From: Mobula hypostoma | Lineage: Eukaryota | Length of the DNA stretch: 64,000 bases | Reading direction: 5' to 3' | Assembly: GCF_963921235.1 (NCBI RefSeq) | Contig: NC_086108.1 | Location: 88,662,001-88,726,000 of the forward strand | Part shown: piece by piece, positions 1 through 64,000 of the stretch | Layout: each line of letters starts with the position of its first letter | Numbering within the stretch: the stretch's first letter is position 1 | Notes under the pieces: generated by a model | What the model was told of the DNA's origin: nothing | What the model saw: the letters and a program-made list of their open reading frames with translations, nothing else | Databases searched by the model: none | Translations under genes and position numbers: made by a program

Positions 1-49
1 ATTTAAAACCACACAGACCAGAGACCCCATAATTAAATGTTACAGAATA

Positions 50-310
50 AACGTTATTTATTCAATGACAGAGCATGGAGTAGGTCCTTCCGCCTCTTCA
101 AACCACACCACTGCAACAACCTCACAACCCGACTAACCCTAACCTAGTCACGGGACAATTTACGACAACATCTTTGGAAGGTGGGAGGAAAACGGAGCAC
201 CCGGGAAAACCCATACAGAGACTCCTTACAGACAAGGTTGGAAGTGAACTCTGAACTCTGGATCACCATGAGCTGTAACAGCATTGCACTAACTGCTATG
301 CTACTGCGGT
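50..310 (-). mobile_element. V-SINE-like (HE1-type) element; further copies at ~32345-32595(+), 33160-33330(-), 39690-39910(-), 41610-41750(+), 50390-50605(+), 56765-56975(-), 60895-61200(+)
   Basis: Shared central sequence GGGTTTCCTCCGGGTGCTCCGGTTTCCTCCCACA-like, tRNA-like head and CR1-like tail, repeated across the window. Confidence 0.75.
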
Positions 311-2189
311 GCCAATATAGTAATTGCAGTAGGATACTTGCAATCATTCTACTTTGACACAGCTTTAAAATACAAAGTGAAAGGTTGAAGGACACTACAT
401 TGTATGCGCAAAGTCTGTTGGAAATTGAAGTAGCTTTAAACAGGTGAACCTTGGATCCCATTTTTTTTTAAAATGGAAATGTTGGTTGGATCTTCAACAA
501 AGACTCCAGCGGATTTGGAACTTACTGCTAACCTCCATGTCACATATGGAGCTGCCATAGAGAGGTATTCTGTACATATACTTGGATAATAAATGTAATT
601 GTACTTTAAATGTACTTTGAATGACTGTAAACTGCAATTTATTATTTTGAAAATTCATTGTTACTTTTATTTTCTAGAAACAAGAATGAATTATCATATC
701 CAAGTAGAAATTACTTTAAGCACGAGCTTGCGTTGTGACAGTATTCTGTTTAGATGTTCTCTGTTTTGAGATCCTTTCATTTAGTATAGTAACAGTCACG
801 AAAAACACAAGCAAACACAGGAAGGTTAGCCATTCAGAAATTTGTTAAGAAGCCAAGTGGCTATGTGAATGAAAATCCAATGTTTAATAAGGCAATATAA
901 AATCTGTTACCTTATAATAACTTATGATATTTTATATTTGATCCATAGTTATAAAGCAGACCAATATTTTATATATTCTTATATTTTTGTAAATGTTTTG
1001 CATACATCTTCTAATTTTTTCCCCCAAAATTAAAAAAGTCACTTTATAGGTGCTTGTGTGATTGACAACTACTGTACATATTGCTAAAAACAGGTTTTGA
1101 ATTTTTATTAATTGATCATTAGTGGGAAAAAGCTAAGAGGGGTTGGAGTAAACACAAACTCATTTATCATTTGGAGCATAAATGGAAACAAACCTGGTGA
1201 TATACGCTTGATGTGTCAGAAATACAATTACTGCCTGATAGAATTGTAGGCACAGAAATCACAAAGAATTGGACATTTTTAATTAATAAACTTCTTCAAA
1301 CTCATCACTGGCAAAGCTAATATTGTGACTCAAAAAGGCACAAATATTTACATATTGGATAACTAAATGCACAGAATTACTTAAGAACGAGAGTTAAAAT
1401 ACATGACTAAATTTATCAGAATCTCAAAGAATTGTGAAGTATTAATTTTTTGTTATTTCCTTTCGTGACAACTACACAATGAAAAGAATGAGAAAAGTGT
1501 AGTGAATAAGCAGCCATGTTTTAATTAGAAAGATGGGGCAGGGAGGGGAAAACAGGATAGACCAAACATTACTATGAAATTAGCTGTAAAGGTGGTGACC
1601 ATCTTGAAATATTCTAGTTCATCTGGTGAAGGTATTCCCACAACATTGTATAATAGAGCGTTCTAAGATTTAGACTTAACAAAAATGCAGGAGTGAAAAT
1701 GTTTTTCGAAGACGGAATGGTCACAAACTTGGAGGGGCACCGGCAGTTGGTGATGTTCATTCACATGCTGCCTTCTAACTTCTTGGTTATAGAGATCACA
1801 GATTTTTAAGGTGTTGTCAGTGTGACCTTGACAACTAACTGCAGCCACAGGGCGAAGGTGCTGGATTTTAAGGGTGGTGAATGTAATGCCAATCAAGAAG
1901 AGTTCTTTGTTCTGGAAGGTGTTGAGCTCTCCAAGTGTTGCTTTACGAAGTTTATCATGATCTCAAACAGAGCTAGAAACAGAGACGGGAGAGTAAGTAG
2001 TTTCCTGAATTCTATGTAATAGTTTTAATAAAAGAAAACTCTGCCCTCAACCAAAGATATTATCACCTTTTGTATCACTTTTGACTTGTTTGTTTATATT
2101 GCAGGTTAAACTATGATAAATCACTTCAAATTACAGCTATATTTCATAACATTGGATTAATATTTAGCACTTGAATAGATTTTCTTTAC

Positions 2190-2359
2190 CTGAATATTTG
2201 GCAACTTTTAGCCTATCCTCCCATTCGTCGAATGGTCCCAAACATTTGGACAAGTAAGTCTGAGCACATATGCAGTCCAGAGGTAGAACTTCATTGTTAT
2301 ATCCAACTCGTAGTACAGGATCAACAACTATAAAGCCCGAACCACCTTTTTGTTTGTTT
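2190..2359 (-). CDS. AGL: AGL third coding exon ([58 protein letters not shown])
   Basis: Manual translation contains the AGL motifs IVVDP.LRVG and [15 protein letters not shown]. Acceptor TTTAAAG|, donor CAG|GTAAAG. 170 nt, phase-compatible. The gene continues beyond the left edge. Confidence 0.96.
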
Positions 2360-2794
2360 CTTTAAATTAAAGCAAAGTTAATCAGTAAGTCATTCAATGT
2401 TTCCAATTGTACATAGAAATATCTTGATTCCTGGGATGCTGAGATTGTCCTGTCAGAACAGACTAAGCAGAATGGGTCTATACTCTCAAGTTTTAAAGAA
2501 ACATGCAATTCACATGAAGGTTAGTAGAGAAGAGCAGGGAGGATGTTTTCCAGGCTAGGATACCTAGAATCAGGGTTAACAGTCTCAAACTAAGAACAAA
2601 AATAATAATTGGTTTATTATTATCACATATACTGAGGTACAGTGGAAAACTTTGTTTTGCATGCCATCCATATTGGTCTTTTCATTACATTGGTACATCA
2701 AAGTAATGCAGAAAAAAAAAGATGGATTCAGAACGGAGAAAACAGGAAACAAAAGTCTTCACCCAAGGGTGGTGAATCATTGGAATTGTGGGCT

Positions 2795-3296
2795 GTGGAG
2801 GTTTATTTCACAAAACGTTTCTACAGATCTACTGTGGAAAGCGTTTTAAACTGGCTGCATCACAGACTGGTATGATGGGGCCACTTCACAGGATCAGAGT
2901 AAGCTGCAGAGAGTTGTAAACTTGGTCATCTCCATCATGAGCATCCAGGACAACTCCAAGGAGTGATGCCTCAAAAAGGTGGTGTCCATCATTAAGGACC
3001 ACCATCACCCAGATCATCCCTTGTTCTCACTGATACAATCAGGAAGGAGGTACTGAAACATGAAGGCACATATTCAACGATTCAGTTACAGCTTCACCAC
3101 CTGATTTCTGAATGGACATTGAACCTATGAACACTACCTCACTACTTTTTTTTATTTCTACTTTCTTTTCTATTGAATTTAACTACTTAATATATAATCA
3201 ATACTTACTGTAATTCAGTTTTCCCCCTCTATTATGTATTGCATTGTACTGCTGCCACAAAGTCAACAAATTTCATGACATAGGTTGATTCTAAAC
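2795..3296 (+). mobile_element. Rex1/Babar-like LINE 3' fragment
   Basis: FYRSTVESVL...CIT.WY motif remnants and a tail shared with the other Rex-like copies in the window. Confidence 0.7.
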
Positions 3297-6160
3297 CTAG
3301 AGCACTAGAGCACTACAGCACAGTACAGGCCCTTCGGCCCTCAATGTTGTGCTGACCCATATATTCCTAAAAAAAAGTACTAAACACACATTACCCCATA
3401 ATCCAATATTTTTCTTTCATCCATGTGCCTGTCCAAGAGGCTTTTAAATACCCCTAATATTTTAGCCTCCACCACCATCCCTGGCAAGTCATTCCAGACA
3501 CCCACAACCCTCTGTGTAAAAAAAACTTACCCCTGATGTCTCCCCTAAACTTCCATCCCTTAACTTTATACATATGCCCTCTGATGTTTGCTATTCATGC
3601 CTTGGGAAGCAGGTACTGGCTAGCCACCCTATCTATGCCTCTCATAATCTTGTAGACCTCTATCAAGTCCCCTCTCATCCTTCTACGCTCCAAAAAGAAA
3701 AGTCCCAGCTCTGCTAACTTTGCCTCAATCCAGGCAACACCCTGGTAAATCTCCTTTGCACCCTCTACATAGCTTCCACATCCTTCCTATAATGAGGTAA
3801 CCGGAACTGAACACAATACCCTAAGTGTGGTCTCACCAGAGATTTGTAGAGTTGCAACATGACCTCTCTACTCTTAAAATTAATCCCCCTATTAATGAAA
3901 CCTAGCATCCCATAGGCCTTCTTAACTATCCTATCAACCTGTGCAGTGACCTTGAGGGACGTATGGATTTGAACTCCAAGGTCCCTCTGTTAGTCCACAC
4001 TCTTAAGTAACTGACCATTAACCCTGTACTCAGCCTTCTGGTTTGTCCTTCAAAAATGCATCACCTCACACTTATCTGGATTGAATTCCGGCTGCCACTT
4101 TTCTGCCCAACTCTGCATCCTATCTATATCCTCTTGTAACCTTCGACAACCTACAGCTCCATCCACAACTCCTCCAATCTTCATGTCATTCGCAAACTTA
4201 CTCACCCATCCTTCCACCTCTTCATCCAGGTCATTCATATATTAAAAAAATCACAAAGAGCAGGGTCCCAGGACAGATCCTTGCGGCACTCCACTAGTCA
4301 CCGACTTCCAGGCAGAATACTTTCCTTCCACTACTACCCTCTGCTTTCTTCTTGCAAGCCAATTTTTTATCCAAACAGCCAAGGTTCCACTGATCCCATG
4401 CCTCATGACTATCTGGATGAGACTCTCGTGGGGGACCTTGTCAAATTCCTTGCTAAAATCCATGTAGACCACATCTACCGCCCTACCCACATCAATTTCT
4501 TTTGTTACCTCTTCAAAAAACTCAATTAGGTTCGTGAGGCACGACCTTCCCTTCACAAAGCCATGTTGACTATCCTTGCGTAGACTGTACTTCTCCAAAT
4601 GCTCGCAGATCCTATCCTTAAGAATCCTTTCCAATAGTTTGCATACCACTGACGTAAGACTCACCGGTCTATAATTCCCAGGATTCTCCCTATTACCTTT
4701 TTTAAACAAGAGAACTACATTTGCCATTCTCCAATCCTCCGGCACCTCCCCTGCAGCCAAAGAGGATTCAAAGATCATGGCTACTGCTCCAGCGATCTCT
4801 TCTCTCACTTCCCACAGCAACCTGGGGTATATCATGTCCAGCCCTGGGGACTTATCAATCTTGATGTTCTTAAGAAGATCCAACACTTCTTCTTCCTTAA
4901 TCATATTGTCCAGCACACAGGCCTGTTCTATTTCGACCTCACCCTGATCAAGGTCCTTTTCTCTCGTGAATACTGAAGCAAAGTATTCATTTAGGACCTC
5001 CCCAACCTCCTCCGCCTCCAGGCACATGTTGCCTTCTTTATCCTTTAGTGGCCCCACCTTCATTCTTGTCATCCTTCTGTTCTTCACATACGCATAGAAC
5101 GCCTTGGGGTTCTCCTTAATCCTACATGCCAAGGCCTTCTCATGCCCCCTTTGAGCTCTCCTAAATCCTTTCTTAAGCTCCTTCCTGGCTACCCTATAAT
5201 TCTCAAGAGCCCCTCCTGCTTCCTATATCTAACATATGCTTCCTTCTTCCTCTTGACGAGTTGCTTCACGTGTTTCATCAGCCACGGTTCCCTTTTCCTA
5301 CTATTTTTTCCTTGTCTCAGTGGGGACAAACCTATCCTGAACCCAGCACTAGTGGTCCCTAAACTTCCTACACATGACTTCTGTGCTTTCACGCTTGAAC
5401 ATCTGTTTCCAATTTACTCTCGCTAGTTCCTGCCTCATCCCTTCATAGTTAGCCCTTCCCCAGTTAAGCACTTTCCCATTTTGTCTGTTTTTATCCTTTT
5501 CCATAGCTATGCTGAAGCTAAGGGAGTTGTGGTCACTCTCACCAAAATGCTCCCCCACCAAGAGGTCTTCCACCTGACCAGGTTCATTACCCCGAGCTAG
5601 ATCCAGTATGGCCTCTCCTCTCATTGGCCGGTCCACATACTGTGTCAGGAATCCTTCTTGAACACACCTGACAAATTCAGCCCATCTATCCCCCTTGCTG
5701 TCAGGAGGTGCCAGTCAATATGAGGGAAGTTGAAATCACCCATAACTACAACCCTGTATTTCCTGCACCATTCTAAAATCTGCTTGCTTATCTGCTCCTC
5801 GGTGTCCCAAAGGCTATTTGGGGGCCTACAGACTACTCCCAGCACAGTGATTGATCCCTTCCTATTTCCAACTCAGTGGACCCTCCCTCTGCAGTGTCCT
5901 CACTTTCTATAGCCGTGATACTAGCCCTGACCAGTAATACTACTTCCCCCCATCTCTTCTACCTCCCATCCTATTCCTTTTAAAACACCTAAACCCCGGT
6001 ACCTGCATCAGCCAATCCTGCCCTTCCTCCAGCCAAGTTTCAGTAACTGCCACAACATCGCAGTTCCACGTACTGATCCACGCTCTAAGTTCATCCCCTT
6101 TATTCCTAATACTCCTAGCGTTGAAATCGACACATTCCAACCCCTCTAACTGGCTACATT
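3297..6160 (-). mobile_element. CR1 LINE, degenerate ORF2 (APE endonuclease and reverse transcriptase) plus 3'UTR
   Basis: ORF fragments [67 protein letters not shown]. Short repeat tail at about 3297-3320. Several frameshifts. Confidence 0.93.
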
Positions 6161-6796
6161 TATATTTCTGATTTGCTGACCATACTAAGATGGATCAATA
6201 GATTACTGGATATTATGGAAATAAGGGAGTTAACATATGAAAGTGGTAGCCAGTTTAAAGTTACGCCATCATTTTTAATGGCAGAGGAGGCACAACACCT
6301 ACTCCTTCTTCTATTTCTCTTTGTATTCCAAATTTGTTCAATTCATTGCCACACACATGCGGCTGTTGAGGAATAATTTCTAGCCCTCCACCATCAGATT
6401 TCTATACAGTCAATGAACCAAGCTATGAATACCACCTTACTATTTTTGCACTACCTAATTTTTAAAAATTTATATATATGAAGTTGTAATTTATATTTTA
6501 TGTATTGCACTATAATGCTGCCGTAAAACATGGACTTTCCTGACATATGTCAGTGATATTAAATCCGATTTAGACTCTCTGATACTTTCCAGTCAATTGG
6601 CTTGTAGTCACTCACTGCTTGGATCTAATAAGCAAAAACAAGCAGGATTAGAGGAAAAGTTTTGAACCACAGCCCAGAATAGTTCAGCAGCCTTAGCAGA
6701 GAGAATTGGAAGGACAACACTAATTATAATTGTGAAATCATTTTTACAGGTTAATTGCTTGCTTATGAAATGAAGGAAATATTCATTTGAGCTCAC

Positions 6797-7004
6797 CCAT
6801 AGGTAAAATAAAACTGAAATGATCCAGAAATCTGAAGGTTGATTGCACAGAATTTATCAGAGTCATCTCCTCCTGTTGTATTGTGCCACTCAAGTAAATG
6901 AAATCGATGGCGGTCAAAGGTTCCTCTGTCGACTGGATAGCTTGTGTGCACGTGGATATCTTCCCCTTGTAAAGATGGTCCAAGCCGAAACTGCAGTTCA
7001 TACC
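6797..7004 (-). CDS. AGL: AGL second coding exon ([14 protein letters not shown]...[11 protein letters not shown])
   Basis: ORF track 6793..7050 contains [10 protein letters not shown] and DDSDKFC motifs typical of AGL. Acceptor TTCAAG|, donor GG|GTGAGC. 208 nt, phase 1 in and phase 2 out, matching its neighbours. Confidence 0.96.
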
Positions 7005-7184
7005 CTTGAAGACAAAAGATAGAACAAGTGTTGTTTTGGTTGGAACTCATCTAGCTTGGCTGCACAACAACAAATCTAACTATTTGCATGCTGCTCCCTA
7101 CTCAAGCACACCCTCTCCTCACATTCCTATATTCATTTCATATTTACCAGCTCACTTTTGAATGTTAGTGAATGCACCTCCAAC

Positions 7185-10100
7185 AATTTTGCCGTTAGTA
7201 CTATTATTCCAAGCAAACTCATCACCAAACTCCAGACCCAGGGAATCAATGTCTCCCTCTACAACAAGATCCTTGACTCCCTGACCAACAGACTGCAATC
7301 TGCAAGTTCAGGCAGCAACACCTCCACCACGATTATCCATAAGGTTGTGTCCTCAGTTCCCGACTCTACCCCCGTACACTTGGGACTATGAGGCCAAATT
7401 CTCCCCTAACCCCATCTGCAAGTTTGCAGATGATACTACTGCAGTGGGTCACATCTCAAATAATGATGAGTCAGAGTGCAGGAAGGAGTGACGTGGTGTC
7501 CTTTCCCTTGATGTCAGCAAAATAAAAGAGCTGGTTATTGACGTCAGAAAAGAGGGTCCTGTCTACATCAATGGGGTTAAGGTTGAGAGGGTTGAAAGCT
7601 TCGAGGTCTCAACAGCCTGTTCTGGTCCAACCATGTTGATGTCATGCCTTTTCTTCCACAGGAGGCGAAGGAAGTTTGGCACCTCCCCATTGACTCCTAC
7701 CAATTTTTAATTCAAGTTTCAAAGTACATTTATTATCAAAGAATGTATAAATTATACAATCTTGAGATTTGTTTGCTTATAGGCAGTTGCAAAGCAAGGA
7801 AAAACAAAAGAACCCAATTAAAAAAATAAGACCTACAGAGAAAGAGAGGGAAAAAAAAGAGCAAATCATATAAATGATAGAAGTGAGTAACAACAGCATT
7901 CCAAACCAGAATTGAGTCCTTAGATCCAAATCCCCAGAGTAGGCCCAAAGGCCAGGTATTCAGTTCATCATATTACCCGGGAAAATTGCCGCAAAGTTCG
8001 CAGACACAAAGCACGTCAGCTAGGAGCAGTCTCACACGCCTTACTGTCGCAGACAGAGAAGCCCCTAGTCTACCTGGGCCAGCGTTTAAATTGTCTGAAC
8101 CTCGCTCCATCATGCACCACAAGAAGCATTCTATCTGAATGCATAACCCCTTGGCATGGCAACTACTCTGTATGGGACAGCAGAGCTATGGACATAACTC
8201 AGCACATCATATTGTCTGATCATTTGTCCTGCACTTTCCTGCATAGAGGCAGAGGCTAAAGAACAAGGTTCCAAATACAAGGTCAATAAATAGGTGGTCA
8301 TAGGAGGCAGAGGAGTGGCTACAGGAATGCATCGAGTCGGCGGACTGGGCCGTGTTCAAGGACATCAGAGCATCTGAACAAATATGTCAGGGACCTTATA
8401 AAAACAGTCGTGGACGATTGTGTCCTAACAAAATCATTGAGAGTCTTCTCCAACCAAAAGCCCTGGATGAACCAAGAGATCCGCAATGGCATTAAGGTAC
8501 GGCAACTAAGTAAAGTATAGGAGGTCCAGCTGCGACCACTGGAAAGTCATCTAACATGTGAAGTGACAATTCTGGACTAAATCTGAATCACAGAAGGATG
8601 CTCAACAGCTGTGGCAGGGCTTAAATGCTGTCAGCTCTTACAAAGTGAAACCAAGCAACATAAGTGACAGTAAGGTTTCACTTCTAGATGAGCTCAATGC
8701 GTTTTATGTGCGCTTTGACTGTCCAAACATGGAGGCATCTTCAAGAACTCCCAAAGCCCCTGACAACCCTGTGATTTCAGTTTCTGAGGCTGACGTGGGA
8801 ACATCCTCAGGAAGGTGAACCCATGAAAAGCATCTGGCCCAGACGGGGTACCTGACTAAGTACTGAAGACCTGTGCTGATCAACTGGCCGGAGTGTCCAC
8901 TGATACCTTTAACCTCTCGCTTTGGCAGTCTGAGGTACCCACCTGCTTCAAGCGGGCTTCAATAATACCGGTACCCAAGGAGTACGTGATTACCTACCTC
9001 AATGACTATCATCCAGAAGCACTTATATCCACTGTGATAAAATATGTTGAGAAGTCGGTGATGAAATATACCAACTCCTGCCTAGGAGCAATTTGGATCC
9101 ACTCCAATTTGCCTACCAGCACATCAAGTGCTATTTCATTGCTTCTTCACTCAACCCTGGAATATGCGGACAGCAAAGATGCTTTCATCAGGATGCTCTT
9201 CATTGACTACAGCTCTGCATTCAGTACTATCATCCCCTCAGAACTAATCAATAAGCTCCAAGATCTTGGCCTCAATACCTCCTTGTGCAACTGGATCCAT
9301 GATTTTCTCACCTGCAGACCCCAGTCAGTTTGGATTGGCAACAAAATCTCCTCCACAAAATCCATCAGCACAGGTACACCACAAGGCTGGGTGTTTAGCC
9401 TCCTGCTCTACTTGCTTTATACTTATGCCTGTGAGGCTAAGCACAGCTCTAATGCCATATTCAAGTTTGCTGACGGCACACAGTCGTTGACTGAATCAAA
9501 GGTGGTGATGAATAAGCATGTAGGAGGGAGATTGAAAATTTGGCTGAGTGGTTCCACAACAACAACCTTTCACTCAATGTCAGCAAGACCAAGGAGATGA
9601 TTATTGATTTCAGCAGTAGGAAATTGAAGTCCATGATTCCCTGATTGGGGATCAGAGTTGGAGAGGGTCTTTAAATTCCTCGGTGTTATCATTCCAGAGG
9701 AATTGTCCAGCATGAAAGCCCCATTACAAAGAAAGCATGGCAGCACTCCTTTCTTAGAAATTTGTGAATATTCGTCATGTAATTTAAAACTTTGACGGCC
9801 TTCTAGATGTGCAGCGGGGTGTATAGTGACCAGGTACATCACAGCCTGGTATACAAATACCAATGTCTTTGAATGGAAAAGCCTATATGAAGTAGTGGAT
9901 ACAGCTCCGTCCATCACGGTTAAAGCCCTCCCCACCACCCAGGTCACACTGTCTTCTTGTTGCTGCCATCAGGAAGAATGTATAGGAGCCTCAGGAGCCA
10001 CACCACCAGGTTCAGAAATTATCCCTCAACCATCAGGCTTTTGAACCAGAGGGGATAACTTCACTCAATGTCATCCATCCCAATACTAAACTGTTCCCAC

Positions 10101-10680
10101 AACCTATGGACTCATTTTTAAGAATTCTTCATCTCATGTTCTCAATACTTATTGTTTATTATTATTATTATGTTGCTTTTTTTTTGTTGTTTCTTTATAT
10201 TTACTGTCAATGCCCACAAGAAAATGTATCTCAGGGTTGTATATGGAGGGACATATGTACTTTGCTTTGAACTTTGGAACCACAGTCCCTCTATAGACTT
10301 CTCAGTGCCCCAGTAAAGCAGCCAGCTTAATCAAAACCCTACCCAGCCCAAACATTCTCTCTTCTCCCCTCTCTCATCGGGCAGAAGCCTGAAAGTACAC
10401 ACCACCAGGATCAGGGTCAGCTTTGTTATCAGACTCCTGAGTGGACATCTTGTTGGATAAAATGGACTCTTGACGGCACAGTTGAGCTCGTTATGATCTT
10501 GCTCTTTATCATTTACCTGCTCTGCACTTCTTTGGTAGCTTTTAAGCTTAATTCTGCATTGTTATTGGTTTACCTTATACTACCTCAATGCACTGTGTAA
10601 TGACTTGATCAGTACAAACAGTATGCAAAATAATCTTTTCACTGTATCATGGCACATGTGACAATAATAAATCAAAACTT
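7185..10680 (+). mobile_element. Nested Rex1/Babar-like LINE fragments (a younger copy at ~8220-10270 inside an older copy)
   Basis: ORF 8893..9600 has RT motifs [36 protein letters not shown] and IFKFAD. Older fragments at 7185-7700, 8110-8210 and 10280-10680. Confidence 0.85.
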
Positions 10681-11568
10681 GTAATCACCTTGGCAGTGTA
10701 CTCCAGACCCCAGCCTCTTTGGCTCAAAACTATTTTCTTCCTCCGAGTTCATTCATTTAACTCTACACTGCCTGGGATCTTGGCACCTCTGCTGTAGCTT
10801 TTATACTTGAGATCAAACTGGTGTTTTATGAAAGGTACATTACAGCTAATTTAGAAGGGCTGCTGCTAAGGATATTAAAAATTGTCTAGTTTTTCCAGGA
10901 GGGTCCCAAGACCTTTTTACATACTTTTTTAGCTGAATCATGAGTAGCTTCTCAGTTTAAAATCTAATCCAATGAAAAACACACAATATGGTGTATCAGG
11001 CAGATAAGTGTGTCAATCCTTGAAAAGATTTCAGCCCTGTGGTTCAGAGGCAATAATTCAAGTTCAGCATCACTTGTGCCATCAGGACATACCAATGCAA
11101 TTCACAATTAAAATACTTGTTAAATTCGACTCCATTAAAATGTACAAAATGCAGCTCTCAATCAATGCACAATAATGTACAGCAAATACAATTACAAGTT
11201 CAAGCTTATGATCATATATACATGTACTGCCAAATGAAATCACAATCTTCCGGACCAATGTGCACAACACAGCACGTATAACTCACACAAAGTAATATTA
11301 CCTCAAACAAGTTAACAAATAATAACATATATTCCAGACCAACAGTCTCTTTACCCCCACCCCACTATTAACTCAAGTGAATGTTCTTCACTTCAAGAAT
11401 GATGAATCTCTGAAAAGGCTAGTGGAGGCTCACCATTGAGTCTAACCAGATATTGATAGATGATTTATATATCTCTATGGAATGAAGGGATATAGAGGTA
11501 GATTGTGTTAACAGTGAAAGTTCAACAACCAGTTCTTTTGGAACGTAGTCTTTACTTGGTCCCTACAT

Positions 11569-12405
11569 CAAGATGGCACCAGCGAACAATCATTCCTCAG
11601 GTGACATCTTTCAGATAGCCAAACTGATCAATTATTCCACTTTTTCTACGCCCTCTGCTTGTTCTTTCTGTCTTGTTTGTGTTTCGGAGACTACTGGAGA
11701 CTGACGTGCAGTTTGAAGTTCGATCAAGTGTTCCGGAGCTCTGCTGTCCCTGGGGAGGACCACGAGTACGGGCTGCCTCTTGCAGAGCACCACAAATGGG
11801 GCACGGGGCTATGGTCGACTCCGTTTCAAAGCGTTGAAGATTGAGGCATCAAGGCGGATGCGGAGGGCATTAGTGGTGGCTCTCTACGGAGGCCACGGGT
11901 CGACAGCGGTTGCTAGCCACTGCCGACGGCGGCTGTTGCTTTTTTGTGTGTGGTAGAGGGGGTTGGGGGTTGGGGGTTTGGTGCTGGTGTTGCTGTTTTT
12001 TTTGCAGAGCAGGACGTTGGGAGTTTGACATTGTTGTCACTGGGGTTTTTTGCGAGGGAGGGGGTTCGGGATTTGGGGTTTGTTGTTCCAGCTGCCATTT
12101 TTCATGTGTGAGATGTGTTCATATTTTTGTACAAGGGAGGGGGTTGGGGATTGGGGGGGTTGCTGTCCCAGCTGCTGTTTTTCATGTGGGAGATGTGTTA
12201 GTTTTTTGTGCGAGGGAGGGGGTTGGGGGCTTGGGGTTTGTAAGTTTTGTTTCTTTTTCCTTTTCATGCGGGGGGGGGGGATGATGTCTTTTCTTTCAAT
12301 GACCCCTGTGGCTTTTCTCTATTTCATGGCGATTTAGAGCAGACAAATACCAGAGTTGTATTGTACATGCATACTTTGAAAATAAGATGTAGTTTTGAAC
12401 TTTTG
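11569..12405 (+). mobile_element. Non-autonomous retroposon with CAAGATGG head and Rex-like tail; contains a G-rich degenerate tandem repeat at ~11930-12260
   Basis: The 5' end CAAGATGGCACCAGCGAAC and the 3' tail (GCATACTTTGA..AATAA..TGTA.TTTGAAC) are shared with 14627-15411 and 44707-47218. Confidence 0.65.
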
Positions 12406-14083
12406 CTGCATTTCCCGATTTCATTCATCACAAGTATATCTTCAACTCCGCCATGTACTGTCCCAAACCTGGATGCAAAAGGAGGAGGGTTGGGCATGGG
12501 GCTACAACCCCATCCTATAAAAACGGAGCGTTACAGAATGATCTTAAGACCTCATCCCTGGAGCAGAAAGGATCTTTCATGGGCTACATCCCCGCCAGCC
12601 TTTCAGTCCTTCCAGGACAGGGAACTCTGGCGAGCAGCTGTTGGCACCTATGCCCCAGTAGGGATGGTTGGCTTACAAAGAAGTAGTAGTATGTCTCTTT
12701 TAGGAAACGGACAAGACCTATGCATGATATCCCAGATGCAGCCTCACTGTGGCTCTATAGAATTACATCAATCTATTTGCAATGAAGGCCAAACTACTAT
12801 TTTTCCCTATTAATTGCCTTTTGAGACTGCACAGTAAGTTACAGTAATTCATATACAAGTATACCCAAGATTCCTTTAAAACTTACATCTTTCAGTGCCT
12901 CACCCTTAAAAATTTTCTTTTTTTTTTTAAATAAAGTAAATGAATATGCATCTTTCCATTTTAAAGGCCTTCTGCCAAGCTCTTGTTCACTCACCCAGCC
13001 TGTCTATATCCAAGACTCCTCTCTACATCTTGCTCAATCAACACTGTCACCTAGGTTTGCATTATCAGTAATCTAGATATATTACATTGGATCCTTTCAT
13101 CCAGATTAATGAAAGAGGTTAGGTATAGCTGGAGGTTACCACCATTTACTATGGTAATCTTCTGGTCACAACTTTCCAAGCCAGAAATGACACTTTTATT
13201 CCCACTGTTTTATTTTGACTATTAATTAATTCTCACTCCACACCATTAACCAGAAACTATGTGCCATAACTGTGCTTATCACCTCAGGCAACATTCAATA
13301 GAATGGTCTTCTGGAAGCAGGGATGCACTCTAACAACTGGTTTCTTCTTAACTATTCTGCTGGTTTCAGTTCCAACACAGTCCTCCAGATTTGTCAAGGA
13401 AATTTTCGTTATAAACTAATGACAACTCAACCCAGTTGCACTATTATTTTCCAACTGCCTCTTTTTGTCACTTACATCATAGGTTGTAGAATTTTTTCAA
13501 AGTACTGGCATCAGGTTAGCTGATCCACAATTCCATGATTTTTCTCCCCTTCCTTTCTTAAATAATCAGATTACATTTACTACTTTCCAATTTGTGAGAA
13601 CTGTTATAGGATCTATGAAAATTTGGATAATTGGTATGTACTCGACTTTCAAAACTATTTCTTTGAAAATCCTGGGATGAAGGTTATCAGGTGCCGGGGG
13701 CTTAGAGATTTTAGCACAATAATTCCCACAGTTCAAGTTTACAAATGCCCATTTCTTTGTGTTCTCCATTTTCTCTAAATCTGTAGTTCTCCACCACTTT
13801 TAGGAAGATTCTGCAGCTTCTTCCCTGAAGGCTGATCATTTCCTGAAACATTATCTATAAAACATTGAATCATACTAATGGACCACAGTGACTTCCATGA
13901 TTAATTTCTCTGTCATGTTCTTATCCTGTCTCATTCATTAAGGAAACATTAACTTTTGCTAATCTTTTCTTTCTTTGATAAAATATGGAAACAGATTGTA
14001 AAAGCTATGTTTCATTGTTTCTCACTGGCCTGCTTCTATATAAAAAAAATCTACTTCTCCTTTCCTTAACAATGTCTTGATCC

Positions 14084-14380
14084 CGGCCAGCTGGTGGCGC
14101 AATGGCATCGGCGCTGGACCCGGGAGTGGAGGATCCCGGGTTCGAAACCAGTCAGGTCTGCTCCCAAGTACGCTTTCCATCCGTGCCGGGTTGAGTGTCG
14201 AGTTTGCAACTCAACCTCGTAAGATAAAGGGAAAATACTGCGAGGATGTCTGTGTGAGGAGTGGTGCGCCATACAGTCTCTCTCTCTCTCGCTCCGTGCC
14301 TTGTAAAAGCCATGAAAAAGACATCATCACAGACACACGCACAGACTCGCACGCATGCAGGCACACACACCAAAAAAAAA
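14084..14380 (+). mobile_element. Young tRNA-derived SINE
   Basis: Pol III A box TGGCGCAATGG (14095-14105), B box GGTTCGAAACC (14139-14149), A-tail, and perfect 10-bp TSD GTCTTGATCC (14074-14083 / 14381-14390). CpGs are retained. Confidence 0.9.
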
Positions 14381-14626
14381 GTCTTGATCCTCTTTTGTTG
14401 AAACTTGAATGTTTTCCCTATCTTCAAACTTACTGCTTCTGGAAAAAACACAAGACGTTTCCTTTAGTTCAGTACCATCCTTGATTACTCTTCATAGCCA
14501 AAGCTAGATCACTTTTCCTGTTATTTTGTTTTGCCTTGAAAGAAATGTATATGATTTTAAAACCACAAGTCAACTCCTTAAAACTTACCTATTGTTAGGT
14601 TACTATCATACCTTTTGATTTAGTTT

Positions 14627-15411
14627 CAAAGGACTCAAAGTATATTTATTATCAAATTATGTATGCAGTGTACAACCGTGAGATTAGTCTTCCACAAACA
14701 GTAATGAAACAAAGAAAAGCACAGAACACTAAGAAAAACATCAAACAATTCCATGCAAATGGCAACTAAAAGAATGAACATTAACATAGAATATAAAACA
14801 CAAAAACAAAAGAGTCCATATTCAGTTCAGCTCAGCGTTTATCCTTTGATTCAAAGCCCCAAAAAACACATCATAATGTGAACAACAGTCCAGTCCACAA
14901 ATCGTGGATATTAAATCTTGCTCTGGCACCATCCTCCGACAGCATTGAGGGAGGAGTGATCATTTGAACGCAGGGACCTTCCTTTAATAGCAGCGAGTGA
15001 GAGAGACAGAGACACACTGTCACATGCAGACACCTTCTTTGGCAGCAGCGAGCAAGGGGATGGTAGATAGCGCTGAACACTTGCTTCCCTTTGCCATGCA
15101 CCTCAATATTTTCAATTCTTTTTGAGGCTTTAATCAGTGAGATCAGTAAGAAACGTAGTCGATCATGGGCCCTTGTTCCACCTCCAAGCTTCCTGGCCTC
15201 TAGTGTCCCTGAACCCTCTTGGAGACAGCAAAGTGCCAGATTGCTTAATTGGCCCAAAAACCCATCAAACTGTAGATCACAGGCTCCAAAAGTACCAGAA
15301 CGAAATTTGATTTGAAAGAAAAAGAAAATGTAGAAGTGAAAGAAGCAGTTTTGTGGACCATCTTGAGGATGTTCACCCGTGGTAGTGTTGTTCGCTGGCA
15401 CCATCTTTGTC
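14627..15411 (-). mobile_element. Non-autonomous retroposon, same family as 44707-47218
   Basis: Colinear similarity with 46397-47218 over its whole length; AAGATGGTGCCAGCGAAC head. Confidence 0.75.
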
Positions 15412-17769
15412 AAGTTCTATCTACCGAAGGTAGCACACTCCTTCATAGTTTGAGCAACACACACAAAATGCTACAAAAGCTCAGCAAGTGAGACAGCATC
15501 ATGGAGAGGAATAAACAGTCAACATTTTAAGCCGAGTCCCTTCATCAGGAATGGAAAGGAAGGGGCACGGAAGCTGGAACTCCAAAACTTACTTTATTCA
15601 GGTACAATAACTTGGTTTCAACTGAACTAAATTACTATCCAATTTCATTAAAAAGTAGTGGGTTTTTGTGCATGTAGTTCATTAATACCTGTGCCTGTAC
15701 CCAAGGAATCCAAAGCCCTTCCCCCTGTACCATCTTTTTAGCATGTCTGTTCTCCTATTTCTATACTCAGTGTATCTGAAGATTGCCAGACTTGACGTCC
15801 TGCTTCGGAATTCCTTTTCTAACTTCTTGAAATCTTCCTGCAGGATGTCATCCTTTTTTTTTAAAAAATCAGTGTCATTAGTACTGAAATGGACTTTTGG
15901 CAGTTCACCCTCTCTGAAACTTCATGCAGCCATCCAATAATATGATATCTTCATCCCTAGCGCTGGGAGGAATACACGATCGCAGAATTATGCCTGCAGA
16001 AATGCTGATCGATAGAATATACCACCCTCAAAGCATAGAATCCCCTGCAACTATTCACCTCCTAATCTTTACCCTCTCATAGAAAGTTGAGCCACTCAAT
16101 GTAGCCTTAGCTCTTCCTTGGAATCTCCTAGAAGACCTGTCTATTTTTATTTCCTCCATCTGTTCTATCTCTGCCAGTACTCCAGTTGCAGGTTGGAAGT
16201 TTCCCAAAACATTACACACAAACTACTTGAACACACGGATAGATCATAGCGACCTCAGCTGCCCCTCAAGCTTCCAAGCCCCTGATAATCCAGTTCCTTC
16301 CTTCAGCTGTATATATTCATCAAATTAATTTCCCGATAAAAATGATTAAAACTATTAGTATTACATTATTTACTGTTTTATGTACCCTAAACAAAGTTTT
16401 ATGAATCCCTGGCCTTTTGTTTAAAGCAGTTTCCTTTTCCCATGTTCCTTTTAAACTCTCTGGGGCTCTGTCTCCTGCACTTCATTCAAGAACGCAACAC
16501 AGCACAGGATCAGACCCCTCAGCCCATGATGCATGTGCCCCCCCCATGATGTCAATCAAAACTAACAGTCTATATTCCTCCACTCCCTGTCAGTTCATGT
16601 GCCTGTTTAAATGCCTCCTAAAGATTGTTATTGTATCTGCTGCCACTGCTTCTCATGGTAGTATACACCAGACACTTATTGTTGTCTCAACGACCTGCCT
16701 TGTAAATCTCAATTAAACTTAAATCTCCCACCTTACCTTATAAGCTGCAATTGAAATTACACAACTAACGTGCATTTGCCCTAAGTGGGGACCAAAAGCA
16801 GACTTCAATGATAAATGCACAGAACCCTAACCATTAAACCACAAGAAACTGTAACAAGTTTCTTTTTCCTGAAGAATGACAATGGCCTTGAGGAAAGAGA
16901 GAGAATTTAACAGGCAAACTAGTGTTGAAAAGGAAGAGGTTAGTACTTGCACAAAAGAGCAACCTATAATGTTAGTTACTTCCTGTGCCAATGAGGGAAG
17001 TAATTTGGGTAACAGCCGATCACAGATCGGCAAGAAGTTTGTTCTGAACACAAGATCACAAGCTGGCCCAATCGGGCAAAATTCAAAAGAAGCTGGAGGG
17101 AGATGCCTTTTTGTTGGAGGAGTTACAGGATGTCCTGCTCTACAGACTCAACAGCTCTGAAACTTTGACTCTCACCCCCAAATACGTCTAACATCCCCTG
17201 CCCTTTTCCCCAATTAGCTTCGAGATAAAAATATCTACACCTATAAGTTCTTCTTCATTTATGGATGGTTGAGCATGCTGTGGAGTAGGGGAAAGCAGGG
17301 CAAGTGCAAAGCAATGTATTCTGGTCAACGTTTCAAACTATGTTTAACTATAGCAGGCCTTTCAGATTTGGAACAGGTTCAGGTACAGGAACCCATGCTA
17401 TGGGCAGAACAAAATTACGAAGCTGAAAAGCCCTGCTATCTGAACAAGTGCACTGATTCAGGTTGGGAAATCATTAAGGTTAAAGAGAACAGGAAAGAAG
17501 GCAGTAATGACAAAAAGGTTCATCACGCAGTACTTCAACGTTATATAGATTGTCCCAGGAAGAAATCTGCCACTTCAAAGTTTCCAATTAGAATCAGGTT
17601 TGATAAACAACAGAGTGCATAGCCAAGAGAGACTGTAACCACTAACCCTATGAATACAATCCACAGTGTTTGCTGAAAGCAAAAAAAAAATTAAACAGCA
17701 CCTGATATATTATAAGCCAACTACTGGACAGTGAACTTCTGTGATAGCAGTTTTACTATTGGTCATTGA

Positions 17770-18060
17770 CATCATCATCATGCGCCCTGTCCTATGACAT
17801 AGGTGATCTTCTCACCATGATTGTTTTTGGCAAACTTTTCTACAGAAGTGGTTTGCCATTGCCTTCTTCCGGGCAGTGTCTCTACAAGACGGGTGACCGC
17901 AGTCAGTATCAATACTCTTCAGAGATTGTCTACCTGGCGTTAGTGGTCGCACAACCAGGACTTGGGATATGCACCAACTGCTCATCTTGATCAAAGGTGA
18001 CCTGCAGGCTAGCAGAGGGAAGGAGTGCCTTGCACCTTCTTCGGTACAGACCCCGTCCAA
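17770..18060 (-). mobile_element. RTE/BovB-related short element; second copy at ~32785-33155(-)
   Basis: Two similar copies carry GAAGAAGGCAATGGCAAACCACTTCTGTAG, which resembles the BovB/Bov-A GGAGAAGG.AATGGCAACCCACTCCAGT segment. (GAT)n tail. Confidence 0.65.
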
Positions 18061-18376
18061 ATTGACACTGACACTGAGTCATTGACACTACTCCCAAATT
18101 AGACCGAGCCACAAGCTATCTATGTCCACATCTAAAACATGCTTTAAAAAGTGCATCTGCTGATATGCCTGTACCAAAGGTTTTTAACGTGCAAATGTGT
18201 CAGAAACCGGAAGCAATCAACACTGGAACTAGACGTTGAAACAATGGTCCTTACAGGCAAAACGCTAAATAAATGTCAGCTAACACGCACAAGTTCAACT
18301 CAGTTCTGCCAGTTCTTTTATCTGAGCTTGCAACAGATGTCTGCATAGGAACACCGGCTATTAGATACACACTAAC

Positions 18377-18458
18377 CTTGTTTGAGACGAAAAAGCGTTC
18401 TTTCGAGCTTGTCGAAGCGATTTAAGTGAAGAATTCGAACTTGTTTAGGATGCTGCAT
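18377..18458 (-). CDS. AGL: AGL first coding exon (MQHPKQVRILHLNRFDKLERTLFRLKQG); the exon including 5'UTR probably spans 18377-18521
   Basis: Manual translation closely resembles the vertebrate glycogen debranching enzyme N-terminus ([28 protein letters not shown]). Donor G|GTTAGT at 18377/18376; acceptor ...TTTTTAG| at 18522. 82 coding nt, ends in phase 1. Confidence 0.95.
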
Positions 18459-19965
18459 GTTTCAATGTTAAACGTAACGTTTCTCCCCAGCAGAAAGTAA
18501 ACAAGGTTAAATCAGCAACCCCTAAAAACACACATAAAATGGACAGTATGTCAAATGGACGATTCCCTACCATAAACATTTTAACATTATAAGCACCAGC
18601 GGAGTAGGCGAAAAGCAAGGAAAGACTGTTACATTGAACGGCAGCAACACCAGCCCCAGCTACGCTCAACTAATTTCCTCCCAAAGGGCCGTTGGCTTGA
18701 GAAACGTTAAATTAACGGCGAGCTGGATTCAGTAACAGCCACTGGTTGATTGGTGCAGGCGCAGTAGGTTAACATTATCACTCAAACCACTGACTTCATG
18801 GCTACTGCGATCTACAGGGGGAGCGATCACTCCCCATCGCAGCCTCTGTGGGACAGTTTGTACGAATATAAATATAGGAGATTCTGCAGATTCAAACATT
18901 CAGAAATTATCAACGTATGTATGCAGCTTACACCCCTGAGATTCGATACTGGAAATCCAGAGTAATATACACAAAAATGCTGGAGGAACTCAAAAGGTCA
19001 GGCAGCATCTATAGAGAGGAAAAAACAGACCGTTTGCCTGTCTCAGCCCGAAACTTCGACTGTTTTCTATTTTCCATGGATGCTGCCTGACCTGCCGAGT
19101 TCCTCTAGCACTTCTTGTGTGTGTTGCTCTGGATTTCCAGCAACTGCAGATTTTCTCGTGTTTGTGACCTTTTGCCTGACCTGCTGAGTTCCTCCAGCAC
19201 TGTGTGTGTATCGTTCTGTACGACCACACCGCTGAATTGTGGACAACTCCCACCAATCCCTTACACCCACTCGGGCTCTCTCCATCTTCTGACCCCCTCC
19301 AGCACACCCTAATCCAATACTCATCATGAGATCTTTCTCTACCCTCTGACATGCCCCATACTAATCCCGAGCCTTCTAAATCCCCTGACCCTCTCAACTC
19401 ATATCGACTTCTCAGTATACCCCTGAATCAATCAATAGTCATTCGCGGTTCAATCTATTCTCTGACCATCGCTTCCCACCCTTACCCAGCACCGGGCTCT
19501 CTCTACCCTCTAATTTCCAAGTGCATCCCTCCCCAGCTCTCTGATTCCCTCTCACACACTCATCACGGGCTCTTTCTACCCTTTGATCCTCTTTATCTGC
19601 CTCCCGCCGTATTCACCCAGGGTTCTCTTTGCTCGCTATCCCTCTTTTGTCATGCCTGTATTTTACTACTGTCACAAAACAAATTTCACGACTGTCAGTG
19701 GAAATAAACTCGATTCTGATATACCCTCAGACTCGAGCTCTCTGATCCCCACGTCCTTCGGCTTCTCTAGCACCTGCCAATGCCCCCTCCTCCCAGCCTT
19801 CCTCCCTCTCCATTGCCCCTCCACCCCCCACAACTCACTCCCAGTTCTGACCCGCCAAATTCTTGCCGTTGACCCAGTTCTTTCTGCTCTCTCCAGATAC
19901 CTTCCCGTTGCCACCTCAGATCATCCCGCTCTGACCCTCAAAGTCACCCAAAACCAACGCCTGAC

Positions 19966-20250
19966 CTGGGCCAGATCTCTCAATCCACCGTCCCGGGTCC
20001 CCAGCTCAGCCCCGGCCGCTCGGGTCTGGGATTACGCCTCTGGCAGCACCTCCTCTGCAAGAACAGGACCTGTCTCTCAGTTGTCGCCTCCTCGGATGAA
20101 GCTGACTCCTGAGCAACGGAAAGGGAGGCTGGTGCAACACCGGGTACGTTCTACCCAGTCAGATAGACCCGATGCCCCACTCAGGCCTAGAGAAGGGCGA
20201 GCGCCGCCATGTTTATGCGGGGCAGAAAAAGGCTCCGCCCACTAACCTGC
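19966..20250 (-). promoter_or_regulatory. Probable AGL promoter / non-coding first exon (CpG-rich)
   Basis: Local CpG enrichment, GC box (CTCCGCCCA near 20233-20241), YY1-like AACATGGCGGC on the minus strand near 20203-20213, and a candidate donor CAG|GTCAG at 19966/19965. It lies about 1.5 kb upstream of the AGL ATG exon. Confidence 0.55.
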
Positions 20251-21049
20251 AGTCATAGCTTCAGACTCTAAAGTTCAGACATTGCTCGCTCCAGCTGCTG
20301 TCCTTTTTCTCTACTCGGCTGTTTCCCATTTCCCACAACTTGGCATCTTTTGCAGTGAAATGTAATGCGGCTCCCCCACTCTCACTGTGGGCCAGTCTAC
20401 TGTGATGTCACTGTTGTAACATCATGACTGTAAATTGCGATTGATGAAGGTCACATTTATTAGGGGCTTTACAGTGCAGAATTACATTGATATTGCAGCA
20501 TAGTAATAATTACTTCGCGGCTGAGCAATTTCCAAGGGACAAATGTAGCACCCGTATCATCAAAGTAGGGAGGAAATGCGCAATCTGTGCACAATTCTGA
20601 TAATGTGGCTTTCTAAGGCTTAAAAATCTCGATCTCAAGTCTGCCACTACAGTTTTTAAGATTAGGTGGAGACCTGACATGAAGTGAAAGAGTAGTTTTT
20701 TTTTAAAGCTGCATATGTTAAAAGCCTGAAGTAAAAACAGAAATACAGGAGATATTTAGGTCAGACTGTATCTGCAGAGAGGGAAGCATCTTAGCCAAAC
20801 ACAAACACAAAATGCTGGAGGAAGTCAGCAGGTCAGACACATCTATGGGCGGGAGTAAACAGTCGACGTTTAGGGCGGAGATCTTTCATCAGGACGGATA
20901 AGGAAAGGGGAAGAAGCCTGAAAAAGATGGTAAGGGGAGGGGAAGAAGTACAAGATGCAAGGATGAAAGTGAAGCCAGGTGTAGGGAAGGTTGGGTTGCT
21001 GGGGGACGGGGTGGGGGTGATGAAGTAAGAAATTGGGAGGTGATAAGTG

Positions 21050-23680
21050 TTCTTGTAAATTTAATAGCGCTTGCAGACCAACATAAGGTATATTAGTGCC
21101 ACGTACCAAGGTAGAGTGTGGAGTAAGAAGAGAGGAAGAATACCCACTAACCTCCCCCCATCCCAAATAACATCAATAAGTCTAATGCTTTTCAGAATGT
21201 CAAACACGCAGTTATATACATTACGATGGCAGAGATATCCTAACAAACTTTCCATGTTAAACTGTGTCTGTCCCAAAGATCTTAATTTAGCAATTAGACC
21301 TTACCTTCGCACCTTGTAGGAACTTCATTCAAGCAATATATGCTGCACCGTTTCTTGACAAGTGCACTCCCTACAAATGCCTCCATCGTGCTTATTACTT
21401 CTGAACAGGGAATTAGGCAATGGAGTATGTTGAATAAGTACACATACATGTAAGTATAACTTCTTTCCTTTTATACCCATCTCCCAGTTGAGTTCCCATT
21501 GTCTTCTGAATTTTATATAAATACCATCCTTTCTTTTTATCCCAACTTTGTTACCACCATGTTCAAATGTCTTTTTAATTATGGCTTTCACCTCCCCTTT
21601 ATGGAAAGCCACCACTACATTTACAAATGTACATTCTTGGTAAGTGATTGCCTGGCTAGAATGTCTGCCACCTTGTTTTCTTCAACCCCAACATAGACTT
21701 TGTCTGATGATCTTCTCTTAATAGTCACCTGAAACTTTGGAACATAAACAGAAATACCTGAGTAACCTGTCACTGGAACCCTTGAAAGTGTGGAAGAAAA
21801 ATAGTAAGACATTGTGACGAATGTTAAGGGGTTAATGACCTTCTTCTAGTATGTGAATTCAAAGTCTGTAATCGCTTATCTGCAACTAATGTACACTGTG
21901 TGACTGAAATGTGCTTTGTAGGCAGGATGGGAAAATAACTATGTCTGTGCTTCCTTGTTCTAAGAATCATCACATGTCTGCGCTTGGGAAAGCCTGATAT
22001 ACTGTCCTGAGAACTAACACTTAAGAAAATGTATAACCACTCGAGGACATATGGTGCAACTTCGCTATTCTAACGAGTTGTAGTTGAAGTTCCCTCTTTC
22101 AGATTTAAGCGCTTCTTGTCACGTACGCCTGGGGTATAAATAAGAGTGTAATCCATTGTTGAGCAGGGCTACGGAGCTCCATTTAGCAGTCTGGGCTCTC
22201 CATGATACCATGTAATAAAACCCTTTAGTCTGGAGCAATTCTCTGAGTCGGCCTGATCTATTCTGTCTGCTGCTCCTGAGATTTTTATTCCGCAACAGAA
22301 AGATCTATATAAATATGCAAGAAGCTATAATATCTGCCTTGCATATATTGCTGAACTTCCTGTGCCACTATTTAGAATCAACCTTCATCTTGATCTTTTC
22401 TTGAAGACTTCAATCAACCACAGGTAAAACCATAGAGGAGTGACCGAAAGGGCTACACTGGGAACATATTCCAAATTCTTGCCATGCCCTCTTCTAGTTG
22501 CTGCTATCGGGAAGAAGGTACAGGAGCCTCAGGACCGACACCTGTTCAGGAACAGTTATAACCCCTCAACCATCACGTTCTTGAACCAGAGGGAATAAAT
22601 TCACTCAACTTCACCTGTCCCATCATAAACTTCTCCCTCAACTTATGGACTCAATATTTATTCATCTATCTATTTATTTATTTAGCATTTGCACAGTTTG
22701 TTCATTCTGCACCTATGTTGTTTGTCCATCCTGTTGGGTACGATCTTTCACTGATGCTATTAAGTTTCTTGGATATTATGAATATGCCCACTTGAAAATG
22801 AATCTCTGGGTAGTATATGGTAACATATACAGGTAAGCACTTAGATAATAAATTTATTTTGAACGTTAAACAACCCCAATTTTGTGTCCACTCATTTCCC
22901 ATCCACTAAAACTGAAGACCTTACAAATGCAGTGCTCCCAGTGCTCTACTAATGTTGCCATTATTGGATGACCAACTTTATATCCTCTTTGTTAACCCAA
23001 TTATCTATTGTTAACTGTAAACTGTGTAAATGTAAAGATATTCCATTTCTACCAGTAATGCTGAATTTGGGGATGATTTAATAGCACCACAACATAATCT
23101 CAAAGGTTGAGCTTGAACTTCATCTAGGGGCTTTAAGACTGTTGGTGAGGCTGACCCAAAAACGAAACATCCATAGTCTGAATAAAGCAGTATACATTTG
23201 ATTAAGTGACCTTGCACCCCATCACATCCAAATAAGCACCTGAGCACATTAAGGGCTTTACTATACATCTCTAGAATTCTATTCATATACACCTTCCATG
23301 TTACTCTTGCGTCCGTCCACGTACTTAGAAACTTTACTACTGACTCTTGTTTAAGAGATTTAACAAAGAACTTGAGGTCAATTGTAGGTAACACACACAA
23401 AATGCTGGAGGAATTCAGCAAAGTTTCTCCAGCATTTTGTCTGCATTACTTGAATTTCCAGTATCTGCAGATCTTCGCTTGTTTGTGAACAATTGTGGGT
23501 GTAATGTTCCTTTTAGAAAAACAAATAACTTGAGTCTCTTCAACAGATCATTAAAACCCCCACCGACGTCCCCATTCTTCTACTTCATTAATAGCTGCCT
23601 GCATTTTCCTAACTATAATCCTGCTTCTCTTCCACACCACACTATTGTCAGGATATAACAATTTAGAATTGTCTGAGCCA
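21050..23680 (-). mobile_element. Degenerate Nimb/I-clade LINE with RT, RNase H and zinc-knuckle remnants
   Basis: LCCGAIKSSP.SALLVE, LHIY(I)D.S|K.PVTG (RNase H), VGVEENKVADILARQSL and C..C...ETVQHILLE remnants. The 3' end at about 21050-21130 resembles Nimb tails. Interrupted by younger insertions. Confidence 0.75.
21789..22297 (+). mobile_element. Solo LTR (509 bp)
   Basis: TG...CA ends with an imperfect terminal inverted repeat, 5-bp TSD GAAAG (21784-21788 / 22298-22302), TATAAA at 22135-22140 and AATAAA at 22214-22219. Removing it rejoins the RNase H motif of the host LINE. Confidence 0.88.
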
Positions 23681-23699
23681 ACATTTTAAAAAATCATTA

Positions 23700-25920
23700 A
23701 TTAAGGTCATAGGTGGAAGAGGTAAAAGGCTGAAGAAAAAGGAATGTGGTAGGAGAGAAGAGTGGACTACGGGACAAAGTGAAGGAGGTGTGGCACAAGA
23801 GAGAGGTAATAGGCGGGTGAAGGGAAGGGAGGGGATACAAGGGGAATCAGAATAGGGAGTTGTAAAATAGAGAAAGGAGTTGGGGAAAATTACTGGAATA
23901 TAGATAAATCAATGTCTGGGAAATGGAAGAGATGCATGTGAAGACAGCAACGATGGTAGAGAAAGTTAACCCCAATTTTTTAAAGAAGGAGGATGGGTCA
24001 GATGTTCTGGAATGGGAAACCTCATCCTGAGAAATGATGTAACAGAGATGGAGGAAATGTGAAAAGGGAACAGCAATTTTACAAGTGACAGGGTGGGAAG
24101 AGGTATAGTGATGATAGCTATGAGAGTCGGTAGGTTTATAAAAGATATCAGTAGACAGTCTGTCTCCAGAAAGACTGAAAAAAGGGAGAGAAGTATAACT
24201 TACAGAGATAGACCTCACAGAGAAAGACCTAGTAAATTTGAGAGCAGGATGGAATTTGGAGGTAAATTGATGGCGAGCTCAACAGGGATTCAGGAAGTAA
24301 CACCAATGCAGTTGTCATATAGGGCAAAGAGTTGAGGTTTATCAGTGTAGGCTTGGAACACGGACATTCCCATAGCTGCCAAAAAGGCACACATAACTGT
24401 GGCCCATTTGGACACTTACAACTTGAATTTACCTTGGAACATCTGGACAGCAAAGATGTATACATAAGGATGCTCTTTATTGATTACGGCACAACACTTA
24501 GTACCATCACTCCTTCAAAACTAATCAGTAAGTTCCAAGACCTTGGCCTCAATACCACGTTGTGCAATTGGATCCTGGATTTCCTCACTTGTAGACCCCT
24601 ATCAGTTCAGATTGGCAGAAACATTCCCTCCACGATCTCCATCATAACAGGTGCACCACAGGGCTGTGAGCATAGACCGCTGCTCCATTTGCTTTACACT
24701 TATGACTGTGTGGCTAAGCACAGCTCCAAAACCATATTCAAGTTTGCTGATGACACCACTGTTGTGGGCTGTGTCAAAGGTGGTGGGATAAATCAGCATA
24801 CAAGAGGGAGATTGAAAATTTGGCTGAGCGGTGTTATAACAATAACCTCTCACCCAATGTCAGCAAGCTGATTGTAGGCTTCAGGAGAGGGAAACCAGAG
24901 GGCCATGAGCCAATCCTCGTTGGAAGATCAAAGGTGGAGAGGGTTAGTAACACTAAATTGCTGGGTGTCACTATTTCAGAGGATCTATCCTGTACCCAGC
25001 ATGTAAATGCAATTGTGAAGAAAGCATGACAGTGCCTCTTCTTCCCTAGAAGTCTGCGGAGATTCGGCATGACATCAAAAACTTTGACAAACTCTATGGA
25101 TGTGTAGTAGAGAGTATATTGACTAGCTGAATCATGGCCTGGTATGGAAAGACCAATGCGTTTGAATGGAAAATCCTACCAAAGGTAGTGGATTCGGCCC
25201 AGTACATCACGGATAAAGTCCTCCCAACTATTGAGCACATCTACATGAAACGGCTGTCAGAGGAAAGTAGCATCCATCATCAGAGATCCTCACCACCCAG
25301 GCCAAGTTCTTTTCTCACTGATGCCATCAGGTATAAGAGCATTAGGACTTGCACTACCAGGTTCAAGCACAGTTACTACCCTACCCCTGAACCATCAGAT
25401 TTTTTAAAAAAAGGGGATAACTGCACTCACACCCACCCATTGAATGATCCCATAACCAATTATCTCACTTTAAGGGCTCTTTATCTTGTTATTGCATGTT
25501 CTCATTATTTTTTGCTATTTAATTATATTTGCATTTGCACTGTTGTCTTCTGTATCCTATTTGATCTTTCATTGATCGTGTTTTAGTTACTATTCTATAG
25601 ATTTGCTGAGTATGCCCGTAGGAAAGTGATTCTCAGGGTTACATATATGTACCCTGATAATAACATTTATTTTAACTTTGAACTGGGGGAGGAGCTGAAA
25701 GAGAAATTGTTGAATGCAAGGGCCGGTTCCACCAGAAGGAGGAGGGTGGTGGTGGAGGGGAACTGGTTAGGGCTGTTGTCTAGAAAGAAGCAAAGAGCTT
25801 TAAGACCTTCTTGACGGGACATAGAAGTGTAGAGGGATTGGATATCCATGGTGAAAATTTGGTGAGCAGGGCCAGGGAACTGAAAGTGGTGGATTGATCG
25901 AGAGCATGTGAAGTGTCACA
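23700..25920 (-). mobile_element. Penelope-like element RT remnant, interrupted by a Rex-like LINE; its 3' part continues at ~20790-21050
   Basis: MDIQSLYTS, LAFNNFSF and TDIFYKPTDSHSY..YTSSHP..CK.A.PFS motifs, typical of Penelope-like RT. Confidence 0.85.
24335..25680 (+). mobile_element. Rex1/Babar-like LINE, 5'-truncated
   Basis: ORF 24332..24871 has RT motifs (RMLFIDY, TGAPQG, FKFADDTTVVG); a 3' tail is present. Confidence 0.87.
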
Positions 25921-26219
25921 GGTTTCAAACATCCAGTTTAGATGTTTGTTTGCATCAAAGGCTCTGAAGATATTCCCAGTTATTTTCATTCTTTACTGGA
26001 CATTACAGATATCAGAAAGATATTGGAAGATTAAGTGGCTGGGAGAGAAGCTGGCATATGTTGTCTCATGTGGGAGAAAAATGAAGTTGTTCATCTTAGA
26101 AGGAACTACAAAGAACAAATGGAACAAAACTGTTGAAGCTGCAGGTAGAATTATTTAGGGAGTCCTTGTTAATAAAATACAGAAAGCTAACACACTAATG
26201 CAACTGGTAATAAGGAGAG

Positions 26220-26900
26220 CTAACATCCCATAAGCTTTCTTAACTACCCTATCTACCTGTGAGGCAACTTTCAGGGATCTGTGGACATGTACCCCCAGAT
26301 CCTTCTGCTCCTCCATACTACCAAGTATCCTGCCATTTACTTTGTACTCTGCCTTGGAGTTTGTCCTTCCAAAGTGTACCGCCTCACACTTTTCCGGGTT
26401 GAACTCTACCTGCCACTTCTCAGCCCACTTCTGCATCCTATCAATGTCTCTCTGCAATCTTCGACAATCCTCTACACTACCCACAACACCACCAACCTTT
26501 GTGTCGTCTGCAAACTTGCCAACCCACCCTTCTACCCCAGATCCAGATCGTTGATAAAAATCACGAAAAGTAGAGGTCCCAAAACTGATCCTTGTGGGAC
26601 ACCACTAGTCTCAACCCTCCAATACAAATGTACTCCCTCCACCGTAACCCTTTGTTTTCTGCAGGCAAGCCAATTCTGAATCCACCTGGCCAAACTTCCC
26701 TGGATCCCATACCTTCTGACTTCCTGAATAAGCCTACCATGTGGAACCTTGTCAAATGCCTTACTAAAATCTATGTAGATCACATCCACTGCACTACCCT
26801 CATCTATATGCCTGGTCACCTCCTCAAAGAACTCTATCAGGCTTGTTAGACACGATCTGCCCTTCACAAAGCCATGCTGACTGTCCCTGATCAGTCCCTG
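26220..26900 (-). mobile_element. CR1 RT fragment, truncated at both ends
   Basis: [42 protein letters not shown] and KWQVEFNPEKC motifs. Confidence 0.92.
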
Positions 26901-26949
26901 ATCGAGCAACTCACTGATGGGATAGTCCTGCAGCATTTGATGTTATTAG

Positions 26950-27703
26950 AATCATAGAAACATAGAAACATAGAAAATAGGTGCAGGAGTAGGCCATTCA
27001 GCCCTTCGAGCCTGCACCGCCATTCAGTATGATCATGGCTGATCATCCAACTCAGACCCCTGTACCAGCCTTCCCTCCATACCCCCTGATCCCTTTAGCC
27101 ACAAGGGCCATATCTAACTCCCTCTTAAATATAGCCAATGAACTGGCCTCAACTGTTTCCTGGGGCAGAGAATTCCACAGATTCACCACTCTCTGTGTGA
27201 AGAAGTTTTTCCTAATCTCGGTCCTAAAAGGCTTCCCCTTTATCCTCAAACTGTGATCCCTCGTTCTGGACTTCCCCAACATCGGGAACAATCTTCCTGC
27301 ATCTAGCCTGTCCAATCTCTTTAGGATTTTATACGTTTCAATCAGATCCCCCCTCAATCTTCTAAATCCCAACGAGTATAAGCCTAGTTCATCCAGTCTT
27401 TCATCATATGAAAGTCCTGCCATCCCAGAAATCAATCTGGTGAACCTTCTTTGTACTCCCTCTATGGCAAGGATGTCTTTCCTCAGATTAGGGGACCAAA
27501 ACTGCACACAATACTCCAGGTGTGGTCTCACCAAGGCCTTGTACAACTGCAGTAGTACCTCCCTGCTCCTGTACTCGAATCCTCTTGCTAAAAATGCCAG
27601 CATACCATTCGCCTTTTTCACCACCTGCTGTACCTGCATGCCCACTTTCAATGACTGGTGTATAATGACACCCAGGTCTCGTTGCTCCTCCCCTTTTCCT
27701 AAT
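26950..27703 (-). mobile_element. Young CR1 3' end, near-identical to 58280-59015
   Basis: The ORF 27052..27651 protein is almost identical to the C-terminus of 57640..58926; (TTTCTATG)n tail. Confidence 0.93.
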
Positions 27704-28575
27704 CCTGCTTGTCAGTACCTTCAGTTGAACTTTGTCTTTTTGTATGTTTCCCACCAGCCGTCAGTCTGTGGTGCCAAAGGCTGAAATAGATTTCTAATCA
27801 ATAAGGCAATCAAGACTTATGGGGAAAGAGCAGAAAGGGGACTTGAGGAATGTCAGATGAATCATGATTACTGGGGCAGATTTAAGCAGCTGAATGTCAT
27901 AATTCTGTTCCTACTCCTACTTCTTATTGTCTTATGGTATAGGCTATACAGCCCTACTTGATTGCGTTGCTTCTATCTTCCATATAAGTAGCAATCCACA
28001 CCTAATCCCAGGTATCTTCTCTATTCCTGTATGATATTTCTATATTTTTACACTATATCGGCTATTTTAGTCATAAATTCAGCAGTTCATTTCTCAGAAG
28101 CATAGCTGTGTAAAGTGAGTTTCTTTTTGGTCTCTCTTTCTCAAATCTCATCATATATCAAAATGAATAGGATATAAAAAAACAGGCTATTTGAACAAAG
28201 AGATGCACCGTATAGTTTATATTCCACATAAGTAATCTCCCACTCTATTTACCCTTTGTGCTATCTAATCTATGTCAATAAAGAAATGTGTTTCTGCATT
28301 CAGATTGGTTACTCAGTTACCTTCTGCTTTGGCAGCAATGATTTCATTAAAACTCTTACACATTTTCAAGTTCAAGTTTCAAGTTTAAATTTAATTGTTA
28401 TTCAACCATACATGAATATGGTCAAATGAAACAGAGTTCCTCCAGGGCCAAGTTGCAAAATGCATTATCAATAGCACACTGCACGTAGTACATAGCACAT
28501 AGTGCAAATAGAACATATGGTTATGATTTCAAGAAAACATGTAGTCACAAAGAAAAAAAATAATATAGCCCAAGT

Positions 28576-31557
28576 GGGGAGGGTTTAAACTAGATTTGCA
28601 GGGGGATGGGAACCAGAGTGCCAGAGCAGATAGTGGAGTGGGGATGAAAATAAATGATGTTAAAAGTTCATGCAAAGTCACAAATAGAAGGGTCGTGTGT
28701 GGTGGTAATAATCTTCTGTGGTGTGTCTATTTCAATGCAAGGAGTATTGTGGGGAAGGCTGATGAGCTGAGGGTGTGAATTGACACATGGAATTTCGACA
28801 TTATAGCCATTAGTGAAACTTGGCTGCAGGAGGGGCAGGACTGGCAGCTTAATGTTCCAGGGTTCCGATGTTTCAGACATGATAGAGGCAGAGGAATGAA
28901 GGGTGGCGGGGTGGCACTGCTAGTCAGGGAAAATATTACAGCAGTGCTCAGGCAGGACAGATTAGAGGGCTTGTCTACCGAGGCCATATGGGTGGAGCTG
29001 AGAAACAGGAAAAGTATCACCACATTAATGGGGTTGTATTATAGACCACCCAATAGTCAGCAAGAATTGGAGAAGCAAATCTGCAGGCAACTGCAGGAAA
29101 CATAAAGTTGTGATAGTAGGGGATTTTAATTTTCCACAGATTGATTGGGATTCCCATACTATTAAAGGTCTAGACGGGTTAGAGTTTGTAAAATGTGTTC
29201 AGGAAAGTTTTCTAAATCAATATATAGAGGTACCAACTAGAGAGAATGCAATATTAGAGTTAGGACAGATGACGGAAGTGTGTGTAGGGGAACACTTTGG
29301 TTCCAGTGATCATAACACCATTAGTTTCAACTTGGTCATGGATAAAGATAGATCTGGTCCTCGAGTTGAGGTTCTAAGCTGGAAAAAGGCCAAATTTGAA
29401 GAAATGAGAAAGGATCTAAAAAGCGTGGATTGGGACAGGTTGTTCTCTGGCAAGGTTGTGATTGGTAAGTGGGAGGCCTTCAGAGGAGAAATTTTGAGAG
29501 TGGAGAGTTTGTATGTTCCTGTCAGGATTAAAGGCAAAATGAATAAGAATAAGGAACCTTGGTTCTCAAGGGATATTGGAACTCTGATAAGGAAGAAGAG
29601 AGAGATGTATAGGAAACGGAGCAAATAAGGTGCTTGAGGAGTATAAAAAGTGCAAAAAAAACTTAAGAAAGAAATTAGGAGGGCTAAAAGAAGACATGAG
29701 GTTGCTTTGGCAGTCAAGGTGAAGGATAATCCAAAGAGCTTCTGCAGGTATATTAAGAGCAAAAGGATAGTAAGGGATAAAATTGGTCCTCTTGAAGATC
29801 AGAGTGGTCGGCTATGTATGGAACCAAAAGAAATGGGGGAGATCTTAAATGGTTTTTTTTGCGTCTGTATTTACTAAGGAAACTGGCATGGAGTCAATGG
29901 AAATAAGGCAAACAAGTAGTGAGGTCATGGGACCTATACAGATTAAGGAGGAGGAGGTGCTTACTATCTTGAGGCAAATCAGAGTAGATAAACCCCCAGC
30001 ACCTGACAGGGTATTCTCTCTGACCTTGAAGGAGACTAGTGTTGAAATTGCAGGGGCCCTGGCAGATATATTTAAAATGTCGGTATCTACGGGTGAGGTG
30101 CCAGAGAATTGGAGGATAGCTCGTGTTGTTCTGTTGTTTAAAAAAGGCTCTAAAAGTAATCAGGAAAATTATAGGCCGGTAAGTTTGACGTCGGTAGTAT
30201 GTCAATTATTGGAAGTACTAAGAGATAGGATCTACAAGTATTTGGATAGAGAGGGACTTATTAGGGAGAGTCAACATGGCTTTGTGCGTGGTAGATCATG
30301 TTTGACCAATCTATTAGAGTTTTTCGAGGAGGTTACCAGGAAAGTGGATGAAGGGAAGGCAATAGATGCTGTCTACATGGACTACAGTAAGGCCTTTGAC
30401 AAGGTTCCGCATGGGAGGTTAGTTAGGAAGATTCAGTCGCTAGGTATACATGGAGAGGTAATAAATCGGATTGACATTGGCTCAATGGAAGAAGCCAGAG
30501 AGTGGTAGTGGAGGATTGCTTCTCTGAGTGGAGGCCTGTGACTACTGGTGTGCCACAGGGATCAGTGCTGGGTCCATTGTTATTTGTCATCTGTATCAAT
30601 GATCTAGATGATAATGTGGTAAACTGGATCAGCAAATTTGCTGATGATATAAAGATTGGAGGTGTAGTGGACAGTGAGGAAGGTTTTCAAAGCTTGCAGA
30701 GGGACTTGGATCAGCTGGAAAAATGGGCTGAGAAATGGCAGATGGAGTTTAACACAGACAAGTGTGAGGTATTGCACTTTGGAAGAACAAACCAAGGTAG
30801 AACATACAAGGTAAACGGTAGGGCACTGAGGACTGCAGTAGAACAGAGGGATCTGGGAATACAGATACAAAATTCCCTAAAAGTGGCGTCACAGGTAGAT
30901 AGGGTCGTAAAGGGAGCTTTTGGTACATTGGCCTTTATAAATCAAAGTATTGAGTATAAGAGTTGGAATGTTATGGTGAGGTTGTATAAGGCATTGGTGG
31001 GGCCGAATCTGGAGTATTGTGTACAGTTTTGGTCACCAAATTACAGGAAGGATATAAATAAGGTTGAAAGAGTGCAGAGAAGGTTTACAAGGATGTTGCC
31101 GGGACTTGAGAAACTCAGTTACAGAGAAAGGTTGAATAGGTTAGGACTTTATTCCCTGGAGTGTAGAAGAATGGGGGGAGTTTTGACAGAGGTATATAAA
31201 GTTATGATGGGTATAGATGGAGTGAATGCTAGCAGGCTTTTTTCCACTGAGCCTAGGGGAGAAAAAAAACAGAGGACATGAGTTAAGGGCGAAGAGGGAA
31301 ACGTTTAATGGGAACATTGGGGGGGGGCTTCTTCACACAGAGAGTGGTGGGAGTGTGGAATGAGCTGCCAGATGAAGTGGTAAATGCGGGTTCTTTTTTA
31401 ACATTTAAGAAAAACTTGGAGGGTACATGGATGGGAGGAGTATGGAGGGATATGGTCCGTGTGCAGGTCAGTGGGACTAGGCAGAAAAATGGTTAGGCAC
31501 AGACAAGAAGGGCCAAAAGGCCTGCTTCTGTGCTGTAATGTTCTATGGTTCTATGGT
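28576..31557 (+). mobile_element. CR1 LINE, nearly complete but frameshifted ORF2 plus 3'UTR, inserted in a non-autonomous element (28365-32117, minus strand)
   Basis: APE and RT motifs across ORFs 28596-31496; (TTCTATGG)n tail; AAGT flanks both ends (28572-28575 / 31558-31561). Confidence 0.93.
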
Positions 31558-34500
31558 AAGTCCCGGAGTGACAGGTCTGTAGATCATCCTGAACTCAGCT
31601 TGTTCTTCCACTGAGTGAACACGAGAGAGCAGCACAGCTGGGAGGAGTCAACCCCAACGCAGTACCGATTCCAACATGCCCAGCAGAGGCTCCTGCTCTG
31701 CCCCACATCGCTTTGGATCTCTTTCCCTGGACAGCTGCAATAGGCGACACTGCAGCCTCGGCCTAGGCCTAGTGCTTGCCAAAACCAAGGTGAACCAGTG
31801 AAGCTGATTTGAGCTATTCTATGTTACCAATGTCCAATAGGGTCCTGCAATCACAATAAAAATGACAAAGACAATCACTCACTCTGTTTGTTGGATTGTG
31901 AACACAATGGTATGCAACAAAACCAGGCGACAACAGAACAACGGTACAAATAGGTCCAGCTCCATTGCTGTCGAGCAACTCACTGATGGGATAGTCCTGC
32001 AGCACTTGATGTTCTTAGTATCCTGCAGCAACTTGCAATCATAAAAAAGAGATACAAGATGAACGAGTACAACTTTGATTGGACCCAGAGCGGCTGCTGT
32101 GTCCAAGTGCGCCACCAGCTTTTCTCATTAAGCTTGAAATTTCTAACATTCAATGTTTCTATACCTGTTGGTGACACACTTTAATAATACGAACAATACT
32201 TTGCACACTTATAGTCTCGACTCTGCAGTTCGCCTTTCCATTATTATCTCTAAAGACAGTGTGAGTAGCTTTAACATGAAAGTCAATACTTCACATTGAC
32301 TACATAAAATATGTGAAGAAGAAAACAAGAATCAGTTCGAAGAGTTGGCATGATGGTAGTATGGTGGTTAGCGTAACACAATTAAAATGCCAGTGATCTA
32401 GGTTCAATTCTACCGCTGAATGTAAGCAGGTTGTATGTTCTCCCCATGACCATGTGGGTTTCCTGTGGGTAATCTGGTTTTCTCCCATATTTCAAAGTAG
32501 TTTAATTGGTTACATGGGTGTAATTGGGTGGTATGGGCTCAGTGGAATGGAGGTGCCTGTTACAATGCTGTACCTCTAACTAAATAGATAAATGATTCAT
32601 GGCATCATGGTTGGCACAGATATGTTGCGTGGAAGGGCCTTCTGACCATGATGCCAAACCAAACTAATCCCATTTGCCTGCATATACTGTGGTTTATTTC
32701 CTTTTCTCTCCCTGCTTGTTCATAGGCTGTTTAACTGCCTCTTAAACGTTGCTGTCATATTTGTTTTTTTATTATTTAGAAGTCGTCATCATCATCATCC
32801 TGTGCCGTGTTGTATGACGTAGCCGATCATGGTCTCAAGACCATGATTGTCCTTGGCAAGTTTTTCTACAGAAGAAGTCTGCCATTGCCTTCTTCTGGGC
32901 AGTGTCTTTTTACAAGACAGGTGACCCTAGCCATTATCAATACTCTTCACACATTGTCTGCCTGGCATCAGTGGTTGCATAATTAGGACCTGTGATGTGC
33001 ACCAGCTGCTCACATGACCATCCACCACCCACTCCCATGGCTTCACATGACCCTGATTGCAGGTATTACACCTTGCCCTAGGGAGACCTACAGGCTAGTG
33101 GAGGGAAGGAGCACCATATGCCTCCTTTGCTAGCAATGTATCTCCACTCCATCACCCATTTAGAGATACAGCAATTTCTGGCCCAATAGGACTGCACTAC
33201 CCAATTATAGCCATGTGACCATTTAACCTCCTTTGGAATGTGGGAGGAAACTGGAGCACCCGGAGGAAACCCATGTGGCCATGGGGAGAACGTCCAAACT
33301 CTTTACAGACAGTGGCAGGAATTGAACCTAAACCCATGTCACCTGGTATTTTCCTAAACTTTCCTAAACCTATGTCACCTGGTATTTGATGTTTCCATCC
33401 TGGGAATATGACTGACTATCCCTATAGTTAATATACTCCATTTGAGGGATTATCCTGGTGAATGACTTCTGAGGCCTTTCCAAAACTTCCAGATGTTTCA
33501 TTTATCATACATACCATAACCATAGATTCATACAACTGCAACAGGGCTTCCAACTTTTAATATTCAGTGCCCTGACTGATGAAAACAAACATGCTCTACA
33601 CCTTCTTTACCACCCTATCCATTTGTGTTGAATAGAAATGAGAGAAGCTTTGGACAGATCCAACAGTAGAATAACTACAACTCTGAATTATTTGCTCTTG
33701 CTTCTAATTATCAATGTACAGTGTTGAAATATTTATGCTGTGTGCACTTGCTTCTAGGATTTCATTGTATGAACCCATTGGTAAGTGTATGCAAGTGTGC
33801 TGACCAGCTGCATCACTGTCTGGTATTAGAACTGCAATGCAAGACCCTGCAATGGATAGTGAAGGCTGCTAGAAACATCATCAGGGAATCTTTTTCTCCC
33901 TCTCCCTCCCAACCCATCCCAGGCATATATCAGAAGGGCTGCATCGCCAGCATTGTCACACATACCTCTCATACTTCCCACAGGCTCCTTGACCTCCTCC
34001 CCCAGCATAAGAACAAGAACTGTTAGGCTAGTGAACAGCATCTTCCCCCAGGCACCCTGCTTCCACCCAGCATAAATGTACTCCTTGTCCTCTCAACTCA
34101 CTGACACACTCTCATCCTGCACGAGTCACTTTTCATCTTCTATGCTACAGTTTCGCACATTTAATCTGCTGCCTGTTTTATTAGAACACTGTCAGTAACA
34201 ATTATATTGTCTTATATAAACATGCATCTTGTACTTCATGTCAACCCGTCAATCGTCAGGCCATGCCATGCCACTCAGAGACTGTGCTAATATTATTTTG
34301 TGACTGTATGTGTTGGATCGTAATTAGATGTGCTCGTGTGGCTATTTGCACTGTGTTTTACACCTTGGCTCCAGAGAAATGATGTTTTGATCAGCTGAAC
34401 ATGTATATAGTGGAATAGCAATAACCTTGAACTTGAACATACACACAAGAAATTGTGCAGGTGCTGGAATTCCAAAGCAACAGACACAAAATGCTGAAGG

Positions 34501-34859
34501 AACTCAGCAGGTCAGGCAGCAGCTATGGAAATGAACAAAAAGTCAACATTTCGGGCCAAGACTCTTCTTCAAGACGGGAAAGGAAGGGGAAAGACGCCAG
34601 AATTAAAAGGTGGGGGGAGGGAAAGGTGATGGATGAAGCCAGGTGACTGGGAAAGTGAAAGGATCTAGCTGCTTTAGTGCTTACCTCTGCTGTGCTTGTC
34701 AGATTATTGAACTCTTTACAATATGGAAAAGATCTGCTCCAAATTTGACATAGAAAATGTAAACCATGAGTCATGTTGCAAAAGCTAATCCACCGAGAAG
34801 TTCCCAGGAGAGTGACTCCAAGGTCTAGTACAGGTACTGGAACCACTGCTTTGTCTAAT

Positions 34860-35285
34860 TCACGCTGGTCGGCTTGGTTCCCAAATTTAAGGCAAGGTAT
34901 TTTCAGATATCAGCAAACTGAGAGCAACAGTCTACATGGGAGCAGTTGAGCAGAGAGAATTTCCAGACGGGCTACTCAGACCATACAAGAAACGACTTCA
35001 GAAATGAAAATAAAGTAAAATGGTCTGGATAAGACTCATGGAAACGCTGCATTGAGAACGAGGCCAGGAGCGACAGGTTCAAGTCAGTAACAGGTAACTT
35101 TAGAACTGATCTGCTCGTTCAATTTTAGTTTCTCGTGTTATCTGAGAGCGCAGGGCCCCATCTCAACCTGATGGGAGTCTTTCTCTGGTAAAGGCACGCA
35201 AATTCCAAGTACCCAGGTAAGTGTGAGGAGCCTCCTGCATGTTTAAACAGTAAAAATGTACTTACTGGTACATTTAGTGCGGTAC

Positions 35286-35326
<41 letters not shown>

Positions 35327-35900
35327 GTTGCAGAAGGAAACGGAGCGCACAAAAGGGAGAAGTGTACGGAAGTGGAAGTGATGATAACCACCTTGGTGTG
35401 CGTAAAGATAAGTTAAAATAAGATTGCGTTCAATTAGAATAAAGAGGATTTTAAATTTTACTTTCTCCTGCGGTTCAGTGCTTTCTTTTTTCGGTCATTT
35501 TCACAAAGCCTGCGAACTGTAAAGCTCGTCCGTCTGACAACTGGATTATTTATAAATGTTCCGCAATCCTGCTATCAACTCAATCGCGCAGGAAATTCGC
35601 ATCGCTGCAGAAATAATCCCGCCGGGGTTTCGAGGTAGTCCTCAAAACACTAACATGAGTGAAACCAGAAAATGCTCCCAAGCAGGTCAGGCAACATCTG
35701 TGGAAGGAGAAACGGGGTTGACAGGTTCTGTTGAAGACCTGGCCGTAATTCAGGAGCTAATGTTTCATTGCTCATTTTTTGGAGACTCATTTTGCTGGCA
35801 AAATTCAGATTGTTAGTCTTGCGAGAGAGATGGAAGGGGATGGCGTGGGGATTAAGATGCTTCTGCACATTGTTCCATGATTACGCGAAGCCAGTGAAAA
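34860..35900 (+). promoter_or_regulatory. Candidate FRRS1 promoter / non-coding first exon region
   Basis: Repeat-poor stretch with retained CpGs. Consensus donor CAG|GTAAGT at 35216/35217 and a second, CAG|GTAACT, at 35093/35094. The FRRS1 ATG exon begins with an acceptor, so an upstream exon is required. Confidence 0.45.
35293..35323. repeat. (GT)n microsatellite
   Basis: About 15 perfect GT units. Confidence 0.95.
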
Positions 35901-36270
35901 CAGCTCCCCTCCAACAGTAAAATATATTCCAATCGAGTGTAAATCTGTCCCTCCCTGATCTGATAACAAGATCAACCACTTTGTGCTGTCTCACTAACAG
36001 CAAGATGCATTATCAAACAAAAAATATAGCTAATCAAATCCGTAAATTATTAATCTGGCGGGAAGAAGGCAGAGAAGAATAATAAATCAGTCATGACCCA
36101 AAGGCGGGCAGATACAATGTGTTGAATGGCCTAATTCTGAGTGAAATTTACAGGACGATGGCTAGGGACCACCACTCATTGAGGGAGATTTGGCTCCCTT
36201 AGCCCTGGGACAAAGTCGTAGAGGCGTCTCCCTACCACTCCTGCAGCTTTCATTGGGATTAGGCTCTCCC

Positions 36271-37678
36271 TGTCACAATGGCGGGGCATTGGGAGCGAGG
36301 GTGGACCCAAATGTAACACACATCTTGTGAGGTTACTTAGATTTAGTTTATTGTTCGATACCAGGAGAGCAAGACAGGAGCAGGAGTAGCAAACTGGACA
36401 AGGACTCAGGACTACGACTAGGCTGGGACCAAGGGTCTGGGCTTGGACTCAGAATTGGCTCCCAGAACTACAGGAGACATGAAGAGGCTAGGGTATGGCC
36501 TCCGAGCCCGAGACTGGGCAAGGACCCAGTACCTGGGTCTTGCCTTGGGCTCGGATCCCAGAACCAGGTATGGACATGACATGGGCTAGGGAGAGGAGGA
36601 ACATGGAAAACAGAGCCTCGGTCTCGGGGAGCAGGTACATGGAACCATAGACACATACACAGAACACAGAGTCGGGACCCCTCCTTGGGTACAGAACATA
36701 GGGCCGGGACTCATGACCTTCCATGGGGCAACGGCAAGACGGCCTGAATACCCCACGGAGGCGAGGACAAGACAAGACAAGACATGACCCCCCGCGGAAC
36801 AATGGCAAGACAGCCAGACTTACCCCACGGAGGCGAGGACAAGACAAGACATGACTCCCCACGGGGCAACAGCAAGACAGCCTGACTTACCCCATGGAGG
36901 TGAGGACAAGACAAGACCAACACGAAAGCACACCAGACAGTACCTGTCTAGCTCCAGCGATAGAACTAGACCGAGGTGCAGGCGAGGGCTACAGACGAGG
37001 GCGAGAGGCGAAAGAGGCAGAGAAGGGATTCAGACAGTGGGGTAGGACAGGAATCACAGACCGCCAGGGCCAGGACTCGATTCGGAACTAGAAAGCCGCT
37101 GGGGCCAGGACTCGACTCGGAACTCGGAAGCCGCCAGGGCCAGGACTCTACTCGGAACTCGGAAGCCGCCAGGGCCAGGACTCGACTCGGAACTCGGAAG
37201 CCACTGGAGCCAGGACTCGACTCGATACTTGAATGCCCCCGGAGCCAGGACTTGACTTAGAGCCTCTGGGTAGTGGCGAACTCTCGACCCAGCCCGGGAA
37301 CAGTAGACAGTGGTTCTTGATTCCCTCCGGTGGGTTAACTGACAGACCCACCTCGGTGAGGAAACTTTGCAGGCTCGTTTTGGCGAGGTAACTGGACAGG
37401 GTTGCTCCGGTGAGGAAAGGCGAATTACTGGCACTCACTTCGGGCAGAGACTAGTCTTGCTCCGGCCAGATGACATTGGCATGCCGTGCCTTTGATGACT
37501 TTGCAGACGCTCTCGCGCTGAATGGCTGAACTACCGGTTCAGTCGAGAGTAATTGCATCCAATCACCAAAGCCGAGGGACATGGGAAAACAGGGAACCAA
37601 AGGGCAACAGGGAGTCAACGGTCCGGATCATAACATAAACAAAGTAAATTTAAGGGGACCCCGATCTGGACTATGACA
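36271..37678 (-). mobile_element. Long solo LTR-like element (1408 bp) with internal tandem arrays
   Basis: TGTCA...TGACA termini, 5-bp TSD CTCCC (36266-36270 / 37679-37683), and AATAAA on the minus strand near 36347-36352. Confidence 0.82.
37060..37260. repeat. ~35-bp minisatellite (GCCGCCAGGGCCAGGACTCGACTCGGAACTCGGAA), about 5-6 units; a second ~65-70-bp array lies at ~36715-36920
   Basis: Directly visible tandem units inside the LTR-like element. Confidence 0.9.
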
Positions 37679-37683
37679 CTCCC

Positions 37684-37775
37684 CCAATTTCTGTTCCTCC
37701 TCTTCAGCCATAGCCAAAAGCTTCCCCTTTCTGCCTCTTCAGCCAACTCTCTGGTGGCCCTTCTTAGCTGTGACA
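37684..37775 (-). mobile_element. C-terminal remnant of a HERO/R2-group (RLE) retrotransposon; its 3'UTR probably continues at ~36150-36270
   Basis: QLRRATRELAEEAERGSFWLWLKRR resembles the terminal motif of HERO-type ORFs. Interrupted by the LTR. Confidence 0.6.
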
Positions 37776-37779
37776 TATG

Positions 37780-38540
37780 TGTGTAATTTGTTATAAACAG
37801 CAACAGTAAAATGCAAGACTTAATTATTTGCTATAAATTACAAAATGAATAAATAGTGCAAAAGACACATAACCAGGTGAGGGTGTTCATAGGTTCACAA
37901 ATCTGGTGGTGAGGGGAAGAAGCTGTTCTTATAATATTGAGTATGTGTCTTCAAGCACCTCTTTGACGGTATTAACGAGAGGGGACATGTCCTGGATGTG
38001 AGGGTTATAATGATGAATGCCGCTCTCTTGAAGCGCTGCCTCTTGAAGGTGTCATCAATATCTGTAGAAATTTGTAAGAGTGTTGGGTGACATTCCAAAT
38101 CTTCACAAACTCCTAACGAAACTTCGCCGCTAGTATGCCTTGTGATTGCACCAATATGTAGGGACCAGGATAGATCCTCTGAGATATTGACACTTCACAA
38201 AATCGAAGCTGCTCACCCTGTCAACTGCTGAACCCTCAACGAGGACTACTGTGTGTTTTCTCGATTTTCCCTTCCTGAAGTGGACAATCAATTCCCTGGT
38301 TTGATGACATTGAGCCTGAGATTCTTGTTGCAATACCACTCCACCAGCTGATCTGTCTCACTCCTGTATGCCTCCTTATCCAATTTTGACATTCTGCCAA
38401 CAACAGTGGTGTCATCAGCGAATGTTTGGATGGTGTGATGGATTGAGCTGTGCCTAGCCACACTGTATGAGTAGAGAGTGCACAGCAGTGGGCTGAGCAC
38501 ACATCCCTGAGGTGTGCCTCTGCTGATTACAGTGAGGAGG
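37780..38540 (-). mobile_element. Rex1/Babar-like LINE 3' fragment; similar fragments at 42590-43230(-), 47270-48185(-), and 57325-57576 + 59016-59410 + 60090-60160(-)
   Basis: FADDTTVVG, ESLLTGCITVWY and LALNVSKMKELILDFRK motifs; (TCTGAT)n-type tails on the 42.6 and 47.3 kb copies. Confidence 0.85.
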
Positions 38541-39289
38541 AAGATGTCATTACATATGTCTTATCTTTACGGTGCTAATAAAATCTGGACAAACTGTATT
38601 CACCTGACCAAGTTTGAATTCATATAATGGAAGATTTGCTTTGGAAGACAATCACACAAAGTGCTAAAAATACTCAATGGGTATGATAGGACCATCAGAA
38701 GAAAATTATGCCCTGAGCCCTGGAATTGATTCTAATTTTGGGTCCTCCTGATATTTTGATTTTCAGGGCAAATCTTCACTTGCTCAGAACTCTGAGAACC
38801 ATTCTTTGTCATTTTGATTTCTCAAGTTAATTGGAAAAGAGCAAGCCAGTGGGAAAGAGTTGGTGGTTTGAGAGTGAGCAGATCATTATATATTTACAAC
38901 TCTTTCCTGAAAATTTTCTACATTGTGCCTGTCTAGTTTTCCATGAAACTGAATCCTGCCCATAAATTATGGTGTTGTGTCTCAACCAAAGGGATTAGTT
39001 TCATTATACATTGGTAACAGTATCAACATAGCGACAATGTTGTTAGTCATGCGTGTGGCATAGAATTAGATTTGTGAGTTGTGACAATCCTCAAATGTTA
39101 CACACAGGGGAGGTGTACAGTAACACCATTCCATCAAAGATCAGATATCCAGTCCCTTGGAATCTAACTTACTCATTATGAGACAGGTGGCAGCCAGTCA
39201 GTCTGCTAGGTTCATGCTAGTTCCTAACAGAGTGACCCTATTAGTCCCATTCCCCTTCTCTTTAGCCCTGCTACTTGCTCTCACTCACC

Positions 39290-39690
39290 CCCACCTTCTC
39301 CAAGGATCGTTGTCATGGTGGACGAGCTTGTGAATTCCAGCGATCCTGAAAGTGACGCCATCTGGAGCCTAGCTCCTGGTAGGGTCACCCATGGCAGTAA
39401 GGTGAAGGGGGCAGGTTCCAAACAAAGAGTGATCCCAACCAAGGCTTTAATGGTGGAGCTGGCGGAAGATGATGACGCATCACAGTGGCAGTGAAGGCTG
39501 AGGAAGGCTGCATCAGTGAAGGGTCCCCAGTTATCTTGCATTCCATGCCACTGGACCCTGACCCTGATCTGTCAAGGACCATGTGGTGGCTGCCCGTGCA
39601 TTAGCCTCCCCATGTTAAACGAAGTCACACGCAGACGTTCTCCATTAAGGGAATCACCCCCTGAGAGAACATCCTACTTGACTCGGGTAA
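39290..39690 (+). mobile_element. RTE-clade (Rex3/Expander/BovB-like) 5'UTR-derived short element
   Basis: TTGTCATGGTGG...GCTTGTG...CCTGGTAGGGTCACCCATGGCA...ACAAAGAGTGATCC resembles conserved RTE 5'UTR blocks (recognised from memory). Confidence 0.55.
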
Positions 39691-42600
39691 ATGCGCTACC
39701 TTTGATTCATTTACCATTAACGGGTAACTGACTGTATGTAGCCTATTAAACCTACCAGCAGATCTTTAAGAAACGGGAGGGTAACTGTAACAACCAGAGG
39801 AAACTGAAACGGCTACAGGGAAAATGTAGAAACTGCACACAGGCAGGATCCAGGATCAGGATCAATCCCAGACCTCTGGAGTTCTGAGGCAGAAGAACCA
39901 ACTGTTGTGTTGGGGAACTTAAGATCAATTAATAACTCTCATGTTAAAATATTATAAAGGATTAAATCAGTTATTTCTTCAAGACATTTTATGACAAGTT
40001 TGAAATTATAATGCTGTTGATAATTACATTTTAGAGGTTGGTTTAAATGCAAAAGTAATAAACCAGGACCACAGCAAAATCTTCTAAGCTGTGGGTCCAG
40101 TTGTTTTTCTGACTGCAGGTTTTGCTATTGTCTCCAAGAAAGCCAGTAACATTCTGCCTACAAGAGCAAGGATCCCTGACTTTGGTGGGTGAACAGATCA
40201 ATAAATTGTTAACTAATATTCCAACCATTCATATGCCGATGTACCGCAGTAGAGTTTATAAAAATAGAGTGAATAATACTGCCTGTCAATGTTTGAGATT
40301 ACATAAATTCGAAAGATACCCAAGAGAATATAGATGGTCAGGTTTGGGGCAAATTGACCATTTGCTGGGTGCATTCAATAGACTGAGTGGCATTTGTAGG
40401 GGAAAGGAATTACCAACTGTTTGGATGGAGACCCTGCATCACAACTGAGAGCATAGAGGAAAGATAGCCAGTGTAGAAGAGGGGGAGTGGTGAGACAGTG
40501 GCAAGTGATGGATGGACTGAGGAAAGGAGCCAGGCAGGGGAGGCAGTGGGTGGGGTTGGGGTCACCTGGAGGCAGAGTAAGTAAAGAGGTCCAGTAAAGA
40601 GGGCAGATAAAGCTAGTTGGTCAGAACAGAAACATGAAGGTGGAGACAACTGATGGAGGGTGATATGTAGGAATACAAAGGCTGCACCTATTACTCGAAC
40701 TTCCAATGCCCCTCTTCCCACATGTGCCTGTCCAGTCTCCCCTGGAAGTTCCATATTCTCACCACTCACTATTGAATATCTTAGTGATTATCTTATGATA
40801 ATCGCCACCATTAGGTGCCTCCTCACTAACAAATGATCCTTCCTGCATACACTCTATCAAAATCCTTGAGCCGCTCCTTTAGGTCACCCCTCAAGCTTCT
40901 TTTCTCTAGAGTAAAGAGAAACAGTCTATTGATTCTTTTTGAATTGTCTTCACTTTCCTGATATTATCCTTGTAAATCTTGGTTGCACTATCTCAGGTGC
41001 CTGTATATCTTTTCCATAATATGTTAACCACTACTGTATGCAATAATTTTAAACTACAATCTACCCAAAGTCTAATGCAGTCTGGCATAACCACACCAAT
41101 TTTCAATTCATTCCCTTCAGAAATATATCTCTATGTTGGGTTTGTTTTTTTATAGTAATCAAGCAAACCTGTGACACAACTTTTAGAGATTGGTATATCA
41201 TATCGCACAAACAATAAGTGATTTTTCTAATGATCCTTCCAAAAATGTATTGCCATGCATTTATCTGTGTTAAAATTAACATGCTAATTATTTGGCTATG
41301 CTGCAATTTTTTAAATGCTCCTTGTAATTTATTGCAATCTTTTTCATGAATGACTGCCCTTCATCACAAACAGATTAATACCATCATAAATTTAGTAATT
41401 ATGTCTTTGATTTGAGAATGTAAATCTTTCAGTTATAAATTGCATACAGCTGTGATCCCAGCCTTGATCCTCGTGGAATATCACTGTTTTGCTTTGCTCA
41501 ACGATGAATAGTTGCATTTTACTCCCACTCTGCTTTCTGTCCTGAAGCCAGTTAACAACTCATTCTACTGCTTGTATCCTGAAAGTATTCTCTGATGCTA
41601 TCTTTGTGCTTCCACCCCGTGGAGTACGTGATGGGTTAACTGGCCATTGTAAGTTGTCCCGTGATTTTGTTAGGATGAAATCGGGGTTATCGGGGTTGCT
41701 GGGCAATGTGGTTTGAAGGGCTGGAAGGGTCTATTCTATGCTCTATCCCTAAAAATTTTCACTGAACCTCCTTGGACTGTCTACATTCCTCGCTTTCTCA
41801 GTAAAGCAGCCAACATAATCAAAGACACCTCCCTCCCCAGGTATTCTCTTATCTTCCCCCTCCCTTTGTGCAGAAGATATAAAGGCTTGAAAGCATGAAC
41901 CACCAGGCACAACGATTACTTCTACCCTGCTGCCATAGAATATTTAATGGCTCCCCAGTACAATAAGAAGAACTCTTGACCTTACAATCTACCTTGTTGT
42001 GACCTTGACCTTATTGTAATTGCTCTGAATTTCTCTGTAGCTACAATACTTTATTTTGCGTTCTGTTATTATTTTACCTTGTATTACCTCAATGCACTGT
42101 TTTAATAAATTGATGTGTATGAATGATGTGCAAGAAATGTTTTTTTACTATACATTGATACATGTGACAATAATTAACCAATTTACCAATGCAAATGAGT
42201 TATTTTATCCATATCCGTAAGAGCAGGATTAAATTATTTGACTCACTGAGTCTGCTCCGCCATTCTATCATGGCTGATTTATTATTTTTCTCAAACCTGA
42301 AGGGATTATGTTTTACGCCAAGGCTCTTTACATCTACCTTGCTGTGTGGAAGGGGGGTAGGGTGTGTGAGGGCCGACAGGACACCTGACAGTCATACAAC
42401 ATGAACATTAAAAAATCTGCAGATGCTAGAAATCCAAAGCAACACACATTAAATGCTGGAGGAAGTCAGCAAGCCAGATCGCATCTATGCAGGTGATATC
42501 AATGTTTTGGGCCAAGATCCTTCATCAGTACTCTTGATACCACACCATATGGAAAATACACTAACCTGGAGGTTCCCAAAATTAATTCAGAATCAGAATC

Positions 42601-43635
42601 AGGTTTAGTATCACTGACATATGTTGTGAAATTTGTTGTTATGTGGCAGCAGTACATTGTCATACACAATAATAAAAGCTGTGAATTATGCTAAGTATAT
42701 TTGTGTCTATATACTTTTATATTCAATAGTTAAATAAGTAGTGCAAAAATAATGAGGTAGTGTTCATGGGTTCAATGTCCATTCAGAAGGGAAGAAGCTG
42801 ATGTTAGCAATGAGGAGAGGGCACGTCTTGGGTGATGGGAGTCCTTAATAATGGATGCCCCCTTTTCGAGACATGACTCCTTGAAGATGTCCTGGAAGTT
42901 GGGGAGGTTAGTGCCCATGATGGAGCTGACTGAGTTCGCAACTTCCTGCAGCTTCTTTCCACCCTGTGCAGTAGCCCCCACATACCAGACGGTGATGCAG
43001 CCAGTTAGAAGGCTCTCGATGGTACAACTGTAGAAATCTGCAAGTGTCTTTAGCGACATATCAAACTTCCTCAAATTCCCAATGAAGTATAGCCGGTACC
43101 GTGCCTTCTTTGTAACAGCATTAATATTTTGGGCCCAGGATAGATTCAGAGATGTTGACACCCAGGAACTTGAAATTACTCACTCTTTCCACTTCTGATC
43201 CCTCGATGAAGACTGGTATGTGTTCCCTTGGTGCTACAGGTATGTACAGTATGTTCCCAATACTTTATTTATTTATCTTGCTTTCCACTCCCAATGCTCT
43301 GATCAAAAACATTATATGTATTTTTATAATTAAAATCCTCTGATTTTCTAATTTTAGCCACCCTTTGGATCCATTATGGTCTCCCATTAAAACACAGTGA
43401 CTAGTGTAAGCAAATATTTAGATCAGCACATGACTCCTAACCTTCTGACTCACAAGTGAGACGGGTTTGACACTGGAAATAAACTAAGGTTTTCTGCTAG
43501 TTGCAACAATTTGTTTTTAACCAAGTGGTTGATTATCATTAACAGTACAAGTATTACTAATTGCTTGTGAAAAACTTGCTAGCACAATAGAAATTAAAAT
43601 TAATTAACATGATTCTTGTCTGATTCCACACTAGT

Positions 43636-43831
43636 ATGGGGCAGCATATTCCTGGTCTGCTTGCTGTGCTTAGCATATTTGTGGAACCTATTGCTGGCTT
43701 TGGAAATGGTCAGGTGACTGTGGCTTGTGACTCCATGATTCCAAAGCATGGTGCCATTCCTCAGATGTCATCAAGCCCTGCCATCATCACTGTGGACAAA
43801 CATGAAATCGATGCTAGTGATCAAATAAAAG
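43636..43831 (+). CDS. FRRS1: FRRS1 first coding exon (signal peptide and start of reeler domain)
   Basis: MGQHIPGLLAVLSIFVEPIAGFGNGQVTVACDSMIPKHG...: hydrophobic leader plus the NG.V..AC.SM.P.HG reeler motif. Acceptor TAG| one base before the ATG, donor AAG|GTACAA. 196 nt. Confidence 0.93.
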
Positions 43832-43880
43832 GTACAAAAAGTTTTAATAGCTAAACAATCCCTGTCATATTTATGTTATA

Positions 43881-44323
43881 GCAATACATCACAAAATGCT
43901 GGAAGAAATCAAGTCAGCCAGCATCCAGAGAGGGGAGTAAACAGTCAATGTTTCGGGCTGAGACCCTTCATCAGAGCTGGAAAGGAAAGAGGAAGATGCC
44001 AGCGTCAGATTCCTTCCTGTTCAGCCCTTTACTGCTTCCAACTATCACCTCCCAGCCTTTTACTTCAACCCCCATCCATTCTCTTTCCTCCCACCTGGTT
44101 TCACTTGTCACCTGCCAGCTTGTATTCCTTTCACTCCCCCCCCCCACTCCATCTTCTTATTTTGGCTTTTGACCCCTTCCTTTCCAGTTTTGATGAAAGG
44201 TCTCAGCTCAAAACATTGACTGTTTGCTTCCTCCATAGACGCTGTCTGACTTGCTGAGTTCCTCCTGTATTTGCCGTGTGTTACTTAAAATTTACAGTAT
44301 TTGCAGAATATCTTGTGTTTAAG
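43881..44323. mobile_element. Penelope-derived element with two inverted hammerhead-like motifs
   Basis: Inverted arms; motif on the minus strand at ~43943-43978 (CUGAUGA AGGG UCUCAG CCC GAAAC AUU) and a degenerate plus-strand copy at ~44185-44222. Imperfect 11-bp TSD TTTATG(T/C)TATA. Confidence 0.8.
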
Positions 44324-44740
44324 TTTATGCTATAATTACCTTCAGGTATTCTTTTCTGTTGAAATCTATTTTTTAAAGTTTAAAGCAAAACATGTCCAGG
44401 TATAATTTTTTAGCTGTGTTGTATTATTCAGAATGCTCTCTGTGCTTTCTAGTTTGTTTTCATACTGCTATGGGATGAGATGTACTCTGAAGATATTCTG
44501 TCCTATAAACAGAGAACTATTGGATCAACTTGAATTATGGCTTCATTAATGCTCCTTGAGCCTAACTATATCACAAGTGATGAACCTCATGGTGAAGTGA
44601 ATCGTGATGTAAATCATCACCCACAAGTTTCTATGACCATCTTGGTGATAATCAACTTCATTTATGCACACCAATGAAAATACCAACAATCACTTGAGAG
44701 CAGGTTTTCAAAGATTCAAGGTGCATTTATTATCAAAGTA

Positions 44741-46394
44741 CAATGCCTATAAAACATATTCACCACCCCCACCCCTTGAGAGTTTTCATGTTTTATTGTT
44801 TTACAACATTGAATCACAGTGGATTTAATTTGGCTTTTTTCACACTGATCACAGAAAAAGACTCTTTCGTGTCAAAGTGAAAACAGATCTCAGATCTCAA
44901 CAAAGTGATCTAAATTAATTACAAATATAAAACACAAAATAATTGATCGCATAAGTATTCACCCCTTCAAGTCAATATTTAGCAGATGCACCCTTAGCAG
45001 CAATTACAGCCTTGAGTCTGTGAGGATAGGTTTCTACCAGCTTTGCACATCTGGACACTGCAATTTTTCTCCATTCTTCTTTACAAGACTGCTCAAGCTC
45101 TTTCAGATTGCATGAGGTTCATGAGTGAACAGCCCTGTTCAAATCCAGCCACAAATTCTCAATTGGATTGAGGCCTGGACTCTGAATGGTCACTCCAGGA
45201 CATTAACTTTGTTGGTTTTAAGTCATTCCTGTGTATCACTGGCTTTATGCTTGGGGTCATTTCTTGCTGGGAAAAAGAAATCTTCTCCCAAGACGCAGTT
45301 CTCTTGCAGACGGCATCAGGTTTTCCTCCAGGATTTTCCTGTATTTTGCTGCATTCATTTTAATCTCTACCTTCACAAGCCTTCCAGGGTCTGCTGCAGT
45401 TAAGCATCCCCACAACATAATGCACCCACTGCTATGCTTCACAGTAGGGATGGTGTGTTTTTGATAATGTGTGGTATTTGGCTTATGCCAAACCAAGCGT
45501 TTAGTCTGATGACCAAAAAGCTCAATTTTGGTTTCGTAAGACCATAGAACCTTCTTCCAGCTGACTTCAGAGTCTTCCAGATGCCTTGTGGCAAACTTTA
45601 GCCAAGGTTTCATGTGTGTTTTTTTCAAAGTGGCTTTCTCTTTGTCACTCTCACATAAAGCTGCAACTGGTGAAGCACCCAGGCAACAGTTGTTGTCTGC
45701 ACAGTCTCTCCCATCTCAGCCACTGAAGTTTGTAACTCCTTCAGAGTTATCATGGGTCTTTTGTGGCCTCCCTCAATAGTCCGCTTCTTGCACGGTCACT
45801 TCGTTTTTGAGGACAGCCTGCTCTAGGCAGATTTACAGTTGTGCCATATTCTTTCCACTTTTTGATGATTGACTTAACTGTACTCCAAGGGATATTCAGT
45901 GACTTGGAAATTTTCTTGTATCCATTTCTGGACTTGTGCTTTTCAACAATCCTTTTGCGGAGTTGTTTGGAGTGTTCTGTAGTCTTCATGGTGTAGTCTT
46001 TGCCAGGATACTGACCCGCCAGTAGTCACACCTTCCAGACACAGGTATATTTTTACTGCAATCATCTGAATCAATTTGACTGCACACAGGTCTCCAAAAA
46101 CAGATGTCCATTTAACTAATTATGTGATTTCTAAAACCAACTGTCTGCACCAGTGATGATTTGGTGTGTCATATTAAAGTGAGGTGAATATTTATGCAAT
46201 CACTGATTTTGTGTTTTGTATTTGTAATCAATTTGGACCATTTTGTGGAGATTTGTTTTTACTTTGATATGAAAGAGTCTTTTTCTGTTGACCAGTGTCA
46301 AAAAAGCCAAATTATATATACAGTGATTCAATGTTGGAAAACAATAAAACATGAAAACTTCCAGAGGGGTGGTGAATACGTTTTATTGGCACTG
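44741..46394 (-). mobile_element. Full-length Tc1-family DNA transposon (IR/DR type) with a defective transposase (~45989 to 44972)
   Basis: ~220-bp terminal inverted repeats starting CA(G/A)TGCC, TA duplication (44739-40 / 46395-96), paired-type HTH (GYKKISKSLNIPWSTVKSIIKKWK), VLWS(Y)ETK and IMLWGC motifs. Frameshifts are present. Confidence 0.95.
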
Positions 46395-48742
46395 TATGTA
46401 TGCAGTACACAACCCTGAAATTCGTCTTCCCCACAGACAGTGAGAAAACAAAGAACCATGGAACCTACCCATTTAAAGGAAAAGATCAAACATCAAACCC
46501 CTCCCCAAGTGCAACAAAATCACCCAAACAGTAACAAAAAAAAAGAGCGAAAACACAGAACATAAAACACAAACTCAAAAGGCATATTTCAGTACAGCGT
46601 TCCTTACCTGCGGGCCACTCTGATTCAAAAATCGCCCATGAGTAGTAACAAAAAAAAGTGACCAGAACAAGAACTAGAACTAGAACACATCAAAAGTCTG
46701 AATTAGAGTCCATATCTACAACCTGCATCAATTAAACCTTGCTCCGGGACCATCCACAGACGGCATCAAGGGAGAAAGAGGTCACTCGAATGCAAGGACC
46801 CTCCCCCAGGAATAGCATGTGAGAGAAAACGAGACACCGCCATCTTCAAATGAACGAGAGACTGGTAGATGGTGCTGAATGCTCGCTCGCCTTCCACACC
46901 CGTCTCTGATGATTTTGATCTTCCTCAACACTTTACTCAGTGAGATTGGCAGGAAGTGGAGTTGATCATGGGCTCGCGCCCCACCTTCTGGCTTCCTGGC
47001 CTCCATGCTGCCTTGTGAAAGATTTTCGGAGAGAGCAAAGCACCAGATCACCCAACTGGCCTGAAATCACACCACCAGAATGTAGATTACAGGCTCTAAC
47101 AATAGCAGAACCGTATCTGAAATAGAAAGAAGATGATAGAAAAGAAGTGAAAAGAATTTCTTCAGGACCCATCTTGAGGATCTCGCTTTTGGTAGTGTAG
47201 TTTGCTGGCGTCATCTTCCTGCCTTCTCCTCTTAACGTTTGGTGCCTAGACTAATTCTCAACAGTTTTAATTCAGAATCAGAATCAGGTTTATTATCACT
47301 GGAATGTATTGTGAAATTTGTTAATTTAGCAGCAGCAGTTCAATGCAATACATAATACTGAAGAAAAATAATAATAAATAAATAGGTAAATCAATTACAA
47401 TATATGTATGTTGAATAGATAAAAAATTGTGCAAAAGCAGAAATAATATGTTAAAAAAGTGAGGTAGTGCTCAGGGGTCCAATGTCCATTTAGGAATTGG
47501 ATGACAGAGGGGAAGAAGCTGTTCCTGAATCGCTGAGTGTGTGTTTTCAGGCTTCTGTATCTCCTACCTGATGGTAACAGTGAGAAAAGGGCATGCCCTG
47601 GGTGTTGGGGTCCTTAATAATGGATGCTGTCTTTCTGAGACATCGCTCCTTGAAGACGTCCTGGGTATTTTGGAGGCTAGTACACAGGATGGAACTAACT
47701 AAATTAACAACCCTCTGCAGCTTCTTTCAGTCCTGTGCAGTTACCCCCCGCCATACCAGACAGTGATGCAGCCTGTCAGAATGCTCTCCACAGTACGTCT
47801 ATAGAAGCTTCTGAGTGTTTTTGTTGACATACCAAATCTCTTCAAACTCCTAATGTCTGGCCTTCTTTATAGTTGCATTGATATGTTGGGACCAGGTTAG
47901 ATTCTCAGAGATCTTGATACCCAGGAGCTTGAACCTGCTCACTCTCTCCACTTCTGATCCCTCTATGAGGATTGGTGTGTGTTCCTTTGTCTTACCCTTC
48001 CTGAAGTCCAAGATCAGCTCTTTCATCTTACTGACATTGAGTGCCAGGTTGTTGCTGCGACACCACCCCACTAGTTGGTATATCTCACTCCTGTATGTCC
48101 TCTCATCACCACCTGAGATTCTGCCATCAATGGTTGTATCATCAGAAAATTTATAGATAGTATTTGGGCTATGCCTAGACACACTGTCAACTAACTTCTC
48201 TACAAAGTCTGAAGAAGGGAACATTTGACTAAAGTCTTGAAGAAATAAAATCAATTGTTGTGGGGAAAATAGTTATTTTTGATTGTGATTGGGATTTCAC
48301 AGACACTCTACTCCGACCACCTCCAAAGTAATTCAGTCATTAAAGGTATCAAAGTTTTTAGGTTAATTAATTACATTGTCATGAACAATGGGTTGAATGA
48401 GCACAGGGTTGGATAGACATTAATGATGCAAATATGGTAATAAATTATTGCAGATGTGAATGGATTTTATTTAGAAGAAAAAAACACATCCCATGGATTT
48501 TTTCCTTCTATTTTGCTTTCCTTGACATTCAAAAGCTGATGTGACAGGCTTATTTCAGCTTTTGAACTGGTCACCTGTGAAAGCCTGGGATGAACCTCTC
48601 ACTGATTTTCCTGTCCACTTGACAGGAAGTTGCCTGGCGCCCTTCTCGTCACTCTTGGTCAACTACTGAATACAGTAATGATGACTGCTTGTTTGTGGGC
48701 TGTTTGCTTCCCCTATCTCAAACTGTTTTCCCTTGGTTGCAG

Positions 48743-48891
48743 TTACCCTCACCGTGAGGCAGTCTGGAACTTCACTCCAAGGATTTTTTATACAAGCACG
48801 AGATGCTGATGACCTAAATGCTGGACCTCTTGGGAACTTTACTTTGATTGATGATCAGAACTCCCAGCTCTTGACGTGTGGGGGTGTGAAA
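48743..48891 (+). CDS. FRRS1: FRRS1 coding exon 2 (VTLTVRQSGTSLQGFFIQARDADDLNAGPLGNFTLIDDQNSQLLTCGGVK)
   Basis: Reeler motif GF.IQAR...G.F.L...SQLLTC. Acceptor TTGCAG|, donor AAA|GTGTGT. Phase 1 in, phase 0 out. Confidence 0.93.
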
Positions 48892-49795
48892 GTGTGTATG
48901 CCATCTTGTGAATTTTAAGACTGGTGCAAAGTTACTAGACCAGGAAATTTTTTTTTTTATTCATAATCGACTGTAGGACATAAATCTCCTGTTGCTGGTG
49001 GGATTTGAATATGTTCCTCCAGATCATTGTCTTTAGTTTGCTAATTCAGTCCCCAACCTCCATGCAACCATTCAAATTGTAGTAGAGATCATCATATGGT
49101 AATCAAATAGATCATCATAAGTCTGTTGAGGCAAGTAAAGAAGTAAAAAGGCAAGAAGTTCATTCACATACCTCTTAAAGAAAGTACCGTGTTTTTGAAA
49201 TTTTTGATTTACCCAGAGTAGAGCAATCTCTAGATGTCTCAGTTCTTCATGACAAATTTGCGTTCTCCAATTTTTTTTTTTTGCTTTAATTTTCCCTTTT
49301 TTTCTGATGTAAGATTCCCTTAATCTATATCAATGATCGCATAACAAGTAACATTTGGCTATCAAAAAATTTAAACCTCATTCATACCAAAAATGTCAGT
49401 TCTGACTTGCGAAACAACTAGCTTTTATGAAACACTTCACCAAGAAACTGTGGCATTAAATGGGCAACTCTTAAACTGCATTTTTTTCTCATATTTCAAG
49501 ACCTGGGCATCCTTGGCAAAGTTAGCATTCAATTGTCCTTGAATTAAATGATTTGCAAGCCCATTTCAAAGGACATTTATGAAAGAACACATTTGTGAGT
49601 CGAGTTTCATCCAAGTCCAGACTGGTCAAGGATGGCTGATTTCCTGCCCTGAAGGTCATTGGGTTTCTACAGCAATCTGATAATTTGATGTTCATCATCA
49701 CAGTCCACAAAATTGTTAACTGGATTTAAATTCCAGGTCTATCATGATGTGAATTGAACTCTGGGAGCCTGAGTCACTATTACAGTAATTTAACT

Positions 49796-50001
49796 CACAA
49801 ACATGAGAAAATCTGCAGACACTGGAAATCCAAGACAACACACACAAAATGCTGGAGGAACTTAGCAGGTCAGGCAGCATCTATGGAGGGGTATAAACAG
49901 TCCTGATGAAGGGTTTCAGCCTGAAACGTTGACTGTTTATACCTCTCCATTGATGCTACCTGATCTGCTGAGTTCCTCCAGCATCTTGTGTGTGTTGCCA
50001 T
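49796..50001 (+). mobile_element. Penelope-derived fold-back element with a hammerhead motif
   Basis: ~67-bp inverted arms (49836-49902 / 49931-49997) and a 12-bp TSD AGTAATTTAACT (49784-49795 / 50002-50013). Confidence 0.85.
49895..49938 (+). ncRNA. Minimal type I hammerhead ribozyme motif (intact core)
   Basis: AAACAGUC-CUGAUGA-AGGG UUUCAG CCU-GAAA-CGUU-GACUGUUU: helix I, conserved core, helix II, palindromic ACGU helix III and a GUU cleavage triplet at 49928-49930. Confidence 0.7.
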
Positions 50002-50799
50002 AGTAATTTAACTGCCGTGCCAACATGGAGATTTTATATCTCCTAAAACTTTAAATATATCTTTTCAAGTGTTCCCTCATAAAGGTCAGGATCATGGTCA
50101 TGGACACTCTCCTGAGGCTAGGACCCTTAAGCGTCTGCTGGTGATCTTTGCCATCTATGATAGTTTACTGCTGTATTAGGGAAGTCACGCAAACTTCCGC
50201 CCACAAGGTGATTTTATCTACTTCCTCTTCAGTCTGCAGGACTAGGTAGTAGAGGAATGATCAATTGCCTGCATTGGCTTCCCCACATTGTGGCAATCAG
50301 GATTATTCCTTCATTGAGACATCCCTACCTGTAGTCCTGTATAGTTTACATGATGCCCATCCTGACCTCTACTGCTGTCTGGGTGGAATTTTCCTATCCT
50401 CCCTGTGACTACTTTGGTTTTCTCCAAGGACTCTCAGAGAGTTTTTCCCACTCCCCAATGATATATAGGTTGGTAGGTTGATTGGTCATAGTTAATTGCT
50501 CCTGGTGTGAATGGGAGGGTTAGGATTTGTGTAAACGGGTGATGGTTGCCATGAACTGGATGGGCCAAAAGGCCTGTTTTTATGATGGACTACTTTATGA
50601 CTATACCTCTAAGCTGTCTCCAGCAGTATTCTCTTTCACGAACCTGTCCAAGTCCCAGTCCCACTGAACCTCCGGAGAACTCTTCTCCATACCTCTCCCA
50701 CAACTTCCCATTCCTCACACTCTCACCAAACCCACTACTCTGACCATCAGCAGCACTTGTTTCTAGTGAGAGAGAACATTGCCTGCAGAGATTACATCT

Positions 50800-51990
50800 G
50801 CTGTTTCTGCTTCTGCTTGGTACTGCGCAAGCACTTCTGGATGGCTGTTATAACGCGCAGTCGATGTGAACGGCGTGGGAGTTAAATTGTTAAATAAGCT
50901 TTTTTGACTAGGTCCCCTAAATTGATTTGATTTAGTCTATCCTTAAAAATGTTAATGTCAGAAATACTGCGCAGGTCTGGCGGCAGAAGATTCCACTCTC
51001 TTGTTGATCCTGGGTAGAGGGAGTACTGGTAGCAAATCTTATTGAATGAAAGAGTTTCCTATATGTGAGGTCCAGTTTGCTGTCGAGTTGAACTGACTCT
51101 GTGACGAATTTGGATGTTTGATGGAGTAATGTTGTGACCTTCTTTGAAAATGAAAATTAACTGTAGTTTAATATGTCGGTTTTCAAGTGGTTCCCACTGA
51201 AGTTTAGAGAGCATGTAGGTGACACCAGATTTCCTGCTGTAATCATTTAACACAAAACGAGCAGCACGGCATTGGATTTTCTCAATGGACTTCTGATTGT
51301 TAGCTTGATGGGGATCGCATATGGCCGTGCAATACTCAGGCTTTGGATGGAAGAGTGTCTTGTATGCCATGTCCTTGACGGATTTACTACGAGTGGAGGT
51401 TTCTTCTCAGGATACCCAGTATTTTATTTGCTTTGGCTGTAATTTGATTGATGTGAGATGACCAGTTAAGATCCTTGCTAATTTCAACACCAAGATATAG
51501 GTGGTGAATGACTGTTTCAAGAATCTGTCCATTCATGTTATATGTCGTGTTGATTGGTTTAACTTTGTGACTGACATGCATAGCTGTGGTAAACCATATT
51601 TTTTATGTTGTAACCGGGTTAACTGTCTGGACACGCCCCTCTGCTGACTGCCCCTGTGGCTCCTCACACACGTCCCTGAATAAAGGCGATTTCGCCCTGC
51701 TCCTCCCCCTCAGACCAGGGACAGACACTCAGCATGGGGGTCACGTTTTACTGCGAATAAAAGCCTTTCAGTATTTACCCTACTTCAGTCGTTTGGAATT
51801 ATTGAAGGCGCTTCAATAGCATAACATTTAGATGAGTTGAAGGACATTTGCCATTGAGACTCCCATTGACATAATGAATCAATATCGTTTTGCAACAGCT
51901 GAGCATTTTGGTCATTTTTTTATCTCACAGTAGATTGTGCAGTCATCTGCAAAAAGTCTGACTTCGGACTTGACTATATTGTTTAACATT
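50800..51990 (-). mobile_element. CR1-group LINE of a different lineage (RT C-terminal half plus 3'UTR), interrupted by a solo LTR
   Basis: RLFADDC, WQMSFNSSKCYAMHV, YLGVEISKDLNWSSHINQITAKANKILGILRRNL and IEKIQCRAARFV motifs; (AAGCAG)n tail. Confidence 0.82.
51585..51815 (+). mobile_element. Short solo LTR (231 bp)
   Basis: TG...CA ends, 5-bp TSD ATAGC (51580-51584 / 51816-51820) and two AATAAA. Excision restores KCYAMHV in the host LINE. Confidence 0.88.
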
Positions 51991-52208
51991 GGGACATTAG
52001 ATCAGCAGAGAACTGTGTTGGTATCAGAACACTGGAGAACGCAACAGCACTGTTCTGTAGACTGCAATTGGAGTTGTCTTCTGTGCAGCAGTAGAAGTCT
52101 CACAATGGTGCTTAAACAGCAAAAACAAAAAGGTGTGGAACAATTCTTAACTTTCTATATAATCTGCTTAATACACAACTTATGTTGAGCATTGTTTCTC
52201 TTCCATAG

Positions 52209-52303
52209 GATTCAACAGTCAGTCACAAAAGCTCATCAGGAAAGCACACAATTGAGGTCCTTTGGAACCCACCTATGCCAAAACCAGATCACATCCAATT
52301 CCT
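52209..52303 (+). CDS. FRRS1: FRRS1 coding exon 3 (DSTVSHKSSSGKHTIEVLWNPPMPKPDHIQF)
   Basis: Reeler VSH...K..I.V.W..P motif. Acceptor TTCCATAG|, donor CCT|GTAAGC. 95 nt, phase 0 in and phase 2 out. Confidence 0.93.
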
Positions 52304-53672
52304 GTAAGCATTACAGTGCAATTAACAGACAACATTCACTGGATATAAGACTGTTGTAAGCCAGCCACATCTTTTTCACAGAGAGTAATTGTGGCATGTC
52401 TAAGATGTAAATGTAACATACAAATTAGTGAATGTATGGGTGCAACTTCTAAAGCTTAGGAGATGATTAGCCTCATTTTAAGTACATTGAACAAATAATG
52501 TGCAAAGGGTCAAGAAACATTTGCTAGGGACCTGTTATTGTGAATTATATTGGATTTTGAGTCCTACTCTGTTGTGCATGTAGATTGAACAGGTCTAATC
52601 TTGTAAAAACATTAACCCTCGTACACAGAAAGTCACATGAGTTGAGCAGTGAGTCTCAGGTCCAGGGTGGGATGGGGGAAGGCGAGGAGACTTGTAATGT
52701 GACAAGAAGCCTTGAGCAATCAGTTGCTTGACATCAGCATGTGTTATGATAAAGATCGGTAGGAGGGTTGAGATGGAAGTTGATATTACTTGGGTTAGGC
52801 AGCATGTTGGTAGTGGTGTTGTGGGGAGGGATGGGGGAGAATTGATCGGTGTCCTCTAGTTTGGTACTCATGAAGAGTCATTTCCACAGATTTTGAAGAA
52901 GTTCTCTGATATTCTTACAGGCAGGGGTTGTGGGATGGGGACCTAAAAGTGAATGTGAGGTAGGACATGGGTGCCAAAAAGGGCAATCTATTGTGACACA
53001 TTAAAGTGAACCTTCCTGTTACAGTTAGGCCCCAAATATTGCTGAAACAGGCCTCACAACCCTCTGTATGAATGGTTTGTTCTAGCTGTGACTGGACATG
53101 TAAAAGAAAATTGCAATTCTTTGCATCCATTTATGCATGCCTGGGCCCTTGTGCATGATTTCTCACGATCAATGTAACAGTGACAACATCCAAATGTGCA
53201 TTGCTCTGTAGGCAGCTCCGTTGTGCATATAGACTGAAACACATAAATGAGATTCATGGTAATCTCTGAGGAAAAAAAACTCTTCCTTCTTAATGTGGTA
53301 TTTTAAAAGTAGTACTGAGGATGAGGTTGTTAGGACAGAGATGAATACATTTTGGGCTTGAATTTAATATCATTGATCCACCCGCTGTCCAGGTGCAGAG
53401 AGGGGTTGTACAGCACCTTGCTGATTGCTTGATTACAGGCAGATGTCAAGTCAGGTTAATGAGATAACTTAACACTTTTGTATTCAAAATACTGTTCCAC
53501 TCACTGTACTTTGGGTGTAGATCAATAATGAAACATTATCCAGCTCCCCTTCCTATCCATCCCACCATCTCCCCATTGCTAAATTTATAGCCTGGTTTAA
53601 CTTTTAACCTTAAAACATAGCACAAAAGTAATTAATTCTTCCTTAATTTAAACTTTTTTTTTTGCTTTTCAG

Positions 53673-53817
53673 GGCCACAGTGGTTCAGAGGTTCAATATT
53701 TACTGGGTCAAAATACGTGGTCCAATAATTTCTCAAGTAAATGCTTCTTCTTTGTCACAACAACTTGCAACTGAATCTCCAGCAAAACTACCAACAACCA
53801 TCCAGCTTGCTAAACCA
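53673..53817 (+). CDS. FRRS1: FRRS1 coding exon 4 (ATVVQRFNIYWVKIRGPIISQ...LAKP)
   Basis: End of reeler domain (ATVV....YWVKI.GP.ISQ) plus an S/T/P-rich linker. Long polypyrimidine tract then CAG|, donor CCA|GTAAGC. 145 nt. Confidence 0.93.
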
Positions 53818-54589
53818 GTAAGCACTTGTCAAATAGATTAAGGATTTGGGTTCACAGTTCAAGATGAAGGGTTGATATGGGATGTGTAAAAATAGTATTC
53901 ATTTATGTTTATAGTGGACAAATGGATAATTTACTGAATTTGACTTATTCTCAGGCCTTCCAGATGAGAAGCAAACCTTTATTTCATGGGCTTAATATTG
54001 TGGGAATCCTTCTCACATTTATTTAATTTGTGTAGGCATATGTATATCAAACTAGAAACCTCAAGCCCTATAGACTTAGAAAAGCATCTATTTGAAGCCA
54101 ATAATGTAAAATCTATGTAACCATCAAGCATTAAAGCCAGGACCAACAAGCGGCAGGACAGCTTCTTCCACCAGGCCATCAGGCTGATTAATTCACACTG
54201 AAACAATTGTATTTCTAAGCTATATTGACTGTTCTGTTGTATATCTTACTGTACATACTCTTTATTACTATAATTTGCACATTGCACTTTCAGACAGAGA
54301 CATAACGTAAAGACTTTGACTCCTTACGTATGTGAATTCAACTAATTCAAGTTAGTTCATGTTCTTTTGAAAATCTTGAGTTACTTTCTAAAGACAAATT
54401 TTTACATAAAATGGTGCATTTTAGATAAAGGGTTTGTGTCAGATTTCCAAGAAATGAAATGGATTCCAATTTCTTAGTCAGGATATTTTATATATATAGT
54501 GACTTCCATCTCTGGTAGTTGAGCATTTTAAGCAATTTTCTGATAGGAAACAAACAATCTTGACCATTTAATGTTGAATATTACTCTTC

Positions 54590-55265
54590 AGGAGATCTGG
54601 ACTATTCCAGTGGTGTTTAGTATTGTGGCTTTCTGGAGATTTACATGAATATTGCTGTGTAGCCCTAATCATTCAATGCTGTCGTGTAGTGACTTTGGGA
54701 TGATACCAGTTGTAGATATTACTATTGGAACAATGTAATTGTAATTGGAACCCTGGTCATGTTCCATAGTCTTTCAATTTACTTTTTTAATTCAGCATAT
54801 TGCAGGTGTTGTTCACTTACTGATTCTGAAAGTTGTGTGTATTTGGAATGGCTAGATCTATTAAGTAAGTTGTTATTGCTTGTTTATCCTGTAATATTAT
54901 ATCTGGATGGTTATTATGAATTGTCCCATCTGTAATAATGGATTGATTGTAATATAATTTGTGGGACTCTGACTCTAATTCTAAAAGTGGATCAGGTATA
55001 GTTTGTTTTATGAGTTTGTATTTTAAAGCAAGATTTTGGTGAATGATGTTTGCCACTTGATTGTACCTGTGTAAGTAATCAGATTAAGTTAAACTACTCC
55101 AGAATCCTGTAATGTGTTGGATTGTTTCTGGTTTCTCTCGACATTTTCTGTATTTATCACCTTGAATTAGTTGGACTTCTATGATGTATTTTTGATTTTT
55201 TTTGTGTTAACCACCTGTTCCTATATTGCCACAAGGAACTTTTCTGTTTCTGGGAAGAGATTTCC
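54590..55265 (-). mobile_element. R4/Dong/Rex6-like retrotransposon fragment (zinc knuckle and restriction-like endonuclease)
   Basis: CREKPETIQHITG...YLHRYNQVANIIHQNL and HNNHPDIILQDK...YLIDLAIP match the CCHC, RH and PD..D RLE motifs. Confidence 0.75.
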
Positions 55266-57576
55266 AATTATTCATATTCATTATTTATTATGTAATCTAT
55301 AGTACTGCTGCTACAAGAGAAAGTTTCCTATAGTGGGTGAGTTTACGACCAGCTGGCACAGTCTCAGAATTGAGGGACGTCCATTTGGAACAGAAATGAG
55401 GAATAATTTCTTTAGTCAGAGGTTGATGAACCTGTGGAATTCATTGCCACAGACAGCCGTGGAAGCCAATCATCGTATGTCCGACACATATTTAAGACAG
55501 AGGTTGATCAGTTCTTGATTAATCAAAGGCATCAAAGGTTATGGGAAAAATGCAGGAGAATGGAGATGAGAGGGATAATAAATTAGCCATGATGGAATGG
55601 TGGAGCAGACTCCATAGGCTGAATGGCCTAATTCTGCTCTTATGCCTTGTGGTCTGAGGTTTTAAAACAATAAATTTCACCAGCTAAAGTCTTGAGTACA
55701 AGAATTGGGAATGATGTTACAGTTGTATATCATAGAGGAGACATAAAGGACTGCAGATACTGGAATCTGGAGCAACAAACAATCTGCTGGATAAGTTCAG
55801 TGTGCCAAGCAACATCTGTAGGAGGAGATGTATAGTGGGGACACAAGAGACTGCCTTCATGCAGGATGTCAACCTGAAATGCTGACAATTCCTTTCCTCC
55901 CACAAATGCTGCTTAACCCCTCCAGTAGATTGCTGTACATGACATTGGTTATGCTGCAGTTGAATTATTGTGTGCAATTCTGATAGCCAAGCTACCAGCA
56001 AGATGTAACTGAATTAGGGACACAGAGAAGATTAATAAAGCTGTTGTCAGGAATAGGAGCCTTGGATTATAAGAAGGCTGGGTCTGTTTACCATGGAATA
56101 AAGGAGACTGAAAGTTGACATGATAGAGGTATATAAAATGATGTCTATTGCCAGGGTCTATTTTTCATGAATGAGTGCCAAAAACTAGAGGGTATAGGTT
56201 TAAAGTTACAGGGAGGAGGTAAAAAAAAGGATCTAACAGCTAAATGCTTGATTCAAGGGGTAATTACTATCTATCTGGAATGAGCTTCCAGAGAAGGTGG
56301 AGGAGGCAGGAATGGTAACAACTTTGAAAAGGCATCCTGACAGGTACCTGAATGAGCAGGACAGATGGATATGGAATTAAAGCAGACAAGAGGAATTAGA
56401 ATAGATAGGCATGGTAAATGACGTAGAAATGGTGGACCATATAATTTGTTTTTTATGTTGCACATGTTGAAGATGAGTTCATTGTCATATGCACAAGTCC
56501 AAGTATGCACAGGTGCAATGAAAAACTTACTTGCAGCAGCATCACAGACACAGAGTTTCGTATAAGCAGCTTTCACCAGAAAAAAACTTAAACATAAACT
56601 TTTCACAATTTTACAAGACAGAACACAATTGTAAGACAAAGGTCTTTTTAGTGGAAAGTGATTAAAGTTGCCATAGTGTTGCTAAACTATAGTGATTAAG
56701 GTTGTACTGGTTGTTTCAAGAAATGAATGCTTGAAGGGAAGCAACTGTTCTTTTATTTTTTTTTAATTTTGAGGTAAAACATGGCAACAGTACCTTTCGG
56801 CCTAATGAGTGCACCACCCAATTAGATCTTTGTGAACAATTGACGTACAGACCCGTACGTCTTTAGAATGTAGGAGGAAACTGGAGAATGTACAAACTTT
56901 GTACGGACAGCGGCGGAATTGAACCTGGATCACTGACATTGTAATAGCGTAATGCTAATTTCTATTGCTACTGTTCTGCCCCTGTCCTTGACCATGGTGG
57001 AGGGGAGTTCAGGCCTCTATACCTCCTTCCCGTTAGTGGCTGCGAAAAGATGGCATGGTCCATTGATGAGGATTGTTGATGATAGCAGCACACATAAAAT
57101 GCTGGAGGAACTCAGCAGGTCAAGTAGCACCTATGGAAATGAATAGATAGTCGATATTTTGGGCCAAGGCGCTTCTTCAGGACTTAGAAGCAAGGGGAAA
57201 GATGCCAGAATAAAAAGTGTGTTTGGGGGGTGGGTGGTAGAGTCTAGCTGGAAGATGATAGGAGAAGCTAGGTGAGTGGGAAAGGTCAAGGGCTGGAGAA
57301 GAAGGAATCTGATAGGAGAGGAGAGTTTGATGATGGATGTTGCCTTCTTGAAGCAGCGGATCCAGTATTGGGTGGAGTCTACTCTGTCTACTAATGTCTG
57401 CAGCTTCTAACATTCATGTGCATTCGAATTGCTTTAGAAGACCATGTACAACCAGTCAGGATGCTTTCAAAGGTACATATGAAAACGTTTGGATTGAGTG
57501 TTCAGTGACAAGAAGAAAGTATGTTGCCACACTTGTCTTATGATTGCATCTATATGTTTGACCCAGGACAGGTCAT

Positions 57577-59015
57577 TCGATTTTTAAAAAAGGAGGGAGA
57601 GAGAAACCGGGGAATTACAGACCGGTTAGCCTAACGTCGGTGGTGGGGAAACTGCTGGAGTCAGTTATCAAAGATGTGATAACAGCACATTTGGAAAGCG
57701 GTGAAATCATCGGACAAAGTCAGCATGGATTTGTGAAAGGAAAATCATGTCTGACGAATCTCATAGAATTTTTTGAGGATGTAACTAGTAGAGTGGATAG
57801 GGGAGAACCAGTGGATGTGGTATATCTGGAATTTCAAAAGGCTTTTGACAAGGTCCCACACAGGAGATTAGTGTGCAAACTTAAAGCTCATGGTATTGGG
57901 GGTAAGGTATTGAGGTGGATAGAGAATTGGTTAGCAGACAGGAAGCAAAGAGTGGGAATAAACGGGACCTTTTCAGAATGGCAGGCAGTGACTAGTGGGG
58001 TACCGCAAGGCTCAGCGCTGGGATCCCAGTTGTTTACAATATATATTAATGACTTGGATGAGGGAATTAAATGCAGCATCTCTAAGTTTGCGGATGACAT
58101 GAAGCTGGGCGGCAGTGTTAGCTGTGAGGAGGATGCTAAGAGGATGCAGGGTGACTTGGATAGGTTGGGTGAATGGGCAAATTCATGGCAGATGCAATTT
58201 AATGTGGATAAATGTGAAGTTATCCACTTTGGTGGCAAAAATAGGAAAACAGATTATTATCTGAATGGTGGCCGATTAGGAAAAGGGGAGATGCAACGAG
58301 ACCTGGGTGTCATTATACACCAGTCATTGAAAGTGGGCATTCAGGTACAGCAGGCGGTGAAAAAGGCGAATGGTATGCTGGCATTTATAGCGAGAGGATT
58401 TGAGTACAGGAGCAGGGAGGTACTACTGCAGTTGTACAAGGCCTTGGTGAGACCACACCTGGAGTATTGTGTGCAGTTTTGGTCCCCTAATTTGAGGAAA
58501 GACATCCTTGTCATAGAGGGAGTACAAAGAAGGTTCACCAGATTGATTCCTGGGATGGCAGGACTTTCATATGAAGAAAGACTGGATGAACTAGGCTTGT
58601 ACTCGTTGGAATTTAGAAGATTGAGGGGGGATCTGATTAAAACGTATAAAATCCTAAAGGGATTGGACAGGCTAGATGCAGGAAGATTGTTCCCGATGTT
58701 GGGGAAGTCCAGAACGAGGGGTCACGGTTTGAGGATAAAGGAGAAGCCTTTTAGGACTGAGATGAGGAAAAACTTCTTCACACAGAGAGTGGTGAATCTG
58801 CGGAATTCTCTGCCACAGGAAACAGTTGAGGCCAGTTCATTGGCTATATTAAAGAGGGAGTTAGATATGGCCCTTGTGGCTAGGGGGATCAGAGGGTATG
58901 GAGGGAAGGCTGGTGCAGGGTTCTGAGTTGGATGATCAGCCATGATCATAATAAATGGCAGTACAGGCTCGAAGGGCTGAATGGCCTACTCCTGCACCTA
59001 TTTTCTATGTTTCTA
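57577..59015 (+). mobile_element. Young 5'-truncated CR1 with an uninterrupted 428-codon RT/C-terminal ORF
   Basis: ORF 57640..58926 is open, with [22 protein letters not shown] and SKFADD motifs. 3'UTR and TTTCTATG tail are present. Inserted within a Rex-like fragment. Confidence 0.95.
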
Positions 59016-59410
59016 TAAGCTAATGCCCAGGAATTAAAAACTGATGATTCTCTGCCAATTTCCCAGTGTAGACTGGTGCCTAATCGTTCCCTTCCCCTTG
59101 ATGAAGCCAACAATCCTTAGCTTTACAGTTGCTGAATGAGAGGTTCTTGTATCCTACCTCACTGCTGTACACTGACTCATCACTATCTGTGATTTGTCCA
59201 GTAACAGTGATGTCATCAATAAATTTGTATGTGGCATTGGAGCTGTGCTTAACCGCATCATTTGCTTATAGATTGTAGAGCAGGGTCTAAACACATAGTT
59301 TTGAGGTGCACCCATGTTAATGGTCAGTAACAATGAGATGTTGTTACCAATCCTCATTAATTGAAATCTGCTGATGAGGAAGTTGACAGTCCAGTTGCAG
59401 AGGGAGTACA

Positions 59411-59830
59411 TATAACCATATAACCATATAACAATTACAGCACAGAAATAGGCTATCTCGGCCCTTCTAGTCCATGCCAAACGCTTACTCTCATCTAGTG
59501 CCACGGACCTGCACTCAGCCCATAACCCTCCATTCCTTTCCTGTCCATATAGCTATCCAATTTAACTTTAAATGACAATATCGAACCTGCTTCAACCACT
59601 TAAGCTTGAAGCTCGTTCCACACAGCTACCACTCTCTGAGTAAAGAAGTTCCCCCTCATGTTACCCCTAAACTTTTGCCCTTTAACTCTCAACTCATGTC
59701 CTCTTGTTTGAATCTCCCCTACTCTCAATGGAAAAAGCCTATCCACGTCAACTCTATCTATCCCCGTCGTAATTTTAAATACCTCTATCAAATCCCCCCT
59801 CAACCTTCTACGCTCCAAAGAATAAAGACT
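59411..59830 (-). mobile_element. CR1 3' fragment
   Basis: LYSLERRRLRGDLIEVFKI...FFTQRVV motifs; (TTATATGG)n tail. Confidence 0.88.
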
Positions 59831-59865
59831 GAGGCTACATAGGCTCATGTCTTTAAGATTGATAA

Positions 59866-60069
59866 AGGAGAGAAAATCTGAAGATGCTGGAAATCCAGGC
59901 AACACACACAATATGCTGGAGAAGCTCAGCAGGCCAGGCAGCGTCTATGGAAAAAAAGTACAGTCAAGGTTTCAGTCCTGCTGAAGGGTCTCGGCCTGAA
60001 ACGTCGACTGTACTTTTTTCCATAGATGCTGCCTGGCCTGCTGGGTTCTTCCAGCATTTTGTGTGTATT
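59866..60069 (+). mobile_element. Penelope-derived fold-back element with a hammerhead-like motif (59973-60010)
   Basis: Inverted arms; 16-bp TSD TCTTTAAGATTGATAA (59850-59865 / 60070-60085); CAGUC-CUGCUGA-AGGG UCUCGG CCU-GAAA-CGUC-GACUG. Confidence 0.85.
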
Positions 60070-60456
60070 TCTTTAAGATTGATAATGAGTTTGGATATGA
60101 TGGTTGTGATGAATGCTGAGCTATAGCCAATGAATAGCAGCCTGACATAAGTACTACTGTCTAGATGGAAAAGCCAGAAAAATAACTTCTGCTGTTGACA
60201 AATCTATGACCTGTAAGGTGGTGACGTGTCAGGCCAGTGGATAATGGAAAGATGAAATTAGGCTGGAACCAGTGGAAAATGGGAGTTGCAGCTGCAGTGG
60301 GGTCTGCAGGACTTGAGAGAGCAACGATAAGAGAAAATACACAGAAGGAGATTCCTAAGACTGGTGCCCAGCACATCTATATTTCAGCTTCATGTAAGGC
60401 TTGGAAAGTGTGGACTTTGTCATAAGTTCCTGATATTCCTTAATATCATAGTGTAT

Positions 60457-60765
60457 GGGCATGTGGCCAAGTGGTTAAAGCATTCAACTAGCAATCTGAA
60501 GGTCGTGAGTTCGAGTCCCAGCTGAAGGAACGTGTTGTGTCCTTGAGCAAGGCACTTAGTCACACAGTGCTCTGTGACGACACTGGTGCCAAGCTGTATG
60601 GGTCCTAATGCCCCTCCCTTGGACAACATTGGTGTCGTGGAGAGGGGAGACTTGCAGCATGGGCAACTGCTGGTCTTCCATACAACCTTGCCCAGGCCTG
60701 CGCCCTGGAGAGTGAAGACTTTCCATGTGCAGATCCATGGTCTCACAAGACTAACGGATGCTTTT
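60457..60765 (+). mobile_element. tRNA-derived SINE with a CORE-like central block
   Basis: A box TGGCCAAGTGG, B box AGTTCGAGTCC, then GTGTCCTTGAGCAAGGCACTTA. Confidence 0.8.
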
Positions 60766-61413
60766 ACTTTATTTTTGCAGTGTGAACACCCTTGTGCCAT
60801 CTGAAATTATTCTCTTCCAAGAAGCCAAATTAATTTTAATACTAGAGCAAACAAAATCCTTTGTAAAGAAATTTCCACAGGTTTCTCCACAATCACTGGA
60901 ATGGTAGCATAATGGTTAGCACAATGCTTTACAGTTCAGGCGACCGGTGTTCAATTCTCGTTGCTGCCTGTAAGGAGTTTGTACGTTCTCCCCATGTCCG
61001 CATATCTTTCCTTCTGGTGCTCCGGTTTCCTCCCAGCACCCAAAGACATACCAATGGTAGGTTAATTGGTCATTGTAAATTGTCCCGTGATTAGGCTAGC
61101 GTTAAATCGGCAGTTGCCAGGCAGTGTGGCTTGAAGGACCAGAAGGACCTCCTCTGCGCTGTATCTCAATAATAATAAATAAATAAATAAATAAATTAAT
61201 TTCCCACCACTGATTAAATAAGCCACATAAGTGGTTGATTTTAGGTACTTAATCTGTTTCTGAGGTGATTTCATATGTTCTACAATTACTAGACGTATTT
61301 TTCAAAATGGATTACTTCTTTAAATCAAGCGTCTAGTTTGCAATTGAAAATCTTTGCATCGTTAGATTGAATTGGTAAGGTTCAGTGCCTATTTTAGCTT
61401 TTTACGTTGTTAG

Positions 61414-61596
61414 GTTAATGCTACAGACTGTGGTAATAAGAAATCCTGCCTGCGGAACCCCACCGGATGTGACCCTGAGCTCGACAGATTGTGCTTCTTC
61501 CTCTCGTTTACACCACAAGGCTCCTCTGTACTTTTTGAGTTGAGTGGACCATCTAATGGGTACATATCATTTGCCCTGTCTGATGACAAATGGATG
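61414..61596 (+). CDS. FRRS1: FRRS1 coding exon 5 (VNATDCGNKKSCLRNPTGCDPELDRLCFFLSF...FELSGPSNGYISFALSDDKWM), start of DOMON domain
   Basis: CG.KK.C.R.P..CDP and ELSGP..GY.SFALS.D.WM motifs. Acceptor GTTAG|, donor ATG|GTGAGT. 183 nt, phase 0 at both ends. Confidence 0.95.
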
Positions 61597-63096
61597 GTGA
61601 GTACTATTATTGCCCTGGATAAAAGTAATGACATTGATTATGCTAGCTGTTAAGAGTCCAGAGTCTGTGCCATCAATCCATTCACTTTAGGAGAATTTGT
61701 TTTTGTTGCCAGCACTAAATCCATGCAAAAACGTAAAGCAGCATTGGTTACTCGAACTTTAAGCATACATCTCTACCACTTTTCAGCTCAACTGTTGCCT
61801 CGCTCACCCTCTTAGAAACATAGAAACAGGCCTTTCAAATCAACGAGTCTGCACCAACCATAAAACACCCATTTACACAAACCTACATTAGCCCACTTAT
61901 TTTCATTCTCTCACATTCTCCACCTCTCATTTATACCCTTTCTTGCTTCAGAAAATATTCTCCAGTGTACTCCTGGCCTCCTATAACCTTAGGATCATCC
62001 AAAACCCCGCTGCCAATATCCTGAACTTCACCAAGCTTTCTTCACCTGCCACCTCTGATATAACATACACTGGTTCCTAATTAAGTAATACCTTGTTTTA
62101 AAGTTTGCCACTCTTCTCACCAAACCCCTTTGTGACCTTACTTCTCCTCACTTCTGCAATTTCCTCCAGTCACAGAACTCTTAGAGGTATTTGTACTTCT
62201 GCAAATCTGTCCTCTTGAGCATCTACAATGTAATTGCTCTACTATTAGTGCTCATAGCTTCAGCATCAAATATCCTCAAGATCCTGTGTTTCTTCCCCAG
62301 ATCGTTCTGCATTTCTATTCTTTTAAAAATCTTCAAAAAACCTAAATCCTAATGAAGGGTCTCAGTCTGAAATGTTGACTCTTTATTCCTTTCCATAAAA
62401 CTAAGCTCCTCCAGCTTTTTGTGTGTGTTACTCTGGAATTTCAGAATCTTCAAAATCTCTTGTGTCTCCATAAAACCTACCTGCCTGGTCATGTTTTTGG
62501 TCATCTGCCTGAAATATTTATGCATGATAACATTTCTAGGAAGTGCATTTGGGAGCTTGGCTTCATAAGGAAGCTGCTACTGGAAATAGTCGATGCTATA
62601 GTATGGCCAGAAAGAGCAGGAAGGATCCATCAGTCTCTAGTAAGACAGCTGTTGAACACAATGAGTTTGTCTGATTTTGTGGAACCTGTAGGTGAGCTTT
62701 TGTTTCTTAATGCTCCTTCAACTTATCTTTGGGAACCTCTTTGCTAGGACAGTTATTGAATATCAGGCACACTGTATATGACTGCCTAATGTAAGCTGGT
62801 GGAACTGATAGAGGAAAAATATTCTTCACCATTCTGAGCAAAATGCCAGGTAGGAGGCCTCAAAATCTTTCCTATTAGGGTTTTCAATCATAATAAAAAT
62901 AAGGGCATATTAAAATATACTGTTAATGGGAAAGAACAGTATACAAGGAGGCTAAGGACAAACACGTCTGCAATCCATTCTTAAAGCTTTATTTAATTTT
63001 GTCAGTGAAAGAACAAGATGCACAATAAAAAATGCAGCAAGCTGATTTGTTAGTATTGAATTTGAATCTCTACGTAATTAAAATCTTCTGTTTCAG

Positions 63097-63195
63097 GGTG
63101 ATGATGATGTTTACTTGTGTGTTGTTAATGATCGAAGTGTACAGATCAATCCAGCCCATTCCACTGGCCGCTCACATCCAATATTGGATTCACAG
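63097..63195 (+). CDS. FRRS1: FRRS1 coding exon 6 (GDDDVYLCVVNDRSVQINPAHSTGRSHPILDSQ), DOMON domain
   Basis: Continues the M-GDDD.YLC and GRSHP motifs. Acceptor TTTCAG|, donor CAG|GTAGGT. 99 nt. The gene continues beyond the right edge. Confidence 0.94.
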
Positions 63196-63309
63196 GTAGG
63201 TGAGCCCGAATGGGGCTTCTGACTGCAAATTTGCTATGTACACTTATAAGGTGAGTAGGGTTTTCTCCAGTTTATAACAATTTCTTAGCCTTGAGCAAAG
63301 ACTAGAGTT

Positions 63310-63775
63310 AGAAAACCTTATGTTTGCATTAACTTATGAAGATAGGTTGAATAAGCTAGGGCTTTTCTCTTTGGAGTGAAAGAGGATGAGAGGTGACTTG
63401 ATAGAGGTGTACAGGATAATAAGGGGCGTAGATTGATTGGGTAGCCTGAGACTTTTGCCCAGTGTGGAAATGGCAAAAATGGGGAGGGGCATAATTTTAA
63501 GGTGATTGGAGGAATGTATGGGGGAGAATGTCAGGGTTGTGTTCTGTACACGGAGAGTGGTGAGTGTGTAGAATACCCTACCAGGAGTGGTGATAGATAC
63601 TGATACATTAGTGCTGTTCAATAAATTCTTAGATCGGCACATGGATGATAGAAAAATGGAAGGTTACATAGGAGGAAAGGGTTAGATTGTCCTTGGAATA
63701 GGTTGAAAGATCAGTACAACATTGTGGGCTGAAAGGCCTGTAATGTGCTGCAATGTTCTATATTCTATGTTCTAA
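63310..63775 (+). mobile_element. CR1 3' fragment; older, more degenerate CR1 remnants at ~13000-14600(-), 40800-41600(-) and 55330-56450(+)
   Basis: RLNKLGLFSLE..RMRGDLIEVY motif remnants and a (TTCTAT)-type tail. Confidence 0.8.
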
Positions 63776-64000
63776 TAACAGTGGACGTGGGAAAGAACAA
63801 TGTGGAAAAGATAAATGATTCAGGGTTGATTAGTAAGCTTAAGAGGATGTGGTATTCATAAACATTGATGAAGGGCAGACAAAAGCTCACTGAGATTTTT
63901 ATCAGAAAGAAATTAAGGGGAAGACATTCACCCTGAACAATGGTGTATTGTCATTTTATGATCCACCCATCCTTTACTTTTAAACCAGACTTTTCTAAAA

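Follow-up and report, generated by a model that had tools for sequence, protein, structure and literature searches.

Closest described systems

Endonuclease-bearing (EN+) Penelope-like elements (PLEs) of the Neptune clade leave insertions of a recognizable kind. As described in PMC8557442 and PMC3846280, a 5'-truncated copy lies adjacent to an inverted one, a tail of 30-40 bp is present on one side only, the target-site duplication (TSD) measures 8-17 bp, and the junction shows microhomology. The pseudo-LTR (pLTR) carries a hammerhead ribozyme, and the reading frame comprises a reverse transcriptase (RT), a Cys linker, and a GIY-YIG endonuclease. The insertion analyzed here and its parent element agree with this description in all of these features. 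The differences are that the copy is minimal (about 100 + 105 nt), that its junction lies on helix I, that a single hammerhead caps a stem, and that such pairs number, by extrapolation, about 1e5 in this genome.

The minimal hammerhead ribozymes of PLEs (Cervera and de la Pena 2014, PMC4209133) are of type I, with an extra nucleotide at 9/10.1, a helix I of 4-5 bp, and a loop-less palindromic 15.2-16.2. They are widespread as single motifs of truncated PLEs, opposite-strand pairs included, and in vitro the monomer was inactive and the dimer weak. The present motif is of the same build, whereas its helix II has 3-4 bp with a G.U closing pair, its triplet is GUU, and its helix I is artificially prolonged to 67 bp.

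With the Poseidon element PAc of Anolis (PMC11167929), the insertion would share two internal RT starts bounding the tail, an AT-rich target, nicking and extension of both strands, and a hammerhead not required for insertion. PAc belongs to another clade, and its reading frame starts inside the hammerhead, whereas the long frame of the present family starts in or just 3' of the tail. Run-off of cDNA at -32 with an extra G is not described for PAc in the available parts of that report. Non-LTR retrozymes (10.64898/2026.07.22.740005; PMC7229834) are likewise non-coding, carry type I hammerheads, and derive from PLE pLTRs; however, they form head-to-tail arrays with one hammerhead per unit (10.64898/2026.07.22.740005), while a single head-to-head pair with variable junctions is found here. 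In L1 twin-priming inversions (PMC4859970), two primings are also joined at a breakpoint and an untemplated 5' G, read as a copied cap in both L1 and SVA, marks a capped template. The first L1 priming takes place at the poly(A), whereas here both would be internal and the arms overlap, giving a hairpin.

Structure of the insertion and its host gene

The window is the whole stretch of 64,000 nucleotides from Mobula hypostoma (NC_086108.1, positions 88,662,001 to 88,726,000), and coordinates refer to it unless a locus is named. Positions along the element are counted from the hammerhead, with +0 as the first base 3' of the predicted cut site. The features of the locus are the following:

48743..48892, plus strand: upstream host exon (Reeler, FRRS1-like), boundaries read from AG/GT by eye
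49784..49795, no strand: left TSD copy, 12 bp, AT-rich, AGTAATTTAACT (repeat comparison, 100%)
49796..49835, minus strand: PLE tail, spanning about +68 to +107 relative to the cut site and confined to the left arm
49836..49902, minus strand: inverted (antisense) arm, pLTR +0 to +66
49898..49902, plus strand: inversion-junction microhomology of 5 nt, equal to the 5' strand of native helix I and complementary to its 3' strand
49903..49930, plus strand: minimal type I hammerhead core (motif definition of PMC4209133)
49931..49998, plus strand: direct (sense) arm, pLTR +0 to +67, reaching the tail-less 3' end
49999..50001, no strand: three bases unlike the family sequence and unlike the TSD, likely untemplated
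50002..50013, no strand: right TSD copy, AGTAATTTAACT (repeat comparison, 100%)
about 52209..52304, plus strand: downstream host exon, an exon-like frame with approximate boundaries

The insert consists of two pseudo-LTR ends of a Neptune-type PLE joined head to head. A first-pass annotation of the locus had described a 206-bp insertion with a 12-bp TSD and inverted arms of about 67 bp, which was confirmed: the 206 bp at 49796-50001 are bounded by exact TSD copies, and the arms 49836-49902 and 49931-49997 are complementary at 61 of 67 nt (91%, 6 differences). With A or T at 9 of its 12 positions, the TSD is the short duplication of an AT-rich target seen in PLEs. The right arm is in sense orientation and spans -33 to +68 without the tail; the left arm is antisense and extends from +0 to about +107 with the tail, a segment that intact elements have after the pLTR and that may be missing from the 3' ends of copies. 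The adjacent inverted, 5'-truncated copy and the one-sided tail of PLE insertions are thus both present. The A at 49899 is position -32, which we infer from end statistics to be the transcription start. RNA folding of the hairpin gave -125.7 kcal/mol (z -13.8), a stability reached by 0 of 200 shuffled sequences.

Within 48500-51500 no direct repeat of the 206-bp unit was found, which leaves a single head-to-head pair and not the tandem of a retrozyme. The copy belongs to an older subfamily, whose other members average 89% identity to their own majority sequence, and both of its arms carry a T>A change at +10 that occurs in 1 of 115 other copies. Contigs of another organism (X4, about 3.5% different) contain the left flank with 29 nt of the insert, and the last 8 nt with the right flank. 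A shared insertion is only hinted at by these spans, which fall under the 31-letter bar for bridging.

Domain searches identified a Reeler match at 48685-48915 (E 1.8e-8, above the cut-off) and a DOMON match at 61414-61650 (E 0.0014, below the cut-off), both on the plus strand. Further exon-like frames lie at about 53670-53820 and also downstream of the window. From the order of these domains, the gene is presumably FRRS1. The insert sits in an intron of about 3.3 kb 3' of the Reeler exon, and since the host exons are on the plus strand, the hammerhead motif is in sense orientation there. The placement in an FRRS1 intron given in the first-pass annotation is therefore borne out, for an FRRS1-like gene.

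The hammerhead motif and its state

Read from the sequence, the core comprises C3-A9 at 49903-49909, the extra A at 49910, the helix II strands 49911-49914 and 49919-49922, G12-A15.1 at 49923-49926, the loop-less palindromic ACGU (15.2-16.2) at 49926-49929, and H17 = U at 49930, with the predicted cut at 49930/49931. The earlier reading, a minimal PLE-type hammerhead of type I with all core nucleotides and a palindromic loop-less helix III, is accurate, including the extra base at 9/10.1; the core bases lie in the 28-nt loop and its flanks. The cleavage triplet is GUU, while the family state is GUC; T at H17, a CpG site, is found in 43% of 99 old-family copies and 5% of 56 young-family copies. 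GUU is among the listed cleavable triplets (PMC3138052), so the triplet alone does not kill the motif. Helix II is closed by G.U instead of the canonical G10.1-C11.1 pair, which is present in 50 of 99 old copies; G.U is the majority state of young copies (38/56, 68%).

Covariance models did not recover the motif: cmscan of 45000-55000 against Rfam (E<=10) returned five matches, none of them to hammerhead families. The matches to MIR2275 and mir-2007 were discarded, being far below gathering scores and reflecting the hairpin. A hand-written descriptor of the minimal hammerhead gave 42 matches in 1.4 Mb of genome, of which 40 were assigned by eye to the Neptune-type PLE family, and 0, 0, and 0 in three Markov controls.

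The idea that the arms extend helix I holds insofar as a 67-bp stem is present. The extension itself is the inversion, the native helix I measuring 4-5 bp, and it would favour the inactive monomer. During transcription the fold-back would fold into a monomer hairpin in the intron, while helix III needs a partner. A strand-swapped dimer, which activity would require, was calculated at -234.4 without helix III, compared with -238.4 for two monomers, and the ACGU duplex at -1.7. As these energies are close, the obstacle to swapping 67-bp arms would be kinetic and one of concentration.

A working ribozyme at the locus, as entertained in the first-pass annotation, found no support in the family sequences, which point to neutral decay without a 5'-end peak at the cut site. 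At all nine helix I/II pairs, paired counts in 155 copies equalled the shuffle means, so that covariation did not rise above shuffles. Core positions outside CpG show about the same conservation as the remaining positions (0.90 vs 0.875). The core is whole in 18 of 99 old copies, and the present copy is consequently not exceptional. The PAc hammerhead needed its own protein (PMC11167929). Judging from the sequence evidence, the hammerhead of the window copy is likely inert and likely does not cut itself.

The parent element

A protein search gave 26,949 candidates, of which 150 were scored. Open frames of 1043 codons were present in 6 of 13 fetched loci (L121-L126), and in four of these (L121-L124) the same end of hammerhead, arm, and tail stands directly before and after the frame, that is, the pLTR arises from a partial tandem and holds the hammerhead, as in EN+ PLEs. 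The L121 frame contains DKG at residue 448, YIDD at 689, CxxC..YIG at 950, and EH..HF at 974; it is the single frame of an EN+ PLE, with RT followed by a C-terminal GIY-YIG/CCHH endonuclease. Between RT and endonuclease, at residue 910, lies the Cys motif C-x4-C-x2-C, and a zinc-finger-like motif in this place is a mark of Neptune shared with Nematis (PMC8557442). By the motif criteria of that source, the parent is an endonuclease-bearing PLE of Neptune type. Pfam matches of the 1043-codon frame to RVT_1 (E 3e-5) and GIY-YIG (E 5e-4) were both below curated cut-offs; four of five partial frames had no Pfam match, and a PDB sequence search with the full frame returned 0 matches. Upstream, longer copies contain a 3' UTR rich in pyrimidines and, beyond it, sequence coding for GIY-YIG, and old-family ends like the one studied here follow endonuclease-coding DNA in L107, L079, and L094.

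The young subfamily, with its uninterrupted frames in partial tandems (L121-L126; e.g., L121:3183-6311, plus strand), keeps the whole hammerhead core in 41 of 56 copies, mostly with G.U closing helix II, and may have been active recently. Another locus (L129:3552-6941, minus strand) has an open frame of 1130 codons in which an RT piece, which we take to resemble CR1/L2, is fused in frame to a 5'-truncated PLE frame, probably as a nested insertion. Decayed RT-coding pieces of a more distant PLE lie in the window at 23883-24422 and 25727-25885 on the minus strand, with 46% and 74% amino-acid identity, respectively, to the L121 frame.

Abundance and variation of head-to-head pairs

The frequency of such structures was estimated from 140 arbitrary 10-kb stretches of the genome (1.4 Mb), in which counts for single breakpoint positions are small. 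This sample contained 288 PLE ends, 278 of them away from stretch edges, and 42 different head-to-head pairs after removal of one duplicate from 43. Extrapolation gives about 715,000 ends and about 104,000 pairs genome-wide. The window itself has 11 repeat clusters of the family, mostly plain one-strand pieces. Three more fold-backs with other junctions occur at 59870-60074, 18945-19209, and 23390-23484; the first of these, which has a TSD-like repeat of 14 bp, is located in another intron further along the same host gene. A younger repeat forms an inverted pair of 743 bp at 26962-27704 and 58274-59016, 95.7% identical and about 31 kb apart.

Among the 42 pairs, 35 have one tail, 7 none, and 0 two, compared with 21.0, 11.1, and 9.9 expected (p 3e-5). 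A TSD was recognized in 15 of them, as against 0-1 in 20 shuffled controls, and junction positions vary from pair to pair. The exact junction 21-mer of the window copy occurs 43 times genome-wide, which is 0.5% of the 8,624 matches to the native context. Thirty of the 43 junction-sharing loci, the window copy included, were compared for tail side: the tail is on the left in 9, on the right in 12, on neither side in 5, and on both in 4. Two of these last four are spurious short alignments, while L143 and L150 seem to have a tail on both sides. No column separating left from right arms was found among the 30 loci. At four of five polymorphic columns, the two arms of a copy agree more often than expected (0.65-0.79 vs 0.42-0.58), and one column shows the opposite (0.46 vs 0.64); arm identity within a copy is 0.81 (n=22), slightly above the 0.78-0.80 between copies. 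A travelling unit predicts fixed ends and consistent differences between left and right arms; the data instead indicate formation at each insertion. The arms are offset by the one-sided tail and continue into an RT-encoding element, and classification as a MITE or DNA transposon was rejected on this basis.

Ends of copies and a putative transcription start

In the 1.4-Mb sample, 3' ends are bimodal, near +66 and +102. The 5' ends accumulate 4 nt before the hammerhead core: 54 of 278 fall at -34..-27, with the mode at -32, whereas the 71 positions that follow hold 85 together. Among the 42 pairs, the longer arm begins within -36..-25 in 25. Genome-wide, copies starting at A-32 are preceded by G in 1,337 cases and by A in 664 (ratio 2.0); the corresponding counts at a control position four bases further along are 101 and 236 (0.43), an odds ratio of 4.7. 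In the 1.4-Mb sample, starts at -32 have a preceding G in 8 of 15 cases, and starts at other positions in 17 of 107. Of 30 G-preceded loci inspected, 20 are plain insertions, 8 are inversions, and 2 are native copies that have mutated. For at least two loci, the G may derive from the target, in which case the cDNA would still need a matching extra base. The short copies L167-L196 start at A-32 with an excess of G at -33 and of T at -34 (13/20), which would agree with copying of the cap and addition of one more base.

Around A-32, the old-family sequence matches the initiator pattern YYANWYY. In Drosophila Penelope, the promoter lies within the pLTR (PMC2377424). The pile-up and the extra G suggest cDNA run-off at a capped transcription start at -32, although stalling of RT at the ribozyme fold remains a rival explanation of the pile-up. 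Spliced RNA was also considered and rejected, as the 80 nt upstream of the 20 plain G-preceded copies contain no common first exon; nothing is shared there, and 1 of 20 matches the PLE body. One copy beginning at -32 (L193) is preceded by PLE RT-region sequence, 92% identical to L121, as a possible template jump or nested insertion. In native copies (e.g., 44165-44190), helix I is immediately preceded by a pyrimidine tract and AG that resemble a splice acceptor, and the intron of Drosophila Penelope ends at the same spot (PMC4209133); no spliced copies were found among the 20 loci. Run-off ends of the present PLE family were not found among the openly listed papers on PLE inversions, start sites, cartilaginous-fish PLEs, and cap-derived G.

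On balance, the end statistics lean towards a model in which PLE RNA is capped and starts at A-32, and cDNAs initiated at the two tail sites in the 5' pLTR run off at its end, copying the cap. These "strong-stop-like" cDNAs would measure 100 and 135 nt, the cap appearing as an extra base; pairs on opposite strands would give fold-backs, and uncleaved RNA would be the template.

Formation of the fold-back

Very probably, the insert is a head-to-head pLTR pair that was made a single time, at insertion, from two short cDNAs, and that has been inert since. The order of events is derived from end statistics. The PLE endonuclease would nick both strands 12 bp apart, and each nick would prime RT inside PLE RNA, one at the tail-less site (+68) and the other at the tail end (+107), as expected from the insertion form of Neptune-clade PLEs (PMC8557442, PMC3846280) and from the two internal RT starts flanking the tail in PAc (PMC11167929). 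The first cDNA would run to the RNA 5' end at -32. Its run-off end would then anneal to the second, opposite-strand cDNA through 4-5 bases of helix I, the only nearby complement, and repair would trim and join both cDNAs. The hammerhead appears to cap a 67-bp stem because this microhomology is helix I. Run-off at -32 would explain the helix-I junction by microhomology, without cleavage.

It is doubtful that one cDNA primed itself via helix I and that staggered resolution of the hairpin by the endonuclease, at two sites, then left a tail on one arm. Self-priming has been proposed for palindromic PLE junctions (PMC3846280) and endonuclease-mediated resolution for the tail (PMC8557442), and the private +10 variant is common to both arms, which could, however, also result from gene conversion between them. 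Simple snap-back copying cannot supply the tail, as it sits on the arm opposite the one that bears the hammerhead, and internal RT starts at both tail borders were demonstrated in vitro for PAc (PMC11167929).

Rather unlikely is an origin of the left arm from the 3' product of hammerhead self-cleavage, which would make the junction a footprint of cleavage in vivo. The left arm does end exactly at the predicted cut site, and the junction is found repeatedly: in 43 exact matches, at 7 of 30 loci inspected, and at L042 of the arbitrary sample. The majority hammerheads of old and young subfamilies also differ at three places (N7, -33, and 11.1) by one-sided changes that are all free or pair-keeping, as expected if source elements keep the ribozyme. 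However, the 5-nt microhomology yields the same junction without cleavage, and 5' ends at -2..+2 (5 of 278, plus L042) are about at the background of 1.2 per position, compared with the 54 ends at -34..-27. Non-native bases just before the cut site were found in 76 cases genome-wide, as opposed to 5,016 native ones. Of the 30 of these inspected by eye, 7 were inversions at helix I and 5 were inversions of other kinds, about 13 were native copies with mutations or deletions, and about 5 were plainly truncated there. In the lizard PLE, moreover, no RNA-seq reads beginning or ending at the cut are reported and cleavage is dispensable, according to the available parts of PMC11167929.

A non-autonomous, retrozyme-like 206-bp unit, as in the first-pass annotation, that moves as a whole and self-cleaves, circularizes, or regulates FRRS1 pre-mRNA is hardly credible: despite the whole core, sense orientation, clean TSD, very stable hairpin, and numerous matches to the 206-mer over nearly its full length (40 of 4,611 candidates scored, the best of these at 85%), the unit has neither coding capacity nor an upstream promoter region, its junctions, arm lengths, ends, and tail side vary between copies (30 loci; 42 pairs for junctions), its exact junction is rare, the tandem array that defines non-LTR retrozymes (10.64898/2026.07.22.740005) is missing, covariation is absent at the nine pairs, a whole core is not rare, and the minimal motif showed little activity in vitro (PMC4209133).

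Significance

The insert is a known kind of PLE insertion leftover with a known ribozyme motif, and no new self-copying element. The locus itself is minor: pairs of this kind number roughly 100,000, and its ribozyme shows no sign of selection. It also calls for caution, since hairpin-capped "intact ribozymes" and apparent covariation between arms in such genomes stem from the insertion mechanism.

The formation of tandem and inverted PLE insertions has been named as unresolved (PMC8557442), and cutting by PLE hammerheads in vivo as an open question (PMC4209133, PMC11167929). The distribution of ends, with its peak at -32 and the extra G there, the lack of a peak at the cut site, and the single tail per pair, provides testable predictions for both questions from the genome alone. 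The added value is modest: the end statistics favour a capped start at -32 and speak against cleaved templates. If this is true, the stubs would allow the PLE start site, as well as the still unexplained inverted structures, to be read from the genome.
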